Source: Obrimoposthia wandeli | Lineage: Eukaryota | Reading direction: 5' to 3' | Length of the DNA: 64,000 nt | NCBI GenBank assembly: GCA_977020255.1 | Contig: CDROCS010001101.1 | Location: 248,001-312,000 of the forward strand | Notes under the pieces: model-generated | The model's database searches: none | Seen by the model: the letters and a program-made list of their open reading frames with translations, nothing else | What the model was told of the DNA's origin: nothing | Made by a program: the position numbers and the translations under genes | Shown here: piece by piece, positions 1-64,000 of the stretch | How positions within the stretch are numbered: the stretch's first letter is position 1 | Layout of the letters: every line of letters begins with the position of its first letter

Positions 1-128
1 TTAGTCACAGTGTTCGATGCAGATTCATAACCTTTATCATAGGCACCTAGACCAGCTAACCAGATGTTACGTGTAATTTGATCTTTAGCAGACCATACTT
101 GTTTTGCTGCAGTAATTACTTTAGACAT
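1..128 (-). CDS. Phasin/PhaF-PhaI-like polyhydroxyalkanoate granule-associated family protein, N-terminal part (runs off window start)
   Basis: Hand translation from ATG at 128: MSKVITAAKQVWSAKDQITRNIWLAGLGAYDKGYESASNTVT. IWLAGLGAY is the hallmark motif of this family. Not in the ORF track. Confidence 0.7.
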   Translation of the reverse strand, partial: MSKVITAAKQVWSAKDQITRNIWLAGLGAYDKGYESASNTVT

Positions 129-371
129 AAATAACCCTTTTTGAAGCCACTAATACAATATAAATTTTATAACTCATATATTATCGAGGTAAATTAGAAG
201 ATACATTCCAAAGTTTTAGATACTTACCCTAGTTCTCCTCCTTAAAACCAGCTTGTGACAAACATCGCTATAATAAATTTCAATTAAATGTAAAAAACCA
301 ACATTTTTGCTAACAAATTAACTTAAATAGCACTAAAATAAGCATCCTTTTGTACTTCCCAGAATTTAACT

Positions 372-1598
372 ATGCCAAGCCAAACCCATAAACTGCAAAT
401 AAATTTTATTATTAAGCTAGGACTTGCATTACATCGTTGCGGTGCAACAAGTTACCGAATTGAAAATCATCTAATTAATTTGGCTAAATTCTGGAATATT
501 GAAGCTAGTTTTCTGGTGACACCGACTGCTTTTACGTTCATTTTTTCAAGCAATCCTGATGAGCAACACACACATATTGTTCGAGTCCAACCTTCTGGTA
601 ATGATCTAGGTAAACTAGCGCGAATAGATGAAATTGTTGAAAAGGTAGTGGACTCACAAGTCACGCTAGACCAAGCAATGGAGTTACTAATCGAAGCCAA
701 ACAACAGCCAAGTTTTTATGGTGTTAAAACTGAAGCTCTAGGTTGGTGTGTTACTGGTGGTGCATTTGCAATGTTACTGTCTTCATCAAGCTTGGATATT
801 ATTAGTTCGTTCCTGTTCTCATTCTTGGTGTTTATACTATACAAATTATCGGCTCACTCTCAACGATTGGGATCCATCGTTGAATTTTTCGCCCCCTTTA
901 TCTCAGCTATTCTCGCTTGCTTTGTGGCCAGCCTTGGCATTACGATCAACGTACCGTTTGTGATTTTATCATCGGTGATTATCTTCATCCCAGGTCTAGC
1001 GATCACGGTGGCATTAAGCGAAATCGTCAATAAAGATCTGGTATCGGGTACATCCAAACTTGTCGATGCAACGATGCTATTGTTTAAATTGTATTTCGGT
1101 GCGTTACTTGGCATTACACTGGGCAACCTGATATGGACTATCGATCCGCAAGTATTAGATATGAGCTATGCGTTACCTGATTGGAAAAACTATATTGCTG
1201 TAGCCGCATTATCAACAGGTCTTGTCGTGGCCTTTAATGTCCATAAATCAGATATGCTTTGGGGTATTGCAGCAGGTTTAATCGCATATGTCGTCAGTAC
1301 TTTTGCAGCACAATATTTAGGCTTTACGTTAGGTACATTTGTGGGCTCGTTTGCCGTTGGCCTGTTCAGTAATATTTACGCCATTATTAAAAACAGACCA
1401 GCATCAATTGTGTTAATCCAAGGTATCGTCTTATTAGTCCCTGGTAGTCGTACTTATATGGACTTAAACACGTATATATCAGGTCATGAAATAATAAATA
1501 ACATTAATGACAGTGGTTTTGTGTTTATGATTTTCATTGCGATCCTTGCAGGTATGATCCTAGCGAATGCTGTATTACCAGCTAAGAAAAGTCTGTAA
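372..1598 (+). CDS. Threonine/serine exporter family protein (ThrE-like, fused two-domain)
   Basis: 408 aa with about 10 TM segments; N-terminal LHRCGATSYRIE, and IPGL and LVPG motifs. Confidence 0.85.
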   Translation: MPSQTHKLQINFIIKLGLALHRCGATSYRIENHLINLAKFWNIEASFLVTPTAFTFIFSSNPDEQHTHIVRVQPSGNDLGKLARIDEIVEKVVDSQVTLDQAMELLIEAKQQPSFYGVKTEALGWCVTGGAFAMLLSSSSLDIISSFLFSFLVFILYKLSAHSQRLGSIVEFFAPFISAILACFVASLGITINVPFVILSSVIIFIPGLAITVALSEIVNKDLVSGTSKLVDATMLLFKLYFGALLGITLGNLIWTIDPQVLDMSYALPDWKNYIAVAALSTGLVVAFNVHKSDMLWGIAAGLIAYVVSTFAAQYLGFTLGTFVGSFAVGLFSNIYAIIKNRPASIVLIQGIVLLVPGSRTYMDLNTYISGHEIINNINDSGFVFMIFIAILAGMILANAVLPAKKSL

Positions 1599-1637
1599 TA
1601 TAGTCAGCTCTCCTTAATAACTGTATATACATCCATG

Positions 1638-1672
1638 TACTCATGCTATCCTTGTGGCATGAGTATTTTTTT
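1638..1672 (+). terminator. Intrinsic terminator after the exporter gene
   Basis: TACTCATGC/GCATGAGTA 9-bp stem followed by T7. Confidence 0.7.
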
Positions 1673-1695
1673 ATAGTTAAATTGATAGCGACATC

Positions 1696-3090
1696 ATGGC
1701 CAAAACTCCCAAAACAAAAACTAGTTTCCTCTGTTCTGAATGTGGCGCTAATTTCCCGCGCTGGCAAGGACAATGTAATGCCTGTAAAGCTTGGAATACG
1801 TTAGCTGAATTCAAAGAGGCAACTCTACCGAGTCAGCAGCGCAGTATTGCATCCCAAGGTGGTTATGCCGGTACACTCGGTAACACCGTCAAAAAGATGT
1901 CTGAAGTATCACATGTTGAATTAAACAAGATTAATACTCAGATAGGTGAATTAGACCGAGTACTCGGTAACGGCCTTACCGTCGGTTCAATCGTACTGAT
2001 CTCCGGTGATCCCGGCGCAGGTAAAACAACGATATTAACTCAGCTGTGCGCAAACTTAAGTAAACAAATGGTTTCTATGTATTGCACAGCAGAAGAAAGC
2101 CTAGAGCAATTCAAAAGTCGTGCAATTGAGCGCTTAAAGATCGATTTCATTGAAGATAACTTGTTACTTATGTCTGAATATATCGTTTCAAACATCATGG
2201 AACGAGCGCTTGAAGCAAAAGTTAAATTCCTTATTATTGACTCGATACAAGCACTTGAGAGCGAACATTGTAACGGTAGTGCAGGTTCTGTTAGCCAAGT
2301 TAAAGGCTGTGCACAAGAGTTAAGCAGATTTTCAAAACAACACGGCATTACCTTGATTATTATCGGTCACGTAACCAAGGGCAGTGATTTAGCTGGTCCT
2401 AAGACCTTAGAACACATTGTTGACACCCTGCTCCACATCGAAGTGAACGACAGCATTATTCGTACTATCCGTGCGAGTAAAAACCGTTTTGGTGACGTTG
2501 ACCAAGTTGGTATCTTCCAGATGCACAGTAAAGGCATGTTGTCAGTTGATAACCCAAGTAAGCTATTTCTATCAGGCGCTGACGAGAACGTTGCCGGTTC
2601 TGCTATCACCTGTATTCGCGATGGTAATCGTAACTTGCTACTCGAAGTGCAGTGCTTAGTATCAGAATGTGAAGCTGAAAACCAACAGCGAGTGAGCATT
2701 GGCTTGAGCTTTAACCGTCTAAAAATGATCACTGCGGTACTGCGTAAACACGGTCGCATTAAACTATTTCATGACGTCTATGTTAACTTAGTGGGCGGTT
2801 TGAAATTACCCGAAACTGATACCAGCGCCGATTTAGCTATCGCAGCATCACTTATTAGCTCACTGAATGATAAGGAAATGTCTCGCAAGCACTGCTTCAT
2901 GGGTGAAATTTCATTAAGCGGAGAAGTAAGACCGATTAATGGGGGTGTGCCACGTGTAAACGAGGCAATTAAACATGGTTTTGAGGTGATATATATTCCA
3001 AAGGCTAACTATCACAAGTCGATGGAAACAAGCGACGCTAAAATAATACAAATTGAAAAAATCGGTGATTTGTTAGAAGCCCTTAATTAA
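1696..3090 (+). CDS. radA: DNA repair protein RadA/Sms (divergent)
   Basis: C4 zinc finger (CSECG...WQGQCNAC), Walker A GDPGAGKT, KNRFG motif, C-terminal Lon-like domain. Confidence 0.92.
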   Translation: MAKTPKTKTSFLCSECGANFPRWQGQCNACKAWNTLAEFKEATLPSQQRSIASQGGYAGTLGNTVKKMSEVSHVELNKINTQIGELDRVLGNGLTVGSIVLISGDPGAGKTTILTQLCANLSKQMVSMYCTAEESLEQFKSRAIERLKIDFIEDNLLLMSEYIVSNIMERALEAKVKFLIIDSIQALESEHCNGSAGSVSQVKGCAQELSRFSKQHGITLIIIGHVTKGSDLAGPKTLEHIVDTLLHIEVNDSIIRTIRASKNRFGDVDQVGIFQMHSKGMLSVDNPSKLFLSGADENVAGSAITCIRDGNRNLLLEVQCLVSECEAENQQRVSIGLSFNRLKMITAVLRKHGRIKLFHDVYVNLVGGLKLPETDTSADLAIAASLISSLNDKEMSRKHCFMGEISLSGEVRPINGGVPRVNEAIKHGFEVIYIPKANYHKSMETSDAKIIQIEKIGDLLEALN

Positions 3091-3207
3091 CTGCCCTGCT
3101 AATCGTTCATATCTAACGCTTTGATGAAGGTTTGTCTAAGTGTTAGATTTAAAGTTAGCTGTTTAAAGAGTAGATACATTAATGCATGATGGTCTAATTT
3201 GAAGGCT

Positions 3208-3240
3208 AAATATAAGGGACATAGTTTGTCCCTTATATTT
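3208..3240. terminator. Terminator between convergent radA and yecH
   Basis: Perfect 14-bp stem AAATATAAGGGACA/TGTCCCTTATATTT with a 5-nt loop. Confidence 0.8.
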
Positions 3241-3482
3241 TATTTATTCTTACAACCACAACTCGTTTGAGCTGTTAAAATACCATCTGACTCTACAATA
3301 CGACCTTTCGTCATCATATTTGCTAAGATTTGGTTTTTATTCATGCCTTTAACTTTGCATGTATGGAATAAATCAAGTGGATACGCTTGCTCGATTAATG
3401 CGAGTAACGCCACTTCATTCATACCCGAAGGTTTTGCTGCTAATAATGCAACTACTTCTCTACCGTGAACAGATTCAGACAT
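3240..3482 (-). CDS. yecH: YecH/DUF2492 family putative metal-binding protein
   Basis: 80 aa; SVHGREV, FHTC and C-terminal Cys motifs. Confidence 0.75.
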   Translation of the reverse strand: MSESVHGREVVALLAAKPSGMNEVALLALIEQAYPLDLFHTCKVKGMNKNQILANMMTKGRIVESDGILTAQTSCGCKNK

Positions 3483-3497
3483 ACGAGCCTCAAAATT

Positions 3498-3932
3498 TTA
3501 TAATTTAAACGTTATAATATGATCTTCTAGATCACCAGCTTGTGATTCAGCAACCGCTTTACCACGGATAGAATACCCTAACTTATGCATTTCTGATTGG
3601 CTACCAGTCAGTAATGGATGCCATTCAGGTATATCATTGCCTTCTAAAAGACGCTTATAAGCACACGTTTCAGGTAACCAGTGAAATGCTTCGATATCAT
3701 CAAGTGTGACTTTAAAACAATCTGAAACGTATTTAAATCGCTTTTCATATTTCTTACAGCGACATGTTTTAGTGTTCAATAGTTCACAAGCAACATTAGT
3801 AAAATGAATATCTTCTGATTCATCTTCAATTATTTTATGTAAACAACACTTACCACATCCATCGCAGAGTGATTCCCACTCTGCTTCTGTCATTTTAGCG
3901 AGTGTTTTAGTCTGCCAAAATTTTTCAACCAT
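3498..3932 (-). CDS. ycgN: YcgN family cysteine-cluster protein (UPF0260)
   Basis: WESLCDGCGKCCLHK and WLPETCAY motifs; typical ycgL/M/N-min context. Confidence 0.92.
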   Translation of the reverse strand: MVEKFWQTKTLAKMTEAEWESLCDGCGKCCLHKIIEDESEDIHFTNVACELLNTKTCRCKKYEKRFKYVSDCFKVTLDDIEAFHWLPETCAYKRLLEGNDIPEWHPLLTGSQSEMHKLGYSIRGKAVAESQAGDLEDHIITFKL

Positions 3933-3943
3933 GTAATTAATCT

Positions 3944-4615
3944 CTAAATGAACTTGCAGCCGAACTTATAACGGTTTGCTAGTGTTAATGCAAGCTTATC
4001 GCCCGAATTTAACACCCCAACCCCCGCTGGTGTACCTGTTAAGACTATATCTCCAGGTAACAAGGTAAAGCATGATGTAATTTCAGTTAATAATGACTCA
4101 ATCGAGCGCATCATGTTTGCAGTACAACCCTGCTGTCGAATCTGTTCATTAACCGTTAAGGTAAAGTTAATATTATTCAGATCATCAAATTCAGCAAGTG
4201 GTACAAAAGGAGATACCGGACAGGCTTTATCAAATGCTTTTGCTCTTTCCCAAGGATGTCCTTGTGACTTTAGCGACGATTGTAAGTCACGTAAAGTCAG
4301 GTCTAGCCCTAAGCCAACACCCCAAATCAATTCTGACAGTACAATTGGCATGCCTTTGGTTATTGGAGACTTAATTAATAACGCCACTTCTAACTCATTA
4401 TGGCATTCACCTAAACCAACTGGCAATTGTAGCGATTCATCGAGTGCAACTAATGACGTTGCAGGCTTGATGAAGAGTAAAGCTTGTTCTGGCACCTCAT
4501 TACCAAGTTCACGGATGTGATCCAAGTAATTACGGCCAATACACACAACTTTGCCAGCTGGCAGAGCCAATTTGTCGTTACTTATTGTTTGGTGCTGATA
4601 AAGCGTGTCCATCAT
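3944..4615 (-). CDS. ycgM: Fumarylacetoacetate hydrolase family protein (YcgM)
   Basis: KVVCIGRNY, HNELEVAL, AKAFD and GDIVLTGTPAGVG motifs. Confidence 0.9.
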   Translation of the reverse strand: MMDTLYQHQTISNDKLALPAGKVVCIGRNYLDHIRELGNEVPEQALLFIKPATSLVALDESLQLPVGLGECHNELEVALLIKSPITKGMPIVLSELIWGVGLGLDLTLRDLQSSLKSQGHPWERAKAFDKACPVSPFVPLAEFDDLNNINFTLTVNEQIRQQGCTANMMRSIESLLTEITSCFTLLPGDIVLTGTPAGVGVLNSGDKLALTLANRYKFGCKFI

Positions 4616-4616
4616 T

Positions 4617-5579
4617 TCAATCCCTGAATTTTATTGCGTCTGATAAATGTGCGACCGATGTAGCAAAGTAATCTGAACGGTTCCAACGCATAATACTTTT
4701 ATAGTTATTGTAAGCTAAGTATGTGCGCCCTTTCACACCATCGGGCATGACAAGTGATGCATCAAGGTCGACATTTGGTAACGCCTTTCCTTCAAATGTT
4801 CTGATCCCTAAGTCTTGCCACTCTGCTAATTTTTTGGTTATTTTCAATCCGGATATCTCCGCATTGTAGTTCGCAGGTAATTTAACCTGGCGGCCCCAAG
4901 TATAAGTGTCATCCCAATTAGCTTGCTTTAGATAATTAGCTGCAGATGCTAATGCGTCTTCTCTGCTATTCCAAATATCCTTTTTACCATCTTTATTATA
5001 ATCTACGGCATAAGCATTAAATGAAGATGGCATAAATTGTACCTGCCCCATTGCACCAGCCCAAGAACCTTTCATATCCTCAGTAGTAATGTGACCTTCA
5101 TCAATAATCTTTAATGCCGCGAATAATTCTTTTTTGAAGAATGCTTCACGTCGACCATCATAGGCAAGAGTCGCTAATGCAGATAATGTAGAGAAATTGC
5201 CAGTGTAGTTACCAAAGTTAGTTTCAACACCCCACAATGCGATAATAAAACGAGGTTGAACACCAAAGTCTTTGCCTATGCGCTGCAACAGTTCAATATT
5301 TTCGTCATAGTGCTTACGAGCGACAGCAATTTTCCACTCGGGAACAGCTCTGGGAATGTAAGCATCAAGGGTAATCTTTTTACGTTCTGGCTGCGCTTTA
5401 TCATGCGCAATGGTCTTTTCACGGTATTTAATCGAAGCAAATGCATCATCGAGAGTTTCCGAGCTCAACCCTAGCGTCTCAGATTCCGTTCGTAAGGTAG
5501 ATAAATACTCATCAAATGTCGGTTTAGCTGATACAGCTGATGTACTTAAAGCAAATAATACCAATCCTGCTAATTTCAT
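4617..5579 (-). CDS. Lytic murein transglycosylase (MltB-like SLT_2 family), secreted
   Basis: Signal peptide; ALWGVETNFG with catalytic Glu; GSWAGAMGQVQFMPSS; WNRS. Confidence 0.9.
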   Translation of the reverse strand: MKLAGLVLFALSTSAVSAKPTFDEYLSTLRTESETLGLSSETLDDAFASIKYREKTIAHDKAQPERKKITLDAYIPRAVPEWKIAVARKHYDENIELLQRIGKDFGVQPRFIIALWGVETNFGNYTGNFSTLSALATLAYDGRREAFFKKELFAALKIIDEGHITTEDMKGSWAGAMGQVQFMPSSFNAYAVDYNKDGKKDIWNSREDALASAANYLKQANWDDTYTWGRQVKLPANYNAEISGLKITKKLAEWQDLGIRTFEGKALPNVDLDASLVMPDGVKGRTYLAYNNYKSIMRWNRSDYFATSVAHLSDAIKFRD

Positions 5580-5619
5580 TTTATCTCCTTATAAATACAT
5601 TTAAATAATAGTGCTACTA

Positions 5620-5898
5620 TTATTTGTTACGATCACGCCGAGCTTTGTATTCAATTAAGTGATCAATTGGCGGTGGCGGCATTTGTAAATAGAAACCTTT
5701 TGTAGTGAGGTCTTCTAACACCAATGTTGAATCAGCAAACGCTAAAGTGCGTTTTTCTGTTAAATTCATGGTGACAACTAACTTAGGTTGACCGAACATT
5801 CCCATTAAAGTTTCAGGAACTTGGCTAAAATCGTCTCGACGGGAAATAAATAAGAACATCCCTTCTTTTTTATTTGTTTTATATATTGAACAAAGCAT
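5620..5898 (-). CDS. ycgL: YcgL domain protein
   Basis: MLCSIYK...GFYLQMPPP; divergent from minC. Confidence 0.9.
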   Translation of the reverse strand: MLCSIYKTNKKEGMFLFISRRDDFSQVPETLMGMFGQPKLVVTMNLTEKRTLAFADSTLVLEDLTTKGFYLQMPPPPIDHLIEYKARRDRNK

Positions 5899-6026
5899 TG
5901 TATTTCTCTTAAGTTATAAACTTGCCTATTTTCCGAGTAAAATATAACATGGCATAATGATTTATCTAAGTGCTATAACGATAAATACTAAAACAGGCAT
6001 AAAAACTAAGCAATCAGGAAATATTC

Positions 6027-6743
6027 ATGGCAGAACAGTCAATAAAATTTAAAGGGACTAGCTTTACACTTTCAGTCATTCATATCGAAAATGATGCAGC
6101 AATGATTAATCTTCACTCCTTTATTGCTGACAAAGTAGCCCAAGCACCTGCATTCTTTAAATCTGCACCAGTTGTTGTGAATGTCGCCAACTTAGCTGAA
6201 GACATTGATTTTGTGACTATCCAACAGGTTATTACGCAAAACGGCATGAATTTAGTGGGCATTGAAGGCTGCCAAACGGCAGAGCAAAAATTAGCAGTGC
6301 GTGAGGCTGGACTTTCAGTTATATCAAATACGGCTAAAAATACCGCAACTAAATTAGTCCCAGCAACGCAAGTAGCCCCCGAAGTACAAACTGTTATAGT
6401 CGAAAAATCAGTAACAAAGACTATAGTTCATAAAGGACAGATTCGTTCTGGTCAGCAAATTTATGCACAAGATGCCTCATTAACAGTACTTGGTAACATC
6501 AGTGCCGGTGCTGAGGTGATAGCAGATGGCTCTATTCATATATATGGCGCGTTACGTGGTAGAGCAATAGCAGGCGCTAAAGGTGACGACAGCGCACAAA
6601 TTTTTTGTAACAAATTAGACCCAGAATTGCTGTCAATTAATGGCACTTATATTTTAAGTGACGCTGTTCAAGATCAGTTTATAAATGCTCAAACACAAAT
6701 TAATTGTATAAATAACAAATTAGAAATTACAAAGTTCGATTAA
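6027..6743 (+). CDS. minC: Septum site-determining protein MinC
   Basis: FKGTSFTL; IRSGQQIYA; GAEVIADGSIHIYGALRGRAIAG. Confidence 0.97.
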   Translation: MAEQSIKFKGTSFTLSVIHIENDAAMINLHSFIADKVAQAPAFFKSAPVVVNVANLAEDIDFVTIQQVITQNGMNLVGIEGCQTAEQKLAVREAGLSVISNTAKNTATKLVPATQVAPEVQTVIVEKSVTKTIVHKGQIRSGQQIYAQDASLTVLGNISAGAEVIADGSIHIYGALRGRAIAGAKGDDSAQIFCNKLDPELLSINGTYILSDAVQDQFINAQTQINCINNKLEITKFD

Positions 6744-6758
6744 ATTCAAGGAATTAAA

Positions 6759-7568
6759 ATGGCTGAAATTATTGTTGTTACATCGGGTAAAGGTGGTGTA
6801 GGTAAAACAACTACCAGCGCTGCGATTGCTACTGGACTAGCACTCAGAGGGAAAAGAACTGTTGTTATCGATTTCGATATCGGTTTACGTAATTTAGATT
6901 TAATCATGGGCTGTGAACGCCGCGTGGTTTATGACTTCGTAAATGTCATCAATGGTGAAGCGAACCTGTCTCAAGCACTGATCAAAGATAAGCGTGTTCC
7001 TAACCTACATATCCTGCCTGCGTCTCAAACTCGAGATAAAGATGCACTAACGAAAGAAGGTGTAGGTAAAGTTTTGGACAAACTTGCTGAAAATCACGAC
7101 TACATTGTGTGTGATTCTCCTGCTGGTATCGAAGCTGGCGCAATGATGGCGTTATACTTCGCTGACATCGCTGTTATCACGACTAACCCAGAAGTATCGT
7201 CTGTGCGCGATTCAGACCGTATTATAGGCATGCTACAAAGCCGATCTCGTCGTGCTGAACTTGGTCTTGAACCAATTAAAGAACATCTGCTTATTACACG
7301 TTACGTACCAGAACGTGTAGAACGTGGTGATATGCTAAGTGTAGAAAGCATCACAGAGATTCTAGCTGTTCCACTTGCTGGTGTTATCCCTGAGTCAGGC
7401 GCAGTACTGAAAGCATCTAACTGTGGCCAACCAGTCATATTAGATACTGAAAGCGATGCAGGACAAGCTTATGCTGATACAGTAGCAAGAATACTCGGTG
7501 AAGAACGCGAGTTTCGTTTTATTAATGTAGAAAAGAAAGGCTTTTTAAGCAGAATATTTGGAGGTTAA
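6759..7568 (+). CDS. minD: Septum site-determining ATPase MinD
   Basis: [10 protein letters not shown] deviant Walker A; C-terminal amphipathic [11 protein letters not shown]. Confidence 0.98.
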
Positions 7569-7569
7569 A

Positions 7570-7833
7570 ATGTCGTTACTAGATTATTTCCGTACATCTA
7601 AACCAGATGTAAAATCAGCAAATTTAGCGAAGGATCGTTTACAGATAATTGTTGCTCATGAACGTAGTTTACGTAATAACACTCCAGATTATTTACCACA
7701 ACTAAAATTAGATATTCTTGAAGTAATTAAAAAATATGTAGCTGTGACGTCAGATCAAGTAAGTGTGCAGCTTGATCAAAGAGACAACAATCTTTCAGTA
7801 TTAGAGTTAAATGTGACCCTGCCTGAAGAGTGA
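7570..7833 (+). CDS. minE: Cell division topological specificity factor MinE
   Basis: MSLLDYF...[13 protein letters not shown]; start taken at ATG 7570 after GGAGG. Confidence 0.97.
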
Positions 7834-7847
7834 TATACATTTAAAAT

Positions 7848-7886
7848 AAAAGAGAGTGGATAATATATTACCCACTCTCTTTTTTT
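7848..7886. terminator. Bidirectional terminator between minE and rnd
   Basis: 12-bp stem AAAAGAGAGTGG/CCACTCTCTTTT with A and T tails. Confidence 0.85.
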
Positions 7887-7905
7887 ACTGATTTTTACTT
7901 ATTAC

Positions 7906-9033
7906 TTATTTAGCCATTAAGCTTTCAAATATAGTATTACCAATCAGTTCAGCACGCCAATTAGATAACATAATCGGCTTATCCCCTACTTGGCGATCTT
8001 CTTCTGTCAATTCCCAACACCAATTCAATAGTTCGTTAATAATCTTCTTTGAACCAATCAATTCTGCAGGAATATTCGTCTGTTCTGCCACGAGTGCAAT
8101 TTTATTACGTATACCTTGTACTATTTTTTTATAGCCAGGGTAATCAGAAATACGTGTTAACGGTTCAGGCAATTCATCATCAGGTAATTGTGCTACCTGT
8201 TTAACGATTTCAATAATTTGTTTACCATGACGTTTTATTTCGATTGGTAGCAACTCAAGCTTATTTAAATCACGTAATGATTGTGGTTGTTGTTTTGCGA
8301 CTTCAAGAATATGAGCCTCTTTTACAACAAAGTTTACGGCCATATCACGATTTATAGCATTGTTTTCACGCCATTCACCTAATGCTTGTAATGTTGCTAG
8401 TTGGCGAGGTGACAAGAAAGATGCGTTCTTGAACTGCTTATATACAGTGCTAGGTTTTTTCTTTGCCGACTTACGACGGCGTAAATTATCTAATTCTTGT
8501 AGATAATAATCATAGTACCCTAGCTCATCAAGTTTCGCTTTTAATGCATTCCAACAAGGTAATAAATGATACACGTCAGCCGCTGCATAACTTAACTGTT
8601 TCTCTGTTAATGGTCGAGCTAACCAGTTTGAGCGTGACTCACCTTTGTCTAGGGTGATGTTTTGGTATTCAGATACTAAACCACCAAAGCCGAGCGAAGA
8701 ACCGAGTCCACAAAATGCCGCTGCGATTTGAGTATCATGGAAAAAATCTGGGAATTTATTTGCTTCCGTCATAAATACGTCGAGGTCTTCAGAGCAAGCG
8801 TGAAGTACAACAGGGTGACGGTCAAGAAGTTGCCACAATGAACTTAAGTCATCTACGGCAAGTGGATCAACTAAATAAGTTTCAGTACCAGTGTAAAGCT
8901 GAAACAATCCGAGAATGGGGTAATAAGTACGCTGCCTGATAAATTCAGTGTCGATTGCTAAAACTTCAACTTCGGCACATTGAGCTATCATTTTTTGCAA
9001 TGTTATTTGATCTTCAACTAAAATATATTCCAC
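7906..9033 (-). CDS. rnd: Ribonuclease D
   Basis: AIDTEF (DEDD exonuclease), DWS-like SNWLARPL, YAAADV, HRDC domains. Confidence 0.95.
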   Translation of the reverse strand: MEYILVEDQITLQKMIAQCAEVEVLAIDTEFIRQRTYYPILGLFQLYTGTETYLVDPLAVDDLSSLWQLLDRHPVVLHACSEDLDVFMTEANKFPDFFHDTQIAAAFCGLGSSLGFGGLVSEYQNITLDKGESRSNWLARPLTEKQLSYAAADVYHLLPCWNALKAKLDELGYYDYYLQELDNLRRRKSAKKKPSTVYKQFKNASFLSPRQLATLQALGEWRENNAINRDMAVNFVVKEAHILEVAKQQPQSLRDLNKLELLPIEIKRHGKQIIEIVKQVAQLPDDELPEPLTRISDYPGYKKIVQGIRNKIALVAEQTNIPAELIGSKKIINELLNWCWELTEEDRQVGDKPIMLSNWRAELIGNTIFESLMAK

Positions 9034-9043
9034 TTAGAACCTC

Positions 9044-9081
9044 AAAAAAAAGCCACTTTCTTAAAATTTAGAAAGTGGCTT
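9044..9081 (-). terminator. Terminator after fadD
   Basis: 12-bp stem AAGCCACTTTCT/AGAAAGTGGCTT with a T-run on the minus strand. Confidence 0.8.
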
Positions 9082-9141
9082 AATTTTAACGAAATATATT
9101 ACTAATTATAAGTGTTTTATGACTTTTAATTAGATAAATCG

Positions 9142-10797
9142 TTAATCACGTAATTCACGACGTAATATTTTACCTACATTACTCTTAGGTAACTCATCAC
9201 GGAATTCAATAATACGTGGGATCTTGTATGCTGTTAGGTGCTCACGACAATGCGCAACAATTTCTTCTTTCGAAATTTCACCCTTTTTAACAACAAAGAT
9301 TTTAACTGTTTCGCCTGATGATTCATGAGGAACACCAATTGCAGCAGCTTCAAGAATGTTGTCATTCATCGTTAGCACATCTTCAATTTCATTAGGGAAA
9401 ACGTTAAACCCTGAAACAAGGATCATATCTTTCTTACGATCAACAATGTAGAAGAATCCATCTTCGTCCATACGGGCGATGTCACCCGTATTCAACCAGC
9501 CATCAGTAATAACTTCAGCTGTGTCTTGAGGACGCTGCCAATAGCCTTGCATCACCTGAGGACCACTTACTTGCATTTCACCTACAGCACCAGGTTTTGT
9601 TAATACGCCACCTTCATCATCGATGATACGAACATCGGTTGATGAAACAGGTAAACCAATTGAACCATTATATTCATGTAGATCGTATGGGTTTACTGTC
9701 ACCAATGGTGAACACTCTGTTAAACCATAACCTTCAAGTAGATGGCAACCCGTGATCTTCTTCCATTTTTCAGCAACTGAACGTTGAACGGCCATGCCGC
9801 CACCAACAGAAAGTTTTAATGCTGAGAAATCAACGTTAGCAAACGTTTCATCATTAACCAGCGCATTAAATAGTGTGTTAACACCGGTTATCGCTGTTGG
9901 TTTATGATCATCAATTTCTTTGATTAATGCAGGAAGGTCACGAGGGTTAGTAATAAGAATATTCTTACCACCACCCAAGAAGAATAGTAATCCATTCACT
10001 GTCAATGCAAATACGTGATATAGCGGTAATGCAGTGATCACAGTTTCTTTGCCAGGATCAATGATACTACCGTAAGCACCTTCGGCTTGTAATACGTTAG
10101 CCAGCATATTCTTGTGCGTTAATACTGCACCTTTAGAAACACCTGTTGTACCACCGGTATATTGAAGGAAAGCAATATCATCAAAACCAGTTTCAACTTT
10201 AGTAAACGGTAATGAACGTCCTTTACTCAATACACGATTAAACGGGATCGCATTTGGCAGATTGAATTTAGGCACCATTTTTTTCACATACTTAACAACT
10301 AAGTTTGTGATCGCACCTTTAACAGGAGAGAACAAATCACCGAGTTGCGTTAAGATCACGTGTTCAATAGGTGAATCTTTAACTACTTTTTCTAATACGC
10401 TTGCGAAGTTGGAAATAATAACAATTGCTTTAGCACCAGAGTCATTTAACTGATGTTTTAACTCGCGCGGTGTATATAAAGGATTTACATTAACAACAAC
10501 CATGCCTGCACGTAAAATACCAAACAACGCGATTGGGTATTGAAGCAAGTTCGGCATCATTAACGCGACACGGTCGCCTTTAGATAACTTAAGCTCATTT
10601 TGAAGGTAAGCTGCGAATGCTCGAGATTTCTCATCGATTTCGCCATACGTTAATGAACAACCCATATTTACATACGCAGGGTTAGCTGCGTAATTTTGAA
10701 CTGTCTGATCGAATATATCGTTTAAAGAACGAAATGAACCGAAATCGATTTCAGCGGGTACATTTTCCGGGTATCTCTTTAACCAAACCTTTTCCAC
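9142..10797 (-). CDS. fadD: Long-chain-fatty-acid--CoA ligase
   Basis: [14 protein letters not shown]-binding motif; GYGLTE; [10 protein letters not shown]; adjacent to rnd. Confidence 0.96.
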
Positions 10798-11028
10798 CGT
10801 AACACTCCTTTTTATTTAACTTTTTAATTCTACAAAACAAAATCAGTATTATTAATCCCTTAATAATAACTAATTGCTATTGATGAAATTGTTTATTGTG
10901 ACTAGATCTTAATTGATTAACACTCAATTAACAAATGAAATATCGACATTAGCAGTTTATTTAAACCTTCATAATTTAGAATTAGATAACAATTATTCTA
11001 TTTTAGTTGATTTAATAAACCATTATAT

Positions 11029-11904
11029 TTAATTATTAACAAATTTAACGATTGCCATTGCAGTTTCCGTGGCATTATCCATGTGTACATGATGCCCACC
11101 AGAAACTTCAATAATAGTAAAATTGGCTTTGCTAAATATGTCTAACTCTAACGTTTTTTTAATCAACGGAAATCCTTTATCACCAAAAATTATAATACAA
11201 GATGTTGATATAGATGATAAAATATTAAAAACCTGTAGTTCCGTCAAACGCACTAGAGATCCTAGTTTCAATTTTGGGTCAGAACGAAAATTAACACTTC
11301 CAGCATCAAGTGTTAAATTTCTGTTACAAATTACTTTCGCATGTTCTTCATTCAAATCAGAAACAAGACAACGTGCTTTAACCACTTTTTCCAACGTTAA
11401 AGTATTATTTTTTCGTTTCATACTTTCGTTTACATTTTTATTGTAAATAGCGCGACTTTCGATACCTTTACGTAACTGGCTCACCGTTTGTTCTGCTTTT
11501 GCTGAAATAGCACCCAAACCTTCAATTAACACAATTCGGTGTACTAACTCAGGAAACGTAGCAGCAAAAATAGAACTGATCATAGCCCCCATTGAATGGC
11601 CTATAATACTTACAGGTCCCCAATTTTGGGTTTTTACGATTTGGTACAGATCATCGACCCATTCAATAAAATTGTAATGCCCAGTTTTATGGCTCGAAAG
11701 CCCATGCCCTGGTAAATCAATCGCGATAAGCTGATAAGGTAATGAACCATCTTCTAATTGCGTTAATAAAGCGTCAGCTAAAGGTACAAAACTAGCCGCG
11801 TTATCCAACCAGCCATGAACGGCTAATAACACAGGTTTCGTATCATCACCCCATTGCAAGCCAGCAATAATGCTGCCGTTAACCTCTATACTAACGTTAT
11901 TCAT
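11029..11904 (-). CDS. Alpha/beta hydrolase
   Basis: HGWLDNAASF oxyanion loop; GHSMG nucleophile elbow; GGHH catalytic His. Confidence 0.88.
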   Translation of the reverse strand: MNNVSIEVNGSIIAGLQWGDDTKPVLLAVHGWLDNAASFVPLADALLTQLEDGSLPYQLIAIDLPGHGLSSHKTGHYNFIEWVDDLYQIVKTQNWGPVSIIGHSMGAMISSIFAATFPELVHRIVLIEGLGAISAKAEQTVSQLRKGIESRAIYNKNVNESMKRKNNTLTLEKVVKARCLVSDLNEEHAKVICNRNLTLDAGSVNFRSDPKLKLGSLVRLTELQVFNILSSISTSCIIIFGDKGFPLIKKTLELDIFSKANFTIIEVSGGHHVHMDNATETAMAIVKFVNN

Positions 11905-11910
11905 TAGAAT

Positions 11911-12615
11911 TTACCCTCTACCCGGTAGTTTCTTCCAAGTAACAGTATCTCGAACATAAACTGGCATCGCGTCTTCTACTGCAACCGCCTTGCCATTGGC
12001 AAAGTCAGCAGCTGCAATAGCAAGCATATCGTGTGATGTTGGAAATTGAATACCTTCACATGCGGTTAAACTAGCTACGTTTAATGCTGCCAGTTGTTCT
12101 GCATAAGTTGCCCAGCCAGTACCTAACGTGTAGAACGCTTGATCAGGTTTGTTAAAGTTAGCCACAAGCATATCTGCAGTAATCACCATTTCTTTATCAA
12201 CAAGAGTCATTACACCCGCTGCATTAAGCTTATATTGCGCAACATAAATTTCGCCCATACGGGCATCAATTGCGGGCAACACATCTGTGGCATTATGTAA
12301 TCGGTTTGCACCTTGTGCCATTGCTGCTAGTGTCGAAATTGGTAACATAGGTAAATCAGCACCAAAAGCGAGACCTTGAGCAATACCAGTACCGATACGT
12401 ACACCGGTAAAACTGCCCGGTCCACGTCCAAATGCAAGTGCATCTAAATCGGTCAACTTAATGCCTGCTTCAGCCAACAAGCTATCTACCATAGGTAAAA
12501 TACGCTTAGTATGCTCACGTGGGCTTTCAAATTCTCTTACTAATATTTCACCGTTAATGCTCAGTGCGGCAGAACAATTTTCTGTTGATGTATCTAGTGC
12601 TAAAATATTACTCAT
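11911..12615 (-). CDS. tsaB: tRNA threonylcarbamoyladenosine biosynthesis protein TsaB (YeaZ)
   Basis: ILALDTST; GPGSFTGVRIG; IDARMGEIY. Confidence 0.96.
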   Translation of the reverse strand: MSNILALDTSTENCSAALSINGEILVREFESPREHTKRILPMVDSLLAEAGIKLTDLDALAFGRGPGSFTGVRIGTGIAQGLAFGADLPMLPISTLAAMAQGANRLHNATDVLPAIDARMGEIYVAQYKLNAAGVMTLVDKEMVITADMLVANFNKPDQAFYTLGTGWATYAEQLAALNVASLTACEGIQFPTSHDMLAIAAADFANGKAVAVEDAMPVYVRDTVTWKKLPGRG

Positions 12616-12627
12616 AAAATTCACTTT

Positions 12628-14571
12628 CTAATTGTTAGTTTTCTTAATAAAAGATAAAACGCCATTTAAATCTCTGGTACGCGGCATATCAGGCAAGCTA
12701 TTGATAAATGTAGCGCCATAACCACGAGAGACAATACGTGTATCACAAATAATAACACAACCGGTGTCTTTGACATCTCGAATCAAACGCCCTACTCCCT
12801 GCTTCAAGTTAATCACCGCTTTGGGTATTTGTAACTGCGCAAAAGGGTCTTCGCCTTTACGTTGGCAGTCTTCAATCCGTGCTTGTAATAACGGGTCATC
12901 TGGCGACGCAAACGGTAATTTATCAATAATAACACAGCTTAAAGTTTGCCCGCGTACATCAATCCCCTCCCAGAAGGAATAAGTACCGATTAATAAGGCG
13001 TTACCATGTTCGACAAACTGATCGAGTAACACTTGTTTGTTATCTTGCCCTTGTACAAAAATAGGCATAGTGAGTTGCTGTTGTAACAACGCCGCTACTT
13101 GCCTGATCATGTAATGACTCGTACAAAGAAAGAAACAGCGTCCTTTATTGGCAATAATGATTGGTGATAATTTCTCTACCAATATACGTGCTATGTTTGG
13201 ATCGTTCGGCTCTGGAATATTACGAGGGACACATAACATTGCTTGGTTTTGGTAATCAAACGGACTAGCCAAAATAAGTTCTGTTGCATTCACTAAACCC
13301 ATTTGTTGGCGATAGTGCGAGAAACAATGATCGACAGCTAATGTGGCCGATGTAAAAATCCACGCAGATTTTAGTTTTTCTTGCTCGGCACTAAAGCGCT
13401 CGGCAATATTAAGTGGCGTGATATTTAATGTAAAGTTTCGTTTGGTACATTCATACCAATAGCTCTCACCGGTATTATTTACCGCCATTATTTGTTGAAA
13501 TATTGCTTTAATCTCAACCACACGATCAAAGCACTGATCTACAAGCTCTGTTCGGCCAAGTGCTAATTTCAATACTTCATAGATAAAATCGAGTTGGTCT
13601 TGAAAACGCGTGACGGTTTTCATTACCGCTTGCTGATTAAGTAGATGACGCCAGTTACCTCGGCCCGTTTCCATTGAAAAGCTTAACCGTAAATCTTGAG
13701 TCGCATTGGCGAGCCCATTAGCGGCTTTGGTGACTTGGATCGTGTCTCTTAGATCGGTACGGCCAAGGTATTGCACATCTTTGCATAACGCTTGAATTAA
13801 TTTACTCGATAAGCTTTTACCAAAGTATTCTGATGCAATATCGGGGATCTGATGGGCTTCATCAAAAACAATCACCTCAGCGTCCGGCAGTAATCGACCA
13901 AAGCCTGAGTCTTTAACATTAAGATCGGCAAAATATAAATGGTGATTAACAACAACAATATCGGCTTCTAAAGCCTTGCGACGTGCTTTAACCAAGAAGC
14001 AATCTTCATAATCAGGGCAATCTCGACCTAAGCAGTTATCATTCGTTGATGTCACTAAGGGTAATATTTCAGCGTCGTCTTTAAGCCCAGGAACGGAACT
14101 CATATCACCGCTAATGGTAATATTAGACCAGCCCTTAATTTTAACGTAATCACTTAATATAGCTTGGCTTTGATACTGTGTCTCTCGGCTTAAACGCGTT
14201 AAACGTTCTGTACACAAGTAGTTATTTCGCCCTTTTAATAAGGCGGTTTTAGCTTTGCTATTTAGCGCATCAATAATAAAAGGTAAATCACGGTTAAATA
14301 ACTGTTCTTGTAAGTTTTTACTACCAGTGCTGATAATCGTTGTTTTGTCATTGATCAAAGCAGGAATGAGATAAGCGAACGTTTTTCCCGTCCCCGTTTC
14401 AGCCTCTACAATTAAATTGCCCTTGCTTGCGATCACATCGTTAATGGCTTTGGCCATATCAATTTGTGGTTGACGAGCCGTATAGCCATCGATGACTTTG
14501 GCTAACGCGCCACCCGATAAAAAATATTGCTCTATCACAAACAAGTTTCCATTTAATATATTAGACGACAT
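12628..14571 (-). CDS. yoaA: ATP-dependent DNA helicase, DinG/YoaA family
   Basis: EAETGTGKT; Fe-S cysteines; DEAH box; FWEGIDV; QGVGRLIR; next to tsaB. Confidence 0.93.
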   Translation of the reverse strand: MSSNILNGNLFVIEQYFLSGGALAKVIDGYTARQPQIDMAKAINDVIASKGNLIVEAETGTGKTFAYLIPALINDKTTIISTGSKNLQEQLFNRDLPFIIDALNSKAKTALLKGRNNYLCTERLTRLSRETQYQSQAILSDYVKIKGWSNITISGDMSSVPGLKDDAEILPLVTSTNDNCLGRDCPDYEDCFLVKARRKALEADIVVVNHHLYFADLNVKDSGFGRLLPDAEVIVFDEAHQIPDIASEYFGKSLSSKLIQALCKDVQYLGRTDLRDTIQVTKAANGLANATQDLRLSFSMETGRGNWRHLLNQQAVMKTVTRFQDQLDFIYEVLKLALGRTELVDQCFDRVVEIKAIFQQIMAVNNTGESYWYECTKRNFTLNITPLNIAERFSAEQEKLKSAWIFTSATLAVDHCFSHYRQQMGLVNATELILASPFDYQNQAMLCVPRNIPEPNDPNIARILVEKLSPIIIANKGRCFFLCTSHYMIRQVAALLQQQLTMPIFVQGQDNKQVLLDQFVEHGNALLIGTYSFWEGIDVRGQTLSCVIIDKLPFASPDDPLLQARIEDCQRKGEDPFAQLQIPKAVINLKQGVGRLIRDVKDTGCVIICDTRIVSRGYGATFINSLPDMPRTRDLNGVLSFIKKTNN

Positions 14572-14777
14572 TTAATACCATCACTCATGCTAATAATCAA
14601 ATTGATGTTGTATAAAGCTAAATTGATGGTTGTTTTTCAACCCTGTTAACAAAATACTATTACTTATAACTTGTTATTTTTAACAAAATTAGTCAGTAAT
14701 AGTGGAATCACGCCCGACTTCTGCTAAAATCGCCTGCAAATCGACAGCAACACCTCGAATCTAGCTAAGTGAGTCCA

Positions 14778-14831
14778 AAGTAACTTGGAAGAGCCTTCAT
14801 GGAAATTGAAAGAAACTCTTCCAAGTTACTT
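14778..14831. repeat. Perfect 16-bp inverted repeat in the purC leader
   Basis: AAGTAACTTGGAAGAG (14778-14793) and CTCTTCCAAGTTACTT (14816-14831), 22-nt spacer. Confidence 0.85.
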
Positions 14832-14879
14832 AGGTATAAGTTTTATATAAACGATTAAACTCAATAAGGATAGTTAACA

Positions 14880-15983
14880 ATGAGTCTTGCTGATAAAGTA
14901 TTAGCCGTAAACAATGATTTACCAATCCGTACAGATAAGCCTGTACACAGTGGCAAAGTTCGTTCTGTTTACTGGTTAACTGAAGCCGATAGTCGTCGTC
15001 TAATCGAAGAAAAAGGTTATGACGTAGCGGCTGATGCGCCACTTGCAATTATGGTTATTAGTGATCGTATCTCTGCATTTGATTGTATCTGGCACGGTGA
15101 AGGCGGCATGCGTGGTGTACCTGGGAAAGGTGCTGCGTTAAACGCAATTTCAAACCATTGGTTTAAGTCGTTCCGTGAAAACGGTTTAGCAGACAGCCAT
15201 ATTCTTGATATTCCTCATCCATTCATTTGGATCGTTCAAAAAGCTAAGCCAGTTATGATTGAAGCGATTTGTCGCCAATACATCACAGGCTCTATGTGGC
15301 GTGCTTATAGCCAAGGTGAACGTAACTTCTGTGGTATCGAACTACCTGAAGGTCTTACTAAAGACCAGAAACTACCAGAATTACTGATCACACCGTCAAC
15401 TAAAGGCATTTTAGAAGGCATTCCAGGTGTACCAGCTGTTGATGATGTTAACATCACTCGCGAAAACATCTCTGACAACTACGAAGCATTCAATTTCAAA
15501 TCACTTGACGATATTACTTATTACGAAAAACTGCTAAAAGAAGGTTTTGATGTAATTAGTGATGCACTTGCAGGTGTTGATCAGATGTTTGTTGATACTA
15601 AATTTGAATTTGGTTATGTAACAGACAGAAAAGGCCAAGACAAGCTTATCTATATGGATGAAGTAGGTACGCCTGATTCATCACGTATTTGGGATGGTCC
15701 TGCATTCCGTGAAGGTAATGTCGTTGAGAATTCTAAAGAAGGTTTCCGTCAGCTATTGCTTAACTACTTCCCAGAACCTGACATCTTACTTAATAAAAGC
15801 AGAATGGATGAGCGTCTAGCACTTGCTGAACATAATTCACTACCAACATCTGTATTAATGTCTATTTCAGAAACATACCTTAATATCGCAGAAAAAATTA
15901 CCGGTAAGAAGATTGTATTATCTGATAATCCTAAAGCTGAGATCATTGAGATCTTACGTAACGACTTTAATCTTATTGATTAA
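14880..15983 (+). CDS. purC: Phosphoribosylaminoimidazolesuccinocarboxamide synthase, long Vibrio type
   Basis: HSGKVRSVY; SDRISAFD; VDTKFEFG; [12 protein letters not shown]; 367 aa. Confidence 0.95.
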
Positions 15984-16046
15984 TGCCCACGTCTATTCAG
16001 TTGTATAGCGTGTATTTGATTACATAGTGATTAGATAGTTATAATT

Positions 16047-16090
16047 AAAAAGGAGAGCTACTTATTATTAAAAGTAGACTCTCCTTTTTT
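16047..16090. terminator. Bidirectional terminator between purC and the FAD oxidoreductase gene
   Basis: AAAAAGGAGAG-CTACTT...AAGTAG-A-CTCTCCTTTTT hairpin. Confidence 0.85.
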
Positions 16091-16124
16091 GTATTGATGA
16101 TTTAAAATCAATCATCAATCGTAA

Positions 16125-17741
16125 TTAGTCTTCTTTAACAAGCATAGATAGCGCCATTGCTTCAGCCACTTTGATACCGTCAATACCAGCAGATAAAATG
16201 CCACCAGCATAACCAGCACCTTCACCAGCAGGGTATAGACCCTTAGTGCTGATACTTTGGAAGTCACGACCACGTTTAATGCTTACTGGTGATGATGTAC
16301 GCGTTTCAACACCTGTTAACGTTGCGTCTTTTGCAGAGAAACCTTTAATTTTCTTTTCAAAAGCAGGAATTGCTTCACGAATAGCGGCAACAGCAAACGG
16401 AGGAAGTGTTTTACTTAAGTCTGTAAATTTAAGACCTGGTTTGTATGAAGGAACCACGTCACCAAATTCACCTTCGCCAGAACCATTAAGGAAATCGCCA
16501 ACCGTTTGTCCTGGTGCATCGTAGTTACTACCACCAATAACGAAAGCGTTCTTTTCCAATTTACGTTGTAAATCAATACCTGCTAATGGGTTACCAGGGA
16601 AATCTTCTGGTGTGATACCAACAACGATAGCGCTGTTAGCATTCATTTCATTTCGTGAATACTGGCTCATGCCATTGGTAACAACGTGACCTTCTTCAGA
16701 CGTTGCAGCAACAACAGTTCCGCCTGGACACATACAGAAACTATAAACAGAACGACCATTTTTACAATGATGAACGAGTTTATAATCCGCTGAACCAAGT
16801 AGTGGGTTACCGGCATTTTTACCAAAACGAGCGTCATCAATTGCTGCTTGCTTGTGCTCAATACGGAAACCAATTGAGAAAGGTTTCGCTTCAAGGTAAA
16901 CACCACGCTTTTGCAGCATTTCAAATGTATCACGCGCACTATGACCAATAGCTAATGAAACATGATTTGTTTCAATAATTTCACCACCAGCAAGTTCAAC
17001 ACCAGTTACTTGATCGTTTTCGATAAGGATGTCATCAACACGAGCACTAAAACGAATTTCACCACCAAGTTCGATGATTTCTTTACGCATAGTCTCAATC
17101 ATAGTCACAAGCTTAAACGTACCAATATGTGGCTTACTTAAATACATGATCTCTTCAGGTGCACCGGCTTTAACAAATTCAGTTAAGATTTTACGTGCAT
17201 GAAATTTAGGATCTTTAACTTGGCTATAAAGTTTACCGTCAGAGAATGTACCCGCGCCACCTTCACCAAACTGAACATTTGACTCTGGGTTTAATACACG
17301 TTTACGCCAAAAACCGAATGTATCCTTGGTTCTTTCACGCACTTCTTTACCACGTTCTAGTACAATTGGTTTTAATCCCATTTGTGCAAGAATCAATGCA
17401 GTAAATAAACCACATGGACCAAAACCAATAACAACAGGACGTTGTTCAATCTCTTCGGTTTTCTCAGCAACAAATTTGTATGACATATCAGGCGTTAAAC
17501 GAACATGCTGATCTTTATCGAATTTAGCTAGAATCGCTTGTTCATCAACACCACCAGCCAACGTGACATCCAATGTATACATTAAAATAATTACATCACG
17601 TTTACGTGCATCATAACCACGGCGAAAAACAGTATATTCAGCTAATTGCTCAGGTTGAAGTGACAATCTTTCTAGAATATATGCATTAATTGCTTGATCG
17701 TCATGATCAAGTGGTAGTTTTACATCGGTTAAACGTAACAT
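16125..17741 (-). CDS. Uncharacterised NAD(P)/FAD-dependent oxidoreductase
   Basis: VIGFGPCG dinucleotide fold; GEGGAGTFSDGKL; FCMCPGG; GEGAGYAGGI. Confidence 0.85.
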   Translation of the reverse strand: MLRLTDVKLPLDHDDQAINAYILERLSLQPEQLAEYTVFRRGYDARKRDVIILMYTLDVTLAGGVDEQAILAKFDKDQHVRLTPDMSYKFVAEKTEEIEQRPVVIGFGPCGLFTALILAQMGLKPIVLERGKEVRERTKDTFGFWRKRVLNPESNVQFGEGGAGTFSDGKLYSQVKDPKFHARKILTEFVKAGAPEEIMYLSKPHIGTFKLVTMIETMRKEIIELGGEIRFSARVDDILIENDQVTGVELAGGEIIETNHVSLAIGHSARDTFEMLQKRGVYLEAKPFSIGFRIEHKQAAIDDARFGKNAGNPLLGSADYKLVHHCKNGRSVYSFCMCPGGTVVAATSEEGHVVTNGMSQYSRNEMNANSAIVVGITPEDFPGNPLAGIDLQRKLEKNAFVIGGSNYDAPGQTVGDFLNGSGEGEFGDVVPSYKPGLKFTDLSKTLPPFAVAAIREAIPAFEKKIKGFSAKDATLTGVETRTSSPVSIKRGRDFQSISTKGLYPAGEGAGYAGGILSAGIDGIKVAEAMALSMLVKED

Positions 17742-17964
17742 AGAAAATTATCCAAATATCAAAATGCTCAGCGCTGTTAGAGCACTAGCTTGTAAACTAA
17801 AATCTTAGGGCGGGCATTTTACGTTATTATGACAAAATATGCATTTTATTATTTAATATTCGCCTGTTTTTCAAGCCCCATTTCCAGCCTTAATCGGATG
17901 TTAATTGCTTTTAAGGCCTGCTTACGTATAATGCCTGCACTTTGAAATGAGAGGAACAAGCATC

Positions 17965-18288
17965 ATGGCTTTTGTCGTAACCGAAAATTGTATTAAATGT
18001 AAACATGGTGATTGTGTCCCTGTATGCCCTGCCGACGCGTTTCATGAAGGTCCTAACTTCTTAGTAATTAACCCTGAAGAATGTATTGATTGCGGGCTTT
18101 GTGAACCAGAATGCCCTGTAAATGCTATTTACCAAGAAGATGAAGTACCCGAAGATCAAAAAATATTTATCGCCATTAATGAAGAGCTGTCTGAACAGTG
18201 GCCAGTGATCACCGAAAAATGTGAACCACCAGCAGATGCTGACGACTGGGCAGATGTCGAAAACAAATTATCTTTATTAGAACGCTAG
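17965..18288 (+). CDS. fdxA: 7Fe ferredoxin, Azotobacter FdI/FdxA type
   Basis: 107 aa from ATG 17965 after GAGGA; [14 protein letters not shown] and [12 protein letters not shown]; C-terminal KLSLLER. Confidence 0.9.
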
Positions 18289-18554
18289 AATTAAACCACT
18301 AGAATTAAACAGCTAAATATTAATCCGTTTCAAATAATATTCAGCTACCATTAAGTAGAGAGTTCCCAATTTCCCCCAGATGAACTCTCGCTTTATCGCC
18401 AGTGATCGCATTCTACAGAACGTTAATCCCCCAACTACTCTCGCACTTATATAGCCCTTTTCTCGACTTTTTTCTCGTATAGTCAATTAACATCTAGGCT
18501 TAAAAGATTAACTAATATTTAGCCCTACTTTAAAAGTAATCTAAGGATAGACTC

Positions 18555-20027
18555 ATGCGTAATGAGAAAAATTCAATTACTAAATTAATTTTAAACATAA
18601 TATACATGACCTTGATGTTTATCACTTCCCATACATACACCTATGCAAACAGCTCAGCATCAATCAAGACTGTACCTATTTATCCCTTCTCTCAAGATCA
18701 ACTGCACCTATACGACAAGCTTAAAAGTGCTAATAAAGATCAACTACTGTTTTTTAAAAATAATCGGCTCAATCTATCCGGTCTTACATTATTGAGCTTA
18801 TTAACTGATCTCGGCTTTAGGCAAGACTCTATACTATCCAACAATGAAAAAGCGAATATAGACGCAACAGATAAAGCCCTTACTCTTGCGCTTTATCACA
18901 TAGCTTCGCAATCACAGGGAAATCAATTAAGATCACCAGCAAATAAACCCGAGGATTTTAAAGCTGCGCTAAATAACGATACCCTTTCCGCCTATATTGA
19001 TTCGGCAATGCCACAATTTAACGCAGTCATTCGATTAAGGCAGGCAATTAACAAATACAAGAAAATGAAATATGTAAACTGGCCGCCTATCACGGAAAAA
19101 TTTAGCCCGCAATTAGGTCAAGCGCATGCAGAAGTGAAGATACTCAGGCATAAGTTAATGACCTTAGAGGATTTGAATACTACCCCTACTTCTAAACATA
19201 GAATAAACATATTTGATCAAAGCATCATTGACGGTATAAAGCATTTCCAGCGCCGCAATGGGTTAAAGGCCACAGGTAAACTGAATGTTCATACAATAGA
19301 TGCCTTAAACCAAACCATAACTACGCGTATCAACAAACTTCAAATTAACTTGTGGCGTTGGCTTTCTCTACCGCGTATTCCGCCAACCAAATACATCATG
19401 GTCAACATCCCTGCGTTTAATTTAGCGCTCATAGATAAGGGTAAGCCTTTAATTGAAATGAAAGTCATTGTTGGTAAACCCAGTAACCAGACACCAGTCA
19501 TGATCACTGAAGTTCATTCCGTCACTTTCAATCCGACATGGACGCCTACGCGCAATATAATAAATGATGATCTGTTGCCGTTGCATAACAAGAATAATAC
19601 GGCGTTAAAAAATCTTAACTTCCATCTCGTCAAAGGCGATGGTGTCAACGCTGTATACAAAGAGATACCAACTAACCTACAAGCTATGTTAGGACAATAC
19701 CGCCTAGTTCAACGCGCAGGCAATAATAACGCGCTAGGCAAGGTACGGTTTAATATTAAAAACAACAACGCTATCTTCTTACATGATACGCCAACCAAGT
19801 ATCTGTTTAATCGCCATAATAGAGCCTTGAGTCACGGCTGTATTCGTTTAGAAAATCCTAACGACTTACTCTCTAGCTTACTTATCAGTAGTGGTAATAA
19901 TAAGCTTCAAACTAAGCACGTGAAACTAGCTAGTTCACTCCCCGTCTTTATTACTTATCAAACAGCATGGATTGATAACTTAGGAAAAGCTAACTTCCGT
20001 AACGACCTGTATGAGCATGATAAGTAA
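18555..20027 (+). CDS. L,D-transpeptidase, YcbB/LdtD-like paralog 1
   Basis: Signal-like N-terminus; PG-binding FQRRNGLKATG; VNIP; VIVGKP; catalytic FLHDTP...SHGCIRL. Confidence 0.9.
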   Translation: MRNEKNSITKLILNIIYMTLMFITSHTYTYANSSASIKTVPIYPFSQDQLHLYDKLKSANKDQLLFFKNNRLNLSGLTLLSLLTDLGFRQDSILSNNEKANIDATDKALTLALYHIASQSQGNQLRSPANKPEDFKAALNNDTLSAYIDSAMPQFNAVIRLRQAINKYKKMKYVNWPPITEKFSPQLGQAHAEVKILRHKLMTLEDLNTTPTSKHRINIFDQSIIDGIKHFQRRNGLKATGKLNVHTIDALNQTITTRINKLQINLWRWLSLPRIPPTKYIMVNIPAFNLALIDKGKPLIEMKVIVGKPSNQTPVMITEVHSVTFNPTWTPTRNIINDDLLPLHNKNNTALKNLNFHLVKGDGVNAVYKEIPTNLQAMLGQYRLVQRAGNNNALGKVRFNIKNNNAIFLHDTPTKYLFNRHNRALSHGCIRLENPNDLLSSLLISSGNNKLQTKHVKLASSLPVFITYQTAWIDNLGKANFRNDLYEHDK

Positions 20028-20199
20028 CAAATGTCAATAATTACTGACAATATCTCACAAAAAAAATAGCTAATAATGAGATAGTACTCTAGTGTTATGT
20101 GTATGCTTCTAAAGCAAGGGGCATTAAGACGTAAAGATAATAAAATCAATGTATTAATCTATGTTTGTGAATTTAAAGCAATTGATTGGAGTACTAAAA

Positions 20200-20388
20200 A
20201 TGAATAAATTATCAATGTTTATCCACGATTTTATCGAAGACGAAAGTGGTCTAACTGCGGTTGAGTATGCTGTCGCTGGTGGTTTGGTCGTAGCAGGTCT
20301 TGTTGGGGCATTTACAGCGTTAGGTACTGCTGCTGACGCTAGAATTGATACGTTAACGACTGCGATTGGTGGGACGCCTCCTACTTAA
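20200..20388 (+). CDS. flp: Flp type IVb pilin 1
   Basis: 62 aa; ESG|LTAVEY prepilin cleavage and Flp motif; GGAG RBS before ATG 20200. Confidence 0.93.
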   Translation: MNKLSMFIHDFIEDESGLTAVEYAVAGGLVVAGLVGAFTALGTAADARIDTLTTAIGGTPPT

Positions 20389-20439
20389 GTCCCCCATGGA
20401 ATCACATGCTCGAGCTTGATACTCAACAGTAGCGATACT

Positions 20440-20538
20440 ATGGAATGTAATACGTTGTTAATATTTAACCAACGTTACCAACGTATTCCAAATAAACAAC
20501 AGCCCTTAGTGTGTTCACAAGCGGCTCTACATTTGTGA
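20440..20538 (+). pseudogene. Relic of prepilin peptidase tadV (32 codons, 42-nt in-frame deletion, truncated)
   Basis: MECNTLLI-FNQRYQRIPNK matches TadV MESNTLLI[14 aa]FDLRYQRIPNK. Confidence 0.85.
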
Positions 20539-20566
20539 ACTTAAAGTAGTTTATTAGAGTACTAAC

Positions 20567-20755
20567 ATGAATAAATTAACCATATTTATCAAAAATTTTA
20601 TCGAAAGCGAAAGTGGATTAACAGCAGTTGAATACGCTATCGCGGGTGGATTAGTTGTTGCTAGCCTTATAGGTGCTTTTATTGCTTTAGGTAACGCAGC
20701 TGATACAAGTATTGATTCGTTGACAACGACACTTGGTGGAACGCCTCCTACTTAA
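20567..20755 (+). CDS. flp: Flp type IVb pilin 2
   Basis: 62 aa; ESG|LTAVEY motif; 35 of 45 mature residues identical to pilin 1. Confidence 0.93.
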   Translation: MNKLTIFIKNFIESESGLTAVEYAIAGGLVVASLIGAFIALGNAADTSIDSLTTTLGGTPPT

Positions 20756-20806
20756 GTCCCCCATGGAAGCACAACCTCGAACTCGATACTCAACAGTGGT
20801 GATATT

Positions 20807-21358
20807 ATGGAAAGTAATACGTTGTTAATAAATGTCACTGCATCACTTGTAATGCTAAGTATTACTTTATATTTTGACCTACGTTATCAACGAATTCCAA
20901 ACAAATTATGCCTGATAGCATTATTGTTAGGATTAATCATCCACACTTTATTTAATGGCCTATCTGGGTTGGCTCAAGCACTATCTGGCGCAGCATTAGC
21001 GCTTGTTGTTTTACTTCCAGCCTTCGCCTTTCGCCTTCTAGGTGCTGGCGACGTCAAAATAATGATCGCTATAGGTGCTCTCTCAGGCCCACTCATTATT
21101 ATTTGGTCCATTGCATATGCGATAGTTTTTGGTGTATTTACCAGTGTATTAATCGCGATAAAAAAGGTAGGCCTCAAAGGGTTAAAATTAACATTTTATC
21201 GCTATACCGTTTGCCTATACTCTGGAAAGTACTTTAAGCCTGAAGAAGGTGATATGGGCGCAGTAAAAGTACCCTATGCGCCAGCATTAATGCTCGGTTG
21301 GTTACTTGCCTGCTATTTAGACCCCGACATCAATAGCGCACTAAACTCTTTTATATAA
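20807..21358 (+). CDS. tadV: Prepilin peptidase TadV/CpaA (A24 family)
   Basis: FDLRYQRIPN and LGAGDVK carry the two catalytic Asp; follows flp. Confidence 0.92.
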   Translation: MESNTLLINVTASLVMLSITLYFDLRYQRIPNKLCLIALLLGLIIHTLFNGLSGLAQALSGAALALVVLLPAFAFRLLGAGDVKIMIAIGALSGPLIIIWSIAYAIVFGVFTSVLIAIKKVGLKGLKLTFYRYTVCLYSGKYFKPEEGDMGAVKVPYAPALMLGWLLACYLDPDINSALNSFI

Positions 21359-21394
21359 AAATGATTCATCTGTTTAAATCATATAGGCATTGCC

Positions 21395-22747
21395 ATGACC
21401 GCTATATCCGCAGATACAAACAACAACCAAAATGTGTCCACCTCAATAGAATGTGCCAACTTAATATCACAGATACCTGACCGGTTAGCCCGACGCCCAA
21501 CTACAATTGAAGAAACAGGTCTCTCGACTCAACTCCTTATCCAGCTGTTAATAAAACATATACAAGTATTGAACGTAGTAACGATTAGAGACCTCTCGAC
21601 GGTGTTAGCATTGAGTGGAGGCATAGTTCAATCGTTAATCGATATAGCCAAAGATTTATCTTGGATAGAGAACAGGCAAAGTGCTAAAAGTGGTCAAATG
21701 CGTTATGCACTATCTAATATAGGAACAAATGAGGCGGAATTAGCATTCTCTCACAGTGGTTATGTCGGTCCAGCACCAGTGCCCCTAGCTCAATACGTCA
21801 ATATTGTCACTCAGCAAACCAGTAGACATACTCAAATAACCAAAATACGCATGCAAGCAAAATTTAAAGATTTAATGTTTTCTGATGAATTAACAAATGC
21901 TATCGGTCCAGCATTAAATTCATCAAAGCCAATATTAATATATGGAAAACCAGGTGTAGGTAAAAGTTACCTCTGTCGCCATTTAAATAAATTATTTGAG
22001 GATGATGTGTTAATACCATCTGCGATTGAAATTCATAATAACATAATCCAAATTTATGACCCTCAAGTACACGCCCTTGCAGACTGCACAATGAACGATG
22101 ATGCTGAAAATGCACAATTCAATCTAGCCCAAGGCTATGATCCCCGTTGGTACCTATGCCGTCGTCCCCTGCTGGTGACTGGTGGTGAGCTCACCGAATC
22201 AATGCTAGAAGTAAACTTCGATCCAACAAGTAAAACCTACAAAGCACCTCTGCAAATAAAAGCTAATAATGGGATTTTATTACTCGATGATCTTGGTCGG
22301 CAAAAAATTACGCCAGTGGCATTATTCAACCGCTGGATTATTCCATTAGAAGAGCGTCGAGACTTTTTATCGTTACCTAACGGCGTCCATTTTGAAATAC
22401 CATTTGAGCTTATATTATTATTCTCAACAAATTTAGAACCTGCAGCCCTTGTTGATGATGCATTCTTACGCCGTCTTGGTTATAAAATTGAATTTAACCC
22501 ACTTGTACTACATGACTACCAAACTCTGTGGTTTAACGTTTGCTCTGAGCTCAAATTAACCTGTACAGCTGAAACATTTAATTATCTTATTAAGAGCTAT
22601 CACTTGGCCACAAACAAGCCATTTCTACCCTGTTTCCCCAGGGATTTATTAAGTATTGTCAGTGATCAAATCAAGTTTAACGAACTTAAACCTGCTGTCG
22701 ATAATCAATTAATCGATACAGCTTGGAAACATTATTTTGTTAATTGA
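21395..22747 (+). CDS. Uncharacterised AAA+ family ATPase associated with Flp pilus loci
   Basis: Walker A GKPGVGKS; Walker B LLLDD; FSTNL sensor; DDAFLRRL arginine-finger-like motif. Confidence 0.8.
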   Translation: MTAISADTNNNQNVSTSIECANLISQIPDRLARRPTTIEETGLSTQLLIQLLIKHIQVLNVVTIRDLSTVLALSGGIVQSLIDIAKDLSWIENRQSAKSGQMRYALSNIGTNEAELAFSHSGYVGPAPVPLAQYVNIVTQQTSRHTQITKIRMQAKFKDLMFSDELTNAIGPALNSSKPILIYGKPGVGKSYLCRHLNKLFEDDVLIPSAIEIHNNIIQIYDPQVHALADCTMNDDAENAQFNLAQGYDPRWYLCRRPLLVTGGELTESMLEVNFDPTSKTYKAPLQIKANNGILLLDDLGRQKITPVALFNRWIIPLEERRDFLSLPNGVHFEIPFELILLFSTNLEPAALVDDAFLRRLGYKIEFNPLVLHDYQTLWFNVCSELKLTCTAETFNYLIKSYHLATNKPFLPCFPRDLLSIVSDQIKFNELKPAVDNQLIDTAWKHYFVN

Positions 22748-22780
22748 ATCCACTAAATCTATCAGATAGGTAGGTATCAA

Positions 22781-23590
22781 ATGAATAAAAAAACACTACT
22801 CTCTATCTTGTTATCTGCCGTATTTGGTATCGGCGCAATAATGGTTGCACGTAATTGGTTAGAGGTTAATAAACCAGAAGCTGCAGAAAATGAAGTCTAT
22901 GTGGCGATTGCAACGATGGACTTAAACATAGGAACAGAAATTGATTCAAAGCATATAGTATTAAAAGCTATCCCGAAATCACTAGCAACTAAAAGTACTA
23001 TTGAAAATAGGGAAGATATATTAGGCATGATAGCGAAAGATCCAATATACAAAGGCGATCTAATTCGCAAAGAGCGCTTATTTGTCAAAGGTGAAGGTAG
23101 TACATTAGCCAGTTTAATTACAACTAATATGCGGGCTATCAGCATTCGTGTTAATGATGTTGTCGGTGTTGCGGGTTTCCTATTACCTGGCAACAGAGTG
23201 GATATTCTAAGTACGATGGAAAGTAACGGTAAAATCACAACTGAAGTTGTTCTCGCAAATATCAAGATTTTAGCGATTGATCAACGTGCGGCACAAAGTG
23301 AAAACACACCACAATTAGTCAGAGCAGTTACCGTCGAGGTACGTTTAGACCAAGCAGAATCACTACTAACAGCAAAAAGCCAAGGCAGTTTACAGTTAGC
23401 GCTTCGTAATCCAATTGATAATAATATGACAGTAAACAAAGCTCCAGTATTAGCCAAACAGCCTATCGATACTGTCACTAAGCCTATAAAAAAAGTACAA
23501 CCGCTTCGAGTACGTAGTACACAATCAAATAATAAAAAAGTTGAGATAATCCGTGGGACAGAGCAAGAATCTGTTCAACTTAAGATCTAA
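22781..23590 (+). CDS. rcpC: Flp pilus assembly protein RcpC/CpaB
   Basis: N-terminal TM; SAF domain; MRAISIRVNDVVGVAGFLLPGNRVDIL. Confidence 0.93.
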   Translation: MNKKTLLSILLSAVFGIGAIMVARNWLEVNKPEAAENEVYVAIATMDLNIGTEIDSKHIVLKAIPKSLATKSTIENREDILGMIAKDPIYKGDLIRKERLFVKGEGSTLASLITTNMRAISIRVNDVVGVAGFLLPGNRVDILSTMESNGKITTEVVLANIKILAIDQRAAQSENTPQLVRAVTVEVRLDQAESLLTAKSQGSLQLALRNPIDNNMTVNKAPVLAKQPIDTVTKPIKKVQPLRVRSTQSNNKKVEIIRGTEQESVQLKI

Positions 23591-23607
23591 TGGTAAGCCC
23601 TAAGTAG

Positions 23608-25074
23608 GTGACGAATATGATGGTATTTATCCCAGATATAAATTTATATTTTAAACGGTTAAAGTGTCTTTCACTATGTCTAGTATTTTGTTTATCTACC
23701 AGCAACGCTTTTGCAGGCGGACCAACTGCGTTAGATGATGATAGTGTTAAAATACCTATTTTCAAATCTAAAAATTTGAAAACAAAACAGCCAATACACC
23801 GAGTTTCTGTTGGTAACCCCGCAATAGCAGATATATTAATATTGCGTAGTAGCGAGCTATACATTGTCGGTAAACAGCTTGGCACTACTAATGTAATGAT
23901 TTGGGATGAAGAGGACAATTTAGTTGATGTAATGAACTTAGAAGTCACACATGATCTTAACAGTCTAAGAAAACGCTTACATCAATTCTTACCTAATGAA
24001 GAAATAGGCGTACAAACATCCCAAGGACAACTGCTAGTGAGTGGCCAATCTACTTCATTATCAAAAATGAATACTGCAATTCAACTCGCGCAAGGCTATG
24101 CAACAGCAGCAACAACAACTAAAAATAAAAGTGTTGTGATTAACATGATATCGATTGGCGGTGGACAACAAGTCATGCTTGAAGTAACCGTTGCTGAAGT
24201 AAGTACCGAAGTAGCGCGTAATTTAGACGCAAATACATTGCTCGCATTTACCGGTTCAGACTTTACAGGGGGGGCGATCTCAGGTAACTCAGGTATTTTC
24301 CCATCTATAGATTCAGGGATATTCGCCAGTTATTTAAGTGGTGACATGCTATTTAACTTTACCCTCGATATCGCTAAAAGTAATGGTTTAGCAAAAATAT
24401 TAGCCGAACCAAATATCACAGCATTAAGTGGCCAAAAGGCGGAGTTTTTATCCGGTGGTGAATTTCCGATTCCAGTACCAAGTGAAGATGGAACAACAAT
24501 TGAATACAGAGATTTCGGTGTCGGGGTAAGTTTCGTCCCAACGATCCTCGATTCAGGGAAAATCAACCTCAGTTTAAAAGTCCTTGTAAGTGAAATAAGT
24601 AACGTTAATAGCCTAGGAGTCTCACCAATCGGGTCCTCTGCAGCCATTATAGTGCCTTCCTTGATTAAACGTTCAGCAGAAACCACCATTGAACTTGCTG
24701 ATGGTCAATCAATCGCTATTGGCGGATTACTTAGTGACAACTTGAGAGACTCGGTATCTAAAGTGCCTGGTTTAGGCGATATCCCTATTCTTGGCCAGCT
24801 GTTTAGTAGCCATGAATACATTAGCGGTCAAACTGAGTTAGTCATTATGGTAACACCCAGGTTAGTACGCCCATTTAATAAAGAAGGCGTCCCATTACCT
24901 ACCGATGGTTTTGTGCCTGTATCTGACATGGAATTCTACTTACTTGGTAAAATGACCGATCAAGAAAGCGCTAAAAATAATACATCTCCGAATGAAAAAG
25001 ATGACTCTAACAGTTCGACTATTACACCGAATACAGGTGGTACAGAACAACAGTATGGTCATCAGTTAAATTAA
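23608..25074 (+). CDS. rcpA: Tad secretin RcpA/CpaC
   Basis: GNPAIADI; QQVMLEVTVAEV; AEPNITALSGQKAEFLSGGEFP; KVPGLGDIPILGQLF; start position uncertain. Confidence 0.94.
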   Translation: MTNMMVFIPDINLYFKRLKCLSLCLVFCLSTSNAFAGGPTALDDDSVKIPIFKSKNLKTKQPIHRVSVGNPAIADILILRSSELYIVGKQLGTTNVMIWDEEDNLVDVMNLEVTHDLNSLRKRLHQFLPNEEIGVQTSQGQLLVSGQSTSLSKMNTAIQLAQGYATAATTTKNKSVVINMISIGGGQQVMLEVTVAEVSTEVARNLDANTLLAFTGSDFTGGAISGNSGIFPSIDSGIFASYLSGDMLFNFTLDIAKSNGLAKILAEPNITALSGQKAEFLSGGEFPIPVPSEDGTTIEYRDFGVGVSFVPTILDSGKINLSLKVLVSEISNVNSLGVSPIGSSAAIIVPSLIKRSAETTIELADGQSIAIGGLLSDNLRDSVSKVPGLGDIPILGQLFSSHEYISGQTELVIMVTPRLVRPFNKEGVPLPTDGFVPVSDMEFYLLGKMTDQESAKNNTSPNEKDDSNSSTITPNTGGTEQQYGHQLN

Positions 25075-25083
25075 GGAAATAGC

Positions 25084-25341
25084 ATGAAACACATTAGCCT
25101 TGTACTTATATTAGCGCCACTATTTGTCGCATGTAACCAAGTACCCGATTATCAATTATCTGCATCGACATTACACATTCAAGAACTTCAGATATTAGAT
25201 CCACAAGCCCCTGTATCAAATGATGGTCTTGTGAGTGATATATCTGGTGTGTATGGCGAAAACATAATCCAGAGCTACCAGCGCAGTACATATGACGCTA
25301 AGACAGCTCGTGATATTGAACATGCAGAACAGACTGAATAG
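25084..25341 (+). CDS. Small lipoprotein of unknown function in the tad operon
   Basis: 85 aa; lipobox FVAC; AAGGA RBS; 9-nt gap after rcpA and 8-nt gap before tadG. Confidence 0.75.
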   Translation: MKHISLVLILAPLFVACNQVPDYQLSASTLHIQELQILDPQAPVSNDGLVSDISGVYGENIIQSYQRSTYDAKTARDIEHAEQTE

Positions 25342-25349
25342 GTGCGAAT

Positions 25350-26651
25350 ATGATAGCTAATCGACATATTAATAACGGTACTAAACAACATGGTAATGTA
25401 TTAATCATGTTCACGGTTAGTCTATTTGCATTAGTAATTTTGGCCGCGTTAGTACTTGATGGCGGCCATATGTTATTAAATAAAGGCAAGATGCAAAACC
25501 TTGTTGATAGCGCGGCGCTGCATGCGGCGAAAGAAGTTGGAGATAACGCGACCCAAGATGAAGCAAGGCTAGCTGTAGTTAATATATTAAGACTTAATTT
25601 AGCACATTCAGATCAACACGAGCTATTAACTGAGATTGATATAACGAACGGAAATATTAATATAACAAGCAATTCGATAACAAATCAGCTTAAAGTCGAG
25701 TTTTCATTACGCCCTGATCCATTTGTTTCAAGTACAAGTTCAGACGCTGAATATGTCATGGTCACTTTATCTCAGGTTGTACTTAATAATTTTTTAGCCC
25801 AAGCGATAAGCTTCAACAAAGAAATATCGGCAACAGCTATGGCAGGCCCAAGTACACACCTCGAAGATTGCTTTGATGACCTTGTCCCTTTAGTCGTTTG
25901 CGCCACAGATACCAGTGACACTATCGATTATGGATTTACAAAAGGTGATTTGCATGTGATGAAAATGGGGTCAAAAGGTTCATCCCCTATTGGCCCTGGT
26001 AACTTCCAACTAATTCGTTTGGATGGCGCCAGTGGTGCTGATGATATAAGAAAAGCCCTAGCTGGGGAAGTGGACGGTGAGTCTTGTTTTTCTTTAGGAG
26101 AAAATAACGGTTCTGTGCCCACAGAACCGGGTAATAAAGTAGGCCCTGTATCTGACGGCCTGAATACGCGTATGGGTCAGTGGCCTAATGGAAATAAAAT
26201 CAATGAGGATGATCATCCTAGAGATGTTGATACCTGCGAAGGGCCTCATATCGAATTAGACTCCGCTGGAACAGGGCTCGAGGCAGATGCAGAGACCAAG
26301 CGTTATAGCTATGAAACTTATAGTGAAAATAACAGTTATTGCCATAGTCCAGCAACTGGTATGGGAGGCTCTATAAACGATAGCAGTCCCGCTCTCATAG
26401 ATCGAAGAGTGTTAAATGTAGTGATTGGTAGTTGTACTGGGGAAACAAACGGTCAAAACAATTTAGATTATTTAGGAGTGGCCTGTTTTTTCCTAACTCA
26501 GACGACAGAGCATACAGGGAAAGGATCATATGTTGTTGGTGAATTTATTGAAAATTGCGCAGCAGAAGGAGCCCCCTCAGGAGACCCTGTTGATGAAGAC
26601 GGTTTATTCAAATACGTTTTATATCATGTTAATGGCAGCACCGATTCTTGA
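25350..26651 (+). CDS. tadG: TadG family pilus assembly protein (pilin-like adhesin)
   Basis: QHG|NVLIMF pilin-like N-terminus; LVLDGG...MQNLVDSAALHAA Tad_N motif. Confidence 0.85.
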   Translation: MIANRHINNGTKQHGNVLIMFTVSLFALVILAALVLDGGHMLLNKGKMQNLVDSAALHAAKEVGDNATQDEARLAVVNILRLNLAHSDQHELLTEIDITNGNINITSNSITNQLKVEFSLRPDPFVSSTSSDAEYVMVTLSQVVLNNFLAQAISFNKEISATAMAGPSTHLEDCFDDLVPLVVCATDTSDTIDYGFTKGDLHVMKMGSKGSSPIGPGNFQLIRLDGASGADDIRKALAGEVDGESCFSLGENNGSVPTEPGNKVGPVSDGLNTRMGQWPNGNKINEDDHPRDVDTCEGPHIELDSAGTGLEADAETKRYSYETYSENNSYCHSPATGMGGSINDSSPALIDRRVLNVVIGSCTGETNGQNNLDYLGVACFFLTQTTEHTGKGSYVVGEFIENCAAEGAPSGDPVDEDGLFKYVLYHVNGSTDS

Positions 26652-26660
26652 GGATACACG

Positions 26661-27116
26661 ATGAAAGCGCACATAAAACATAAAAATAAACAAACGGGTT
26701 TAGCTATCGTTGAGTTCACGATCATCGTGCCTTTTTTACTGCTTCTCATATTTGCTACAGCAGAATTTGGGCGCCTACTTTATCAATATACAGCGCTAAA
26801 CAACACTATTCGTAACGCAAATCGTTATTTAATGACTAATGCAAGGCTAGCTACAGGGGTTGTTTCTATCTCTGCTGATGTTGAGGTAGATATCGAAAAG
26901 CTCATTGTTTATGGTAATTTGACATCAACAACAGAGTTATTACCTAACTTATCAGCCAGTGATATAACAATTACAACAAGCGGAGATTTCGTCACACTCA
27001 ATGTTTCCTATCCTTGGCAGCCGATCTTTGCAACTTCGCTTTCAACATTTGGCTTTGGCAACGACATAGATTTGACTTTCCCATTAATATCGACTTATAC
27101 AATGAGGGCTTTATGA
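26661..27116 (+). CDS. tadE: TadE family minor pilin
   Basis: QTG|LAIVEF motif. Confidence 0.88.
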   Translation: MKAHIKHKNKQTGLAIVEFTIIVPFLLLLIFATAEFGRLLYQYTALNNTIRNANRYLMTNARLATGVVSISADVEVDIEKLIVYGNLTSTTELLPNLSASDITITTSGDFVTLNVSYPWQPIFATSLSTFGFGNDIDLTFPLISTYTMRAL

Positions 27117-27610
27117 ATACGAAACAATATGCCCAACATAAAAAAAGAAACACTCAACGTGGTATATATGCTGTTGAATTCGCGATTGTCGGCAGTTTAT
27201 TTTTTCTATTATTATTCGCGGTTTTAGAAATAGCACGTTTATTTTTCACTTGGAATGTGCTTACAGAAGTCACCAGACGAAGCGCTAGATTAGCCGTTGT
27301 GTGTGACTTAGACCAAACTAATATCGCCTCTCATACGGAGATGATGAATGCAGCATTGTTTAATAACAACCCACTTATAACAAATTTAACCACAGCCAAT
27401 ATACAAGTTGAATATCTTGGCCTAACAGGCCTACCTGCAACGACTTTCAGTACGATACGTTATGTAAGAGCAAATATAATTAATTATCAGCATCAACTAT
27501 TACTTCCCGGTCTATCCTTTACATTAAGCTCCCCCACTTTTTCTACAACACTCCCAAGAGAAAGCCTAGGAGTTACAAGATTTGGATTAACTCAATGCAG
27601 CCCAGTGTAA
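27113..27610 (+). CDS. tadF: TadE/TadF family minor pilin
   Basis: QRG|IYAVEF motif; start at ATG 27113 overlaps the tadE stop (ATGA). Confidence 0.82.
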   Translation: MNTKQYAQHKKRNTQRGIYAVEFAIVGSLFFLLLFAVLEIARLFFTWNVLTEVTRRSARLAVVCDLDQTNIASHTEMMNAALFNNNPLITNLTTANIQVEYLGLTGLPATTFSTIRYVRANIINYQHQLLLPGLSFTLSSPTFSTTLPRESLGVTRFGLTQCSPV

Positions 27611-27685
27611 TCAATGTAGCCGTGTTTAAACCTAACTTAATTATTTCGTTTAAGTTGTCGTTGATATTTAAAAAAGGAATCTAAC

Positions 27686-28918
27686 ATGAACAAGCCAAGT
27701 TCAAATAACATCCTTGGATTTGATAAAACATTACCTTGTCATGATCAGGCCGCATCTCAGCCAATGATATTACCTTATCCTTTAAGCGCGTTAATTATTT
27801 GCCACAATACAAGCATTGAGCTTGAACTAAAAAATTATAGCGCGCTAATATCTAACTTCGATGTCACATTTTCAGTTTCATTACCTGATAGTTTAAACAG
27901 CTTCAATCTCATTATATTAGTTGTTGTCAAAGATAATGATGTGACCAAACAAATAATTGAAAAAATTTCTGCTAATGATATAAAATTTATCATACTTGCC
28001 GACAATATTAAAAATGATCTGCTTAGAGTGGCTATTAATTACCATGTAGAGGACATGATTTCGATCGCTGATACCGAAAAGGAACTCTATTTATCTTTAT
28101 TAAAAACAGCAAATGAGCTAATAAAAACAAGTAAAATAGCACCTGTATTTACCATTATTAATGGTAAACCAGGATCAGGAGCAAGCTTTATTACTAGTTG
28201 CCTAGCTGAGCTCAGTGCTAATTTAAGTACAGAAGAAATAGCAGTTATAGATGCTGATCTAAACTACGGAACGCTGGCTGATACGTTTAATTTCGAACCG
28301 AATTACTTTATCACTGATGCTCTATCCGACTTAGACCAGTTAGATAGCACCGCGATTAGCGCAATAATGTCAAAACGAGGAAACCTAGGCTTACTGCCCA
28401 GCAAACCCTTTACCTTATTAAATTCAGATATAGGTGCCCTAGACCAACTCCCCCAACTAATATGGAAAATAAAATTAAATCATGATTTAGTATTAATTGA
28501 TTTATCTCGAGGCCTTGAGCCTTATGCAATACCGATCATTAATTTATCAGATAACATCATTATTACTGTGCAACAGAATATCCTCAGCCTACGTGAAGCC
28601 AAAATACTCATACAACAATTAACAATGAACCTCGGGATCCCAATCAACAAACTACACATTATCGTCAACCGATTTTCAAATAAAAACAACAATATTTCAA
28701 TCAATGATATTAAGAAAGTACTCGATATAGATAGCCTATTCATTGTGAGCAATAACTATGAATTAGCAAATGAAGGGATAAATTCAGGATCACCTCTTTT
28801 AAAAGTCGCCAATCACAAAGTAATTAAAGCTGAAATATCAAACATAATAAGAGAAATTTTCCCGCTCAATCTTCCTGGCAAAGAGCAATCAATACTTTCT
28901 AAAATATTTAGGAGATAA
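27686..28918 (+). CDS. tadZ: TadZ/CpaE MinD-like localisation ATPase
   Basis: Degenerate receiver-like N-terminus; deviant P-loop NGKPGSGAS; IDADLNYG; IIVNR. Confidence 0.88.
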   Translation: MNKPSSNNILGFDKTLPCHDQAASQPMILPYPLSALIICHNTSIELELKNYSALISNFDVTFSVSLPDSLNSFNLIILVVVKDNDVTKQIIEKISANDIKFIILADNIKNDLLRVAINYHVEDMISIADTEKELYLSLLKTANELIKTSKIAPVFTIINGKPGSGASFITSCLAELSANLSTEEIAVIDADLNYGTLADTFNFEPNYFITDALSDLDQLDSTAISAIMSKRGNLGLLPSKPFTLLNSDIGALDQLPQLIWKIKLNHDLVLIDLSRGLEPYAIPIINLSDNIIITVQQNILSLREAKILIQQLTMNLGIPINKLHIIVNRFSNKNNNISINDIKKVLDIDSLFIVSNNYELANEGINSGSPLLKVANHKVIKAEISNIIREIFPLNLPGKEQSILSKIFRR

Positions 28919-28920
28919 TA

Positions 28921-30246
28921 ATGGAATTTGTCAGCAACAATCATAATGACCCTTTTTCAATGCTCACTAGTATTGATATGGAGACGAAGCAAGAGATCTT
29001 CAGTCAACTCCTTACTCAACTTGACTTATCGGTACTCGAAACGTTAGATCACGATGTAGCAAAACAAAAAATTGAAGAGTCCTGCTACTTATTTTTAAAT
29101 AAACAAACTAGACCTATAAATTTAAATATTAGAAACATTTTAATTAAATTAATTACGGATGAAATACTTGGTTTAGGCCCCTTAGAAACACTACTCGAAG
29201 ATCCAAGTATTGCCGATATATTAGTCAACAGATACGACCGTATTTTTGTTGAACGTAACGGAAAACTCGAACAAGTCGCCGTTCAATTTCATGATGATAA
29301 GCACTTGCTCAGTATCATTGATCGGATTGTATCTGGCGTAGGTCGACGAATTGATGAATCATCCCCCATGGTTGATGCTCGGCTAAAAGACGGCAGCCGA
29401 ATTAATGCAATCATCCCCCCACTTGCTTTAGATGGTCCTGCGCTGTCAATTCGTCGATTTACCGTTGATAAATTACAAGTAGAACAACTCATTGAATTCG
29501 ATTCGATTAGTAAAAACATGGCTGATTTAATCAATGCTGCTGTTGTCGGTAAACTCAACATTCTCATTTCCGGTGGTACAGGTAGCGGTAAAACAACACT
29601 ACTAAATATACTGTCAGGGTTTATCCCTAATGATGAAAGAATCATTACTATTGAAGATTCTGCAGAGCTTCAATTACAACAGACTCATACAGTAAGATTA
29701 GAAACTAGACCTGCAAACATTGAAGGTACAGGTGAAGTAAACCAACGTGATTTAGTCAAGAACTGCTTACGTATGCGTCCAGATCGGATTGTTATTGGTG
29801 AAATCCGCGGCAGTGAAGCGATTGATATGCTCGCGGCGATGAATACCGGCCATGAAGGTTCAATGACCACCTTACACGCTAACACTCCTCGAGATGGACT
29901 GGGAAGATTAGAAAATATGGTATGTATGGCAGGATTTGACATGCCAATTAAGAATATTAGAACTCAAATATCGTCAGCAATAAACCTTGTAGTACAGCTG
30001 CAACGCCAAGAAGATGGCAAACGACGAGTGACCAGTATTCAAGAAGTGACAGGTATGGAAGGCGACATGATTACCATGTCGGAAATATTCTGTTTTAGGC
30101 GTGAAGGTAGATCAGAGGATGGTTCAATCCGTGGTAAATTCATCGCGACAGGTGTGGTCCCAACATTTATCCATGACTTAAAATCCAAGGGAATCGATAT
30201 TCCACACAGTGTATTCACAACTGACTTGGCAAATAATGGGTTCTAG
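28921..30246 (+). CDS. tadA: Tad pilus motor ATPase TadA/CpaF
   Basis: GGTGSGKTT; TIEDSAEL; RMRPDRIVIGEIRG; MNTGHEGSMTTLHAN. Confidence 0.96.
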   Translation: MEFVSNNHNDPFSMLTSIDMETKQEIFSQLLTQLDLSVLETLDHDVAKQKIEESCYLFLNKQTRPINLNIRNILIKLITDEILGLGPLETLLEDPSIADILVNRYDRIFVERNGKLEQVAVQFHDDKHLLSIIDRIVSGVGRRIDESSPMVDARLKDGSRINAIIPPLALDGPALSIRRFTVDKLQVEQLIEFDSISKNMADLINAAVVGKLNILISGGTGSGKTTLLNILSGFIPNDERIITIEDSAELQLQQTHTVRLETRPANIEGTGEVNQRDLVKNCLRMRPDRIVIGEIRGSEAIDMLAAMNTGHEGSMTTLHANTPRDGLGRLENMVCMAGFDMPIKNIRTQISSAINLVVQLQRQEDGKRRVTSIQEVTGMEGDMITMSEIFCFRREGRSEDGSIRGKFIATGVVPTFIHDLKSKGIDIPHSVFTTDLANNGF

Positions 30247-30256
30247 GTGAGGATGT

Positions 30257-31225
30257 ATGGATAATCAACTGTTATTTTTATTATTAGTATTTGGAACTGT
30301 TGTTCTTTTATTCCAAAGTTTATTTATCTCTGTCTATAATCCAAAACGCGCTAGTGCAAAAAATATCCGTAAGCACTTAAAATCGCTGGCTAATGATAAT
30401 AGTGATATTGCAACTGAAATTCTACTCAATAAAAAACTTGAAAAATTACCCCCTTTTTTACAATGGCTTGAATCTCAATCTTGGGTAAATAACCTAAGTT
30501 ACAAAATGGAATTATCAGGTTCTAACCTATTAGGCTATCAATACTTATTAATAACACTGGCATCTTGCTGCATTGCTGCTGTTTCGATGTGGTTTATCAC
30601 CCTCGATATTGTCGTGTCGCTCTTCTCCATTATTTTTATTCTTTTTGTCATGCATATAATTATCAATAGAAATATTAATAAACGTATGGAAAACATCGAG
30701 CATGACTTTCCTGAAGTATTAGATGTCCTAAAACGTGGACTACAAGCTGGTTACGCTTTTAGTGATTCATTAAAGTTAGTATTTGAAGAAACTGATGGCG
30801 ACTTATCTGATGAATTTAGAATCATGTTTAATCGTATTAATTATGGTAATGATATTCATACGGCTTTACTTTCCTTTGTTAAACGCGTGCCGACTACATC
30901 CGCGATGGCTTTTTCTAGTGCTGTATCAATACAAAAAGAAACGGGTGGTAATTTAGCTGAAAATATAGATAACTTATCTAAAATTATTCGTCAACGATTC
31001 ACCTTCCAAAGACGCGTTAAAACACTATCTGCAGAAGGACGGCTTTCAGGCTGGATCCTCTCACTAACTCCTTTCATTCTTTTTGCTGGTCTATATTTCA
31101 TATCCCCAGATTACGCCAACGTATTAATGGGCACTCCGGAAGGTCTAGATTTGTTGAAATGGGGTGGTATCGGTATGTTTGTAGGGATCTGGTGGATAAG
31201 CCGACTTATTAAGATAGAGGTCTAA
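30257..31225 (+). CDS. tadB: Tad inner-membrane platform protein TadB
   Basis: T2SSF domain; QKETGGNLAE; LSAEGRLSGWIL. Confidence 0.92.
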   Translation: MDNQLLFLLLVFGTVVLLFQSLFISVYNPKRASAKNIRKHLKSLANDNSDIATEILLNKKLEKLPPFLQWLESQSWVNNLSYKMELSGSNLLGYQYLLITLASCCIAAVSMWFITLDIVVSLFSIIFILFVMHIIINRNINKRMENIEHDFPEVLDVLKRGLQAGYAFSDSLKLVFEETDGDLSDEFRIMFNRINYGNDIHTALLSFVKRVPTTSAMAFSSAVSIQKETGGNLAENIDNLSKIIRQRFTFQRRVKTLSAEGRLSGWILSLTPFILFAGLYFISPDYANVLMGTPEGLDLLKWGGIGMFVGIWWISRLIKIEV

Positions 31226-31228
31226 ACA

Positions 31229-32206
31229 ATGGAACAAATTCAAATAATGCTTGCGACTATAATGTCTAATCCAAGTATCACTGAATGGGGTATTTATTTA
31301 GTTGCTGCCCTAGCAGGTATTACGTTAGCGGTTGCCGTTTCTTACTTATTTTCCGGTTTGTATTCACCCGTTAGAGCGCAAATTAATAAATTATCTAAGT
31401 CACCGTCATCATCAACTGATATGGGTAAGGAATATGAATCTTCCTTAGAACATACAATTAAGAAACTTGATTCAATCCCTTTTATTAATAAACGTTATCA
31501 AGGCGATTCATCCGCTAAGGAACTGCTCATTCATGCTGGTTTTCACTCCCAAGGTGCATTAAAAATTTATAACGCGATAAAATTATTATCTTTATTACTT
31601 GGATTAGCAATTGCGATCTTTAGCATTAGGCAGATACCAAATTTATCAATTAGAGCAGAAATACTCATTATCATTGCCGGTTTAAGTATCGGTTATTTAT
31701 TACCTGGTATCATTCTATCTAAACTTGCCACACACCGCATGAATGATTTGCGTAAATACTTTCCTGATGCACTCGATTTACTGGTCGTTTGTTGCGAAGC
31801 GGGACTTGGTTTACTTGAATCCTTCCAAAGAGTAAGCAGAGAGTTACAGCTTTCTCACCCAAATCTTTCTTTTGAACTTGGACTTGTCTGTAGCAAAGTC
31901 AGATATGGTCTAACATTACAACAAGCACTTCAAGAGTTCAGTTATCGTACGGGACTTGAAGATATTAAAGGGCTGAATTCTGTCATCGTACAGAGCTTAA
32001 AGTTAGGTACTGGTGTGGCAGCCACTATCAGAGTATATGCTGATGAATACAGAGAAAAACGCTTGCAAAGAGCCGAAGAGCAAGCTGCAAAATTAGGTGT
32101 GAAAATGATATTTCCTATGATGTGTTGTATCTGGCCCTCTTTTTTTATCGTTGCCATTGGCCCTGCAGTGTTAAATGTCATAAGAGTTTGGGATAAAGCA
32201 TTTTAA
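31229..32206 (+). CDS. tadC: Tad inner-membrane platform protein TadC
   Basis: FPDALDLLVVCCEAGLGL; AEEQAAKLGVKMIFPM. Confidence 0.93.
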   Translation: MEQIQIMLATIMSNPSITEWGIYLVAALAGITLAVAVSYLFSGLYSPVRAQINKLSKSPSSSTDMGKEYESSLEHTIKKLDSIPFINKRYQGDSSAKELLIHAGFHSQGALKIYNAIKLLSLLLGLAIAIFSIRQIPNLSIRAEILIIIAGLSIGYLLPGIILSKLATHRMNDLRKYFPDALDLLVVCCEAGLGLLESFQRVSRELQLSHPNLSFELGLVCSKVRYGLTLQQALQEFSYRTGLEDIKGLNSVIVQSLKLGTGVAATIRVYADEYREKRLQRAEEQAAKLGVKMIFPMMCCIWPSFFIVAIGPAVLNVIRVWDKAF

Positions 32207-32223
32207 AGTAAAGGATAATTATA

Positions 32224-33198
32224 ATGATTAAATGGTACCTCATATTGCTCATATTGCTATCAGGTTGCACGACAACAAGCGGACAACCTGAGTTACCGTC
32301 ACTTGCTGACATCCCCGCTGAATCACGTGAAACGTTAATACAAAATGCTCGCAATGCTGAACAAAATAAGCAATTTGATAAAGCGATAGTGCTGTATATT
32401 AAATCACTTGATCAAGAATACGACGATGATACCGCAGAAGAAAATAAAATCCCCAACACACAAATATTTTATAACATTGGCATACTTGAAGTAAAACAAG
32501 GTCATAATGAACTCGCTATGACCGCCTTTAAACATTTACTTTTACAAGAGCCGGAGCATCACTTAGCTCAAGCGCAATTAGGTATATTATATCTAGAAAA
32601 TAAACAAAAAAAACAAGCCATTAAACTATTAACTCAAGCAATTACAGCCGATCAATTAAGATTAGGCAATACAATCAACAACGATTACAAATTTGTATCT
32701 CTTGATACCAAATCCCCCTTGCCAGCTTATAGTGCTTTCGCTGTTATACAAGATCTAGAGGGCCAACATCAACAAGCAATTCAAACTCAGCGCCTTGTTA
32801 TCCCGCTATCTGAACGAGATCCATTTGTTTATACTAATATCGGTTACTCTTATTACTTAGCTGGTAATTTTGTTGAAGCTGAAATTCAATATAAGAAAGC
32901 CATTGATATAGACAATCAATTTAAACGAGCATGGCTAAATCTAGGATTAGTTTACACGCGTAAAGGTATGTATAGCAAAGCACTGCAAACATTAAAGCAA
33001 GTTATGCCTACAGAACACGCGTATAATGATATAGGTTACTTTCTGATATTAGAAGGTCGTTACCGTGAAGCTGAGTACTTTATTGAACGCGCAATCGAGC
33101 TTTCTCCAAGTTACTTCGTGAAAGCAAATGTGAATCTTGAAAACCTTAAATTACAGATGAACAAAGACATCGATCTGGCTTATTCAAGTGAAGAATAA
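32224..33198 (+). CDS. tadD: TPR lipoprotein TadD (secretin pilotin)
   Basis: Lipobox LSGC; multiple TPR repeats; last gene of the tad operon. Confidence 0.85.
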   Translation: MIKWYLILLILLSGCTTTSGQPELPSLADIPAESRETLIQNARNAEQNKQFDKAIVLYIKSLDQEYDDDTAEENKIPNTQIFYNIGILEVKQGHNELAMTAFKHLLLQEPEHHLAQAQLGILYLENKQKKQAIKLLTQAITADQLRLGNTINNDYKFVSLDTKSPLPAYSAFAVIQDLEGQHQQAIQTQRLVIPLSERDPFVYTNIGYSYYLAGNFVEAEIQYKKAIDIDNQFKRAWLNLGLVYTRKGMYSKALQTLKQVMPTEHAYNDIGYFLILEGRYREAEYFIERAIELSPSYFVKANVNLENLKLQMNKDIDLAYSSEE

Positions 33199-33361
33199 CC
33201 CTCTGCTTGGTGACGACTGTGTTTTAATAATGTTTTAATATAAACACTTCATAAATAATAGTTACAAATAATCGTTAAAAAAGCATTGCAATTTTATCCT
33301 AGATTGCTATTGTGAACTCAACCACACTTATTAGTAACAACATACTAACTGGAAAAACATT

Positions 33362-33409
33362 ATGAACAACAATCTGAAAGTAAACGTGCATCACCATCAT
33401 CATATTTGA
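33362..33409 (+). CDS. hisL: his operon leader peptide
   Basis: Hand translation MNNNLKVNVHHHHHI*, with five consecutive His codons. Confidence 0.92.
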   Translation: MNNNLKVNVHHHHHI

Positions 33410-33467
33410 TTAGCTTTCAGGCTGTTAACTGGAGGTGTATGCATGCAAACTTCCGGAACTCATTTAG

Positions 33468-33504
33468 AAAAACCCTCGGAAGATTGAACTTTCGGGGGTT
33501 TTTT
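33468..33504 (+). promoter_or_regulatory. his attenuator terminator
   Basis: AAAAACCCTCGGAAG-loop-CTTTCGGGGGTTTTTT between hisL and hisG. Confidence 0.88.
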
Positions 33505-33544
33505 CGTTTATAGACAATTATTTTAACAAGGTTTAAGGATGACT

Positions 33545-34456
33545 ATGTTAGACACAAAAAATGACCAACCAAGACTAAGAATCGCAATTCAAAAATCAGG
33601 CCGTCTTAGCACTGAATCTCAAAACCTACTTAAAGCCATGGGCCTTAAAATTAGCATGCGCGAACAACGTTTGATCGCTCACTGTGAAAATATGCCTGTT
33701 GATCTACTTCGCGTACGTGACGACGACATTCCAGGTTTAATCATGGATGGCGTTGCCGACCTTGGTTTCATTGGCGAAAACGAACTAGAAGAAAAAGAAC
33801 TAGAGCGTCAACGTCTTGGTGAACCCGCTGAATACAAACTGCTTAAACGCATGACATTTGGTGGCTGTCGCTTATCAATTGCAGCAACAGAAGAGTTTGA
33901 CTATCAAGGCCCTCACTCTTTAGAAGGCCTTCGCATTGCAACATCTTACCCTGAGCTGCTAAAACGCTACCTTGATGAACAAGGCGTTAACTTTAAATCA
34001 GTCATGCTTAATGGTTCTGTTGAAGTTGCTCCTCGTGCAGGCATTGCCGACGCAATTTGTGATCTGGTATCGACAGGCGCGACGCTTGAAGCTAATGGTC
34101 TTAAAGAAGTACAAGACATCTTCCATTCTAAAGCGGTATTAATTCAAGCTAAAGCAGACTTATCGGAAGATAAACAAGCATTAGTCGATCGCTTAATGAT
34201 TCGTGCTCAAGGTGTAATGCAAGCAAAAGAAAGCAAATACATCATGCTACACGCGCCTAAGTCACAACTTGATGCTGTCATAGCCCTACTCCCAGGTGCT
34301 GAAAACCCAACAGTATTGCCACTAGCATCAACTGAAGACACGGTTGCAGTACACCTAGTAAGTACAGAGAAACTATTCTGGGAAACGATGGAAGAACTTA
34401 AACAGCTAGGTGCAAGTTCAATTTTAGTATTACCAATTGAAAAAATGCTAGGTTAG
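33545..34456 (+). CDS. hisG: ATP phosphoribosyltransferase (long form)
   Basis: [10 protein letters not shown]; VRDDDIP; [25 protein letters not shown]; start placed after AAGGA. Confidence 0.97.
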
Positions 34457-34495
34457 TAGCAAACATTCAGCAGCAATGTTAAGGGAGGATCAAGC

Positions 34496-35791
34496 ATGAA
34501 AACAGTAGTATGGGATCAATTAAGCCAGGCAGAACAATCAGCATTATTAATGCGCCCTGCAATATCAAACTCAGCAAAAATTGGTGGCATTGTTACCGAC
34601 ATCATTGCACAAGTGAGAAATGAAGGTGATAACGCATTAAAAGCACTCACTGCAAAATTTGATAAAGTTGAAGTCGATAACTTACGCGTGACAGCAGCAG
34701 AGATAGAGGCTGCAAGTCAACGTGTAGATGCCGACACGAAACAAGCTATCAAACAAGCACAGCAACACATACATCTTTTCCACGAAGCTCAAGTACAAGA
34801 GACTATTAGTGTAGAAACGATGCCAGGTGTGGTGTGTGAAATGCACACAGTGGCAATTGATGCTGTTGGTTTATATATCCCGGGTGGCAGCGCACCGCTA
34901 CCGTCAACTGTTCTCATGCTTGCAACACCCGCTAACATAGCTAAGTGTGAGCGTATTGTACTAGCAACACCACCGCCTATTGCAGATGAGATTTTATTTG
35001 CAGCCCAGTTATGTGGTGTTACTGAAATTTATACACTTGGTGGTGCACAAGCTATCGCGGCATTGGCATACGGGTCTGAATCTATCGCAAAAGTAGATAA
35101 GATCTTTGGCCCAGGTAATGCGTTTGTTACCGAGGCAAAACGCCAAGTCAGTACTGATATAAACGGTGCAGCCATTGATATGCCTGCGGGCCCATCAGAA
35201 GTTCTAGTGATTGCAGATGCGCAGGCTGACGCAGGTTTCATCGCTGCAGACTTATTATCGCAAGCAGAACATGGTCCTGATTCACAATCAATCTTGGTTG
35301 TATCATCGAGTGAACTGGCTGCACAAGTATCTGAACAAGTAACACAACAGTTAGCCTGTCTTTCTCGTCAAGAGATAGCTGTACAGTCTATTGCATCAAG
35401 TTTAATTATTGTTACCTCAGATACAGACACGTCAATTGCAATTAGTAACCTATACGCTCCCGAGCACTTAATTGTGCAAACAGAAAATGCGCGTAGTTTA
35501 TTACCAAAATTGAAACATGCTGGTTCTATATTCTTAGGGGCTTGGTCTCCTGAATCTGTCGGTGATTATGCAAGTGGCACTAACCATGTATTACCAACCT
35601 ATGGTTACACTAAAACCTATTCAAGTTTAGGACTTGCTGATTTTACTAAACGCTTTACTGTTCAGGAGTTATCTAAAGATGGTCTCAAGAACTTGGCGAA
35701 GACGGTCACTTGTCTGGCTGATGCAGAAGGACTCGACGCGCATAAACGTGCAGTCACCATCAGAATCGAGCGTTTGGGAGAAACAGCATGA
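34496..35791 (+). CDS. hisD: Histidinol dehydrogenase
   Basis: GLYIPGG; IDMPAGPSE; LSQAEHG; APEHL; [13 protein letters not shown]. Confidence 0.97.
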
Positions 35792-36855
35792 GCCACCAGC
35801 TAACAAAACTCGCGAGAAAGAGTGTACAAGAACTAACACCGTACCAGTCTGCACGTAGAATTGGTGGCACTGGTGACATTTGGTTAAATGCCAATGAAGC
35901 ACCTGATTCTGGCCACTATGCCTTAGATTGCAGCCGTTTGAATCGTTATCCGGAATTTCAACCAGCCGCTGTTATTAATGGTTATGCTGATTATGCTGGG
36001 GTTAAACCGGAGAATGTGATCACAACCCGTGGTGCAGATGAAGCGATCGAGTTATTAATCCGCACATTCTGTGAGCCTGGCGTTGATAGTATTCTAATCA
36101 ATCCGCCAACTTACGGCATGTATGAAGTGAGCGCTGAAACCTGTGGTGTGAATATCATCAAACAAGATTTAGATGCTAATTTCGACCCTGACTACGAGGC
36201 GATAACGGCACAATTAGACTCAGTTAAGATTGTATTTTTATGCGCACCTAATAATCCAACGGGTAATCTACTCGATTCAGCTTGTTTAACGGATTTATTG
36301 AACGCGGCGAAAGACAAAGCAATTATTGTCTGTGATGAAGCTTACATTGAATTTTGTCCAGCGGCATCACAAGTGTCGTTGCTACAAGATTTCGATAACT
36401 TAGTGATCTTAAGAACACTGTCAAAAGCATTTGCCTTAGCGTCATTGCGCTGTGGCTTTGCATTAGCCAGTGAAACTGTCATCGAGTTACTATCAAAAGT
36501 TATTCCACCTTATCCAGTACCTGAACCTGTGGCGCAAATCGCCAGCCAAGCGTTAACAGCATCGGGAATCGAAATAATGACAGACCGTGTTGCGCAACTT
36601 AACGGTATGCGTAGTGCGTTTATTGATGAGTTAAATCAATTGGCCGGTGTCGAGAAAGTATTCCCTGCAACCGGTAATTATGTCTTGGTACAATTTAATA
36701 ATAGCCAAAAAGTGTTTAGCTTATTAGGTGAACAAGGTATTGTATTAAGAGATTTTAGTTCCAAAGCACGATTAGAAAACTGTATTCGAATCACCTTAGG
36801 CAACGCGGCTGAAATGAACAGCACCTTGGCCGCATTAAAGTCTGTACTTTCTTAA
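35788..36855 (+). CDS. hisC: Histidinol-phosphate aminotransferase
   Basis: LNANE; PNNPTG; DEAYIEF; [13 protein letters not shown]-lysine motif. Confidence 0.97.
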
Positions 36856-36901
36856 TTACAGAAATCATAAAAGAATAAAAATAAACAAGCAGGAGCCCGA
36901 T

Positions 36902-37975
36902 GTGAGCAAGGAAAAATTCTTATTTATTGATCGTGATGGTACATTAATCGATGAACCGGTTAGCGATAAACAAGTCGACACTTTAGAGAAACTAAAATTT
37001 GAACCTTTAGTGATCCCAGCATTACTTAAGTTACAAGCTGCAGGTTTCAAGCTAGTCATCGTTTCTAATCAAGACGGACTTGGCACAGATAGCTATCCGC
37101 AAAGTGACTTTGATATCCCCCAAAACGCAATGATGGAGCTGTTTGCTTCACAAGGCGTTAACTTTGAAGCTGTGCTACTTTGTCCGCATTTCACTGAAGA
37201 CAACTGCAGTTGCCGTAAGCCACATTTAGGTATGGTTAAAGAATACTTACAATCAGGTCGTATCGATTTTGCTAACTCGTATGTGATTGGCGATCGTATT
37301 ACCGATATTCAACTTGCCGAGAACATGGGCATTGAAGGCATCTTTTATAATCGCACTGATTTAAATTGGCCAATGATTGAAGATAAGCTCTTGGCTAAAG
37401 GTAATCGCGTTGCGAGTGTAACGCGTACAACCAAAGAAACTGACATTAAAGTAGATATCGACCTTGATAGCCAAGGTGGTAGTAGTATTGATACCGGCAT
37501 GGGTTTCTTTGATCACATGTTAGATCAAATCGCGACACACGGCGGCTTTAGATTAAAATTGAGTGTAGCTGGTGACTTACATATTGATGATCACCACACC
37601 GTAGAAGATACAGCACTCGCCTTAGGCAATGCTATTAACCAAGCACTTGGTGATAAACGTGGTATTGGCCGTTTCGGCTTCGTACTACCAATGGATGAAT
37701 GTGAAGCATCTTGTTCACTGGATCTTTCTGGCCGTGCTTATCTGCAATTTAATGCCGAGTTCCCACGCGACCACATTGGTGAATTTGCAACAGAAATGGT
37801 TCCGCATTTCTTCCGCTCTTTAAGTGATGGTATGGCTGCAACAGTACACCTTAAAGCGGAAGGCAAAAACACTCACCACCTTGTAGAAAGCTTATTCAAG
37901 AGCTTTGGCCGTACGCTTCGCCAATGCATTAAAGTTGAAGGTGATATGCTACCAAGTTCAAAAGGAGTGCTTTAA
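36902..37975 (+). CDS. hisB: Bifunctional histidinol-phosphatase/imidazoleglycerol-phosphate dehydratase
   Basis: [11 protein letters not shown] motif; FFDHML; DDHHTVED; HHLVE. Confidence 0.97.
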
Positions 37976-38607
37976 TGGCTGAAAACACAATCAAAGATCA
38001 AACAAAAAGTAATGTGGTCATTATTGATACTGGTTGTGCCAATCTCTCATCAGTAAGATTTGCCATTGAACGCCTTGGTTATGCAGTGACCGTAAGCCGT
38101 GAGGCTGATGTCCTACGCAACGCTGATAAGCTATTCTTACCCGGTGTTGGTACAGCACAAGAGGCAATGAAAAACTTAGCTGACCGAGATTTAATTGAAT
38201 TAGTCAAAAGCCTAAAACAACCAGTATTGGGGATCTGTCTTGGTATGCAATTGCTTGCTGAATTTTCAGCAGAAAGTTCAGCAGAAGGTAATGTGGCAAC
38301 GCTAGGATTAATCAGTGGCAGTATCGACCCTATGCCAGGTGAAGGTGTTCGTTTACCACACATGGGTTGGAATCAGATTGAACCGCAACAAGATCATCCG
38401 TTATTCAAGGATATTCCAAGTGGCAGTTATTTCTATTTTGTGCATAGTTACGCACTCGCAGTTGGCAGTGACACGATTGCCACCTGCACACACGGCGCGC
38501 CATTTACCGCCGCAGTGAATAGAGATAATTTCTACGGTGTGCAATTCCATCCCGAGCGTTCAAGTAAAGCGGGTGCACAATTAATCAAGAATTTCCTGGA
38601 GATGTAG
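37975..38607 (+). CDS. hisH: Imidazole glycerol phosphate synthase subunit HisH
   Basis: LPGVG; GICLGMQ; FVHSY; QFHPE. Confidence 0.97.
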
Positions 38608-38608
38608 T

Positions 38609-39382
38609 ATGTTAGCAAAGCGCATAATACCTTGTTTAGATGTTAAAGATGGAAAGGTCGTCAAAGGGGTTAAATTCCGTAATCATGAATTGATCGGAGA
38701 CATCGTTCCCCTTGCTCAACGTTACGCTGCAGAAGGCGCTGACGAATTAGTATTTTACGATATAACGGCGAGTGCAGATGATCGTGTTGTTGATAAAAGC
38801 TGGGTAAGTCGCGTTGCAGAAGTTATTGATATTCCTTTTTGCGTTGCAGGCGGCATTAAAAGTGAAGAAGACGCAGCGCGTATTTTAGAATTTGGCGCAG
38901 ATAAAGTATCAATTAACTCCCCTGCACTGGCAGATCCAAGCTTGATTAATAGACTTGCAGCTAAGTTCGGCGTGCAATGTATTGTCATCGGTATCGACAG
39001 TTATTTCGATGAAGACACCGAGGAATATAAAGTCTATCAATTCACTGGTGACGAAACTCGAACACAAGTCACCAAGTGGACAACGTTTGAATGGATTAAA
39101 GAAGTTCAAAAACGTGGTGCCGGTGAAATCGTCCTCAATGTAATGAATCAAGATGGTGTTCGTGGTGGTTACGACACGGTACAATTATCTAAAGCCCGTA
39201 AAATTTGTAAAGTACCACTCATCGCCTCAGGTGGCGCTGGTGAAATGGCACACTTTACGACGGTCTTTAAAGAAGCAGACGTTGATGGCGCATTAGCCGC
39301 AAGTGTATTTCATAAACAAGTCATCAATATTGGTGAATTGAAAGAATATCTACGAGATCAAGATGTGGAGATCAGAACATGA
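38609..39382 (+). CDS. hisF: Imidazole glycerol phosphate synthase subunit HisF
   Basis: [12 protein letters not shown]; [13 protein letters not shown]; GADKVSINS; ASGGAG; ALAASVFH. Confidence 0.96.
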
Positions 39383-39993
39383 TAACAAACGAACAAATTA
39401 GCCAACTTGATTGGAAAAAAGTAGACGGTTTAATGCCAGCAATCATTCAAGACTCAGTATCAGGTGAAGTATTGATGCTAGGTTATATGAATGAAGAAGC
39501 TTTAAAAACAACATTAGAAATCGGCAAAGTTACTTTCTTCAGCCGTACTAAACAACGTCTATGGACTAAAGGTGAGTCTTCAGAGAACTATCTATTGGTT
39601 CAAGAGATAACAAAAGACTGTGACAATGATTCATTACTTATCACAGCTAAACCATGTGGCCCAACTTGCCACTTAGGTACAGATAGCTGCTTCGTAACTG
39701 AAAACAAACCTGCGCTTACATTCATTGCACAACTTGATAAAGTGCTTGAAGAACGTAAGACAGCCGATCCAGAAGTAAGCTATACGGCGAGTTTATTTGC
39801 TCGTGGTACTAAGCGTTGCGCACAAAAAGTCGGTGAAGAAGGTGTTGAAGTGGCACTAGCGGCTGTAGCCAAAGATCGTGATGAGTTAGTGAACGAAAGC
39901 TCTGATCTACTTTATCACCTACTCGTGTTGCTACAAAAAGAAGAAGTTCCACTAACCGAAGTTGTACAGTGCCTTGAAAATCGTCACAAATAA
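39379..39993 (+). CDS. hisIE: Bifunctional phosphoribosyl-AMP cyclohydrolase/phosphoribosyl-ATP diphosphatase
   Basis: [16 protein letters not shown]; DCDNDS; TCHLG; QKVGEEGVE; SDLLYH. Confidence 0.97.
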
Positions 39994-40016
39994 CGGCTAA
40001 TAATGGTACTTAAGCC

Positions 40017-40055
40017 AGTTAAAACTCAGGTTATTACCCCACTTGAGTTTTAACT
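40017..40055. terminator. Hairpin between convergent hisIE and acyltransferase
   Basis: 12-bp stem AGTTAAAACTCA/TGAGTTTTAACT. Confidence 0.65.
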
Positions 40056-40122
40056 GTCACTTTTAATATACAGGTAAACAGTTATTTTATTTACTCAGTA
40101 AAGCCAACCAAATAGCCTTATA

Positions 40123-40746
40123 TCACTGACTTTTGAATTTAGCCAAGCAATAGTTTTCTTTAAACTTCGGTTCCACATCTTTAAACACCATATCGATCGC
40201 TGCTAAATCTTTTTCTATATCACCAGTAACCGTAATAACATCACCAATCGTAACTCGCTTCTGCTTATAATCTAATTGATACAAAATAATCGGTACATTA
40301 GCCTCTAAGGCAATATAGTAAAATCCAGAACGCCAAAAGTCTTGATACTTACGCGTACCCTCTGGTGACATGGCATATAGAAAGCGCTCTTGGCTGTTAA
40401 AGATATTAACGACAGTCTGAACCATATTAGTCGATTTCGATCGCTCAATAGGTACACCACCTAAAAATGTCAATGCACCTTTAAATGGCCAGCTAAACAT
40501 CTCTGACTTACCCGCCCACTGCACATTGACTTTGTTCGCGAACCGCGCGCCAATAAGTAACGGAAAGTCCCAATTAGACGTATGCGGCGCATAAGCAATA
40601 ACAGCTTTGTTGTATTTAGCTGGGATGGGTTCGCAATACCAACCCGTAAAATCTAAAATTTTGTTGGCACATGCACTAAAAAATGCATTTTGAGAACTAT
40701 CTTTATTTTTCTCTTGCTGTTTCCCTTGCTGTTTCTCAACTGACAT
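40123..40746 (-). CDS. PlsC-like phospholipid/glycerol acyltransferase
   Basis: PHTSNWD (HX4D); SPEGTR; SGFYYIA. Confidence 0.88.
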   Translation of the reverse strand: MSVEKQQGKQQEKNKDSSQNAFFSACANKILDFTGWYCEPIPAKYNKAVIAYAPHTSNWDFPLLIGARFANKVNVQWAGKSEMFSWPFKGALTFLGGVPIERSKSTNMVQTVVNIFNSQERFLYAMSPEGTRKYQDFWRSGFYYIALEANVPIILYQLDYKQKRVTIGDVITVTGDIEKDLAAIDMVFKDVEPKFKENYCLAKFKSQ

Positions 40747-40999
40747 GATTAATCCTTTCTCAATAATTGATGAACCGACGATTGATACACATACAATGCT
40801 TGGCTTTTAAAAAAAATCAATCGTTTGCTTTTCAACCAAACTAATAGATTTTAACCTTATGTAAATTAACTTAATTTAAAATACTTTATTAAAATATTAA
40901 GTTAACCTCAATCACAATCGCCATATAACGATGTTACAGGGTGTCATTAAACTGTTTTTATAACAAGTCTTTGACTAATCAAACAAGTTATATAGCGTT

Positions 41000-41013
41000 T
41001 TGATATATATCAA
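41000..41013. promoter_or_regulatory. FNR box (perfect consensus)
   Basis: TTGAT-ATAT-ATCAA upstream of the cyd operon. Confidence 0.75.
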
Positions 41014-41049
41014 CGAATCTTTACACTCCACAAGGTAATTCATCCCAAT

Positions 41050-41063
41050 TTGACCTTGATCAA
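41050..41063. promoter_or_regulatory. Second FNR box overlapping a putative -35
   Basis: TTGAC-CTTG-ATCAA; overlaps TTGATC-N17-TAAACT. Confidence 0.6.
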
Positions 41064-41080
41064 TTACGGTTAGTGATTTA

Positions 41081-41104
41081 AACTTTCAGAAATTTCTGAA
41101 AGTT
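41081..41104. promoter_or_regulatory. Perfect 24-bp palindrome, probable operator of the downstream GbsR-type regulator
   Basis: AACTTTCAGAAA/TTTCTGAAAGTT, 13 bp upstream of the regulator start codon. Confidence 0.75.
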
Positions 41105-41117
41105 CGTAAGGTGACAT

Positions 41118-41681
41118 GTGAATATCTCTGCACAAAACCAATCGTTTGTTTATCACTTCGGTGAAATGGGCAGCCGATGGGGCTTCAATCGTACCGTTGG
41201 TCAAATGTATGCACTACTTGTTATAACAGAAGCACCTGTTTGCGCAAATGATCTTGCGAGTGGTTTAAATATCTCTCGTGGCAACGTCAGTATGGGCATT
41301 AAAGAACTGCAATCATGGCAGTTGATTCAAGTCAGCCATATACCTGGCGATCGCAAAGAATATTACAGTGCTATCGGTAGTATCTGGGATATGGCCAATA
41401 CTGTATTCAAAGAACGTCGTAAACGTGAAATTGATCCTACACTGTCTTTACTACGTACATCTCTATTAGAGAAGCCGACAGATGCAAATGACGAATATGC
41501 GCAGAGCAAAATGCAAGAGATCCACGATCTGCTTGAAATGGTCACCGAGTGGGCTGCAGAACTACAACGTCTTAATCCAGAGCAGCTGAGTCGATTAATG
41601 AAGCTAGGCGCTGGCGTTTCTAAAATGTTGTCTGTTAAAGATCAATTATTTCCAAATAAAAAAAATTCTGATTCAAATTAA
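41118..41681 (+). CDS. GbsR/MarR family transcriptional regulator (CydE-like)
   Basis: [21 protein letters not shown]; [15 protein letters not shown]; PGDRKEYY; first gene of the cyd operon. Confidence 0.88.
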
Positions 41682-41701
41682 TCTCTAGGAGTAATCTAAC
41701 A

Positions 41702-43291
41702 ATGATTAATGAAACTTTAGTAGAGCTATCCCGTTGGCAGTTCGCCATCACCGCTCTATTCCACTTCCTATTTGTACCTTTAACAATCGGTATGACTTGG
41801 ATCCTGTTTATCATGGAAGCGGTATACGTGATGACAGGACGTGTAATCTATCGCGACATGACCAAATTCTGGGGTAAGCTGTTTGCGATTAACTTCGCCA
41901 TCGGTGTCGCCACCGGTCTAACAATGGAGTTTGAGTTCGGTACTAACTGGTCTTATTATTCGCATTATGTTGGTGACGTGTTTGGCGCCCCACTCGCGAT
42001 CGAAGGCTTGATGGCATTCTTCCTCGAGTCAACGTTCGTTGGTATGTTCTTACTTGGTTGGGATCGACTGAGCAAGCGTCAACATTTAGCGGCGACATTC
42101 TTAATGGCGTTAGGTACTAACCTATCAGCTATGTGGATCTTAGTTGCAAATGGCTGGATGCAAAACCCTATCGGTAGTGAATTTAACTACGCAACAATGC
42201 GTATGGAAATGGTCAGTTTTTCTGAACTTGTTTTCAACCCTGTAGCACAAGTTAAATTCATTCACACGGTTGCTGCTGGTTATGTTGCTGGCTCTATGTT
42301 TGTGATGAGTATCAGTAGTTATTACTTATTAAAAGGACGTGATGTTGCATTTGCTAAACGTTCTTTTTCTGTTGCTTCAGGTTTCGGTCTTGCCGCAATC
42401 TTCTGTGTATTACTACTCGGTGATGAGTCCGGTTATGAAGTAGGTGAAGTACAGCGTGTTAAACTTGCTGCTATTGAAGCTGAATTCCATACCGAACCTG
42501 CTCCTGCGGCGTTTACTTTAGTTGGTTTGCCAAACGAAGAAACGATGGAAACGGATTACGCAGTTAAAATCCCTTATGCACTAGGTCTTATTGCGACACG
42601 TTCTTTAGATGGTCAAGTGACTGGTATCAGTGATTTGAAAAAAGAACATGAAGTCCGTATTCGTGGCGGTATGATTGCTTATGATTACCTACAGAAACTG
42701 CGCGGTGGTGAAGAAACACCTGAAAACATAGCCAAATTTAACGAAGTTAAAGATGATCTAGGCTACGGTTTATTATTAAAACGTTATACCAATGATGTTA
42801 TTAATGCGACTGAAGAACAGATCCAGATGGCGGTTGAGGATTCAATTCCACCTGTAGCGCCGATTTTCTGGGCATTCCGCATCATGGTTGGTTGTGGTGT
42901 CGTCATGTTAGGTCTATTTATTTTAGCCTTCTACTTTAACGCTCGTCGTCAAATACAAGATAAACGCTGGTTACTTAAAGCGATCTTATTTGCACTACCA
43001 CTACCTTGGATTGCAATTGAAACTGGCTGGTTTGTTGCTGAAGTAGGTCGTCAGCCTTGGGCTATTAGTGAAATTTTGCCTACCTTTATGGCAACATCTA
43101 ACCATGAAGCCAGCTCAGTAGCTATGACGATGATTGCGTTCATCCTGATTTATATCGTTATGTTCATTCTTGAAATGTGGTTAATGGTTAAATTCGCCAA
43201 ACAAGGTCCAAGCTCGCTACATACTGGTCGTTACCACTTTGAGCAAGAAGAGCAAGAAGCAGCACCACAATTACGTCAAGACAAATACTAA
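41702..43291 (+). CDS. cydA: Cytochrome bd ubiquinol oxidase subunit I
   Basis: [18 protein letters not shown]; KLAAIEAE; EVGRQPW; long Q-loop. Confidence 0.97.
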
Positions 43292-43302
43292 GGGCTTAAA
43301 TT

Positions 43303-44442
43303 ATGTTTGATTATGAAAGCTTAAAACTTATCTGGTGGTTAATCATCGGAATATTGCTTATCGGCTTCGCCGTTACCGATGGTATGGATATGGGCGTAGG
43401 TGGTCTACTGCCTTTCGTGGCAAAAGATGATACCGAACGTCGTGTAGTTATTAACACTATCGCGGCACATTGGGATGGTAACCAAGTATGGCTGATTACT
43501 GCAGGTGCATCGTTATTTGCAGCTTGGCCAATGGTTTACGGTACTGCATTTAGCGGTTTCTACTTTGCTATGATGCTGACTTTGTTCTGTCTATTCTTAC
43601 GCCCAATGGGTTTTGATTATCGCAGCAAGATTGATTCACCAAAATGGCGTTATAACTGGGACAAAGCTTTATTTGTCGGCAGTATGGTACCACCTTTAGT
43701 ATTTGGTATTGCGTTTGGTAATTTATTACAAGGTATCCCATTTAGCTTTGATGAATTAATGCGTGTTAGTACTACAGGTTCATTCTTCGCTTTGTTTAAC
43801 CCATTTGCATTACTCAGTGGTGTAGTTAGTGTCTCAATGATATTGATGCATGGCGGTACTTGGTTAAGCATGCGTACAGATGAACACGTAGCTGCACGTT
43901 CAGCAAAAGCAGCGCAAATATTTGCAGCTGTGCTTGTTGTTAGCTTTGCCCTTGCTGGTGTGATGATTGCAACTTCAATTGACGGTTACGTTATTCAAAG
44001 TGTGATTGATACACAAGGTTATGCTCAGCCAACCAACAAAGTCGTGACAATCGTCAGTGGTGCTTGGTTAAATAACTTTAACAGCATGCCAATACTGTGG
44101 TTATTACCTGCCACTGGTATCGTAATGGCGATGATAGCAGGCTTACTAGCACGCTTTAAACCGGGTGGTTTTGCTTTTGCAGCCAGTGCGCTATCAATTT
44201 CGGGTGTCATTTTAACAATGGGTGTATCTATGTTCCCATTCATCATGCCATCAAGCAGCACGCCTAATCACAGTTTGACCCTTTGGGATTCAGTATCAAG
44301 TGAAGGCACGCTTAACTTAATGTTGATCGTGGTTGCGATATTCTTACCAATTATTCTTTGTTATACGATTTGGTGTTATAGCAAAATGTGGAGAACGGTG
44401 ACACGTTCTGAAATTGAAGAAAACACCCACTCGGCATATTAA
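43303..44442 (+). CDS. cydB: Cytochrome bd ubiquinol oxidase subunit II
   Basis: DGMDMGVG; HWDGNQVWL; FDYRSK. Confidence 0.97.
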   Translation: MFDYESLKLIWWLIIGILLIGFAVTDGMDMGVGGLLPFVAKDDTERRVVINTIAAHWDGNQVWLITAGASLFAAWPMVYGTAFSGFYFAMMLTLFCLFLRPMGFDYRSKIDSPKWRYNWDKALFVGSMVPPLVFGIAFGNLLQGIPFSFDELMRVSTTGSFFALFNPFALLSGVVSVSMILMHGGTWLSMRTDEHVAARSAKAAQIFAAVLVVSFALAGVMIATSIDGYVIQSVIDTQGYAQPTNKVVTIVSGAWLNNFNSMPILWLLPATGIVMAMIAGLLARFKPGGFAFAASALSISGVILTMGVSMFPFIMPSSSTPNHSLTLWDSVSSEGTLNLMLIVVAIFLPIILCYTIWCYSKMWRTVTRSEIEENTHSAY

Positions 44443-44452
44443 GGAGTAAATT

Positions 44453-44587
44453 ATGTGGTATTTCAGTTGGATCCTAGGTGTTTTGCTGGCAGTTTCTCTC
44501 GGTATCATTAACGTAATGTGGTACGAAATGGAACAGCACACGGATAACGTGGCAAAAGATCAAGATGATCAACATAATGAAAAGTAA
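44453..44587 (+). CDS. cydX: Cytochrome bd oxidase small subunit X
   Basis: Hand translation MWYFSWILGVLLAVSLGIINVMWYEMEQHTDNVAKDQDDQHNEK (44 aa); AAGGAG RBS; not in the ORF track. Confidence 0.92.
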   Translation: MWYFSWILGVLLAVSLGIINVMWYEMEQHTDNVAKDQDDQHNEK

Positions 44588-44628
44588 CTTAGCATAGTTT
44601 AAGTTATAAAAAGTACGGATTACGCTTT

Positions 44629-44654
44629 GCGCCCAAGGATGGGCGTCTGTTTTT
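44629..44654 (+). terminator. Probable terminator after cydX
   Basis: GCGCCCA-AGGA-TGGGCGT followed by CTGTTTTT. Confidence 0.5.
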
Positions 44655-44673
44655 AAACCTCCAATTTCAGATT

Positions 44674-44717
44674 TTATTATTTCACTATTATTTCAATATT
44701 GTTTCAATATTCCTCCA
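44674..44717. repeat. Degenerate 11-bp tandem array (4 units) upstream of cydD
   Basis: TTATTATTTCA CTATTATTTCA ATATTGTTTCA ATATTCCTCCA. Confidence 0.7.
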
Positions 44718-44732
44718 ATTTCAGGCTTACCA

Positions 44733-46514
44733 ATGACAGAATCAGTAAATACAGAATACACGCAAAAAGAACGCTTAACCTGGCTAAAAAGCCAGCGCAG
44801 TAATGCCCAAGGTAAATTAAGTAAAGCCATTGCATTAGGCTCACTCAATGGCATATTGATGATAGTACAAATGGCATTCTTAGCCGGTATCATCAACGAA
44901 ATCATATTCTCAAACAAAGCACTTGCAGAGATCACACCATTATTATTTGGCTTAATTGCTCTCGTCCTTTTCCGCACACTATTCGGTTATATAAGTGAAC
45001 GCTATAGCCGCAATGCTGCAATGTTGATTAAAGTGTCAATTAGACAGCAGTTATTACAACACTTATTTGCGATGGGGCCCGCTAAAACCCAAACAATTGG
45101 CAGCGCCAAAATCGCGCAGTTACTCCATCAAGGTGTTGATTCATTAGAGGATTACTTCTCAGGCTATTTACCTACCGTCGCTTATTGCTCAGTGATCCCA
45201 AGTGCCGTGTTATTTGCCGTATTCCCTATGGATTGGCGTTCAGGTTTAGTATTAATGCTAACAGCGCCTATGGTGCCAATGTTTATGATCATCATTGGTC
45301 ATAAAGCCCATGACCTGAACCAAAAACATTGGACTAAACTACTGCGTATGAGCAGCCATTTCCTTGATATTATTCAAGGTCTTACTCAGCTTAAAATATT
45401 TAATGCATCACGCCAAGAAATGGCGGCAGTTAAAACAATCAGTGAAGACTATGGTAATCAGACCATGGGGATCTTAAAGATCGCTTTCCTGTCTTCATTC
45501 ATGCTGGAGTTTCTAGCATCTATCGCGATTGCACTGGTCGCCGTTATCCTTGGCTTTAGACTTTATTATGGTGGTGTTGATTACTTATTAGCGTTGTGGG
45601 TATTATTGCTAGCACCTGAATTCTATTTACCATTCAGACAATTAGGCACTCAGTATCACGCAAAAATGGCGGGCGTAACAGCGGCTCAAGACATGCTTGA
45701 AATTCTGAATACGCCGATTAAAGCAAGCCAAACTGAAACACAATTTAAAGCTCCTTTCGACATCGAGTTAACGGATGTTAACTTCACCTATTCAGGTCGA
45801 AAAAATACCCTTAAAGATATTAACCTAACCCTTTCTAACCAAGGTTTGTATGCCATTATTGGTGAAAGTGGCGCAGGTAAATCGACCTTGATTGATACCA
45901 TCTTAGGCTTTAATACGCCAGATAGCGGCGCAATGACAATTAATGGTATCGAACATACGCCAGCGCAACGTGATGCTTGGTTGAATCATTGTGGTTGGAT
46001 AGCGCAACAAGGGCATGTTTTCTATGGCAGCCTCGGCTTTAATATTGCCTTAACTGAAGAGTATGATGCTGAAAAGATGCAACAAGTATTAATCAGTGTT
46101 GGCTTAGCTGATTTTGTATCACAGTTAAAAGACGGACTTAATACCCATGTCGGTGAAGGTGGCGTTGGTATATCCGGCGGACAATCGCAACGGTTGGCAC
46201 TCGCACGTGCATTTTACCACCAGCCAGATGTGTTGATTCTAGATGAGCCAAGTAGCCATTTAGATAAAGACACAGAGCAAGTCGTCAGCGCGAGTATCGC
46301 TGAATATGCCAAGCAACATTTGGTCATCGTCATCGCCCATCGTTTACATACTGTTGTTGATGCCAAACAAATCATCGTATTAGAGCGAGGCCAAATCATC
46401 GAACAAGGTTCACATACTGAATTGCTAGCACTCAATGGTAGCTATGCAAGCACTGTTAATATCAGTAATGTAAATATCAGTAGTGTAAACATCGATATGG
46501 AGACGAACGCATGA
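44733..46514 (+). CDS. cydD: Thiol reductant/heme ABC exporter subunit CydD
   Basis: ABC TM domain plus GESGAGKST and ISGGQSQR; LLAPEFYLPFRQLGTQYHA. Confidence 0.94.
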   Translation: MTESVNTEYTQKERLTWLKSQRSNAQGKLSKAIALGSLNGILMIVQMAFLAGIINEIIFSNKALAEITPLLFGLIALVLFRTLFGYISERYSRNAAMLIKVSIRQQLLQHLFAMGPAKTQTIGSAKIAQLLHQGVDSLEDYFSGYLPTVAYCSVIPSAVLFAVFPMDWRSGLVLMLTAPMVPMFMIIIGHKAHDLNQKHWTKLLRMSSHFLDIIQGLTQLKIFNASRQEMAAVKTISEDYGNQTMGILKIAFLSSFMLEFLASIAIALVAVILGFRLYYGGVDYLLALWVLLLAPEFYLPFRQLGTQYHAKMAGVTAAQDMLEILNTPIKASQTETQFKAPFDIELTDVNFTYSGRKNTLKDINLTLSNQGLYAIIGESGAGKSTLIDTILGFNTPDSGAMTINGIEHTPAQRDAWLNHCGWIAQQGHVFYGSLGFNIALTEEYDAEKMQQVLISVGLADFVSQLKDGLNTHVGEGGVGISGGQSQRLALARAFYHQPDVLILDEPSSHLDKDTEQVVSASIAEYAKQHLVIVIAHRLHTVVDAKQIIVLERGQIIEQGSHTELLALNGSYASTVNISNVNISSVNIDMETNA

Positions 46515-48232
46515 ATCCATTAGTTAGATTAATGAAACTGCTTAAACCACAACTACCTTTGATGTTACTCGGTACTTTTTTGTCTATTATTACCGTCATG
46601 GCTAATATTGGCTTACTTGCTGTATCAGGTTGGTTTATTACCATTATGGCAATTGCCGGGCTTTCAGGTGTGACTGCAAATTACTTCACCCCAGCAGCCA
46701 TTATTCGTTTCCTTGCCATTGTAAGAACGGCAGGTCGTTATGCCGAACGCTTGCTCACTCACAAAGCAACGTTTAACACATTAGCGGCATTACGTTACTT
46801 CTTCTACACGCGCCTAGAACCCTTACTCCCCTACTACCGTGTGAACTTTAAATCATCCGACATTCTTGCCCGTTTACAACAGGACATCGATGAACTAGAC
46901 AACTTTTACTTACGAGTATTACTACCAACACTTGTCGCTATTTTCACTATCCCGATTGTAGGCTGGGGCGTGAGCTTTATTTCTTCAAAACTAGCATGGG
47001 TTATCGTATCTGCCTTGTTAATAGTTGGTTTTGTTTTACCCCTGTTTATCTTGCTGTTAAGTAAAAAACGCGCGCAACAACAAGCAAAGCTGTCGAGTGA
47101 ATTAAAAATTGAATTAGTCGATGGCATGGCATCAATGCGTGAATTATTGGTTTATCAAATTGCAGATCAATATCAACAGACTATAGGTAAAATATCTGCA
47201 CATTACCATAGTAGCGAACTGCACTTACATCGCCTGCATGCTTTGGCCACCGCATTAACATTCTTGGCCATTAACGCAACTGTATTTGCGAGTTTATACT
47301 TACTCGTACCCCAAGTACAAATGGGTAATTTACAGCCGGAATTTGTCGCTAGTGCGGCGTTGATGATTTTAGTATGTTTTGAAACAGTCATTAATATGCC
47401 ACTTGCTTGTCAGATTTTACCTAAGGTACATGACAGCGCAGCGCGTTTATTCGAAATTATTGATAAACCAATACCTGACGTTGGTGGTGATACACTCGTT
47501 ACCACGGGTCCGATTAAATTTAATCACTTAAATTTCAGCTATCCTGATGGTCAAGAACAAGTGTTAAATGATATTGAACTGACTATTGAACAGGGAGAGA
47601 AAGTTGCTGTTATAGGTGCTAGTGGCGCTGGTAAATCAACCTTAGTGAATCTGTTAATGGGTTTTTGGCCTATTCCAGCGTCCGGTATCACCATTAATGA
47701 TATAGATTTAAACCAGTTAAATACGGAGTCATTACGTGAACACATTGCTTTGATGAGCCAGAATAGTCACCTATTCCATGCCACTATTGGCGATAACCTT
47801 CGCTTAGCAAGCCCACTGGTAACAGATGAGCAGATGCGTGATGTCTGTGAAGCAACGGGCTTAATGACATTTATCGATGAACTCGACGATGGCTTTAAAA
47901 CCTGGTTAGGTGAAACGGGTTCTGGTTTATCTGGTGGTCAAAAGCAACGATTATGTTTAGCCCAGGTACTGTTACGAAATGCCCAACTCGTCATATTAGA
48001 TGAACCGACAAAAGGCCTTGACCGTCATAGTGAACGAACCGTTATTCACAACCTATTTGAGCGACTTGAACAGTCACAACAAAGTTTACTCTTGATCACC
48101 CATAAACCATTAATGTTACAACGAATGGATAAGATCATAGTGATGGATGAAGGTCGTATCGTGGCCCAAGGTGATCACAAAACCTTAATGGAAACGAATG
48201 ATTATTACCGTACTCTGTTAAATTATTTCTAA
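46511..48232 (+). CDS. cydC: Thiol reductant/heme ABC exporter subunit CydC
   Basis: GLLAVSGWFI; RTAGRYAERLLTH; GASGAGKST; LSGGQKQR. Confidence 0.94.
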   Translation: MNPLVRLMKLLKPQLPLMLLGTFLSIITVMANIGLLAVSGWFITIMAIAGLSGVTANYFTPAAIIRFLAIVRTAGRYAERLLTHKATFNTLAALRYFFYTRLEPLLPYYRVNFKSSDILARLQQDIDELDNFYLRVLLPTLVAIFTIPIVGWGVSFISSKLAWVIVSALLIVGFVLPLFILLLSKKRAQQQAKLSSELKIELVDGMASMRELLVYQIADQYQQTIGKISAHYHSSELHLHRLHALATALTFLAINATVFASLYLLVPQVQMGNLQPEFVASAALMILVCFETVINMPLACQILPKVHDSAARLFEIIDKPIPDVGGDTLVTTGPIKFNHLNFSYPDGQEQVLNDIELTIEQGEKVAVIGASGAGKSTLVNLLMGFWPIPASGITINDIDLNQLNTESLREHIALMSQNSHLFHATIGDNLRLASPLVTDEQMRDVCEATGLMTFIDELDDGFKTWLGETGSGLSGGQKQRLCLAQVLLRNAQLVILDEPTKGLDRHSERTVIHNLFERLEQSQQSLLLITHKPLMLQRMDKIIVMDEGRIVAQGDHKTLMETNDYYRTLLNYF

Positions 48233-48244
48233 CGTCTAAAATGC

Positions 48245-48280
48245 AAAAAGGGTAATACACACAAATGTATTACCCTTTTT
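48245..48280. terminator. Bidirectional terminator after cydC
   Basis: 15-bp stem AAAAAGGGTAATACA/TGTATTACCCTTTTT. Confidence 0.88.
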
Positions 48281-48327
48281 ATTAAGACCGATTCTTTAAG
48301 ACTGGTTATTTCAGACTCATAATCGGA

Positions 48328-48849
48328 CTACTTAACCGCTTCACTCACCAAGCCTTTTTCGCTTAGGTATAAATATAAATCGTCTATACGTTCTTTATTT
48401 ACACCAAAGTCAGACTTACCATATCGAGATGCCGAACGTACTGCAATAATGCCATCTTGTTCACGAAGATGAAGTTCGAAATCATCAACAAAGCGCATCA
48501 ATGTACTGGTACTTTCTACATACAAGTAATCTTTAAGCTCTCTGACGATTTCCATATTACTTTGCGAGTCTATATACAGCTTAATCTCAGACCAAACTAG
48601 TTCAGAACTTGCTTCCAATTTAAATGCCGGTACATAATGGCTTTCGTCTAGACTGTCACTTGATACGCAATTAGGTGTATCAGGACAAGGTGCTAGCTGT
48701 GAGTTAACAACCCCTAGATTATGAGGGCGTGCACCAGTACATGCTGTAAGCACAAGGCTACATGTCAGTACGAATGTAGAGCGGTTAAATACATGAGACG
48801 TTAACATTTTATTCCTTAAGGCTATTATCTGCTCCCGTGATTTAACCAA
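48328..48849 (-). CDS. DUF1499 family protein (probable lipoprotein)
   Basis: LTAC lipobox; PCPDTPNCVSS; FVDDFE; VRSASRYGKSDFGVN; start uncertain. Confidence 0.85.
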   Translation of the reverse strand: MVKSREQIIALRNKMLTSHVFNRSTFVLTCSLVLTACTGARPHNLGVVNSQLAPCPDTPNCVSSDSLDESHYVPAFKLEASSELVWSEIKLYIDSQSNMEIVRELKDYLYVESTSTLMRFVDDFELHLREQDGIIAVRSASRYGKSDFGVNKERIDDLYLYLSEKGLVSEAVK

Positions 48850-48906
48850 AAAACGCTAAAAACAGCAAGTACTTATCTTGTTATAAATACCTGCTGATAG
48901 CGCTTA

Positions 48907-51210
48907 TTATGCCTTTGATGGTTTTTCAGCGTATTCCTCATCACTGTAATAACCATAGTAGTAGTCAGAGTCTGATACCCCGTCAGTATTCACATGATTC
49001 ATCACAATACCAACGATATTAGCATCAACTTTTGCGAGTCTACGGACACTATTTTGAACCAAGCGTACACGTGTCGCTTCACTCTTAATTACGTAAATAA
49101 TTGCGTCAGTGTGCAAGGATATAATCAAAGAATCACTTACTGCCTGGATTGGCGGAGTATCAATGATAATCCGATCATATGACTGCCTTAATGTTTCTAA
49201 CAGCTGTTTAAAGCCTTTTGACGATAGCAACTCTTGTGCATTTTTTGGCGTTGGGCCACATGGCATCACATGTGTACCTGATATTTTATCCACCATGATA
49301 CAATCGACTAGATTAGCCTCGCCGGTAATCAACTGTGCCAGACCAGGCTTGTCTTTAGGTATATTAAAATTATTTGCCAAGCTTGGTTTTCGCATATCAG
49401 CATCAATTAATAGTGTTTTCTCAATCTGAGCTAATGAGAATGCAATATTTGTCGAGGTCGTCGATTTACCTTCATTTGGCTGTGAAGAAATAACCCCAAT
49501 GACCTGATTAACTCTTTGCCCTTGCGCTAGTAAAAAACTGGTTCGCAATGTTCGTATTGATTCTGAAAATTGGCGTCCCTCTTCATCAAAGAAATAATGC
49601 AGATCTAAATCTTTATTACGTTTTCTGGCTATTTTAGGTAATACACCCAGTACTGGTAACCCCAATTTGGTCTCGATATCACCAACAGAATTAAAGTTAT
49701 CAGTGAAATATTCTTTAACCAGTAGATACGTTATGTGCAACATAATAGATAATACAAATGCAATTATCACCAGTATTTTAGCGCTTAAGGTAATCGGCTT
49801 ATTTGGCGTATGCGCTCTGTCCGTAAAACGCGCGACCGCAGCATTAAAATCACTGGTTAATGCTGTTTCTTTAGAGCGCTCTAAAAACGTATTGAAAAGT
49901 TTTCGGTTACTTTCTACGTCGCGTACTAATTTTTGGTATTCATTATCTTTGCCAATGACGTCCTGAAATTGACCTTGAATTTTACTATATTCTCTTTCCA
50001 ATGCGGCTACATTACTTTGTTTGGTTTTTAGATCTCTATTTATACCAGTGACTAGTTTCGAGATCTGATTTGTAAGATGTTTGTTAACAGTATAGAGTTC
50101 CGATTTGGCCGCAATAAGATCGGGGTGTTTGCGTCCATAGATTTGTGATAATTCAGATACTCTTAATTTAGCTTTTACTTTTAACGTTTTGATGTTTTGA
50201 ATCACAGGGTGAGAGGTTATCTCAGGAATTGATTCTAATTTGCTCATGTCTTTAATGCCGTATTCCTGAACAGCTCGGACGATACTACGTAATTGGTTCA
50301 CCTCATTTTTGGCTTCAAGTAATTGACGTGATGTCTGCTCTAGTTCATTACTGACCAATCCCGTTAAGCCTCTCCCTCCACTATCTTGTAAATCAATGAT
50401 ATTTTGTTCTTTACGATATACTTGTAATCGTGACTCTGACTCATCCAGACTGGTACGTAAATCTTCAAGTCGTGCAGTTAACCAATGCGCTGCATTTTTA
50501 TTTATCGAAGACTTAACCGCAAGATCTTGAGCTATAAAAGCCTCACCAACAGCATTCGCGATCATAGCAGCCAAAGCTGGATCCTCACTATCGTAAGACA
50601 ACTTAACAAGTTGAGTTTTTCTTATTGGCGTCACAATTAAACTTTTTGAAAACTGTCTTAAACGGGCTCTTTTATCTTCCTGGCTTTGCAGTTCTTCACG
50701 ATTAATCTCGCTTCCAACTTGCTGTACACCATTGATGTAACCTGCACCTATATTTTCGTTAAATTCACTATCGACGTTATCATCCATTGCAAAGTAGCTA
50801 AATAATGGCGTTAGCTCCACAAGGTAATTCATCACCATATCTTTCCAGCTTTCACCTTTTTGAAATGATGGTTGTTGTTGCAAGTTCAAACGGTCGTATA
50901 CGGTTTCTGCAATTGAATATGATTTAAGGATCTCAAACTGCGTCAAGTAATATTCTTTTCGATTTGAATCTTGTCCTTGAACTGAATCAAATGAAACTGC
51001 TTGAGCTTGATCAGCTTCGATCAATAAAGTGGCAGAAGCACGATATAACGGTGACTCATTTGATAGGTAGAATGCTGTGCATATAGACACGAGTATAGCG
51101 ACAATAAGGATCCGCCATTTATATCGTTGGATCACATGCCAATGCGGAGAAGGTAACACAATGTCATTGTTGACAGACGATTTATTGAGACTCTGTTCAA
51201 GTTTATCCAT
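48907..51210 (-). CDS. wzc: Polysaccharide co-polymerase/tyrosine autokinase (Wzc/VpsO-like)
   Basis: Two TM segments flanking a coiled-coil; SSQPNEGKST; IIIDTPP; Tyr-cluster tail DYYYGYY. Confidence 0.93.
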   Translation of the reverse strand: MDKLEQSLNKSSVNNDIVLPSPHWHVIQRYKWRILIVAILVSICTAFYLSNESPLYRASATLLIEADQAQAVSFDSVQGQDSNRKEYYLTQFEILKSYSIAETVYDRLNLQQQPSFQKGESWKDMVMNYLVELTPLFSYFAMDDNVDSEFNENIGAGYINGVQQVGSEINREELQSQEDKRARLRQFSKSLIVTPIRKTQLVKLSYDSEDPALAAMIANAVGEAFIAQDLAVKSSINKNAAHWLTARLEDLRTSLDESESRLQVYRKEQNIIDLQDSGGRGLTGLVSNELEQTSRQLLEAKNEVNQLRSIVRAVQEYGIKDMSKLESIPEITSHPVIQNIKTLKVKAKLRVSELSQIYGRKHPDLIAAKSELYTVNKHLTNQISKLVTGINRDLKTKQSNVAALEREYSKIQGQFQDVIGKDNEYQKLVRDVESNRKLFNTFLERSKETALTSDFNAAVARFTDRAHTPNKPITLSAKILVIIAFVLSIMLHITYLLVKEYFTDNFNSVGDIETKLGLPVLGVLPKIARKRNKDLDLHYFFDEEGRQFSESIRTLRTSFLLAQGQRVNQVIGVISSQPNEGKSTTSTNIAFSLAQIEKTLLIDADMRKPSLANNFNIPKDKPGLAQLITGEANLVDCIMVDKISGTHVMPCGPTPKNAQELLSSKGFKQLLETLRQSYDRIIIDTPPIQAVSDSLIISLHTDAIIYVIKSEATRVRLVQNSVRRLAKVDANIVGIVMNHVNTDGVSDSDYYYGYYSDEEYAEKPSKA

Positions 51211-51737
51211 TAGAAAAACCTTTGCTTAATCAAAATGGTATCACCAGCATTAACTTTATACGTTAAGCTTGCGCTTGTTTGTGTTTTTTTGCTCTTTTCT
51301 TTAAATAGATATATCTTATCTTTTGATGCTCTCTCGGTTAGTCCACCCGCCAAAGCTATCGCTTGGTTTACAGTTAAACCGGGCTGATAAGGATAACCAC
51401 CAGGCCTATTAACTTCACCATGAATGTAAAAGGGCCTGTATTCAACAACGTGGACATAAACATTCGGGTTAACTAAATAATTACCTTTCAATCCTTTATA
51501 GATCAATTTTTCAACTTGTTTAACAGTCAAGCCAATAACCTTTATTTCACCAAAAAAAGGATAGTTAATTTGGCCACTATTACTTAATAATGTTTCAACC
51601 GTTAGGTCTTCTTGACCAAATACTTTAATTTCAACTTTGTCACCGGGCCCTAAAATATAGGAACTATTCGCTGAAACCGAAAATTGCATAAAAACAACTA
51701 ATATACCAATAACTATTTTTTTAATCATGTCTTCCAC
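51210..51737 (-). CDS. Polysaccharide export protein (short Wza/VpsN-like, Poly_export plus SLBB)
   Basis: YILGPGDKVEIKVFG; GQINYPFFG; FYIHGEVNRPG. Confidence 0.9.
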   Translation of the reverse strand: MEDMIKKIVIGILVVFMQFSVSANSSYILGPGDKVEIKVFGQEDLTVETLLSNSGQINYPFFGEIKVIGLTVKQVEKLIYKGLKGNYLVNPNVYVHVVEYRPFYIHGEVNRPGGYPYQPGLTVNQAIALAGGLTERASKDKIYLFKEKSKKTQTSASLTYKVNAGDTILIKQRFF

Positions 51738-52928
51738 CTACAGCGTAAACGTGAAACTAACACCAACAACATTTTTATCATACTCAAATTCTGTCTTACT
51801 CGATTGATTTCTATCTAACTCACCAAAGACACCAATCGCGATATTCTGAGTCACGTCATAGTCAAATTTAAGTGTCAGTCCATAGATATCATCGGTACGA
51901 GAAATACCACTGTAATCATCTTTATATTTATATATACCAACAGAGGATGAAAAATATGATGTCCAATTATGCTTCCAATCGACGTTATATTTTGTTTCGA
52001 GGACATAATCACCATCTACATCAGGATCGTCTGTTGCTTGTGAGGTCGAGAATGTCAGTTTTGAATAACTAAGTGGACGCCACACACCGCCAACATTCCA
52101 GCTGAAACCTGTAAAGTCATCACGGCCACTATCATCAAATTCTTTAGCTTGACCACCTATTTTAATAAAGCCATGCACGATAGAAGATGCTTCCCATTGC
52201 ATACCAACAAACGCAGTGTATACATCTGAATCTCGAATAAGTTGACCTTGTGGCGTATAATCATATTTAATTTTTTCAGCGTTAACTTCTATAAAAGCAT
52301 CTGTATGCGCTCTTGTCGCATAAAAAAATGTAGAGCCAAGTAACAGAGAGTCATAGTTACTGTTTTTAGTTAATTGCTCAAAGTTACGGTACGTTTTATT
52401 GTAATACTTTAGATCAAAAGCAAGTCGACCTTTAGTTTGTTTTGCACCGTACTCATAGGATGCCGCGAGTGTATTTTTACCATATTGAATCGGTTCATCG
52501 GTACGTTCAAAGTCACCTTCTGTTTTACCGGTACCACGAGCTTCTGTTATCCATTCGCCTTTTGCAGTAAGATCAACCCGATGGGTATCATTTGGCTCAA
52601 GATGAGCTTTAATCCCTAACTTACCATCGGTATAATTATCATCACCACTTGCTTCATAGATACCCTTTTCTACTTTCATGTCGAGACTATAGTAGTTAAT
52701 GCCATCATCCATTTTGAAAGTGACTGCAGGAATGGCAGTCATGATACTGCTACTTGTTCCATCACTTTGCTGATTATAAATATTATCATCGTGAACAACC
52801 CCAACTTCTAATGATGGCTTAATAAACAAACCACCCTCAGTAATATGCGTGTCTGGTGTGTAAGCAAATACACCATCACTTAATAAAGCGAAGCTAAACC
52901 AATAAATATTGACTTTAAATGCTTTCAT
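51738..52928 (-). CDS. Outer-membrane beta-barrel protein (VpsM/CpsB-like)
   Basis: Signal peptide; alternating beta-strand pattern; HDDNIY; C-terminal aromatic FTL; sits between the priming transferase and export genes. Confidence 0.8.
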   Translation of the reverse strand: MKAFKVNIYWFSFALLSDGVFAYTPDTHITEGGLFIKPSLEVGVVHDDNIYNQQSDGTSSSIMTAIPAVTFKMDDGINYYSLDMKVEKGIYEASGDDNYTDGKLGIKAHLEPNDTHRVDLTAKGEWITEARGTGKTEGDFERTDEPIQYGKNTLAASYEYGAKQTKGRLAFDLKYYNKTYRNFEQLTKNSNYDSLLLGSTFFYATRAHTDAFIEVNAEKIKYDYTPQGQLIRDSDVYTAFVGMQWEASSIVHGFIKIGGQAKEFDDSGRDDFTGFSWNVGGVWRPLSYSKLTFSTSQATDDPDVDGDYVLETKYNVDWKHNWTSYFSSSVGIYKYKDDYSGISRTDDIYGLTLKFDYDVTQNIAIGVFGELDRNQSSKTEFEYDKNVVGVSFTFTL

Positions 52929-52986
52929 TTAGGCTCTCCATTTGTTCACTAATGTCAGATGAATAACAAATTATCTCTACAAATTA

Positions 52987-54381
52987 CTAATAAGTATTAT
53001 CACTTTTTAAACAGGTCACTACGGTTAACATCAGAATTTTCACATCAAACCAGATAGACCATTGCAAAATATAGTAAAGATCAAACTCAATACGTTTTTG
53101 CATTTTATCTAATGTATCAGTTTCTCCTCGCCAACCACTTACCTGTGCCCACCCTGTGATCCCAGGTTTAACATGATGGCGTAACATATAAAACTGAATA
53201 AGTTTACGATACTCTTCATTGTGCGAAACAGCGTGAGGCCGGGGACCGACAACTGACATATCTCCCATCAGCACATTGAAAAACTGGGGAAGTTCGTCCA
53301 GAGAACTGCGACGTAAGAAACGGCCAAAAGGCGTGACACGTTTATCACCTCTTGTTGCTTGCGTCACTTTCCCATCAGACTCCATGACTGTCATGCTGCG
53401 AAACTTAAATACCGATATATGCTCGCCTCGCAGGCCATATCGACTTTGTTTGAATAGCACTGGACCAGGAGATGTTAGCTTAAGGGTTATCGCAATGAGG
53501 ATGAACACAGGGGAAAGTAGTATTATCGCAATGAGACTGACAGCGACGTCCTCAAATCTTTTCAACAAGATCTTAGAACCTAAATAAGGTGATTCAAAAA
53601 TACTAAGCGCATCAATTTTTCCGATATGAGTCACGCGTCCCTGCATAACGTCTGAAAGCATAAACGCAGGTACAACATAAACATCAACGGTCGTATCAGA
53701 TAACAAATTAATAATTTCAGCAATGCGTTTCTCAGCAGAAATAGGTAACGTGATAAAGAGAATATCGATATCACCATCTTTTGCTTGATGAATACATTTT
53801 GATATATCACTGATAACCGTTATACCTTCTGGTAATCGGTCTGTTTGCCTATCATCGAAGAAACCGACAAAATCGTAACCTAATTCATCACAATGATGGA
53901 TTTCATGATATAAATTAGCACCCGTTGAAGTAGCACCCAATATCGCCATTTTACGCAAGTTAATACCCAACTTACTGCGTACAATAGACCATTGATGTGT
54001 CATAATTCGCCACGTCGTACAGCTTAAAAATGCCACCAAAAACCATATTTCCAGCACATTAATAGGAAAAATAAAAGCGGTGTTAAGCCAGATACTAATG
54101 GCGAACAATATGATAAATGAAGTTGTAAATACTCCCACAACAGTCATTATCACGCTCATGAATCGCCCAACACGCCACGCTTGATATAAATGTAAAGCTT
54201 CAGCTATATATAAAAAGACAACCGCAGCTGAAAGCCCCATGATGATATATTCTTGCGACATTTTAAGATTATAGCTATTCATTACAAGTACTAAAGAGAA
54301 CGTAACACAACTTAAATCTAAAAATCGATATACAAAAGAATAATTTGCAAAACTAACCTTAAATGTATTAACAGGTTTCAA
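52987..54381 (-). CDS. wcaJ: Undecaprenyl-phosphate glucose phosphotransferase (WcaJ/VpsL-like priming transferase)
   Basis: KFRSM; RRSSLDELPQFFNVLMGDMSVVGPRP; VKPGITGWAQV; TTG start after AAGGA. Confidence 0.93.
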   Translation of the reverse strand: MKPVNTFKVSFANYSFVYRFLDLSCVTFSLVLVMNSYNLKMSQEYIIMGLSAAVVFLYIAEALHLYQAWRVGRFMSVIMTVVGVFTTSFIILFAISIWLNTAFIFPINVLEIWFLVAFLSCTTWRIMTHQWSIVRSKLGINLRKMAILGATSTGANLYHEIHHCDELGYDFVGFFDDRQTDRLPEGITVISDISKCIHQAKDGDIDILFITLPISAEKRIAEIINLLSDTTVDVYVVPAFMLSDVMQGRVTHIGKIDALSIFESPYLGSKILLKRFEDVAVSLIAIILLSPVFILIAITLKLTSPGPVLFKQSRYGLRGEHISVFKFRSMTVMESDGKVTQATRGDKRVTPFGRFLRRSSLDELPQFFNVLMGDMSVVGPRPHAVSHNEEYRKLIQFYMLRHHVKPGITGWAQVSGWRGETDTLDKMQKRIEFDLYYILQWSIWFDVKILMLTVVTCLKSDNTY

Positions 54382-54674
54382 AACACGATTCCTTAAATTA
54401 AAGTAGAATCATTTTAATAATGAACTACTGAGCTACAAAGACCCTGCTCATCCATTGAATATGTTATTGATAATCCGTTAGTTTATGTACATTTAAATAA
54501 GTAAGTTAATATTAAAACCAATACTCATTAAATATTCCATTAACTATAGCAGCGATTTTTTCAATAGCCGCTCCGAGTGTGTTTTAGATAAATATAAAAC
54601 CTCATATAGTTAAATGTTAATAGTTGAATGTTAAACTATCATTACATTGTGTATTATTAATAAGTAAGAATAGT

Positions 54675-55691
54675 ATGTTTATAACCTCCTTTCATTACTT
54701 TCGTGGTATAGCAATTCTATTAATTATTGGCGCTCACGTTCATGTCGGGAATGTAGAAATTAATAATCCTGTCTTTACTAATCTACTATCAGGGTCTACT
54801 GCATTATTTGTATTCATTAGTGGTTATTTATTTCAGCATTTAAAAAAAGGGGTGTTCAACTACCCATCATATTTAAATCGTAAATTTAAATTCGTAATCC
54901 TACCTTATTTAATATGTTCCACTCCAGCCTTAATAAACATAGCGTTGAGTGGCAGCTTTCATCCGTTACTTGGTGATGTTACGACCGTACAAGGCAGTTT
55001 AATAAACATCTTCACAGGTCGTCACATTACTGCTTATTGGTATGTTCCTTTTGCTTTATTATTATTCCTCAGCGCACCTATAATCATACATTTCTCATCG
55101 CTAAAAAATAGAACGCAATTAACGATTCTATTCATACTATCTATACTTGCTATCCTTGCTCACCGCCCTATCGGTGGGTTAAATCCATTTCACTCTTTCA
55201 TCTACTATATTCCCTTTTATCTATTTGGCATTTACTGTGTTGTAAATCGTAGTTTAATAGACAGAATGAGACCTTATAACTTAATATTTTTATTCTCAAC
55301 AATACTGTTAGCTTATATACAGGGAAATATAATAGGAGATGTAGGGAGTAGTCATAAAGACTTATTTGTTTTTTCAGGTTTAGATTTAAACTACATTCAA
55401 AAAATACTATTGTTACTTTTTTTCATAACGTCAATTGATGTATTGGAAAACTTTAATATAAAGCCGTTATCTTTTCTTGCCAAAATATCATTCTCACTTT
55501 ACTTTATACATGGTTATGTTTTGATTCTATTGACTCGTTTGTCGCTCGATGAAAAATTATTAAGTTTTGGTTTTAACGATATGACAGCAACATTAATAAA
55601 ATTAACGTTAGTTGTGACGATAAGTTCACTACTTTCAATGTTAATAATTAAAGTATTAGGTAAGAGGAGTCGGTATTTTATTGGAAGTTAA
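54675..55691 (+). CDS. Acyltransferase family 3 (OafA-like membrane O-acyltransferase)
   Basis: FRGIAILLIIGAH; FVFISGY; WYVP; SFSLYFIH; ATG at 54675 chosen (ORF track starts at 54624). Confidence 0.85.
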   Translation: MFITSFHYFRGIAILLIIGAHVHVGNVEINNPVFTNLLSGSTALFVFISGYLFQHLKKGVFNYPSYLNRKFKFVILPYLICSTPALINIALSGSFHPLLGDVTTVQGSLINIFTGRHITAYWYVPFALLLFLSAPIIIHFSSLKNRTQLTILFILSILAILAHRPIGGLNPFHSFIYYIPFYLFGIYCVVNRSLIDRMRPYNLIFLFSTILLAYIQGNIIGDVGSSHKDLFVFSGLDLNYIQKILLLLFFITSIDVLENFNIKPLSFLAKISFSLYFIHGYVLILLTRLSLDEKLLSFGFNDMTATLIKLTLVVTISSLLSMLIIKVLGKRSRYFIGS

Positions 55692-55740
55692 TAATAAATC
55701 ATTTGAACCACGAAAAACACTTGCTATTCACATTGTAAAC

Positions 55741-57177
55741 TCAACGTTTAATCTTATTTTTATTAACTATGAATCCAATAGCAACAATAAGTATAAGAGG
55801 TAGGACTACATTCGCTATATTATAAAAACTGTTTAAGTAACTAAATGAATTTATTGGTGTTTCGGCCGTTGATTCAAACAAGAAATTAAACAAGCTAATA
55901 AATACCAAACTAGACAACATTATGAACGGCTTCAATTTTTTTATTTTAAAGACATGATGATGTAATACATAAAAACATTGGAAATAATTAATAATAAAAG
56001 CAGCAACCAAGCTTGTACACAACACAGTCATGTCCCCCATATACACACCAAATATGATAGCGCTAACGTTAATAATCGATGAGAACACCCCACAATAAAA
56101 CATCTGCTTAGTTGCCCCCATTGCTTGATATAAGCCGCCAGTTGAACTTAGCACCATTTGAACCGGTATCGACAGGGCTAATATTTTCAGTAGCTCACTA
56201 ACGGCTAGCCACTGAGATCCAAACAAAATGAAGATAATGTCATCTGCATACCAAAATAAAATAGTAGCAGTCACCATTCCTAGTACTGCAAGTTTATAAA
56301 CTAATTGATAATAAGCATCTAGAATCATACCTGGTTGGGCTTTATAACGTGTTAAGACTGGCTGTAAGGCAGGATTAATGGCAAAGGTAAATAACTGTAG
56401 TGGATAGCGCATAAGTTGGTAAGTTTTCTCATAGAACCCCACGGTCGTCACACCAAAATATTTAGCCACTAATATAGTATCTAGATTTCGAGAGAAAAAA
56501 TTAAGTATATTAAAGCCAAGCTGGAATTTAGCTACCGCGAATAACGGCACGATACTTGATAATTTAGTACCAAATTTAGCTTGGCCTATCTCAGTTTGAG
56601 CTGAAAAACGATAATAGAATACAAACCGACCTATAGGCGTCACCAGTAGTTTAACCGCTAACGCTACCACCCCTAAATCAAGGTAGTACAAAAAGATACA
56701 AATCATGAATGCAATGATTTCTGCGTATACCTCCGCTTTACCAATGATAATAAATTTGGTGTCTTTTTGTAGTGATGCCAATGGTAACATCGCCATCGCG
56801 GAAAAAAGTACATTTAAAGCTAATACATATGTTAACAAATTGACGTGCGTTAAATGAAGCCAGTTCGCGAGTAACGGGGTAAGAAAAATAAATAATACCG
56901 ACAAACAACTGCCAATAATCAACGTCGACGTAAATATACCATTTCGCTGCTCAGCGTTGATTGAGTCTTGGTGAATAATGGCAGGTGCGAGTCCTGATGT
57001 AGCTAATAGTTGAAAAAAAAGGATAAGAACTTGTAGTGCAGCTAAAGTACCAAAATCTTCTGGGGTGAATAACCTGGCTAAAATAGATAACGATGTGATT
57101 TGTAATATATAAAGCGAATATTTTCCGATTAAACTATTAATAACACCTTGATTAAGCTCTTTATTTATTCCACTCAT
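55741..57177 (-). CDS. wzx: Oligosaccharide flippase (Wzx)
   Basis: ILARLFTPEDFG; FFSRNLDTILVAKYFG...GFY; about 12-14 TM segments. Confidence 0.9.
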   Translation of the reverse strand: MSGINKELNQGVINSLIGKYSLYILQITSLSILARLFTPEDFGTLAALQVLILFFQLLATSGLAPAIIHQDSINAEQRNGIFTSTLIIGSCLSVLFIFLTPLLANWLHLTHVNLLTYVLALNVLFSAMAMLPLASLQKDTKFIIIGKAEVYAEIIAFMICIFLYYLDLGVVALAVKLLVTPIGRFVFYYRFSAQTEIGQAKFGTKLSSIVPLFAVAKFQLGFNILNFFSRNLDTILVAKYFGVTTVGFYEKTYQLMRYPLQLFTFAINPALQPVLTRYKAQPGMILDAYYQLVYKLAVLGMVTATILFWYADDIIFILFGSQWLAVSELLKILALSIPVQMVLSSTGGLYQAMGATKQMFYCGVFSSIINVSAIIFGVYMGDMTVLCTSLVAAFIINYFQCFYVLHHHVFKIKKLKPFIMLSSLVFISLFNFLFESTAETPINSFSYLNSFYNIANVVLPLILIVAIGFIVNKNKIKR

Positions 57178-57225
57178 AAATGTACATGCCTATCATTAAA
57201 TAAATATTTAACTCACACTGTATCG

Positions 57226-57250
57226 TTCATCATTCATCATTCATCATTCA
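57226..57250. repeat. 7-bp tandem repeat (TTCATCA x3.5) spanning the polymerase stop codon
   Basis: TTCATCA TTCATCA TTCATCA TTCA. Confidence 0.8.
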
Positions 57251-58469
57251 GATTTTTTACTAGATAAATACCGGATGACACAATAATTAAGATCATTAAA
57301 AGCCATGCCATATTTGCATCTCTAAATATTGTGGATTCAGTTACATTATGAAAAATTGGAATAACAAGCGCGGCATGCAAGTATACACTGTTAGATTTCA
57401 ACATAGATAATATAAGAAAAGTAAATATTAAAAACGAACCAACAATACCAAATTGTAGTAATAATTCTAGATAACCATTATGTGCTGATGATATATACTG
57501 TAAAAAACTATATTTATCATCTAATACGAATGGGATTATACCTACACCAAAATAACTACCATAGCCATAACCAAACGTTATTTTATCAAAAAAAGTAAGG
57601 TCATAATAGAGTGCATCCCATATAACGCCTCGGCCAGTAAAAAAATCATCATCAACATATAATGCAACATGCTGATAGTCATTCATGTGATAACTTACCC
57701 CTGGTATGAACACAAATAAACTAAAGAAGACGATTGTAAATAGTGTCGTGATCAACTTTATTTTAAACAAACTGAGATAAGTCATTAAGAAATAAATAAC
57801 ACACAGTACAATACTTGTTTTACTCTGAGTTAAAATGAGTAACAAAAACAAAAAAACTAATATTACATTTAGAAATTTATTGTTTATATCGAATGATTTT
57901 ATCCACATGTGGCTAATTACAATAAGTACCGCGAGGTTGATACCCATCGTGTTCTTTGAATTTAAATATCCAGCTAATTGCATATCTTGATTAAAACCGG
58001 CACCTTGAATAATAGCGATAAAAACCATAACTATACATGTTAAAATAGCCCCTTTCAGATTGAATTCAATACTCTTATGGTAATAAGAAAAACAAAACCC
58101 TAATGCTATAGAAGTACAAAAAATAACTTGAAATAATGCACGTTTCATGGAAATCATCGGGTAATTAGACCAAGTCGCGCTAATCACTGCAACAATACAA
58201 ATCATGGATAATATAAATATTTTATTTAACACTATCGGTTTTAGTTTATTTATTTCTGCGTTTATAAAAAAACGAAACGAAAAAAACATGAATAGAAATA
58301 TCCAAAATATCTGTTTGAAGAGATTACTTTGAGCAAGGCTATCAGTAATTGAACCTAATTCTCGGTCCATCATGCTCACCTTGCTGGTAAAGTCAGGAGT
58401 AAAAATACCAAGACAAAACAATAATATAAATAATAAACCATATTTCTCAAGCCAAAAAACAATATTCAT
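57237..58469 (-). CDS. O-antigen ligase/Wzy polymerase family membrane protein
   Basis: Many TM segments; LTQSKTS; FTGRGVIW; GYGYG; SAHNGYLELLLQFG. Confidence 0.85.
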   Translation of the reverse strand: MNIVFWLEKYGLLFILLFCLGIFTPDFTSKVSMMDRELGSITDSLAQSNLFKQIFWIFLFMFFSFRFFINAEINKLKPIVLNKIFILSMICIVAVISATWSNYPMISMKRALFQVIFCTSIALGFCFSYYHKSIEFNLKGAILTCIVMVFIAIIQGAGFNQDMQLAGYLNSKNTMGINLAVLIVISHMWIKSFDINNKFLNVILVFLFLLLILTQSKTSIVLCVIYFLMTYLSLFKIKLITTLFTIVFFSLFVFIPGVSYHMNDYQHVALYVDDDFFTGRGVIWDALYYDLTFFDKITFGYGYGSYFGVGIIPFVLDDKYSFLQYISSAHNGYLELLLQFGIVGSFLIFTFLILSMLKSNSVYLHAALVIPIFHNVTESTIFRDANMAWLLMILIIVSSGIYLVKNLNDE

Positions 58470-58660
58470 ATAACATCCTATCTAGAGGAAATAACACGAC
58501 GAGAAGACAAACAAGCCTTGCTTTGATAATCATATGACAATCAATTCAGTATAAATATGATATTAGACGTTAGGTAAGGATTTTGCATAACACTGAATGT
58601 CAAGGTGACGCTAATGCACTATCATTAACGTAGTTGCATTAGTAAGTTATAAGGTTTTGT

Positions 58661-59764
58661 ATGAGGTATGATGTTATAACTAAATATAAGAACAAGTTCA
58701 TCCGTTGTATTTTAATTTTACATATAGCTATTTTTTCAAATTCAGCTAATTCAGCATCGACCTTGACGAAGCCCGACTGTACAAAAATAATCACGACAGG
58801 TAAGCATAATCTGAACGATTCAATACCCACTTTTAATAAATTGATTTTTGCTTTAGAGCGCTACAATGAAGGCGACGTAGTCTGCCTTGCTGATCCTTAT
58901 CAACCAGTCATGACGATCGAGGATTTCGACGGTGGCAATAAGCCACTCATAATCCGACCTTTGCATTACCTTGGTACCACAATACAAAGTAAAAACTATA
59001 TTGGAACAGGTTTAACAATAAAAAATTCCAGTGGTATTATTATTGAAGGCTTGATCATAACAGGTGGGTTGAGTGCGATATTAGTACAAGACTCTTCGGA
59101 TATAACACTGATAGCAAATAGAGTATTTGATATCGGTAATCAAGCTATATCAATAAAGCCCAAATATTATGGTGGTAGCCACTACCTGATCAAAGACAAT
59201 ATTATTTTTAATACTGGACGGCTCCACCCCCGTTATGGAGAGGGCTTATATATTGGCGATGGTTCTTACACCAAAGATAAAAGCAGATTAAAAATACGCC
59301 ATACGGTAAGTGATGTAACCATACGCAACAACATCATTCACCACACCAACAACGAAGCGATTGACGTTAAAGCAAATGCCTATGACGTGAAGATAATCAA
59401 CAATAGTATCAGTAACGTTAATCTACAATTTAACGCTGCAATAACCGTGGCAACAGAGTCTTCATATGCAGAGCTGGGCGGTTACTTAATAGAGAATAAC
59501 GTGATAACAGATATCACCAATCGCTCTGGATATAGACCTATTGGGATTGCGGTAGGACATGGAGATACAGTCATTAAAAATAACCTTATCATTGATGATA
59601 AAGTTAAAGTTGTCGCTATTTGCTTATTTACTACTTTTTTAAATCCAACGTTAAATAAAGTTACATTAGATAAAAATAAATTTATCGGTAAAGGAAAACC
59701 TTTTTCAGAGGCTTGTACTGGCGGGACTAAGGATAACTCGAAAGCTATTGTGATCATAAAATAG
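58661..59764 (+). CDS. Secreted right-handed parallel beta-helix protein (pectin lyase-like fold)
   Basis: N-terminal signal-like segment; repeated I-x-N-N-x-I strands with GLYIG, AIDVK and IAVG turns. Confidence 0.75.
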   Translation: MRYDVITKYKNKFIRCILILHIAIFSNSANSASTLTKPDCTKIITTGKHNLNDSIPTFNKLIFALERYNEGDVVCLADPYQPVMTIEDFDGGNKPLIIRPLHYLGTTIQSKNYIGTGLTIKNSSGIIIEGLIITGGLSAILVQDSSDITLIANRVFDIGNQAISIKPKYYGGSHYLIKDNIIFNTGRLHPRYGEGLYIGDGSYTKDKSRLKIRHTVSDVTIRNNIIHHTNNEAIDVKANAYDVKIINNSISNVNLQFNAAITVATESSYAELGGYLIENNVITDITNRSGYRPIGIAVGHGDTVIKNNLIIDDKVKVVAICLFTTFLNPTLNKVTLDKNKFIGKGKPFSEACTGGTKDNSKAIVIIK

Positions 59765-59820
59765 ACTTACTATTAATAACCCCTGCACACATAAAAGCCT
59801 TAATAATAACAACATGGCGA

Positions 59821-59872
59821 ATAAGTAAAAGACTGCTAATGAAGTGACCCCCAATAGCAGCCTTTTACTTAT
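59821..59872. terminator. Terminator between the convergent beta-helix gene and mepK
   Basis: 18-bp stem with one mismatch (G.U on the minus strand): ATAAGTAAAAGACTGCTA/TAGCAGCCTTTTACTTAT. Confidence 0.75.
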
Positions 59873-59921
59873 CTCTAGATATTAACGATAACGATACTTT
59901 CCGTATTAATTACCTAATTAG

Positions 59922-60470
59922 TTACCACACTCTGACAGGCCCAGTATCAACATGGATAAACCCTGAATTAGGATAGTAGCCAACTCCACCTAGTTTTAAC
60001 GATATAGCCGCTTCACGTAAGTGAGATAATTTCACATCTGGTATGGCTATATCAATGGCCATACCACGCATATGATAACTTTTAGTCGCAACAGCATGGC
60101 TCTTGCTCGCCAGCATTTGGTTAGTTTTAGGTGAACGATATCCAGAAATAACATGAAATTCTTCTGAAATATTAAGTGTTTTGTTTAATTGATACAGCAG
60201 TTCATATAAACGATTATCCATTGGTGCCGCTAAATTTTGTCGGTGATCACGTAGTAAATGGCTAAAATCATTAAGTGTCTCTTCTTGATATAGACCATCT
60301 ACCCAGAACTGACCCTGAGCACGTTCTCTGGTATGAATATTGTAGAACTCTAAATTTCGATTACCCAGAATAGCCTGGCTTGCTTTAACTTTAATTGGCG
60401 AAACTGAATACACAGCTAACCCGCCAAGACCTAATATCACTTTTCTTCGTGTTGAACTGACTATTGACAC
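59922..60470 (-). CDS. mepK: YcbK/DUF882 (MepK) peptidase M15 family, Tat-exported
   Basis: Twin-arginine TRRKVIL; SGYRSPKTN; SYHMRGMAIDI; FIHVDTG; follows ldtD. Confidence 0.9.
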   Translation of the reverse strand: MSIVSSTRRKVILGLGGLAVYSVSPIKVKASQAILGNRNLEFYNIHTRERAQGQFWVDGLYQEETLNDFSHLLRDHRQNLAAPMDNRLYELLYQLNKTLNISEEFHVISGYRSPKTNQMLASKSHAVATKSYHMRGMAIDIAIPDVKLSHLREAAISLKLGGVGYYPNSGFIHVDTGPVRVW

Positions 60471-60539
60471 AAACCACCACTGATTAAATACTACACAACA
60501 ATAGTGGAATATATATGCAGAAAGCTATCAAATCAAGCT

Positions 60540-61838
60540 TTATCGCTGTAAAGCATAAATGTCATCACGATATTGACTTAAACCACTGTCATCCATCCAT
60601 GCAGTCCAATATACCAAATGTACTGGTAATACATCATTTAATTGAAACCATTTAGTCGTATTTCGAGTAATTTTCAATCGTGCCCACAATGACTTATTAT
60701 CGACGAGGCTGTTAGCGACCCAATCGGCCAGTTCATCTACTTTTTCAATACGAATACAGCCTGACGACAATGCACGATTAGTATGACTAAATAACTTAGG
60801 GTTAGTTGTATCATGGAGATACACACTAAAATCATTAGGGAAGTAAAATTTATAACGACCGAGCGCATTATTTGTCCCTGGCATCTGCTCAAGACGATAT
60901 GGGAATAATCCACCAGCGAGTTGTTGCCATTCATCAGCAGTCCTTTCGACCTTCTGATTATCATAATTAAAAACATTGAAGTTACGTTGATTGATAAAAT
61001 CACCATTCAACTTTACTTTAGGCAGTAAATCGTCTTCTAAAATACTACGAGGCACACGCCAACTCGGATTAATCACCATGCTTTTAATTTCACTCGATAA
61101 TATTGGCGTCGGTTTTTTAGGCTTACCAACGATAACACGTGATCTCAGTGCGATCTCACCATTATCACTAAGCAATAACTCGTACGCTGGTATATTAACT
61201 AAAAGATAACGAGGGCCAAGATTAGCCATGTAATCCATTTTTTCATCCATATTAACAGTCAATAACTTGGCTCTACGCTGGGGGTTAACGTTTAACCACT
61301 TTAATGTCGCAGGTCCAATAACACCATCAGCATCTAAACCATGACGACGTTGAAAATGACGAACTGCAAGTGCAAGATCAGCACTGTATATATCTGATAA
61401 TTGAATTGATGTCTCACTGTCACCTAACAAAATTAGCCTCGAGTGAATAGCATGGATCTCCGTGCTGCGGTCACCAATACGCAGTAAACCTGATAATTTA
61501 ATTTCATCCCAACTATATTGTGACGCCAGCCAATTTAAATAACTTACCCGACTAGAAAATTGCCTATTTTGCTTAGACATAGGTACCGTTACTTGGTCAA
61601 GAATCACAGGTAACAAATGATCCGGTTGTATATTTCGTTCATTCACAACCGCATAACGATCATTGATGATTTCGTTGATACCTATCCTTTCATTAAGGGA
61701 TGAAACCGAAACATATTGTTGTGGTAAAGCAAACGCCTGATGGCTATAGACGGACCCAATAAATAACAGAGACAATTTCAATTTTTTATATGGTAGTTTT
61801 TTCGATGACGAAAATATAGAACAGCACATTTTAAACAT
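60540..61838 (-). CDS. ldtD: L,D-transpeptidase YcbB/LdtD
   Basis: FQRRHGLDADG PG-binding; VNIPAY; QMPGTNNALGRYKF; YLHDT...SSGCIRI; canonical ycbB-ycbK pair. Confidence 0.92.
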   Translation of the reverse strand: MFKMCCSIFSSSKKLPYKKLKLSLLFIGSVYSHQAFALPQQYVSVSSLNERIGINEIINDRYAVVNERNIQPDHLLPVILDQVTVPMSKQNRQFSSRVSYLNWLASQYSWDEIKLSGLLRIGDRSTEIHAIHSRLILLGDSETSIQLSDIYSADLALAVRHFQRRHGLDADGVIGPATLKWLNVNPQRRAKLLTVNMDEKMDYMANLGPRYLLVNIPAYELLLSDNGEIALRSRVIVGKPKKPTPILSSEIKSMVINPSWRVPRSILEDDLLPKVKLNGDFINQRNFNVFNYDNQKVERTADEWQQLAGGLFPYRLEQMPGTNNALGRYKFYFPNDFSVYLHDTTNPKLFSHTNRALSSGCIRIEKVDELADWVANSLVDNKSLWARLKITRNTTKWFQLNDVLPVHLVYWTAWMDDSGLSQYRDDIYALQR

Positions 61839-61948
61839 GGCAAGCCCTCAACAAATATAAATTAAGTATGGCTAATAAATACTAACGAACAACTATTTCA
61901 TCGATTAATGCGCTAAAATAGCCCACTCGAATTTAACGTGAAGGTTTT

Positions 61949-62422
61949 ATGGAAAATAACATTACAGTATGGGTTGACGCAGACGCTTGCCCTGGCCCAA
62001 TGAAAGAAATACTCTTTCGCGCAGCGGTTCGCGTAAAAGTGCCATTGGTATTGGTCGCAAACCATTGGATACGAGTCCCTGCGTCTCCATATATTTCAAT
62101 GACCCAGGTACCATCAGGCTTTGATGTGGCAGATGATCACATTGTATTGAAAGTTGCTAAAGACGATCTGGTTATTACTTCTGACATTCCATTAGCCGCC
62201 GAAGTTATCGAAAAAGGCGCACATGTGATCACGTCTCGTGGTGAAAAATACACGTTGAGTAATATTCGAGAGCGTCTTAATATGCGGGACTTTATGGATA
62301 CGATGCGGGCAAGTGGTGAAAATACTGGGGGTCCACCAGCGTTAGGACCAAAAGATAAACAAGCATTTGGTAATGCGCTTGATCAATATCTTGCCAAGTA
62401 CGCCAACAAAAGCAATGCGTAA
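61949..62422 (+). CDS. yaiI: YaiI/YqxD family protein (UPF0178)
   Basis: WVDADACP; FDVADDHI; VITSDIPLA; [14 protein letters not shown]. Confidence 0.92.
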
Positions 62423-62446
62423 TCATCCTGTACACTAAATCATTTA

Positions 62447-62485
62447 TCTATAACAACCATCTATAGCAACCACCTATAGAAACGA
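62447..62485. repeat. Degenerate 13-bp tandem repeat (x3)
   Basis: TCTATAACAACCA TCTATAGCAACCA CCTATAGAAACGA. Confidence 0.7.
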
Positions 62486-62503
62486 TGTAAACCGGAGCAG
62501 CTT

Positions 62504-62977
62504 GTGCAAAAAATAGCAGTGTTTGTTGACGTACAGAATATCTATTACACCACGCGTCAGAGTTATGGCCGTCAGTTTAATTATCGCAAGCTATGGCAGC
62601 ATTTATTGCTACAAGGCGATGTTGTCACGGCTTACGCTTATGCCATTGATCGCGGTGATGATCAACAACGAAAATTTCAAGACGCACTGAAACATATTGG
62701 CTTTGATGTAAAACTAAAGCCTTTTATCCAGCGTAGCGATGGCAGTGCCAAGGGTGATTGGGATGTAGGTATCACGATCGATGTATTACAAGTTGCAGAA
62801 TCCGTTGATACCGTTGTATTACTTTCAGGCGATGGTGACTTTGCAATCTTACTCGATACGATCAAAGCACGTCATCAAGTCAGAGCTGAAGTATATGGCG
62901 TACCGGCACTAACAGCGAATGCATTAATGAATAGTGCGACGGTGTTCAATCCAATTAATGAAGATTTTCTACTGTAG
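62504..62977 (+). CDS. NYN domain (LabA/DUF88) protein
   Basis: FVDVQNI; KGDWDVGITID; LSGDGDF. Confidence 0.9.
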   Translation: MQKIAVFVDVQNIYYTTRQSYGRQFNYRKLWQHLLLQGDVVTAYAYAIDRGDDQQRKFQDALKHIGFDVKLKPFIQRSDGSAKGDWDVGITIDVLQVAESVDTVVLLSGDGDFAILLDTIKARHQVRAEVYGVPALTANALMNSATVFNPINEDFLL

Positions 62978-63111
62978 GTTTTAAATTGTAGATTGCCATT
63001 AACGCAAGCATTACGGACCACATATAAGCGTATTACAGATTGTTAGATTCACGTTTTTTCTACAAATTGAATGTTAAATTGGCTATTTACACAACTCACA
63101 GTCTAAAAAAT

Positions 63112-63501
63112 ATGAATCACAAGTATGTTAAATTTGCGCTGGTCGGTGGTATGGGGTTTATCGTCGATTTGTTGGCGATGATATTATTTTCAACATTCCT
63201 CCCATTATTAAGCGCTCGATTACTCGCATTTTTTTTTGCCGTAAACAGTAACTGGCTTTTAAATCGCAGTTTCACATTTAAAACTCAACAAGAGAATAGT
63301 AACGGCAGTTTGATGCAAGAGTGGAGTAAGTTTCTATCTGCATCTTGCGTTGGCGCAATTCCAAATCTGCTTTGCTATTGGTTATTAGTTACTGGGCTGT
63401 CACTCACAGGTAATACCGCGATCATCGCGATTATTCCGGGTATTATATTTGGCATGCTCGTTAATTACTTACTGGCAGACCGTTGGGTATTTAGTAAGTA
63501 A
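63112..63501 (+). CDS. GtrA family membrane protein
   Basis: KFALVGGMGFIVD; NWLLNRSFTFK; VNYLLADRWVF; ATG at 63112 chosen. Confidence 0.88.
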   Translation: MNHKYVKFALVGGMGFIVDLLAMILFSTFLPLLSARLLAFFFAVNSNWLLNRSFTFKTQQENSNGSLMQEWSKFLSASCVGAIPNLLCYWLLVTGLSLTGNTAIIAIIPGIIFGMLVNYLLADRWVFSK

Positions 63502-63531
63502 TTAACTACTCTGACGGTATTATCAGTCGTA

Positions 63532-64000
63532 CTACAGAGATATAATGGCGCTACAGCCACCAGCGTCATTGTTTACCAGCTCAAATTGCCAGTTATATTT
63601 ACGGCAAATATCTCTAGTAATAAGTAATCCCAAGCCATGCCCTTCATCACCACGTTGCTTATGATAAAGGCCGCAGCCCGTGTCGTTCACTGAGATTGAT
63701 TGAGCATCAACAACAATATTGACCTCGCCAAGGCTTGTGCACCTAAACGCATTTTTTAATAAATTGCCCAATAAGAGCTTAAACGCAACTTCGGGCATTA
63801 TTATTTCAATATCCTGCTTTATCTCAATGTTAACAACAACAGGTTTGGTATTTAATAAGGCACTATGGGTATCAACAATTGCCATTATTTCTGCTTTACT
63901 GAGCTTGCGATGGGACAGTTCTAAATCTTTTTCAGATTTTGTTAAGGATAACAGCGCCTCTATAAAGTCATTCATTTCATTTGTAGCACTTTGTAAACGC
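63532..64000 (-). CDS. Sensor histidine kinase, C-terminal part (runs off window end)
   Basis: End of HisKA helix (RLQSATNEMNDFIEALL); N box LLGNLLKNA; G1 box NDTGCG; G2 box GHGLGL. Confidence 0.88.
   Translation of the reverse strand, partial: RLQSATNEMNDFIEALLSLTKSEKDLELSHRKLSKAEIMAIVDTHSALLNTKPVVVNIEIKQDIEIIMPEVAFKLLLGNLLKNAFRCTSLGEVNIVVDAQSISVNDTGCGLYHKQRGDEGHGLGLLITRDICRKYNWQFELVNNDAGGCSAIISL

What the first reader, a model, noticed from the sequence alone, without database searches (positions are those of the whole stretch)
21395..22747. A third ATPase inside the Tad operon: uncharacterised AAA+ protein between tadV and rcpC
Seen: a 450-aa protein with Walker A (GKPGVGKS), Walker B (LLLDD) and AAA+-like STN and RR motifs. 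It is embedded in the operon (36- and 33-bp gaps), in addition to TadZ and TadA. Established: the canonical Aggregatibacter/Caulobacter Tad systems use only TadA/CpaF as motor (bidirectional in Caulobacter) plus TadZ/CpaE. Similar genes carry, as far as I recall, only a predicted Flp-associated chaperone ATPase label; I know of no experimental function. Inference: a distinct Tad subtype with an accessory remodeller (retraction aid, pilin extraction or machine disassembly). With the LDT and the small lipoprotein, this is the best candidate for an undescribed system here.
Basis: partly seen in the sequence, partly recalled or inferred. Interest (0 to 1): 0.7.

Follow-up and report, generated by a model that had tools for sequence, protein, structure and literature searches.

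The report
Unnamed third ATPase in Tad operons
A gene inside this Moritella pilus (Tad) operon encodes an unstudied ATP-using protein with a DNA-binding-type head; the same gene marks whole branches of Tad systems in many bacteria, and nobody seems to know what it does.

Summary
ORF 21395-22747 (+) encodes 450 aa with Walker A, Walker B, sensor-1 and an Arg pair. It lies 36 and 33 bp from tadV and rcpC, inside a complete Tad/Flp operon.

It is not a TadA or TadZ paralogue. The model shows an N-terminal MarR-like winged helix (residues 44-122) joined to an AAA+ module. The nearest solved structure is an uncharacterised Pyrococcus hexamer (8p49, Z 19). Lon, Clp-D2, bEBP, NorQ and ComM modules tie behind it.

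No Pfam or NCBIfam model reaches its cut-off, and eight paper searches found no study. The family is large: 1314 clusters at E<=1e-30.

In sampled Pseudomonadota, 44 of 50 copies lie in Tad loci, in two gene orders. 41 of 43 carrier genomes have RcpC, against 143 of 401 overall. About 29% of RcpC-positive genomes carry the gene. On a TadA tree the carrier loci form two near-pure clades, so a Tad subtype is real.

Stand-alone copies also exist. Two are in genomes where no Tad genes were found; others carry FHA or HDOD domains. Walker B is DD, not DE.

My reading, at moderate confidence, is an ATP-gated regulatory switch for Tad production. A motor or retraction aid is not shown. The function is untested.

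The parts
21395..22747 (+). The finding: a 450-aa winged-helix + AAA+ ATPase gene
   Evidence: ORF and translation. More than 4300 homologues. AlphaFold models with pLDDT 78 for the whole protein and 88.7 for the AAA+ part.
21524..21760 (+). N-terminal MarR-like winged helix-turn-helix, residues 44-122
   Evidence: VIA-align gives Z 12.7, rmsd 2.0 A over 77 residues to MarR-DNA 5h3r, and many other MarR/PadR chains score Z 10-12. Model pLDDT is about 90-95 here. No MarR family appears among the Pfam matches listed in either scan.
21944..21967 (+). Walker A, GKPGVGKS (G184-S191)
   Evidence: G184, G187, G189 and K190 are invariant in 23 sequences down to 30% identity.
22139..22192 (+). Family-specific conserved insert between strands beta2 and beta3 (D249, R251, R257, P258, G263, E265, L266; 'RP..TGGEL')
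   Evidence: These residues are invariant across the family. The insert lies in a beta-rich stretch of the model. Its role is unknown.
22274..22291 (+). Walker B, ILLLDD (D298-D299; DD, not DE)
   Evidence: D298 and D299 are invariant.
22421..22432 (+). Sensor-1 strand, FSTN (N346)
   Evidence: N346 is invariant. It follows a predicted pre-sensor-1 beta-hairpin, E324-326 / E332-334.
22469..22474 (+). R359-R360, candidate arginine finger
   Evidence: Both residues are invariant. The finger role is inferred from their position in the AAA+ fold.
20202..20388 (+). flp1 pilin (the likely start is the ATG at 20202)
   Evidence: Flp_Fap hit, E 1e-5. It is one copy of a tandem duplication.
20567..20755 (+). 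flp2 pilin
   Evidence: Flp_Fap hit. It is the duplicate of flp1.
20807..21358 (+). tadV prepilin peptidase
   Evidence: Peptidase_A24, E 3e-17.
22781..23590 (+). rcpC/cpaB
   Evidence: RcpC, E 2e-27; TIGR03177, E 6e-66.
23608..25074 (+). rcpA secretin
   Evidence: Secretin, E 2e-42.
25084..25341 (+). Small lipoprotein after the secretin (lipobox LFVAC)
   Evidence: Translation. Such ORFs also follow the secretin in Tad loci that lack the ATPase.
25350..27610 (+). tadG, tadE and tadF pseudopilin-like genes
   Evidence: Tad and TadE Pfam hits.
27686..28918 (+). tadZ/cpaE-like ParA/MinD ATPase
   Evidence: Weak AAA_31 and CbiA hits. Its position matches tadZ in all related loci.
28921..30246 (+). 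tadA/cpaF motor ATPase
   Evidence: T2SSE, E 1.5e-63.
30257..33198 (+). tadB, tadC and tadD
   Evidence: T2SSF twice, then a TPR protein.

Best explanation
The gene encodes a cytoplasmic two-part protein. Its head is a MarR-like winged helix. Its body is an AAA+ ATPase that probably forms a six-membered ring. It is a lineage-specific accessory of a Tad pilus subtype and has been inherited together with the Tad motor.

The most likely role is an ATP-gated regulatory switch, not a third motor. In this reading, nucleotide binding and slow hydrolysis set the ring's state. The head then docks either on DNA at tad promoters or on a cytoplasmic Tad part such as TadZ, TadA, TadB or TadC. That would couple cell signals to whether pili are made.

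What is shown: the architecture, the motif conservation, the tight link to Tad loci and the co-inheritance with TadA clades. What is inferred: ring formation, switch-like behaviour, the target, and any signal input.
For: Architecture:
- Winged helix at residues 44-122: Z 12.7, rmsd 2.0 A.
- The AAA+ body is nearest to the cryo-EM hexamer 8p49: Z 19.0 over 250 residues at 2.8 A. That hexamer is described in bioRxiv 10.1101/2023.06.09.544317.
- Regulator ATPases FleQ, NtrC4, DmpR and VpsR are among the next tier at Z 14.6-15.3.
- The catalytic motifs are invariant, and Walker B is DD rather than DE. From general knowledge, DD is typical of switch-type ATPases such as DnaA and the STAND family; this is an inference.
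- The predicted pre-sensor-1 and helix-2 hairpins carry no conserved basic residues.

Link to Tad:
- 80 of 80 genome loci have the order tadV - gene - rcpC.
- 44 of 50 copies from two unbiased samples lie in Tad loci, in two different gene orders, and each order forms one clade of the ATPase tree.
- 41 of 43 carrier genomes have RcpC against 143 of 401 overall, p 3e-18.
- On a TadA tree the label needs 8 changes against 40.8 when shuffled.
- The Tad loci of two genomes with a displaced copy (G410, G723) still fall inside the carrier clades.

Regulator-like traits:
- Stand-alone copies flanked by unrelated genes in 10 of 11 informative contexts outside Tad loci; transcription units were not tested.
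- N-terminal FHA or HDOD fusions.
- Second-messenger genes (GGDEF, HD-GYP, a weak PilZ hit, a cyclase) near about 5 of 11 such contexts.

Expression:
- A contig from a marine metatranscriptome spans flp to rcpA, including this gene, at about 97.5% identity.
Against: - No function has been tested anywhere that I could find.
- The gene sits in the middle of a structural operon with tight spacing. That is more usual for machine parts than for regulators.
- No 10-mer is conserved upstream of flp across 68 loci.
- No sigma-54 consensus was found in the window, and the protein has no GAFTGA loop. It is therefore not a classical enhancer-binding protein.
- The winged helix is only mildly basic, with a median pI of 8.4, and shows no sequence-level MarR match. 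It could equally be a protein-docking domain.
- The structural Z-scores for regulators, Lon, Clp, NorQ and ComM are tied within about 1 unit, so the fold does not choose between them.
- The signalling neighbours are anecdotal.
- The RNA-library contig could derive from DNA, and it does not prove a single transcript.
Confidence: 0.45

Rival explanations
1. Accessory protein remodeller or assembly chaperone. A hexameric AAA+ ring uses ATP to assemble, reset or disassemble cytoplasmic Tad parts (the TadZ hub, the TadA hexamer, the TadB/C platform) or to handle prepilin. The winged helix would serve as an adaptor domain. This would resemble ClpV in type VI secretion or EccA in type VII secretion.
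For: - The gene is embedded in the operon with 33-36 bp gaps and no terminator-like site.
- It has been co-inherited with TadA clades through two gene orders.
- The AAA+ core and a family-specific insert are extremely conserved, which suggests a conserved partner.
- The fold ties with the protein remodellers Lon, ClpA/ClpB-D2, NorQ and CbbQ at Z 14.3-15.8.
- The pore-facing hairpins lack basic residues, as in protein-handling rather than DNA-handling rings.
Against: - Walker B is DD, not the DE usual in AAA+ motors.
- No aromatic pore-loop motif was identified.
- No VWA partner, which MoxR-type chaperones usually have, was seen in the operon by Pfam.
- Stand-alone family members occur in two genomes where neither RcpC nor a TadA-type gene was found, and others lie beside housekeeping genes.
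- FHA and HDOD fusions are signal-input features, although they do not exclude a regulated chaperone.
Confidence: 0.3
2. DNA-handling enzyme. The ring would be ComM-, RuvB- or MuB-like and would load on or move along DNA through its winged helix, processing DNA taken up by the Tad pilus.
For: - The head has a DNA-binding-type winged-helix fold.
- ComM (Z 14.5), MuB (14.2), RuvB (14.0) and MCM subunits are among the structural matches.
- Flp-pilus-dependent transformation is reported in Micrococcus (PMC4322843, seen).
Against: - The hairpins that contact DNA in MCM and ComM carry no conserved Lys or Arg here.
- Walker B is DD.
- No competence genes lie in the locus.
- The Z-scores to helicases are no better than those to regulators and proteases.
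- From my own knowledge, transformation by Tad pili is not established in these proteobacteria.
Confidence: 0.07
3. Passenger gene. It would be an unrelated regulator or ATPase that inserted into an ancestral Tad operon and has been carried along without any role in pili.
For: Family members exist outside Tad loci, including in two genomes where no Tad genes were found.
Against: - It has been retained in two independent operon positions across Alpha-, Beta- and Gammaproteobacteria.
- It co-diverges with TadA clades.
- 41 of 43 carrier genomes have RcpC.
- Genomes whose copy has moved away still keep both the gene and a Tad locus of the carrier type.
Confidence: 0.03

Closest known systems
Q8U0N8 of Pyrococcus furiosus (PDB 8p49), an uncharacterised hexameric ATPase
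   Same: It is the best structural match by about 3 Z units: Z 19.0, rmsd 2.8 A, 250 of 301 residues of the AAA+ part. It forms a six-membered ring with a flexible N-terminal domain and has no Pfam assignment.
   Different: It is archaeal and shares 17% identity. The family profile does not detect it by sequence among the 60 PDB matches listed. Its function is unknown, so it explains nothing about the role here. I did not examine its genomic context.
Bacterial enhancer-binding proteins that control surface organelles (FleQ, VpsR, FlrC, NtrC family)
   Same: They combine an AAA+ ring with a DNA-binding domain. Sensory domains sit in front, and FHA-fused examples are known in Myxococcus (my own knowledge). 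Fold matches are at Z 14.6-15.3. Weak Sigma54_activat hits occur in 17 of 23 family members, all below the cut-off.
   Different: There is no GAFTGA loop. The DNA-binding-type domain is an N-terminal winged helix, not a C-terminal Fis-type HTH. No sigma-54 promoter consensus was found in the window. Walker B is DD. The gene lies inside the operon it would control.
TadA/CpaF and TadZ/CpaE, the two known nucleotide-binding proteins of Tad systems
   Same: They are encoded in the same operon, are cytoplasmic and are P-loop proteins.
   Different: They have different folds and belong to different families. TadA is a T2SSE/PilT-type secretion ATPase (E 1.5e-63) and TadZ is ParA/MinD-like. The finding matches neither family. 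From established knowledge, the canonical Aggregatibacter, Caulobacter and Pseudomonas aeruginosa loci have no such third gene. Recent Tad papers list no such component.
MoxR / BchI / NorQ / CbbQ chaperone-like AAA+ proteins
   Same: They share the AAA+ core, which in this model carries a predicted pre-sensor-1 hairpin. The sequence pattern after Walker B is similar. Matches are at Z 14.3-14.5. There are weak Mg_chelatase and bpMoxR hits and a Midasin AAA profile hit at E 6e-9 over the Walker A region.
   Different: All Pfam scores are below the cut-off. Pfam finds no VWA/MIDAS partner gene in the locus. This family also has the winged-helix head and its own conserved insert.
ClpV (type VI secretion) and EccA (type VII secretion), accessory AAA+ proteins of secretion machines
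   Same: The parallel is in function only: an extra AAA+ protein encoded with a trans-envelope machine, in addition to its main motor.
   Different: No homology beyond the AAA+ fold was tested or seen. Those proteins have DE Walker B motifs and known substrates (my own knowledge).

Membership tests
AAA+ superfamily | Walker A P-loop GxxGxGK[ST] | tested here: met
   GKPGVGKS is present, and G184/G187/G189/K190 are invariant in 23 diverse members.
AAA+ superfamily | Walker B hhhhDE | tested here: inconclusive
   ILLLDD: both Asp residues are invariant, but the second acidic residue is Asp rather than the usual catalytic Glu.
AAA+ superfamily | Sensor-1 polar residue and arginine finger | tested here: met
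   N346 and R359/R360 are invariant. Their roles are inferred from position in the model.
AAA+ superfamily | Alpha-beta-alpha core plus helical lid fold | tested here: met
   Foldseek gives 414 PDB matches at E<=0.001, and all 50 listed rows are AAA+ proteins. VIA-align gives Z 13-19 over 200-260 residues.
AAA+ superfamily | Ring oligomer (usually a hexamer) | not testable with these tools
   No multimer prediction was available. The nearest structure, 8p49, is a hexamer.
Curated Pfam AAA families (PF00004, PF07728, PF01078, PF00158, PF13191) | Score above the family's gathering cut-off | tested here: not met
   In the window protein every listed Pfam hit is below its cut-off and covers little more than the P-loop region. 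For the other 22 members the scan gives only best E-values, none better than 7e-7. No NCBIfam model comes near its cut-off either.
Bacterial enhancer-binding proteins (sigma-54 activators) | GAFTGA loop in the AAA+ domain | tested here: not met
   The motif is not in the sequence. The conserved insert reads RP..TGGEL instead.
Bacterial enhancer-binding proteins (sigma-54 activators) | A -24/-12 promoter at the target and a C-terminal HTH | tested here: not met
   TGGCAC-N5-TTGC has 0 matches in the window. The DNA-binding-type domain is N-terminal.
MoxR / Mg-chelatase type AAA+ | A partner protein with a VWA/MIDAS domain encoded alongside | tested here: not met
   Pfam finds no VWA domain in any operon protein. 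A cryptic VWA fold in TadG was not tested by structure.
TadA/CpaF secretion ATPases | T2SSE (PF00437) domain | tested here: not met
   There is no T2SSE hit. The true TadA lies at 28921-30246.
TadZ/CpaE | ParA/MinD-type deviant Walker A domain | tested here: not met
   BLASTP against the operon's TadZ gives E 2.4, and there are no CbiA or AAA_31 hits.
MarR-type winged-helix regulators | Winged helix-turn-helix fold | tested here: met
   Z 12.7, rmsd 2.0 A over 77 residues to MarR-DNA, and dozens of MarR/PadR chains score Z 10-12.
MarR-type winged-helix regulators | Sequence-family membership and dimer-forming terminal helices | tested here: not met
   No MarR family is among the 18 Pfam hits of the window protein or among the 25 families that most of the 23 members match (25 of 77 listed). 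The domain is followed by an AAA+ module rather than by dimerisation helices.
Tad/Flp pilus system (the surrounding locus) | Flp pilin, TadV, RcpC, RcpA secretin, TadZ, TadA, TadB, TadC, TadD and TadE/F/G together | tested here: met
   All are present in one + strand block, 20202-33198.

The most novel reading that the evidence does not exclude
The protein is a true third working part of a distinct class of Tad machines. In this reading the winged-helix AAA+ ring docks on the cytoplasmic platform and gates or resets pilus assembly or retraction, possibly in response to c-di-GMP or phosphorylation. About three in ten Tad-bearing proteobacteria would then run their pili by a mechanism absent from the Aggregatibacter, Caulobacter and Pseudomonas models.
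Probability: 0.25. Interest if true: 0.8.

Novelty: new variant of a known kind. Interest (0 to 1): 0.6.

Why it matters
Tad pili drive adhesion, biofilm formation, predation and host colonisation. Current models rest on Aggregatibacter, Caulobacter and Pseudomonas aeruginosa, which have one motor (TadA/CpaF) and one positioning ATPase (TadZ/CpaE).

This work shows that whole clades of Tad systems carry a third, strongly conserved ATPase of a family with no curated model. They include loci in Moritella, Colwellia, Shewanella, Alteromonas, Burkholderia and Rhizobium. I found no study of it.

The family is large, with 1314 clusters at 50% identity. By predicted fold, look-alikes also occur in Planctomycetota, Chloroflexota and other phyla.

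Two outcomes are possible. It may be a regulator, which would give a new kind of AAA+ switch with an N-terminal winged helix. Or it may be a machine part, which would give a new Tad mechanism. Either way it is directly testable in tractable hosts, and it is a clear candidate for a new family definition.

Tried and rejected
- **Paralogue of TadZ or TadA:** rejected, because there is no similarity.
- **Classical sigma-54 activator:** rejected. There is no GAFTGA loop and no -24/-12 consensus.
- **Conserved operator upstream of flp:** tested with 10-mers allowing one mismatch across 68 loci. Nothing exceeded the shuffled controls. The test is crude and would miss lineage-specific sites.
- **Metal site from four invariant Cys residues (C194, C383, C390, C413):** these are invariant among close relatives but not across the family, so I dropped the idea.
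- **L,D-transpeptidase as an obligatory partner:** it is linked upstream in Alteromonadales and Aeromonadaceae loci, and it lies inside the Rhizobium-type locus. It was found in only 4 of 22 other loci.
- **Post-secretin lipoprotein as a partner:** it is equally common without the ATPase.
- **Paper searches:** seven searches on the topic and four papers read found no description. Subscription journals are not covered. One example is a 2025 Plant and Soil paper on a 'novel type' of tad cluster in Pseudomonas chlororaphis.
- **Earlier scan notes:** none bear on this finding.
- **Raw RNA reads of the assembly's own species:** X22 and X23 gave no reads on the stretch, so they are no test.
- **Tool failures:** one search was a parameter error and one search was a failure that I retried.
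- **Not done:** I did not test the Tad link in phyla outside Pseudomonadota.
Full report
**1. Observation**

ORF 21395-22747 (+) is real. It starts with ATG and encodes 450 aa. The gaps to the neighbouring genes are exactly 36 and 33 bp.

Pfam and NCBIfam scans name the neighbours:
- two Flp pilins
- the prepilin peptidase TadV (Peptidase_A24, E 3e-17)
- RcpC/CpaB (TIGR03177, E 6e-66)
- the secretin RcpA
- an 85-aa lipoprotein
- TadG, TadE and TadF
- a ParA-like TadZ
- the motor TadA/CpaF (T2SSE, E 1.5e-63)
- TadB, TadC and a TPR TadD

An L,D-transpeptidase lies upstream and hisG lies downstream. No terminator-like site separates the gene from tadV or rcpC. The window is a Moritella contig: the best homologue is 98% identical and labelled Moritella dasanensis. 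The contig sits inside a 1.35-Gb assembly.

**2. What the protein is**

No Pfam or NCBIfam model reaches its cut-off. There are only weak P-loop hits over residues 164-228. In a scan of 23 diverse family members only generic AAA/P-loop families appear, with a best E-value of 7e-7. The protein is not a paralogue of TadZ (BLASTP E 2.4) or of TadA (no T2SSE hit).

An AlphaFold model (pLDDT 78, and about 90-95 in the N-terminal domain) shows two modules:
- **Residues 44-122** form a MarR-like winged helix-turn-helix. The match to MarR bound to DNA is Z 12.7 at rmsd 2.0 A over 77 residues, and dozens of MarR/PadR chains score Z 10-12.
- **Residues 155-450** form an AAA+ domain with a helical lid.

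I modelled the AAA+ part alone with 30 sequences (pLDDT 88.7). Its best match is the uncharacterised Pyrococcus furiosus hexamer 8p49: Z 19.0, rmsd 2.8 A, 250 residues. Behind it, all within about 1 Z unit of each other, come archaeal LonB (15.8), enhancer-binding proteins FleQ, NtrC4, DmpR and VpsR (14.6-15.3), ClpA/ClpB D2 (14.8-14.9), and NorQ, CbbQ, ComM, MuB and RuvB (14.0-14.5). The domain is therefore an AAA+ module. Its model carries a predicted pre-sensor-1 hairpin. Its matches are spread over proteases, regulators, chaperones and DNA enzymes. The fold alone does not choose between them.

Down to 30% identity the following are invariant: G184/G187/G189/K190, D298-D299, G301-R302-Q303, N312-R313, N346, R359-R360, K364, and a family-specific insert (D249, R251, R257, P258, G263, E265, L266). 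Walker B is DD rather than DE. The protein has no GAFTGA loop.

**3. Family size and annotation**

The word-index search found more than 4300 homologues. They are named only 'AAA family ATPase', 'ATP-binding protein' or 'hypothetical'. A profile search of 1.84 billion representatives found 1314 clusters at E<=1e-30.

ESM Atlas look-alikes share the full two-domain shape (TM 0.66-0.71 over 325-350 residues). They occur in Planctomycetota, Chloroflexota, Acidobacteriota and other phyla, and all are unnamed. I treat these as leads only.

**4. Link to Tad loci**

- All 80 loci fetched from species-representative genomes have the order tadV - gene - rcpC wherever the contig allows. They span Moritella, Colwellia, Shewanella, Psychromonas, Alteromonas, Zobellella, Oceanimonas, Woeseiaceae and others.
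- Those 80 were chosen by two very conserved peptides, so I also took even samples. In 401 genomes of the class, 13 matched the profile and 11 of these were strong, near full-length matches. In 401 genomes of the phylum, 43 matched, one of them (G459) only as fragments.
- Of 50 places fetched with about 9 kb of flank, 44 lie in Tad loci.
- There are two architectures: before rcpC, and after tadC/tadD at the operon end. On a tree of the ATPase the end-of-operon copies form one clade and the copies before rcpC fall into two groups.
- Annotated examples agree. Burkholderia pyrrocinia has flp x3 - peptidase - 'ATP-binding protein' - cpaB. Rhizobium etli has tadC - 'ATP-binding protein'.
- At genome level, 41 of 43 carriers have RcpC against 143 of 401 overall (odds ratio 51, p 3e-18). 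About 29% of RcpC-positive genomes carry the gene.

**5. Is it a Tad subtype?**

I built a TadA tree of 88 loci, 48 with the gene in the locus and 40 without.
- All 28 'before rcpC' loci fall in one well-supported clade of 33.
- 18 of 20 'after tadC' loci fall in one clade of 19.
- The label needs 8 changes, against 40.8 when shuffled.
- Loci in neighbouring clades truly lack the gene; there tadV abuts rcpC.
- The Tad loci of G410 and G723, whose ATPase copies lie elsewhere in the genome, still fall inside the carrier clades.

This is long-term co-inheritance with the motor. It supports a functional link and a real subtype.

**6. Exceptions that shape the reading**

Six of the 50 copies are not in Tad loci.
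- G410 and G439 have tandem pairs. In G410 the pair lies beside a GAF-HD-GYP gene and a HAMP-cyclase gene; the G439 flanks were not annotated.
- G417 and G738 have single copies among housekeeping genes. Neither RcpC nor a TadA-type gene was found in those genomes; they may be incomplete.
- G723 and G426 have Tad loci elsewhere in the genome.

Of ten 50%-cluster representatives looked up, seven had informative flanks, and only one of those (P0185) lies in a Tad locus. That locus has the same gene order as here and a GGDEF gene upstream. P0145, P0200, P0250, P0265, P0179 and P0192 stand alone. The contigs of P0190, P0165 and P0215 told nothing about neighbours.

Some members carry N-terminal FHA (P0190, P0179) or HDOD (P0192) domains. 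The biochemical activity is therefore self-contained, and the family is wider than Tad.

**7. Mechanism**

Several features fit a nucleotide-gated regulatory switch better than a processive motor:
- the winged-helix head
- the DD Walker B (from general knowledge, typical of DnaA and STAND switches)
- stand-alone copies flanked by unrelated genes (transcription units not tested)
- sensory-domain fusions, as in enhancer-binding proteins
- recurrent second-messenger neighbours

I put this reading at 0.45.

Several things count against it. The gene sits in mid-operon. No conserved operator was found upstream of flp. There is no sigma-54 signature. The head is only mildly basic (pI 8.4) and could dock a protein instead of DNA.

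The rivals:
- **Remodeller (0.3).**
- **ComM-like DNA enzyme (0.07).** This is weakened because the hairpins that would face DNA lack conserved basic residues.
- **Passenger gene (0.03).** Sections 4 and 5 make this very unlikely.

**8. Expression**

A 3530-nt contig from a marine metatranscriptome, about 97.5% identical, spans flp, tadV, this gene, rcpC and the start of rcpA. In a second run the flp-tadV part is far deeper than the downstream genes. This fits a transcribed operon with a highly expressed pilin. It does not prove a single transcript, and it does not exclude DNA carry-over. The relative has one flp gene where this genome has two.

**9. Known or new?**

Eight searches of the open literature and four papers on Tad systems gave no description of this component. 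Recent component lists name only TadA and TadZ as ATPases. Subscription journals are not covered.

I class it as a new variant of a known kind: a Tad subtype with an unstudied accessory AAA+ protein. The gene itself is an ordinary member of a large, unnamed family.

**10. Side issues**

- The L,D-transpeptidase is linked only in some lineages.
- The post-secretin lipoprotein is not specific to this subtype.
- Read laying was given 5001 letters.

Noticed in passing
window (whole); G000:C1101:248001-312000: The window is a bacterial (Moritella) contig inside a 1.35-Gb, 6912-contig assembly. It is therefore a contaminant, associate or symbiont of a eukaryote, not the host genome. The closest public protein is 98% identical and labelled Moritella dasanensis.
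   Followed up: partly
window 20158-20463 and 20526-20830: There is a tandem duplication of about 305 nt, 79-83% identical. It holds the flp gene with its ribosome-binding region and the first bases of tadV, which gives two pilin genes. A close relative seen in a marine metatranscriptome has only one copy (it skips 445 nt).
   Followed up: partly
window 18555-20027: An L,D-transpeptidase (YkuD plus a peptidoglycan-binding domain) lies directly upstream of the Tad operon. It holds this position in most Alteromonadales and Aeromonadaceae loci. Independently, a short L,D-transpeptidase sits between tadZ and cpaF in the Rhizobium etli locus (L148:8022-8585). This recurrent Tad-transpeptidase link is unexplained.
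   Followed up: partly
window 25084-25341: An 85-aa lipoprotein (lipobox LFVAC) follows the secretin gene directly. Similar small lipoprotein ORFs follow the secretin in 16 of 20 related Tad loci that lack the ATPase, and a rhizobial paper describes one (sma0164). It may be an RcpB- or pilotin-like part.
   Followed up: partly
L130:8813-11858 and L132:8713-11660: Two small genomes (G410, G439) carry tandem pairs of the ATPase gene away from their Tad locus. In G410 the pair lies next to a GAF-HD-GYP phosphodiesterase and a HAMP-adenylate/guanylate cyclase; the G439 flanks were not annotated. The pair hints at a mixed ring of two subunit types.
   Followed up: partly
P0190, P0179 (FHA) and P0192 (HDOD): Family members from metagenomes have N-terminal FHA or HDOD signalling domains in front of the winged-helix AAA+ body. 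They stand alone, outside any visible Tad locus.
   Followed up: partly
window 26661-27116 and 27014-27610: The tadE and tadF ORFs overlap by about 100 bp as listed. The tadF ORF begins with an upstream TTG, and the TadE-domain match starts at residue 50, so the true start is probably further downstream.
   Followed up: no
L184:358-3691: One family representative (P0145) is encoded directly downstream of dnaA on a metagenome contig. This may be coincidence.
   Followed up: no

Follow-up and report, generated by a model that had tools for sequence, protein, structure and literature searches.

In the Moritellaceae, hisA has very probably been deleted exactly from within the histidine operon, and the conversion of ProFAR to PRFAR is very probably supplied by a single, distant gene of the HIS6/HISN3 type. 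The stretch of DNA that was analyzed (64,000 nucleotides; referred to here as the window) covers positions 248001 to 312000 of contig C1101 (CDROCS010001101.1) in assembly GCA_977020255.1 (G000). This assembly totals 1.35 Gb, is divided into 6912 contigs, and holds DNA of many different bacteria. It is mixed and locally noisy, as seen in a scrambled patch of about 110 bp in contig C506 and in a fragmented hisH/hisA region in contig C1674. Judged by its proteins, the window is a piece of a Moritella chromosome. Its HisH was 91% identical to the HisH proteins of M. dasanensis and Moritella sp. 24, 86 to 87% identical to those of M. yayanosii and M. viscosa, and at most 74% identical to those of Motilimonas and Psychromonas; its HisF was 83% identical to Psychromonas HisF.

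Open reading frames and NCBIfam equivalog matches between 33.5 and 40 kb of the window gave the order hisL-hisGDCBH-F-IE, with hisA absent. The same order had been reported in a sequence-only reading of this DNA. The following features were assigned.

33362..33409, + strand: hisL leader peptide open reading frame, MNNNLKVNVHHHHHI, 15 codons, read from the sequence, at the 5′ end of the Rfam His_leader match
33388..33507, + strand: His leader/attenuator RNA, with a GC-rich hairpin and a T-run as its 3′ end (Rfam RF00514 His_leader)
33539..34456, + strand: hisG, ATP phosphoribosyltransferase, long form (TIGR00070, 181 bits; TIGR03455, 106 bits)
34496..35791, + strand: hisD, histidinol dehydrogenase (TIGR00069, 524 bits)
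35788..36855, + strand: hisC, histidinol-phosphate transaminase (TIGR01141, 362 bits)
36902..37975, + strand: hisB, bifunctional histidinol-phosphatase/IGP dehydratase (NF003937, 601.6 bits)
37975..38607, + strand: hisH, IGP synthase glutamine amidotransferase subunit (TIGR01855, 226.6 bits)
38605..38611, + strand: hisH-hisF junction TAG-T-ATG, read from the sequence
38609..39382, + strand: hisF, IGP synthase cyclase subunit, not HisA (TIGR00735, 353.9 bits; cut-off, 294.6)
39379..39993, + strand: hisIE, bifunctional PR-AMP cyclohydrolase/PR-ATP diphosphatase (NF002747, 288.5 bits)

Five consecutive His codons of hisL are located at 33389-33403, and the RF00514 match extended over the full model (positions 1-126) with 58.3 bits (gathering score, 49; E value, 1.3e-8). 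The other his genes and the attenuator had been described as intact in the sequence-only reading, and the equivalog-level scores and the Rfam match bear this out. Its statement that no HisA-like open reading frame occurs in the window was likewise upheld, as a six-frame profile search of contig C1101 with the bacterial HisA model TIGR00007 returned HisF as the sole match, at 91.7 to 91.9 bits and below the cut-off of 229 (228.95). The locus has the leader of an enterobacterial-type attenuated his operon; the full gene set hisGDCBHAF(IE) is lacking, with hisA as the missing member. With the hisL-GDCBHAF(IE) operon of Escherichia coli and Salmonella, the Moritella operon shares the leader/attenuator, the order of the remaining genes, the fused hisB and hisIE genes, and tight translational coupling. 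In contrast to that operon, it is devoid of hisA, its hisF is placed directly behind the hisH stop codon, and its isomerase is encoded outside the operon and probably outside attenuation.

The hisBHAF core is often conserved in order, according to reviews (PMC10138114). At the hisH-hisF junction of the window, the sequence reads ...CTGGAGATGTAG T ATGTTAGCA..., with the codons CTG GAG ATG TAG T ATG TTA GCA. The hisH TAG occupies 38605-38607, a lone T is found at 38608, and the hisF ATG begins at 38609 without any remnant of hisA, so the earlier description of this junction was correct in every detail. The last hisH codons (CTG GAG ATG TAG) contain a GGAG Shine-Dalgarno sequence. Among 80 loci of other genera that were found via the window HisF, hisH was located upstream of hisF in 76; the gap between the two genes measured 715 to 930 bp, equivalent to one hisA gene, in 74 of these 76 loci and was larger in the remaining 2. 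The hisH gene of Agarivorans, Oceanisphaera, Colwellia, and enterobacteria terminates in ...AAAAACTT(C/T)(C/T)TGGAG(A/C)TGTAA or TGA, and the hisA ATG lies 0 to 3 bases after the hisH stop codon or overlaps it. The hisH end of these relatives reads ...TGGAGATGTAAcacATG(hisA); Moritella shares this hisH end but continues with the ATG of hisF. The TAG-T-ATG junction is therefore likely what an exact deletion of hisA in place has left as a scar.

Canonical HisA (TIGR00007 at or above the cut-off of 228.95) was found in none of 13 Moritellaceae species genomes; in a control search of 14 reference genomes, 12 gave a score above the cut-off. The best TIGR00007 match was HisF, with 89 to 94 bits, in 11 of the 12 complete Moritellaceae genomes, and it was a HisA/HisF-type barrel with 115 bits in G010. 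(Public genomes are labeled G001 for Moritella sp. 24 and G002 for M. dasanensis; G003, G006, G008, and G010 are other public Moritellaceae.) The NCBIfam equivalog TIGR02129 ("hisA_euk," HIS6/HISN3-type ProFAR isomerase; curated cut-off, 229.3 bits) scored above this threshold in 12 of the 13 Moritellaceae genomes, in a single copy each, and public Moritella proteins scored 362 to 370 bits. The one genome without TIGR02129 is incomplete (2.7 Mb) and is also without any his match. Just two weak TIGR00007 matches are present in each of G001 and G002, namely, HisF with 92 to 94 bits and a second barrel with 56 to 64 bits; this second barrel is the TIGR02129 member, with 362 and 369.5 bits, respectively. 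In closed genomes, the HIS6-type gene and the his operon lie hundreds of kb apart, the distance being about 410 kb in G003 and about 366 kb in Moritella sp. 24. In the sequence-only reading, hisA had been thought to be relocated or displaced by another enzyme, such as a HIS6-like isomerase, and a genome search with HisA models had been proposed; this search, with no canonical hisA and a HIS6-type TIGR02129 gene in the Moritellaceae, supports that view. Of the candidates named there, the HIS6-like isomerase was retained, and a PriA-like enzyme or a broadened TrpF/HisF barrel was not needed: the cut-off of the PriA model (TIGR01919, 306 bits) was reached neither by HisF (54.9 bits) nor by the Moritella HIS6-type protein (27 to 31 bits).

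The six-frame TIGR00007 search of G000 also revealed many canonical hisA genes, all from other bacteria. Two standalone, divergent HisA-like genes (G000:C3981:45457-46149, with 207 bits, and C2027:144798-145487, with 199 bits on TIGR00007) were considered as candidates for a relocated hisA. They were rejected, as their nearest relatives are Oceanospirillaceae MAGs and the Osedax symbiont Rs1 and as they have no counterpart in public Moritella genomes. The C3981 and C2027 contigs have a GC content of 38 to 40%, like the window.

G000 contains six TIGR02129 genes. Two of these, on contigs C410 and C506, are of the Moritella type, with about 90% protein identity to G001.

G000:C410:161866-162612, - strand: HIS6-type isomerase gene (TIGR02129, 368.6 bits, model positions 1-255), no stops
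C506:34017-34772, strand not given: second Moritella-type HIS6 copy, two internal stops

The C410 gene is intact and encodes 252 amino acids, with a TTG start codon and its own AGAGGAG ribosome-binding site. Its product was 95% identical to the protein of Moritella sp. F3 and 90% identical to that of Moritella sp. 24. The neighboring genes encode 971-amino-acid HD-GYP-type, DUF3391/HD_5, prepilin-type N-methyl, and DUF547 proteins, in the order seen in Moritella sp. F3. An Rfam scan upstream of the C410 gene detected no His leader and no other regulatory RNA; therefore, its expression is probably independent of his attenuation. The C506 copy was about 99% identical to M. dasanensis, save for a scrambled stretch of about 110 bp over the HAADVEG motif. 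Because G000 is locally noisy, single-gene defects such as the C506 stops should not be over-read; if the patch is real, it would show that one strain can lose the HIS6-type gene.

In G000, his operons of Moritella were found on just two contigs, C1101 and C1350. M. dasanensis (G002) was the nearest genome for both C1350 (98% nucleotide identity) and the C506 region (94%), and C1101 and C410 displayed only 80 to 84% DNA identity to it. For the his region of the window, the nearest genomes were G003 (94%), G008 (92%), G002 (86%), and G006 (85%), with the rest at 84%; for the C410 region, they were G003 (85%), G008 (84%), G002 (81%), and G006 (80%), with the rest at 77% or less. Given two operons and two HIS6 genes, the likeness of both C1350 and C506 to G002, and the same rank order for C1101 and C410, we infer that C410 and C1101 come from one genome, a pairing made by elimination and matching similarity rank and not by physical linkage.

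The C410 protein matched the 274-residue ProFAR isomerase chain 9fcf (E value, 3e-75; query residues 2-249) and yeast His6 (PDB 2agk; E value, 1.2e-74; query residues 2-250), both over the full length and with 254 to 256 bits. The motifs CIDLH.G.VKQIVGG (D9), LDLSCR (D131), and HAADVEG (D177) were invariant in an alignment of 12 bacterial members from Moritella and Oceanospirillales-type bacteria, and D9, D131, and D177 were identical also in the alignments with 9fcf and 2agk. The conserved Asp residues on strands beta1, beta5, and beta6 are presumably the general acid/base of the Amadori rearrangement, in line with the HisA/His6 literature. HISN3 of Arabidopsis, like yeast HIS6, complements hisA mutants of E. 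coli. We infer that, in Moritella, HisA activity resides in the HIS6-type protein. Like yeast HIS6 and 9fcf, the Moritella protein has a length of about 250 to 260 amino acids, the Asp motifs, and the predicted reaction; unlike that of eukaryotic HIS6, its gene is bacterial, stands alone, starts with TTG, and lies beside HD-GYP-type signaling genes. The Moritella isomerase scored 88 to 92 bits on Pfam PF00977 (His_biosynth) and only 56 to 65 bits on TIGR00007 (cut-off, 229). By sequence, it is a distant HisA homologue of the same (beta-alpha)8 His_biosynth superfamily, that is, a paralogue or xenologue and not the relocated operon gene. Bacterial HisA (TIGR00007) and PriA (TIGR01919) belong to the same PF00977 superfamily and catalyze the reaction that is predicted for the Moritella isomerase.

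If hisA were truly situated between hisH and hisF and had been dropped by the assembler or lost in a collapse, the deletion would be an artefact, and the large size, mixed content, and local noise of G000 (the C506 scramble and the fragmented hisH/hisA of C1674) could be taken to speak for this. However, the one-base junction was present in every Moritella sequence examined. It was found in the sister contig C1350 of G000, with 88% nucleotide identity to the window across hisH-hisF, in public Moritella sequences (an M. yayanosii-type contig, two M. viscosa assemblies, and M. dasanensis), and also in the closed chromosome of Moritella sp. 24. The aligned Moritella junctions all read TTC(C/T)TGGAGATGTA(A/G)TATGTTAGCAAA. 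Furthermore, Logan contigs from four public runs were aligned to 37400-39800, with no indel reported; contigs of three independent studies, none of them the likely source (22.8 kb from a marine metatranscriptome library, 696 nt from a food metagenome, and 553 nt from a marine metagenome), spanned 38605-38611 without insertion or deletion. The inspection of the junction in sister genomes and independent contigs, which had been suggested as a check together with the original observation, thus recovered the one-base junction with no hisA there. The lack of any TIGR00007-level hisA in the 13 Moritellaceae genomes, closed chromosomes included, likewise argues against a misassembly. Since the junction recurs in other Moritella and is bridged by indel-free contigs from three studies, assembly error is excluded as the cause of the missing hisA, and we assign next to no probability to an artefact.

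It could also be hypothesized that the HisA step was truly lost and that the bacterium is, or is becoming, a histidine auxotroph which obtains histidine from a host or from its environment. An operon without hisA, an organism in a host-associated or mixed community, and the internal stops in one Moritella-type HIS6 copy (C506) would agree with this idea; however, the seven other his genes, with equivalog scores, and the attenuator are all intact, the arrangement is kept across a family of free-living, culturable marine bacteria, and an intact HIS6-type gene with invariant active-site motifs is available for this lineage. We regard auxotrophy as very unlikely, and the initial view that recent loss with auxotrophy was the less likely outcome holds. 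Alternatively, the isomerization might fall to a (beta-alpha)8 paralogue of broadened function, for instance a HisF with two activities or a protein like TrpF/PriA, and the HIS6-type gene would then have another role. HisA, HisF, TrpF, and PriA share fold and chemistry, PriA is bifunctional (HisA/TrpF) in Actinomycetota (PMC5404923, PMC13055916), and the HIS6-type gene is placed outside the operon and without a His leader. Nevertheless, a broadened barrel appears extremely unlikely: the window HisF is an ordinary equivalog by its score and its identity to the Psychromonas protein, no protein tested came near the PriA model, HIS6-type and canonical HisA genes exclude each other in all carriers tested (see below), and the C410 protein matches characterized eukaryotic ProFAR isomerases at an E value of about 1e-75.

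The displacement of hisA by a HIS6-type gene, which we prefer, was also reflected in the phyletic pattern. In the GTDB order of Moritella, TIGR02129 was detected in 11 of 201 sampled genomes, all 11 of which are Moritellaceae (0 of 190 others), and in the order of Amphritea it was detected in 19 of 151 sampled genomes. It was absent from two Psychromonas genomes, one Oceanisphaera genome, one Agarivorans genome, and Vibrio qingdaonensis; thus, the replacement is not common to the nearest HisF relatives of Moritella. The nearest non-Moritella proteins, with 73 to 77% identity, were those of Amphritea, Neptuniibacter, Motiliproteus, Marinobacterium, Oleispira, Oceanospirillum, Sinobacterium, and Cellvibrionaceae. 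Canonical HisA was absent in Amphritea japonica and in five further TIGR02129 carriers of its order. Counting 12 Moritellaceae and these 6, the HIS6-type gene and canonical HisA were mutually exclusive in 18 of 18 carriers tested, which is what functional replacement predicts. Like Moritella, Amphritea japonica lacks canonical HisA, has hisB-hisH-hisF with hisA missing, and carries its HIS6-type gene at another locus. The two differ in the hisH-hisF spacer, which is 63 bp in Amphritea compared to one base in Moritella, and in the context of these genes, as hisBHF appeared as a cluster of its own in Amphritea whereas Moritella has an enterobacterial-type hisGDCBHFIE operon.

Judging by its distribution, the HIS6-type gene was likely passed from an Oceanospirillales-like gammaproteobacterium to the ancestor of the Moritellaceae, with the loss of hisA following later. 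In the proposed course of events, the horizontally acquired HIS6-type gene would have come first and made the operon hisA redundant. A deletion of about 0.72 to 0.75 kb would then have run from the hisA start codon to the hisF start codon. By this, hisF, now one base past hisH, would inherit the GGAG Shine-Dalgarno sequence of hisA in the last hisH codons and would be translationally coupled to hisH via GGAG. The isomerase would be encoded outside the operon and, hence, outside attenuation control. A wider scenario, which we put forward only tentatively and consider rather doubtful as a whole, is that the HIS6 isomerase may be a long-established marine gammaproteobacterial enzyme which displaced hisA repeatedly, in strict mutual exclusion with it, and entered the Moritellaceae ancestor horizontally, there permitting the scarless removal of hisA from the hisBHAF core, that eukaryotic HIS6/HISN3 could descend from such bacteria and not vice versa, and that the isomerase, once outside the attenuated operon, may escape histidine control.

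Parts of this picture are already known. TIGR02129 is a curated family, and in the records of NCBI and JGI the proteins of Moritella, Amphritea, and Neptuniibacter already appear as phosphoribosylformimino-5-aminoimidazole carboxamide ribotide isomerase, so that in annotation the pathway counts as complete; the novelty is low, since the family is curated and the Moritella genes are already named by NCBI. In the literature searched on HIS6/hisA transfer and displacement, Moritella hisA, TIGR02129, and HISN3/ProFAR, we found no description of the displacement or of the Moritella operon scar, and no report of isomerase activity or hisA complementation for the Moritella protein. TIGR02129 is far from eukaryote specific despite its name "hisA_euk," as all complete Moritellaceae and 19 of the 151 genomes from the order of Amphritea carry it. 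The biological surprise is modest and the kind of event ordinary, with the Moritella genes already correctly named in RefSeq. For annotation and metabolic modeling, auxotrophy should not be called from a hisA gap in the hisBHAF core until TIGR02129 has been searched for. With regard to operon evolution, the Moritellaceae offer a clean, datable case of displacement in which the downstream gene would take over the translational coupling signal. The strain from which the window derives is predicted to make histidine via a distant HisA homologue that is encoded away from the operon, which would close the apparent hole in this essential pathway.

The source assembly of the window (GCA_977020255.1) is mixed, with 1.35 Gb in 6,912 contigs; no fewer than two Moritella species are represented in it, alongside Oceanospirillaceae-like bacteria and a large number of others. 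Canonical hisA genes scoring over the cut-off of the bacterial model TIGR00007 (229 bits) numbered 13, located on different contigs. Therefore, binning is needed before absence can be claimed from searches of an "own genome."

A disrupted his operon was found on C1674 (positions 1 to 7000; L009), which derives from another gammaproteobacterium whose HisF is 77% identical to that of the window. There, hisGDCB is whole and lies at the contig end, while hisH is split into two pieces (58 and 103 amino acids) and hisA into an N-terminal open reading frame of 131 amino acids and a fragment with three stops. These split genes are either pseudogenes of a host-associated bacterium or assembly noise.

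Two standalone, divergent HisA-like barrels of the bacterial type were also present, both scoring below the TIGR00007 cut-off:

C3981:45457-46149 (L091:4913-5656), minus strand, 207 bits
C2027:144798-145487 (L092:4751-5530), minus strand, 199 bits

The barrels share 79% identity, and each is adjoined by a PAS-GGDEF gene. Their closest kin, from Oceanospirillaceae metagenome-assembled genomes and Osedax symbiont Rs1, are annotated as "HisA/HisF-related TIM barrel protein." The HIS6-type isomerase is frequent in the group that holds these relatives.

The second, M. dasanensis-like Moritella of the assembly carries a HIS6-type gene of its own:

C506:34017-34772 (L124:4509-5276), minus strand, HIS6-type gene

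Outside one patch of about 110 bp (L124, approximately 4625 to 4745), this gene matches its public counterpart at about 99% identity; within the patch, dense mismatches and indels span the HAADVEG motif and introduce one TGA and one TAA stop. The patch resembles a local error of assembly or polishing; however, it could be a real lesion.

Among the relatives compared, hisH was not found upstream at E<1e-20 in three Psychromonas loci (L011, L012 and L013) and in Vibrio qingdaonensis (L019), with about 6 kb of upstream sequence covered in L011 and L019 and <1 kb in L012 and L013, whereas it was detected in nearly all others. A TIGR02129 gene is likewise absent from these genomes, whose his genes seem to be differently arranged.

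Four further intact HIS6-type (TIGR02129) genes were identified in the mixed assembly:

C1143:224903-225649
C4896:128139-128885
C5164:32662-33408
C4362:12673-13419

Their proteins are 67 to 73% identical to the Moritella protein, and their contigs have a GC content of 39 to 45%. The HIS6-type replacement is apparently also in use by other marine gammaproteobacteria of this assembly.
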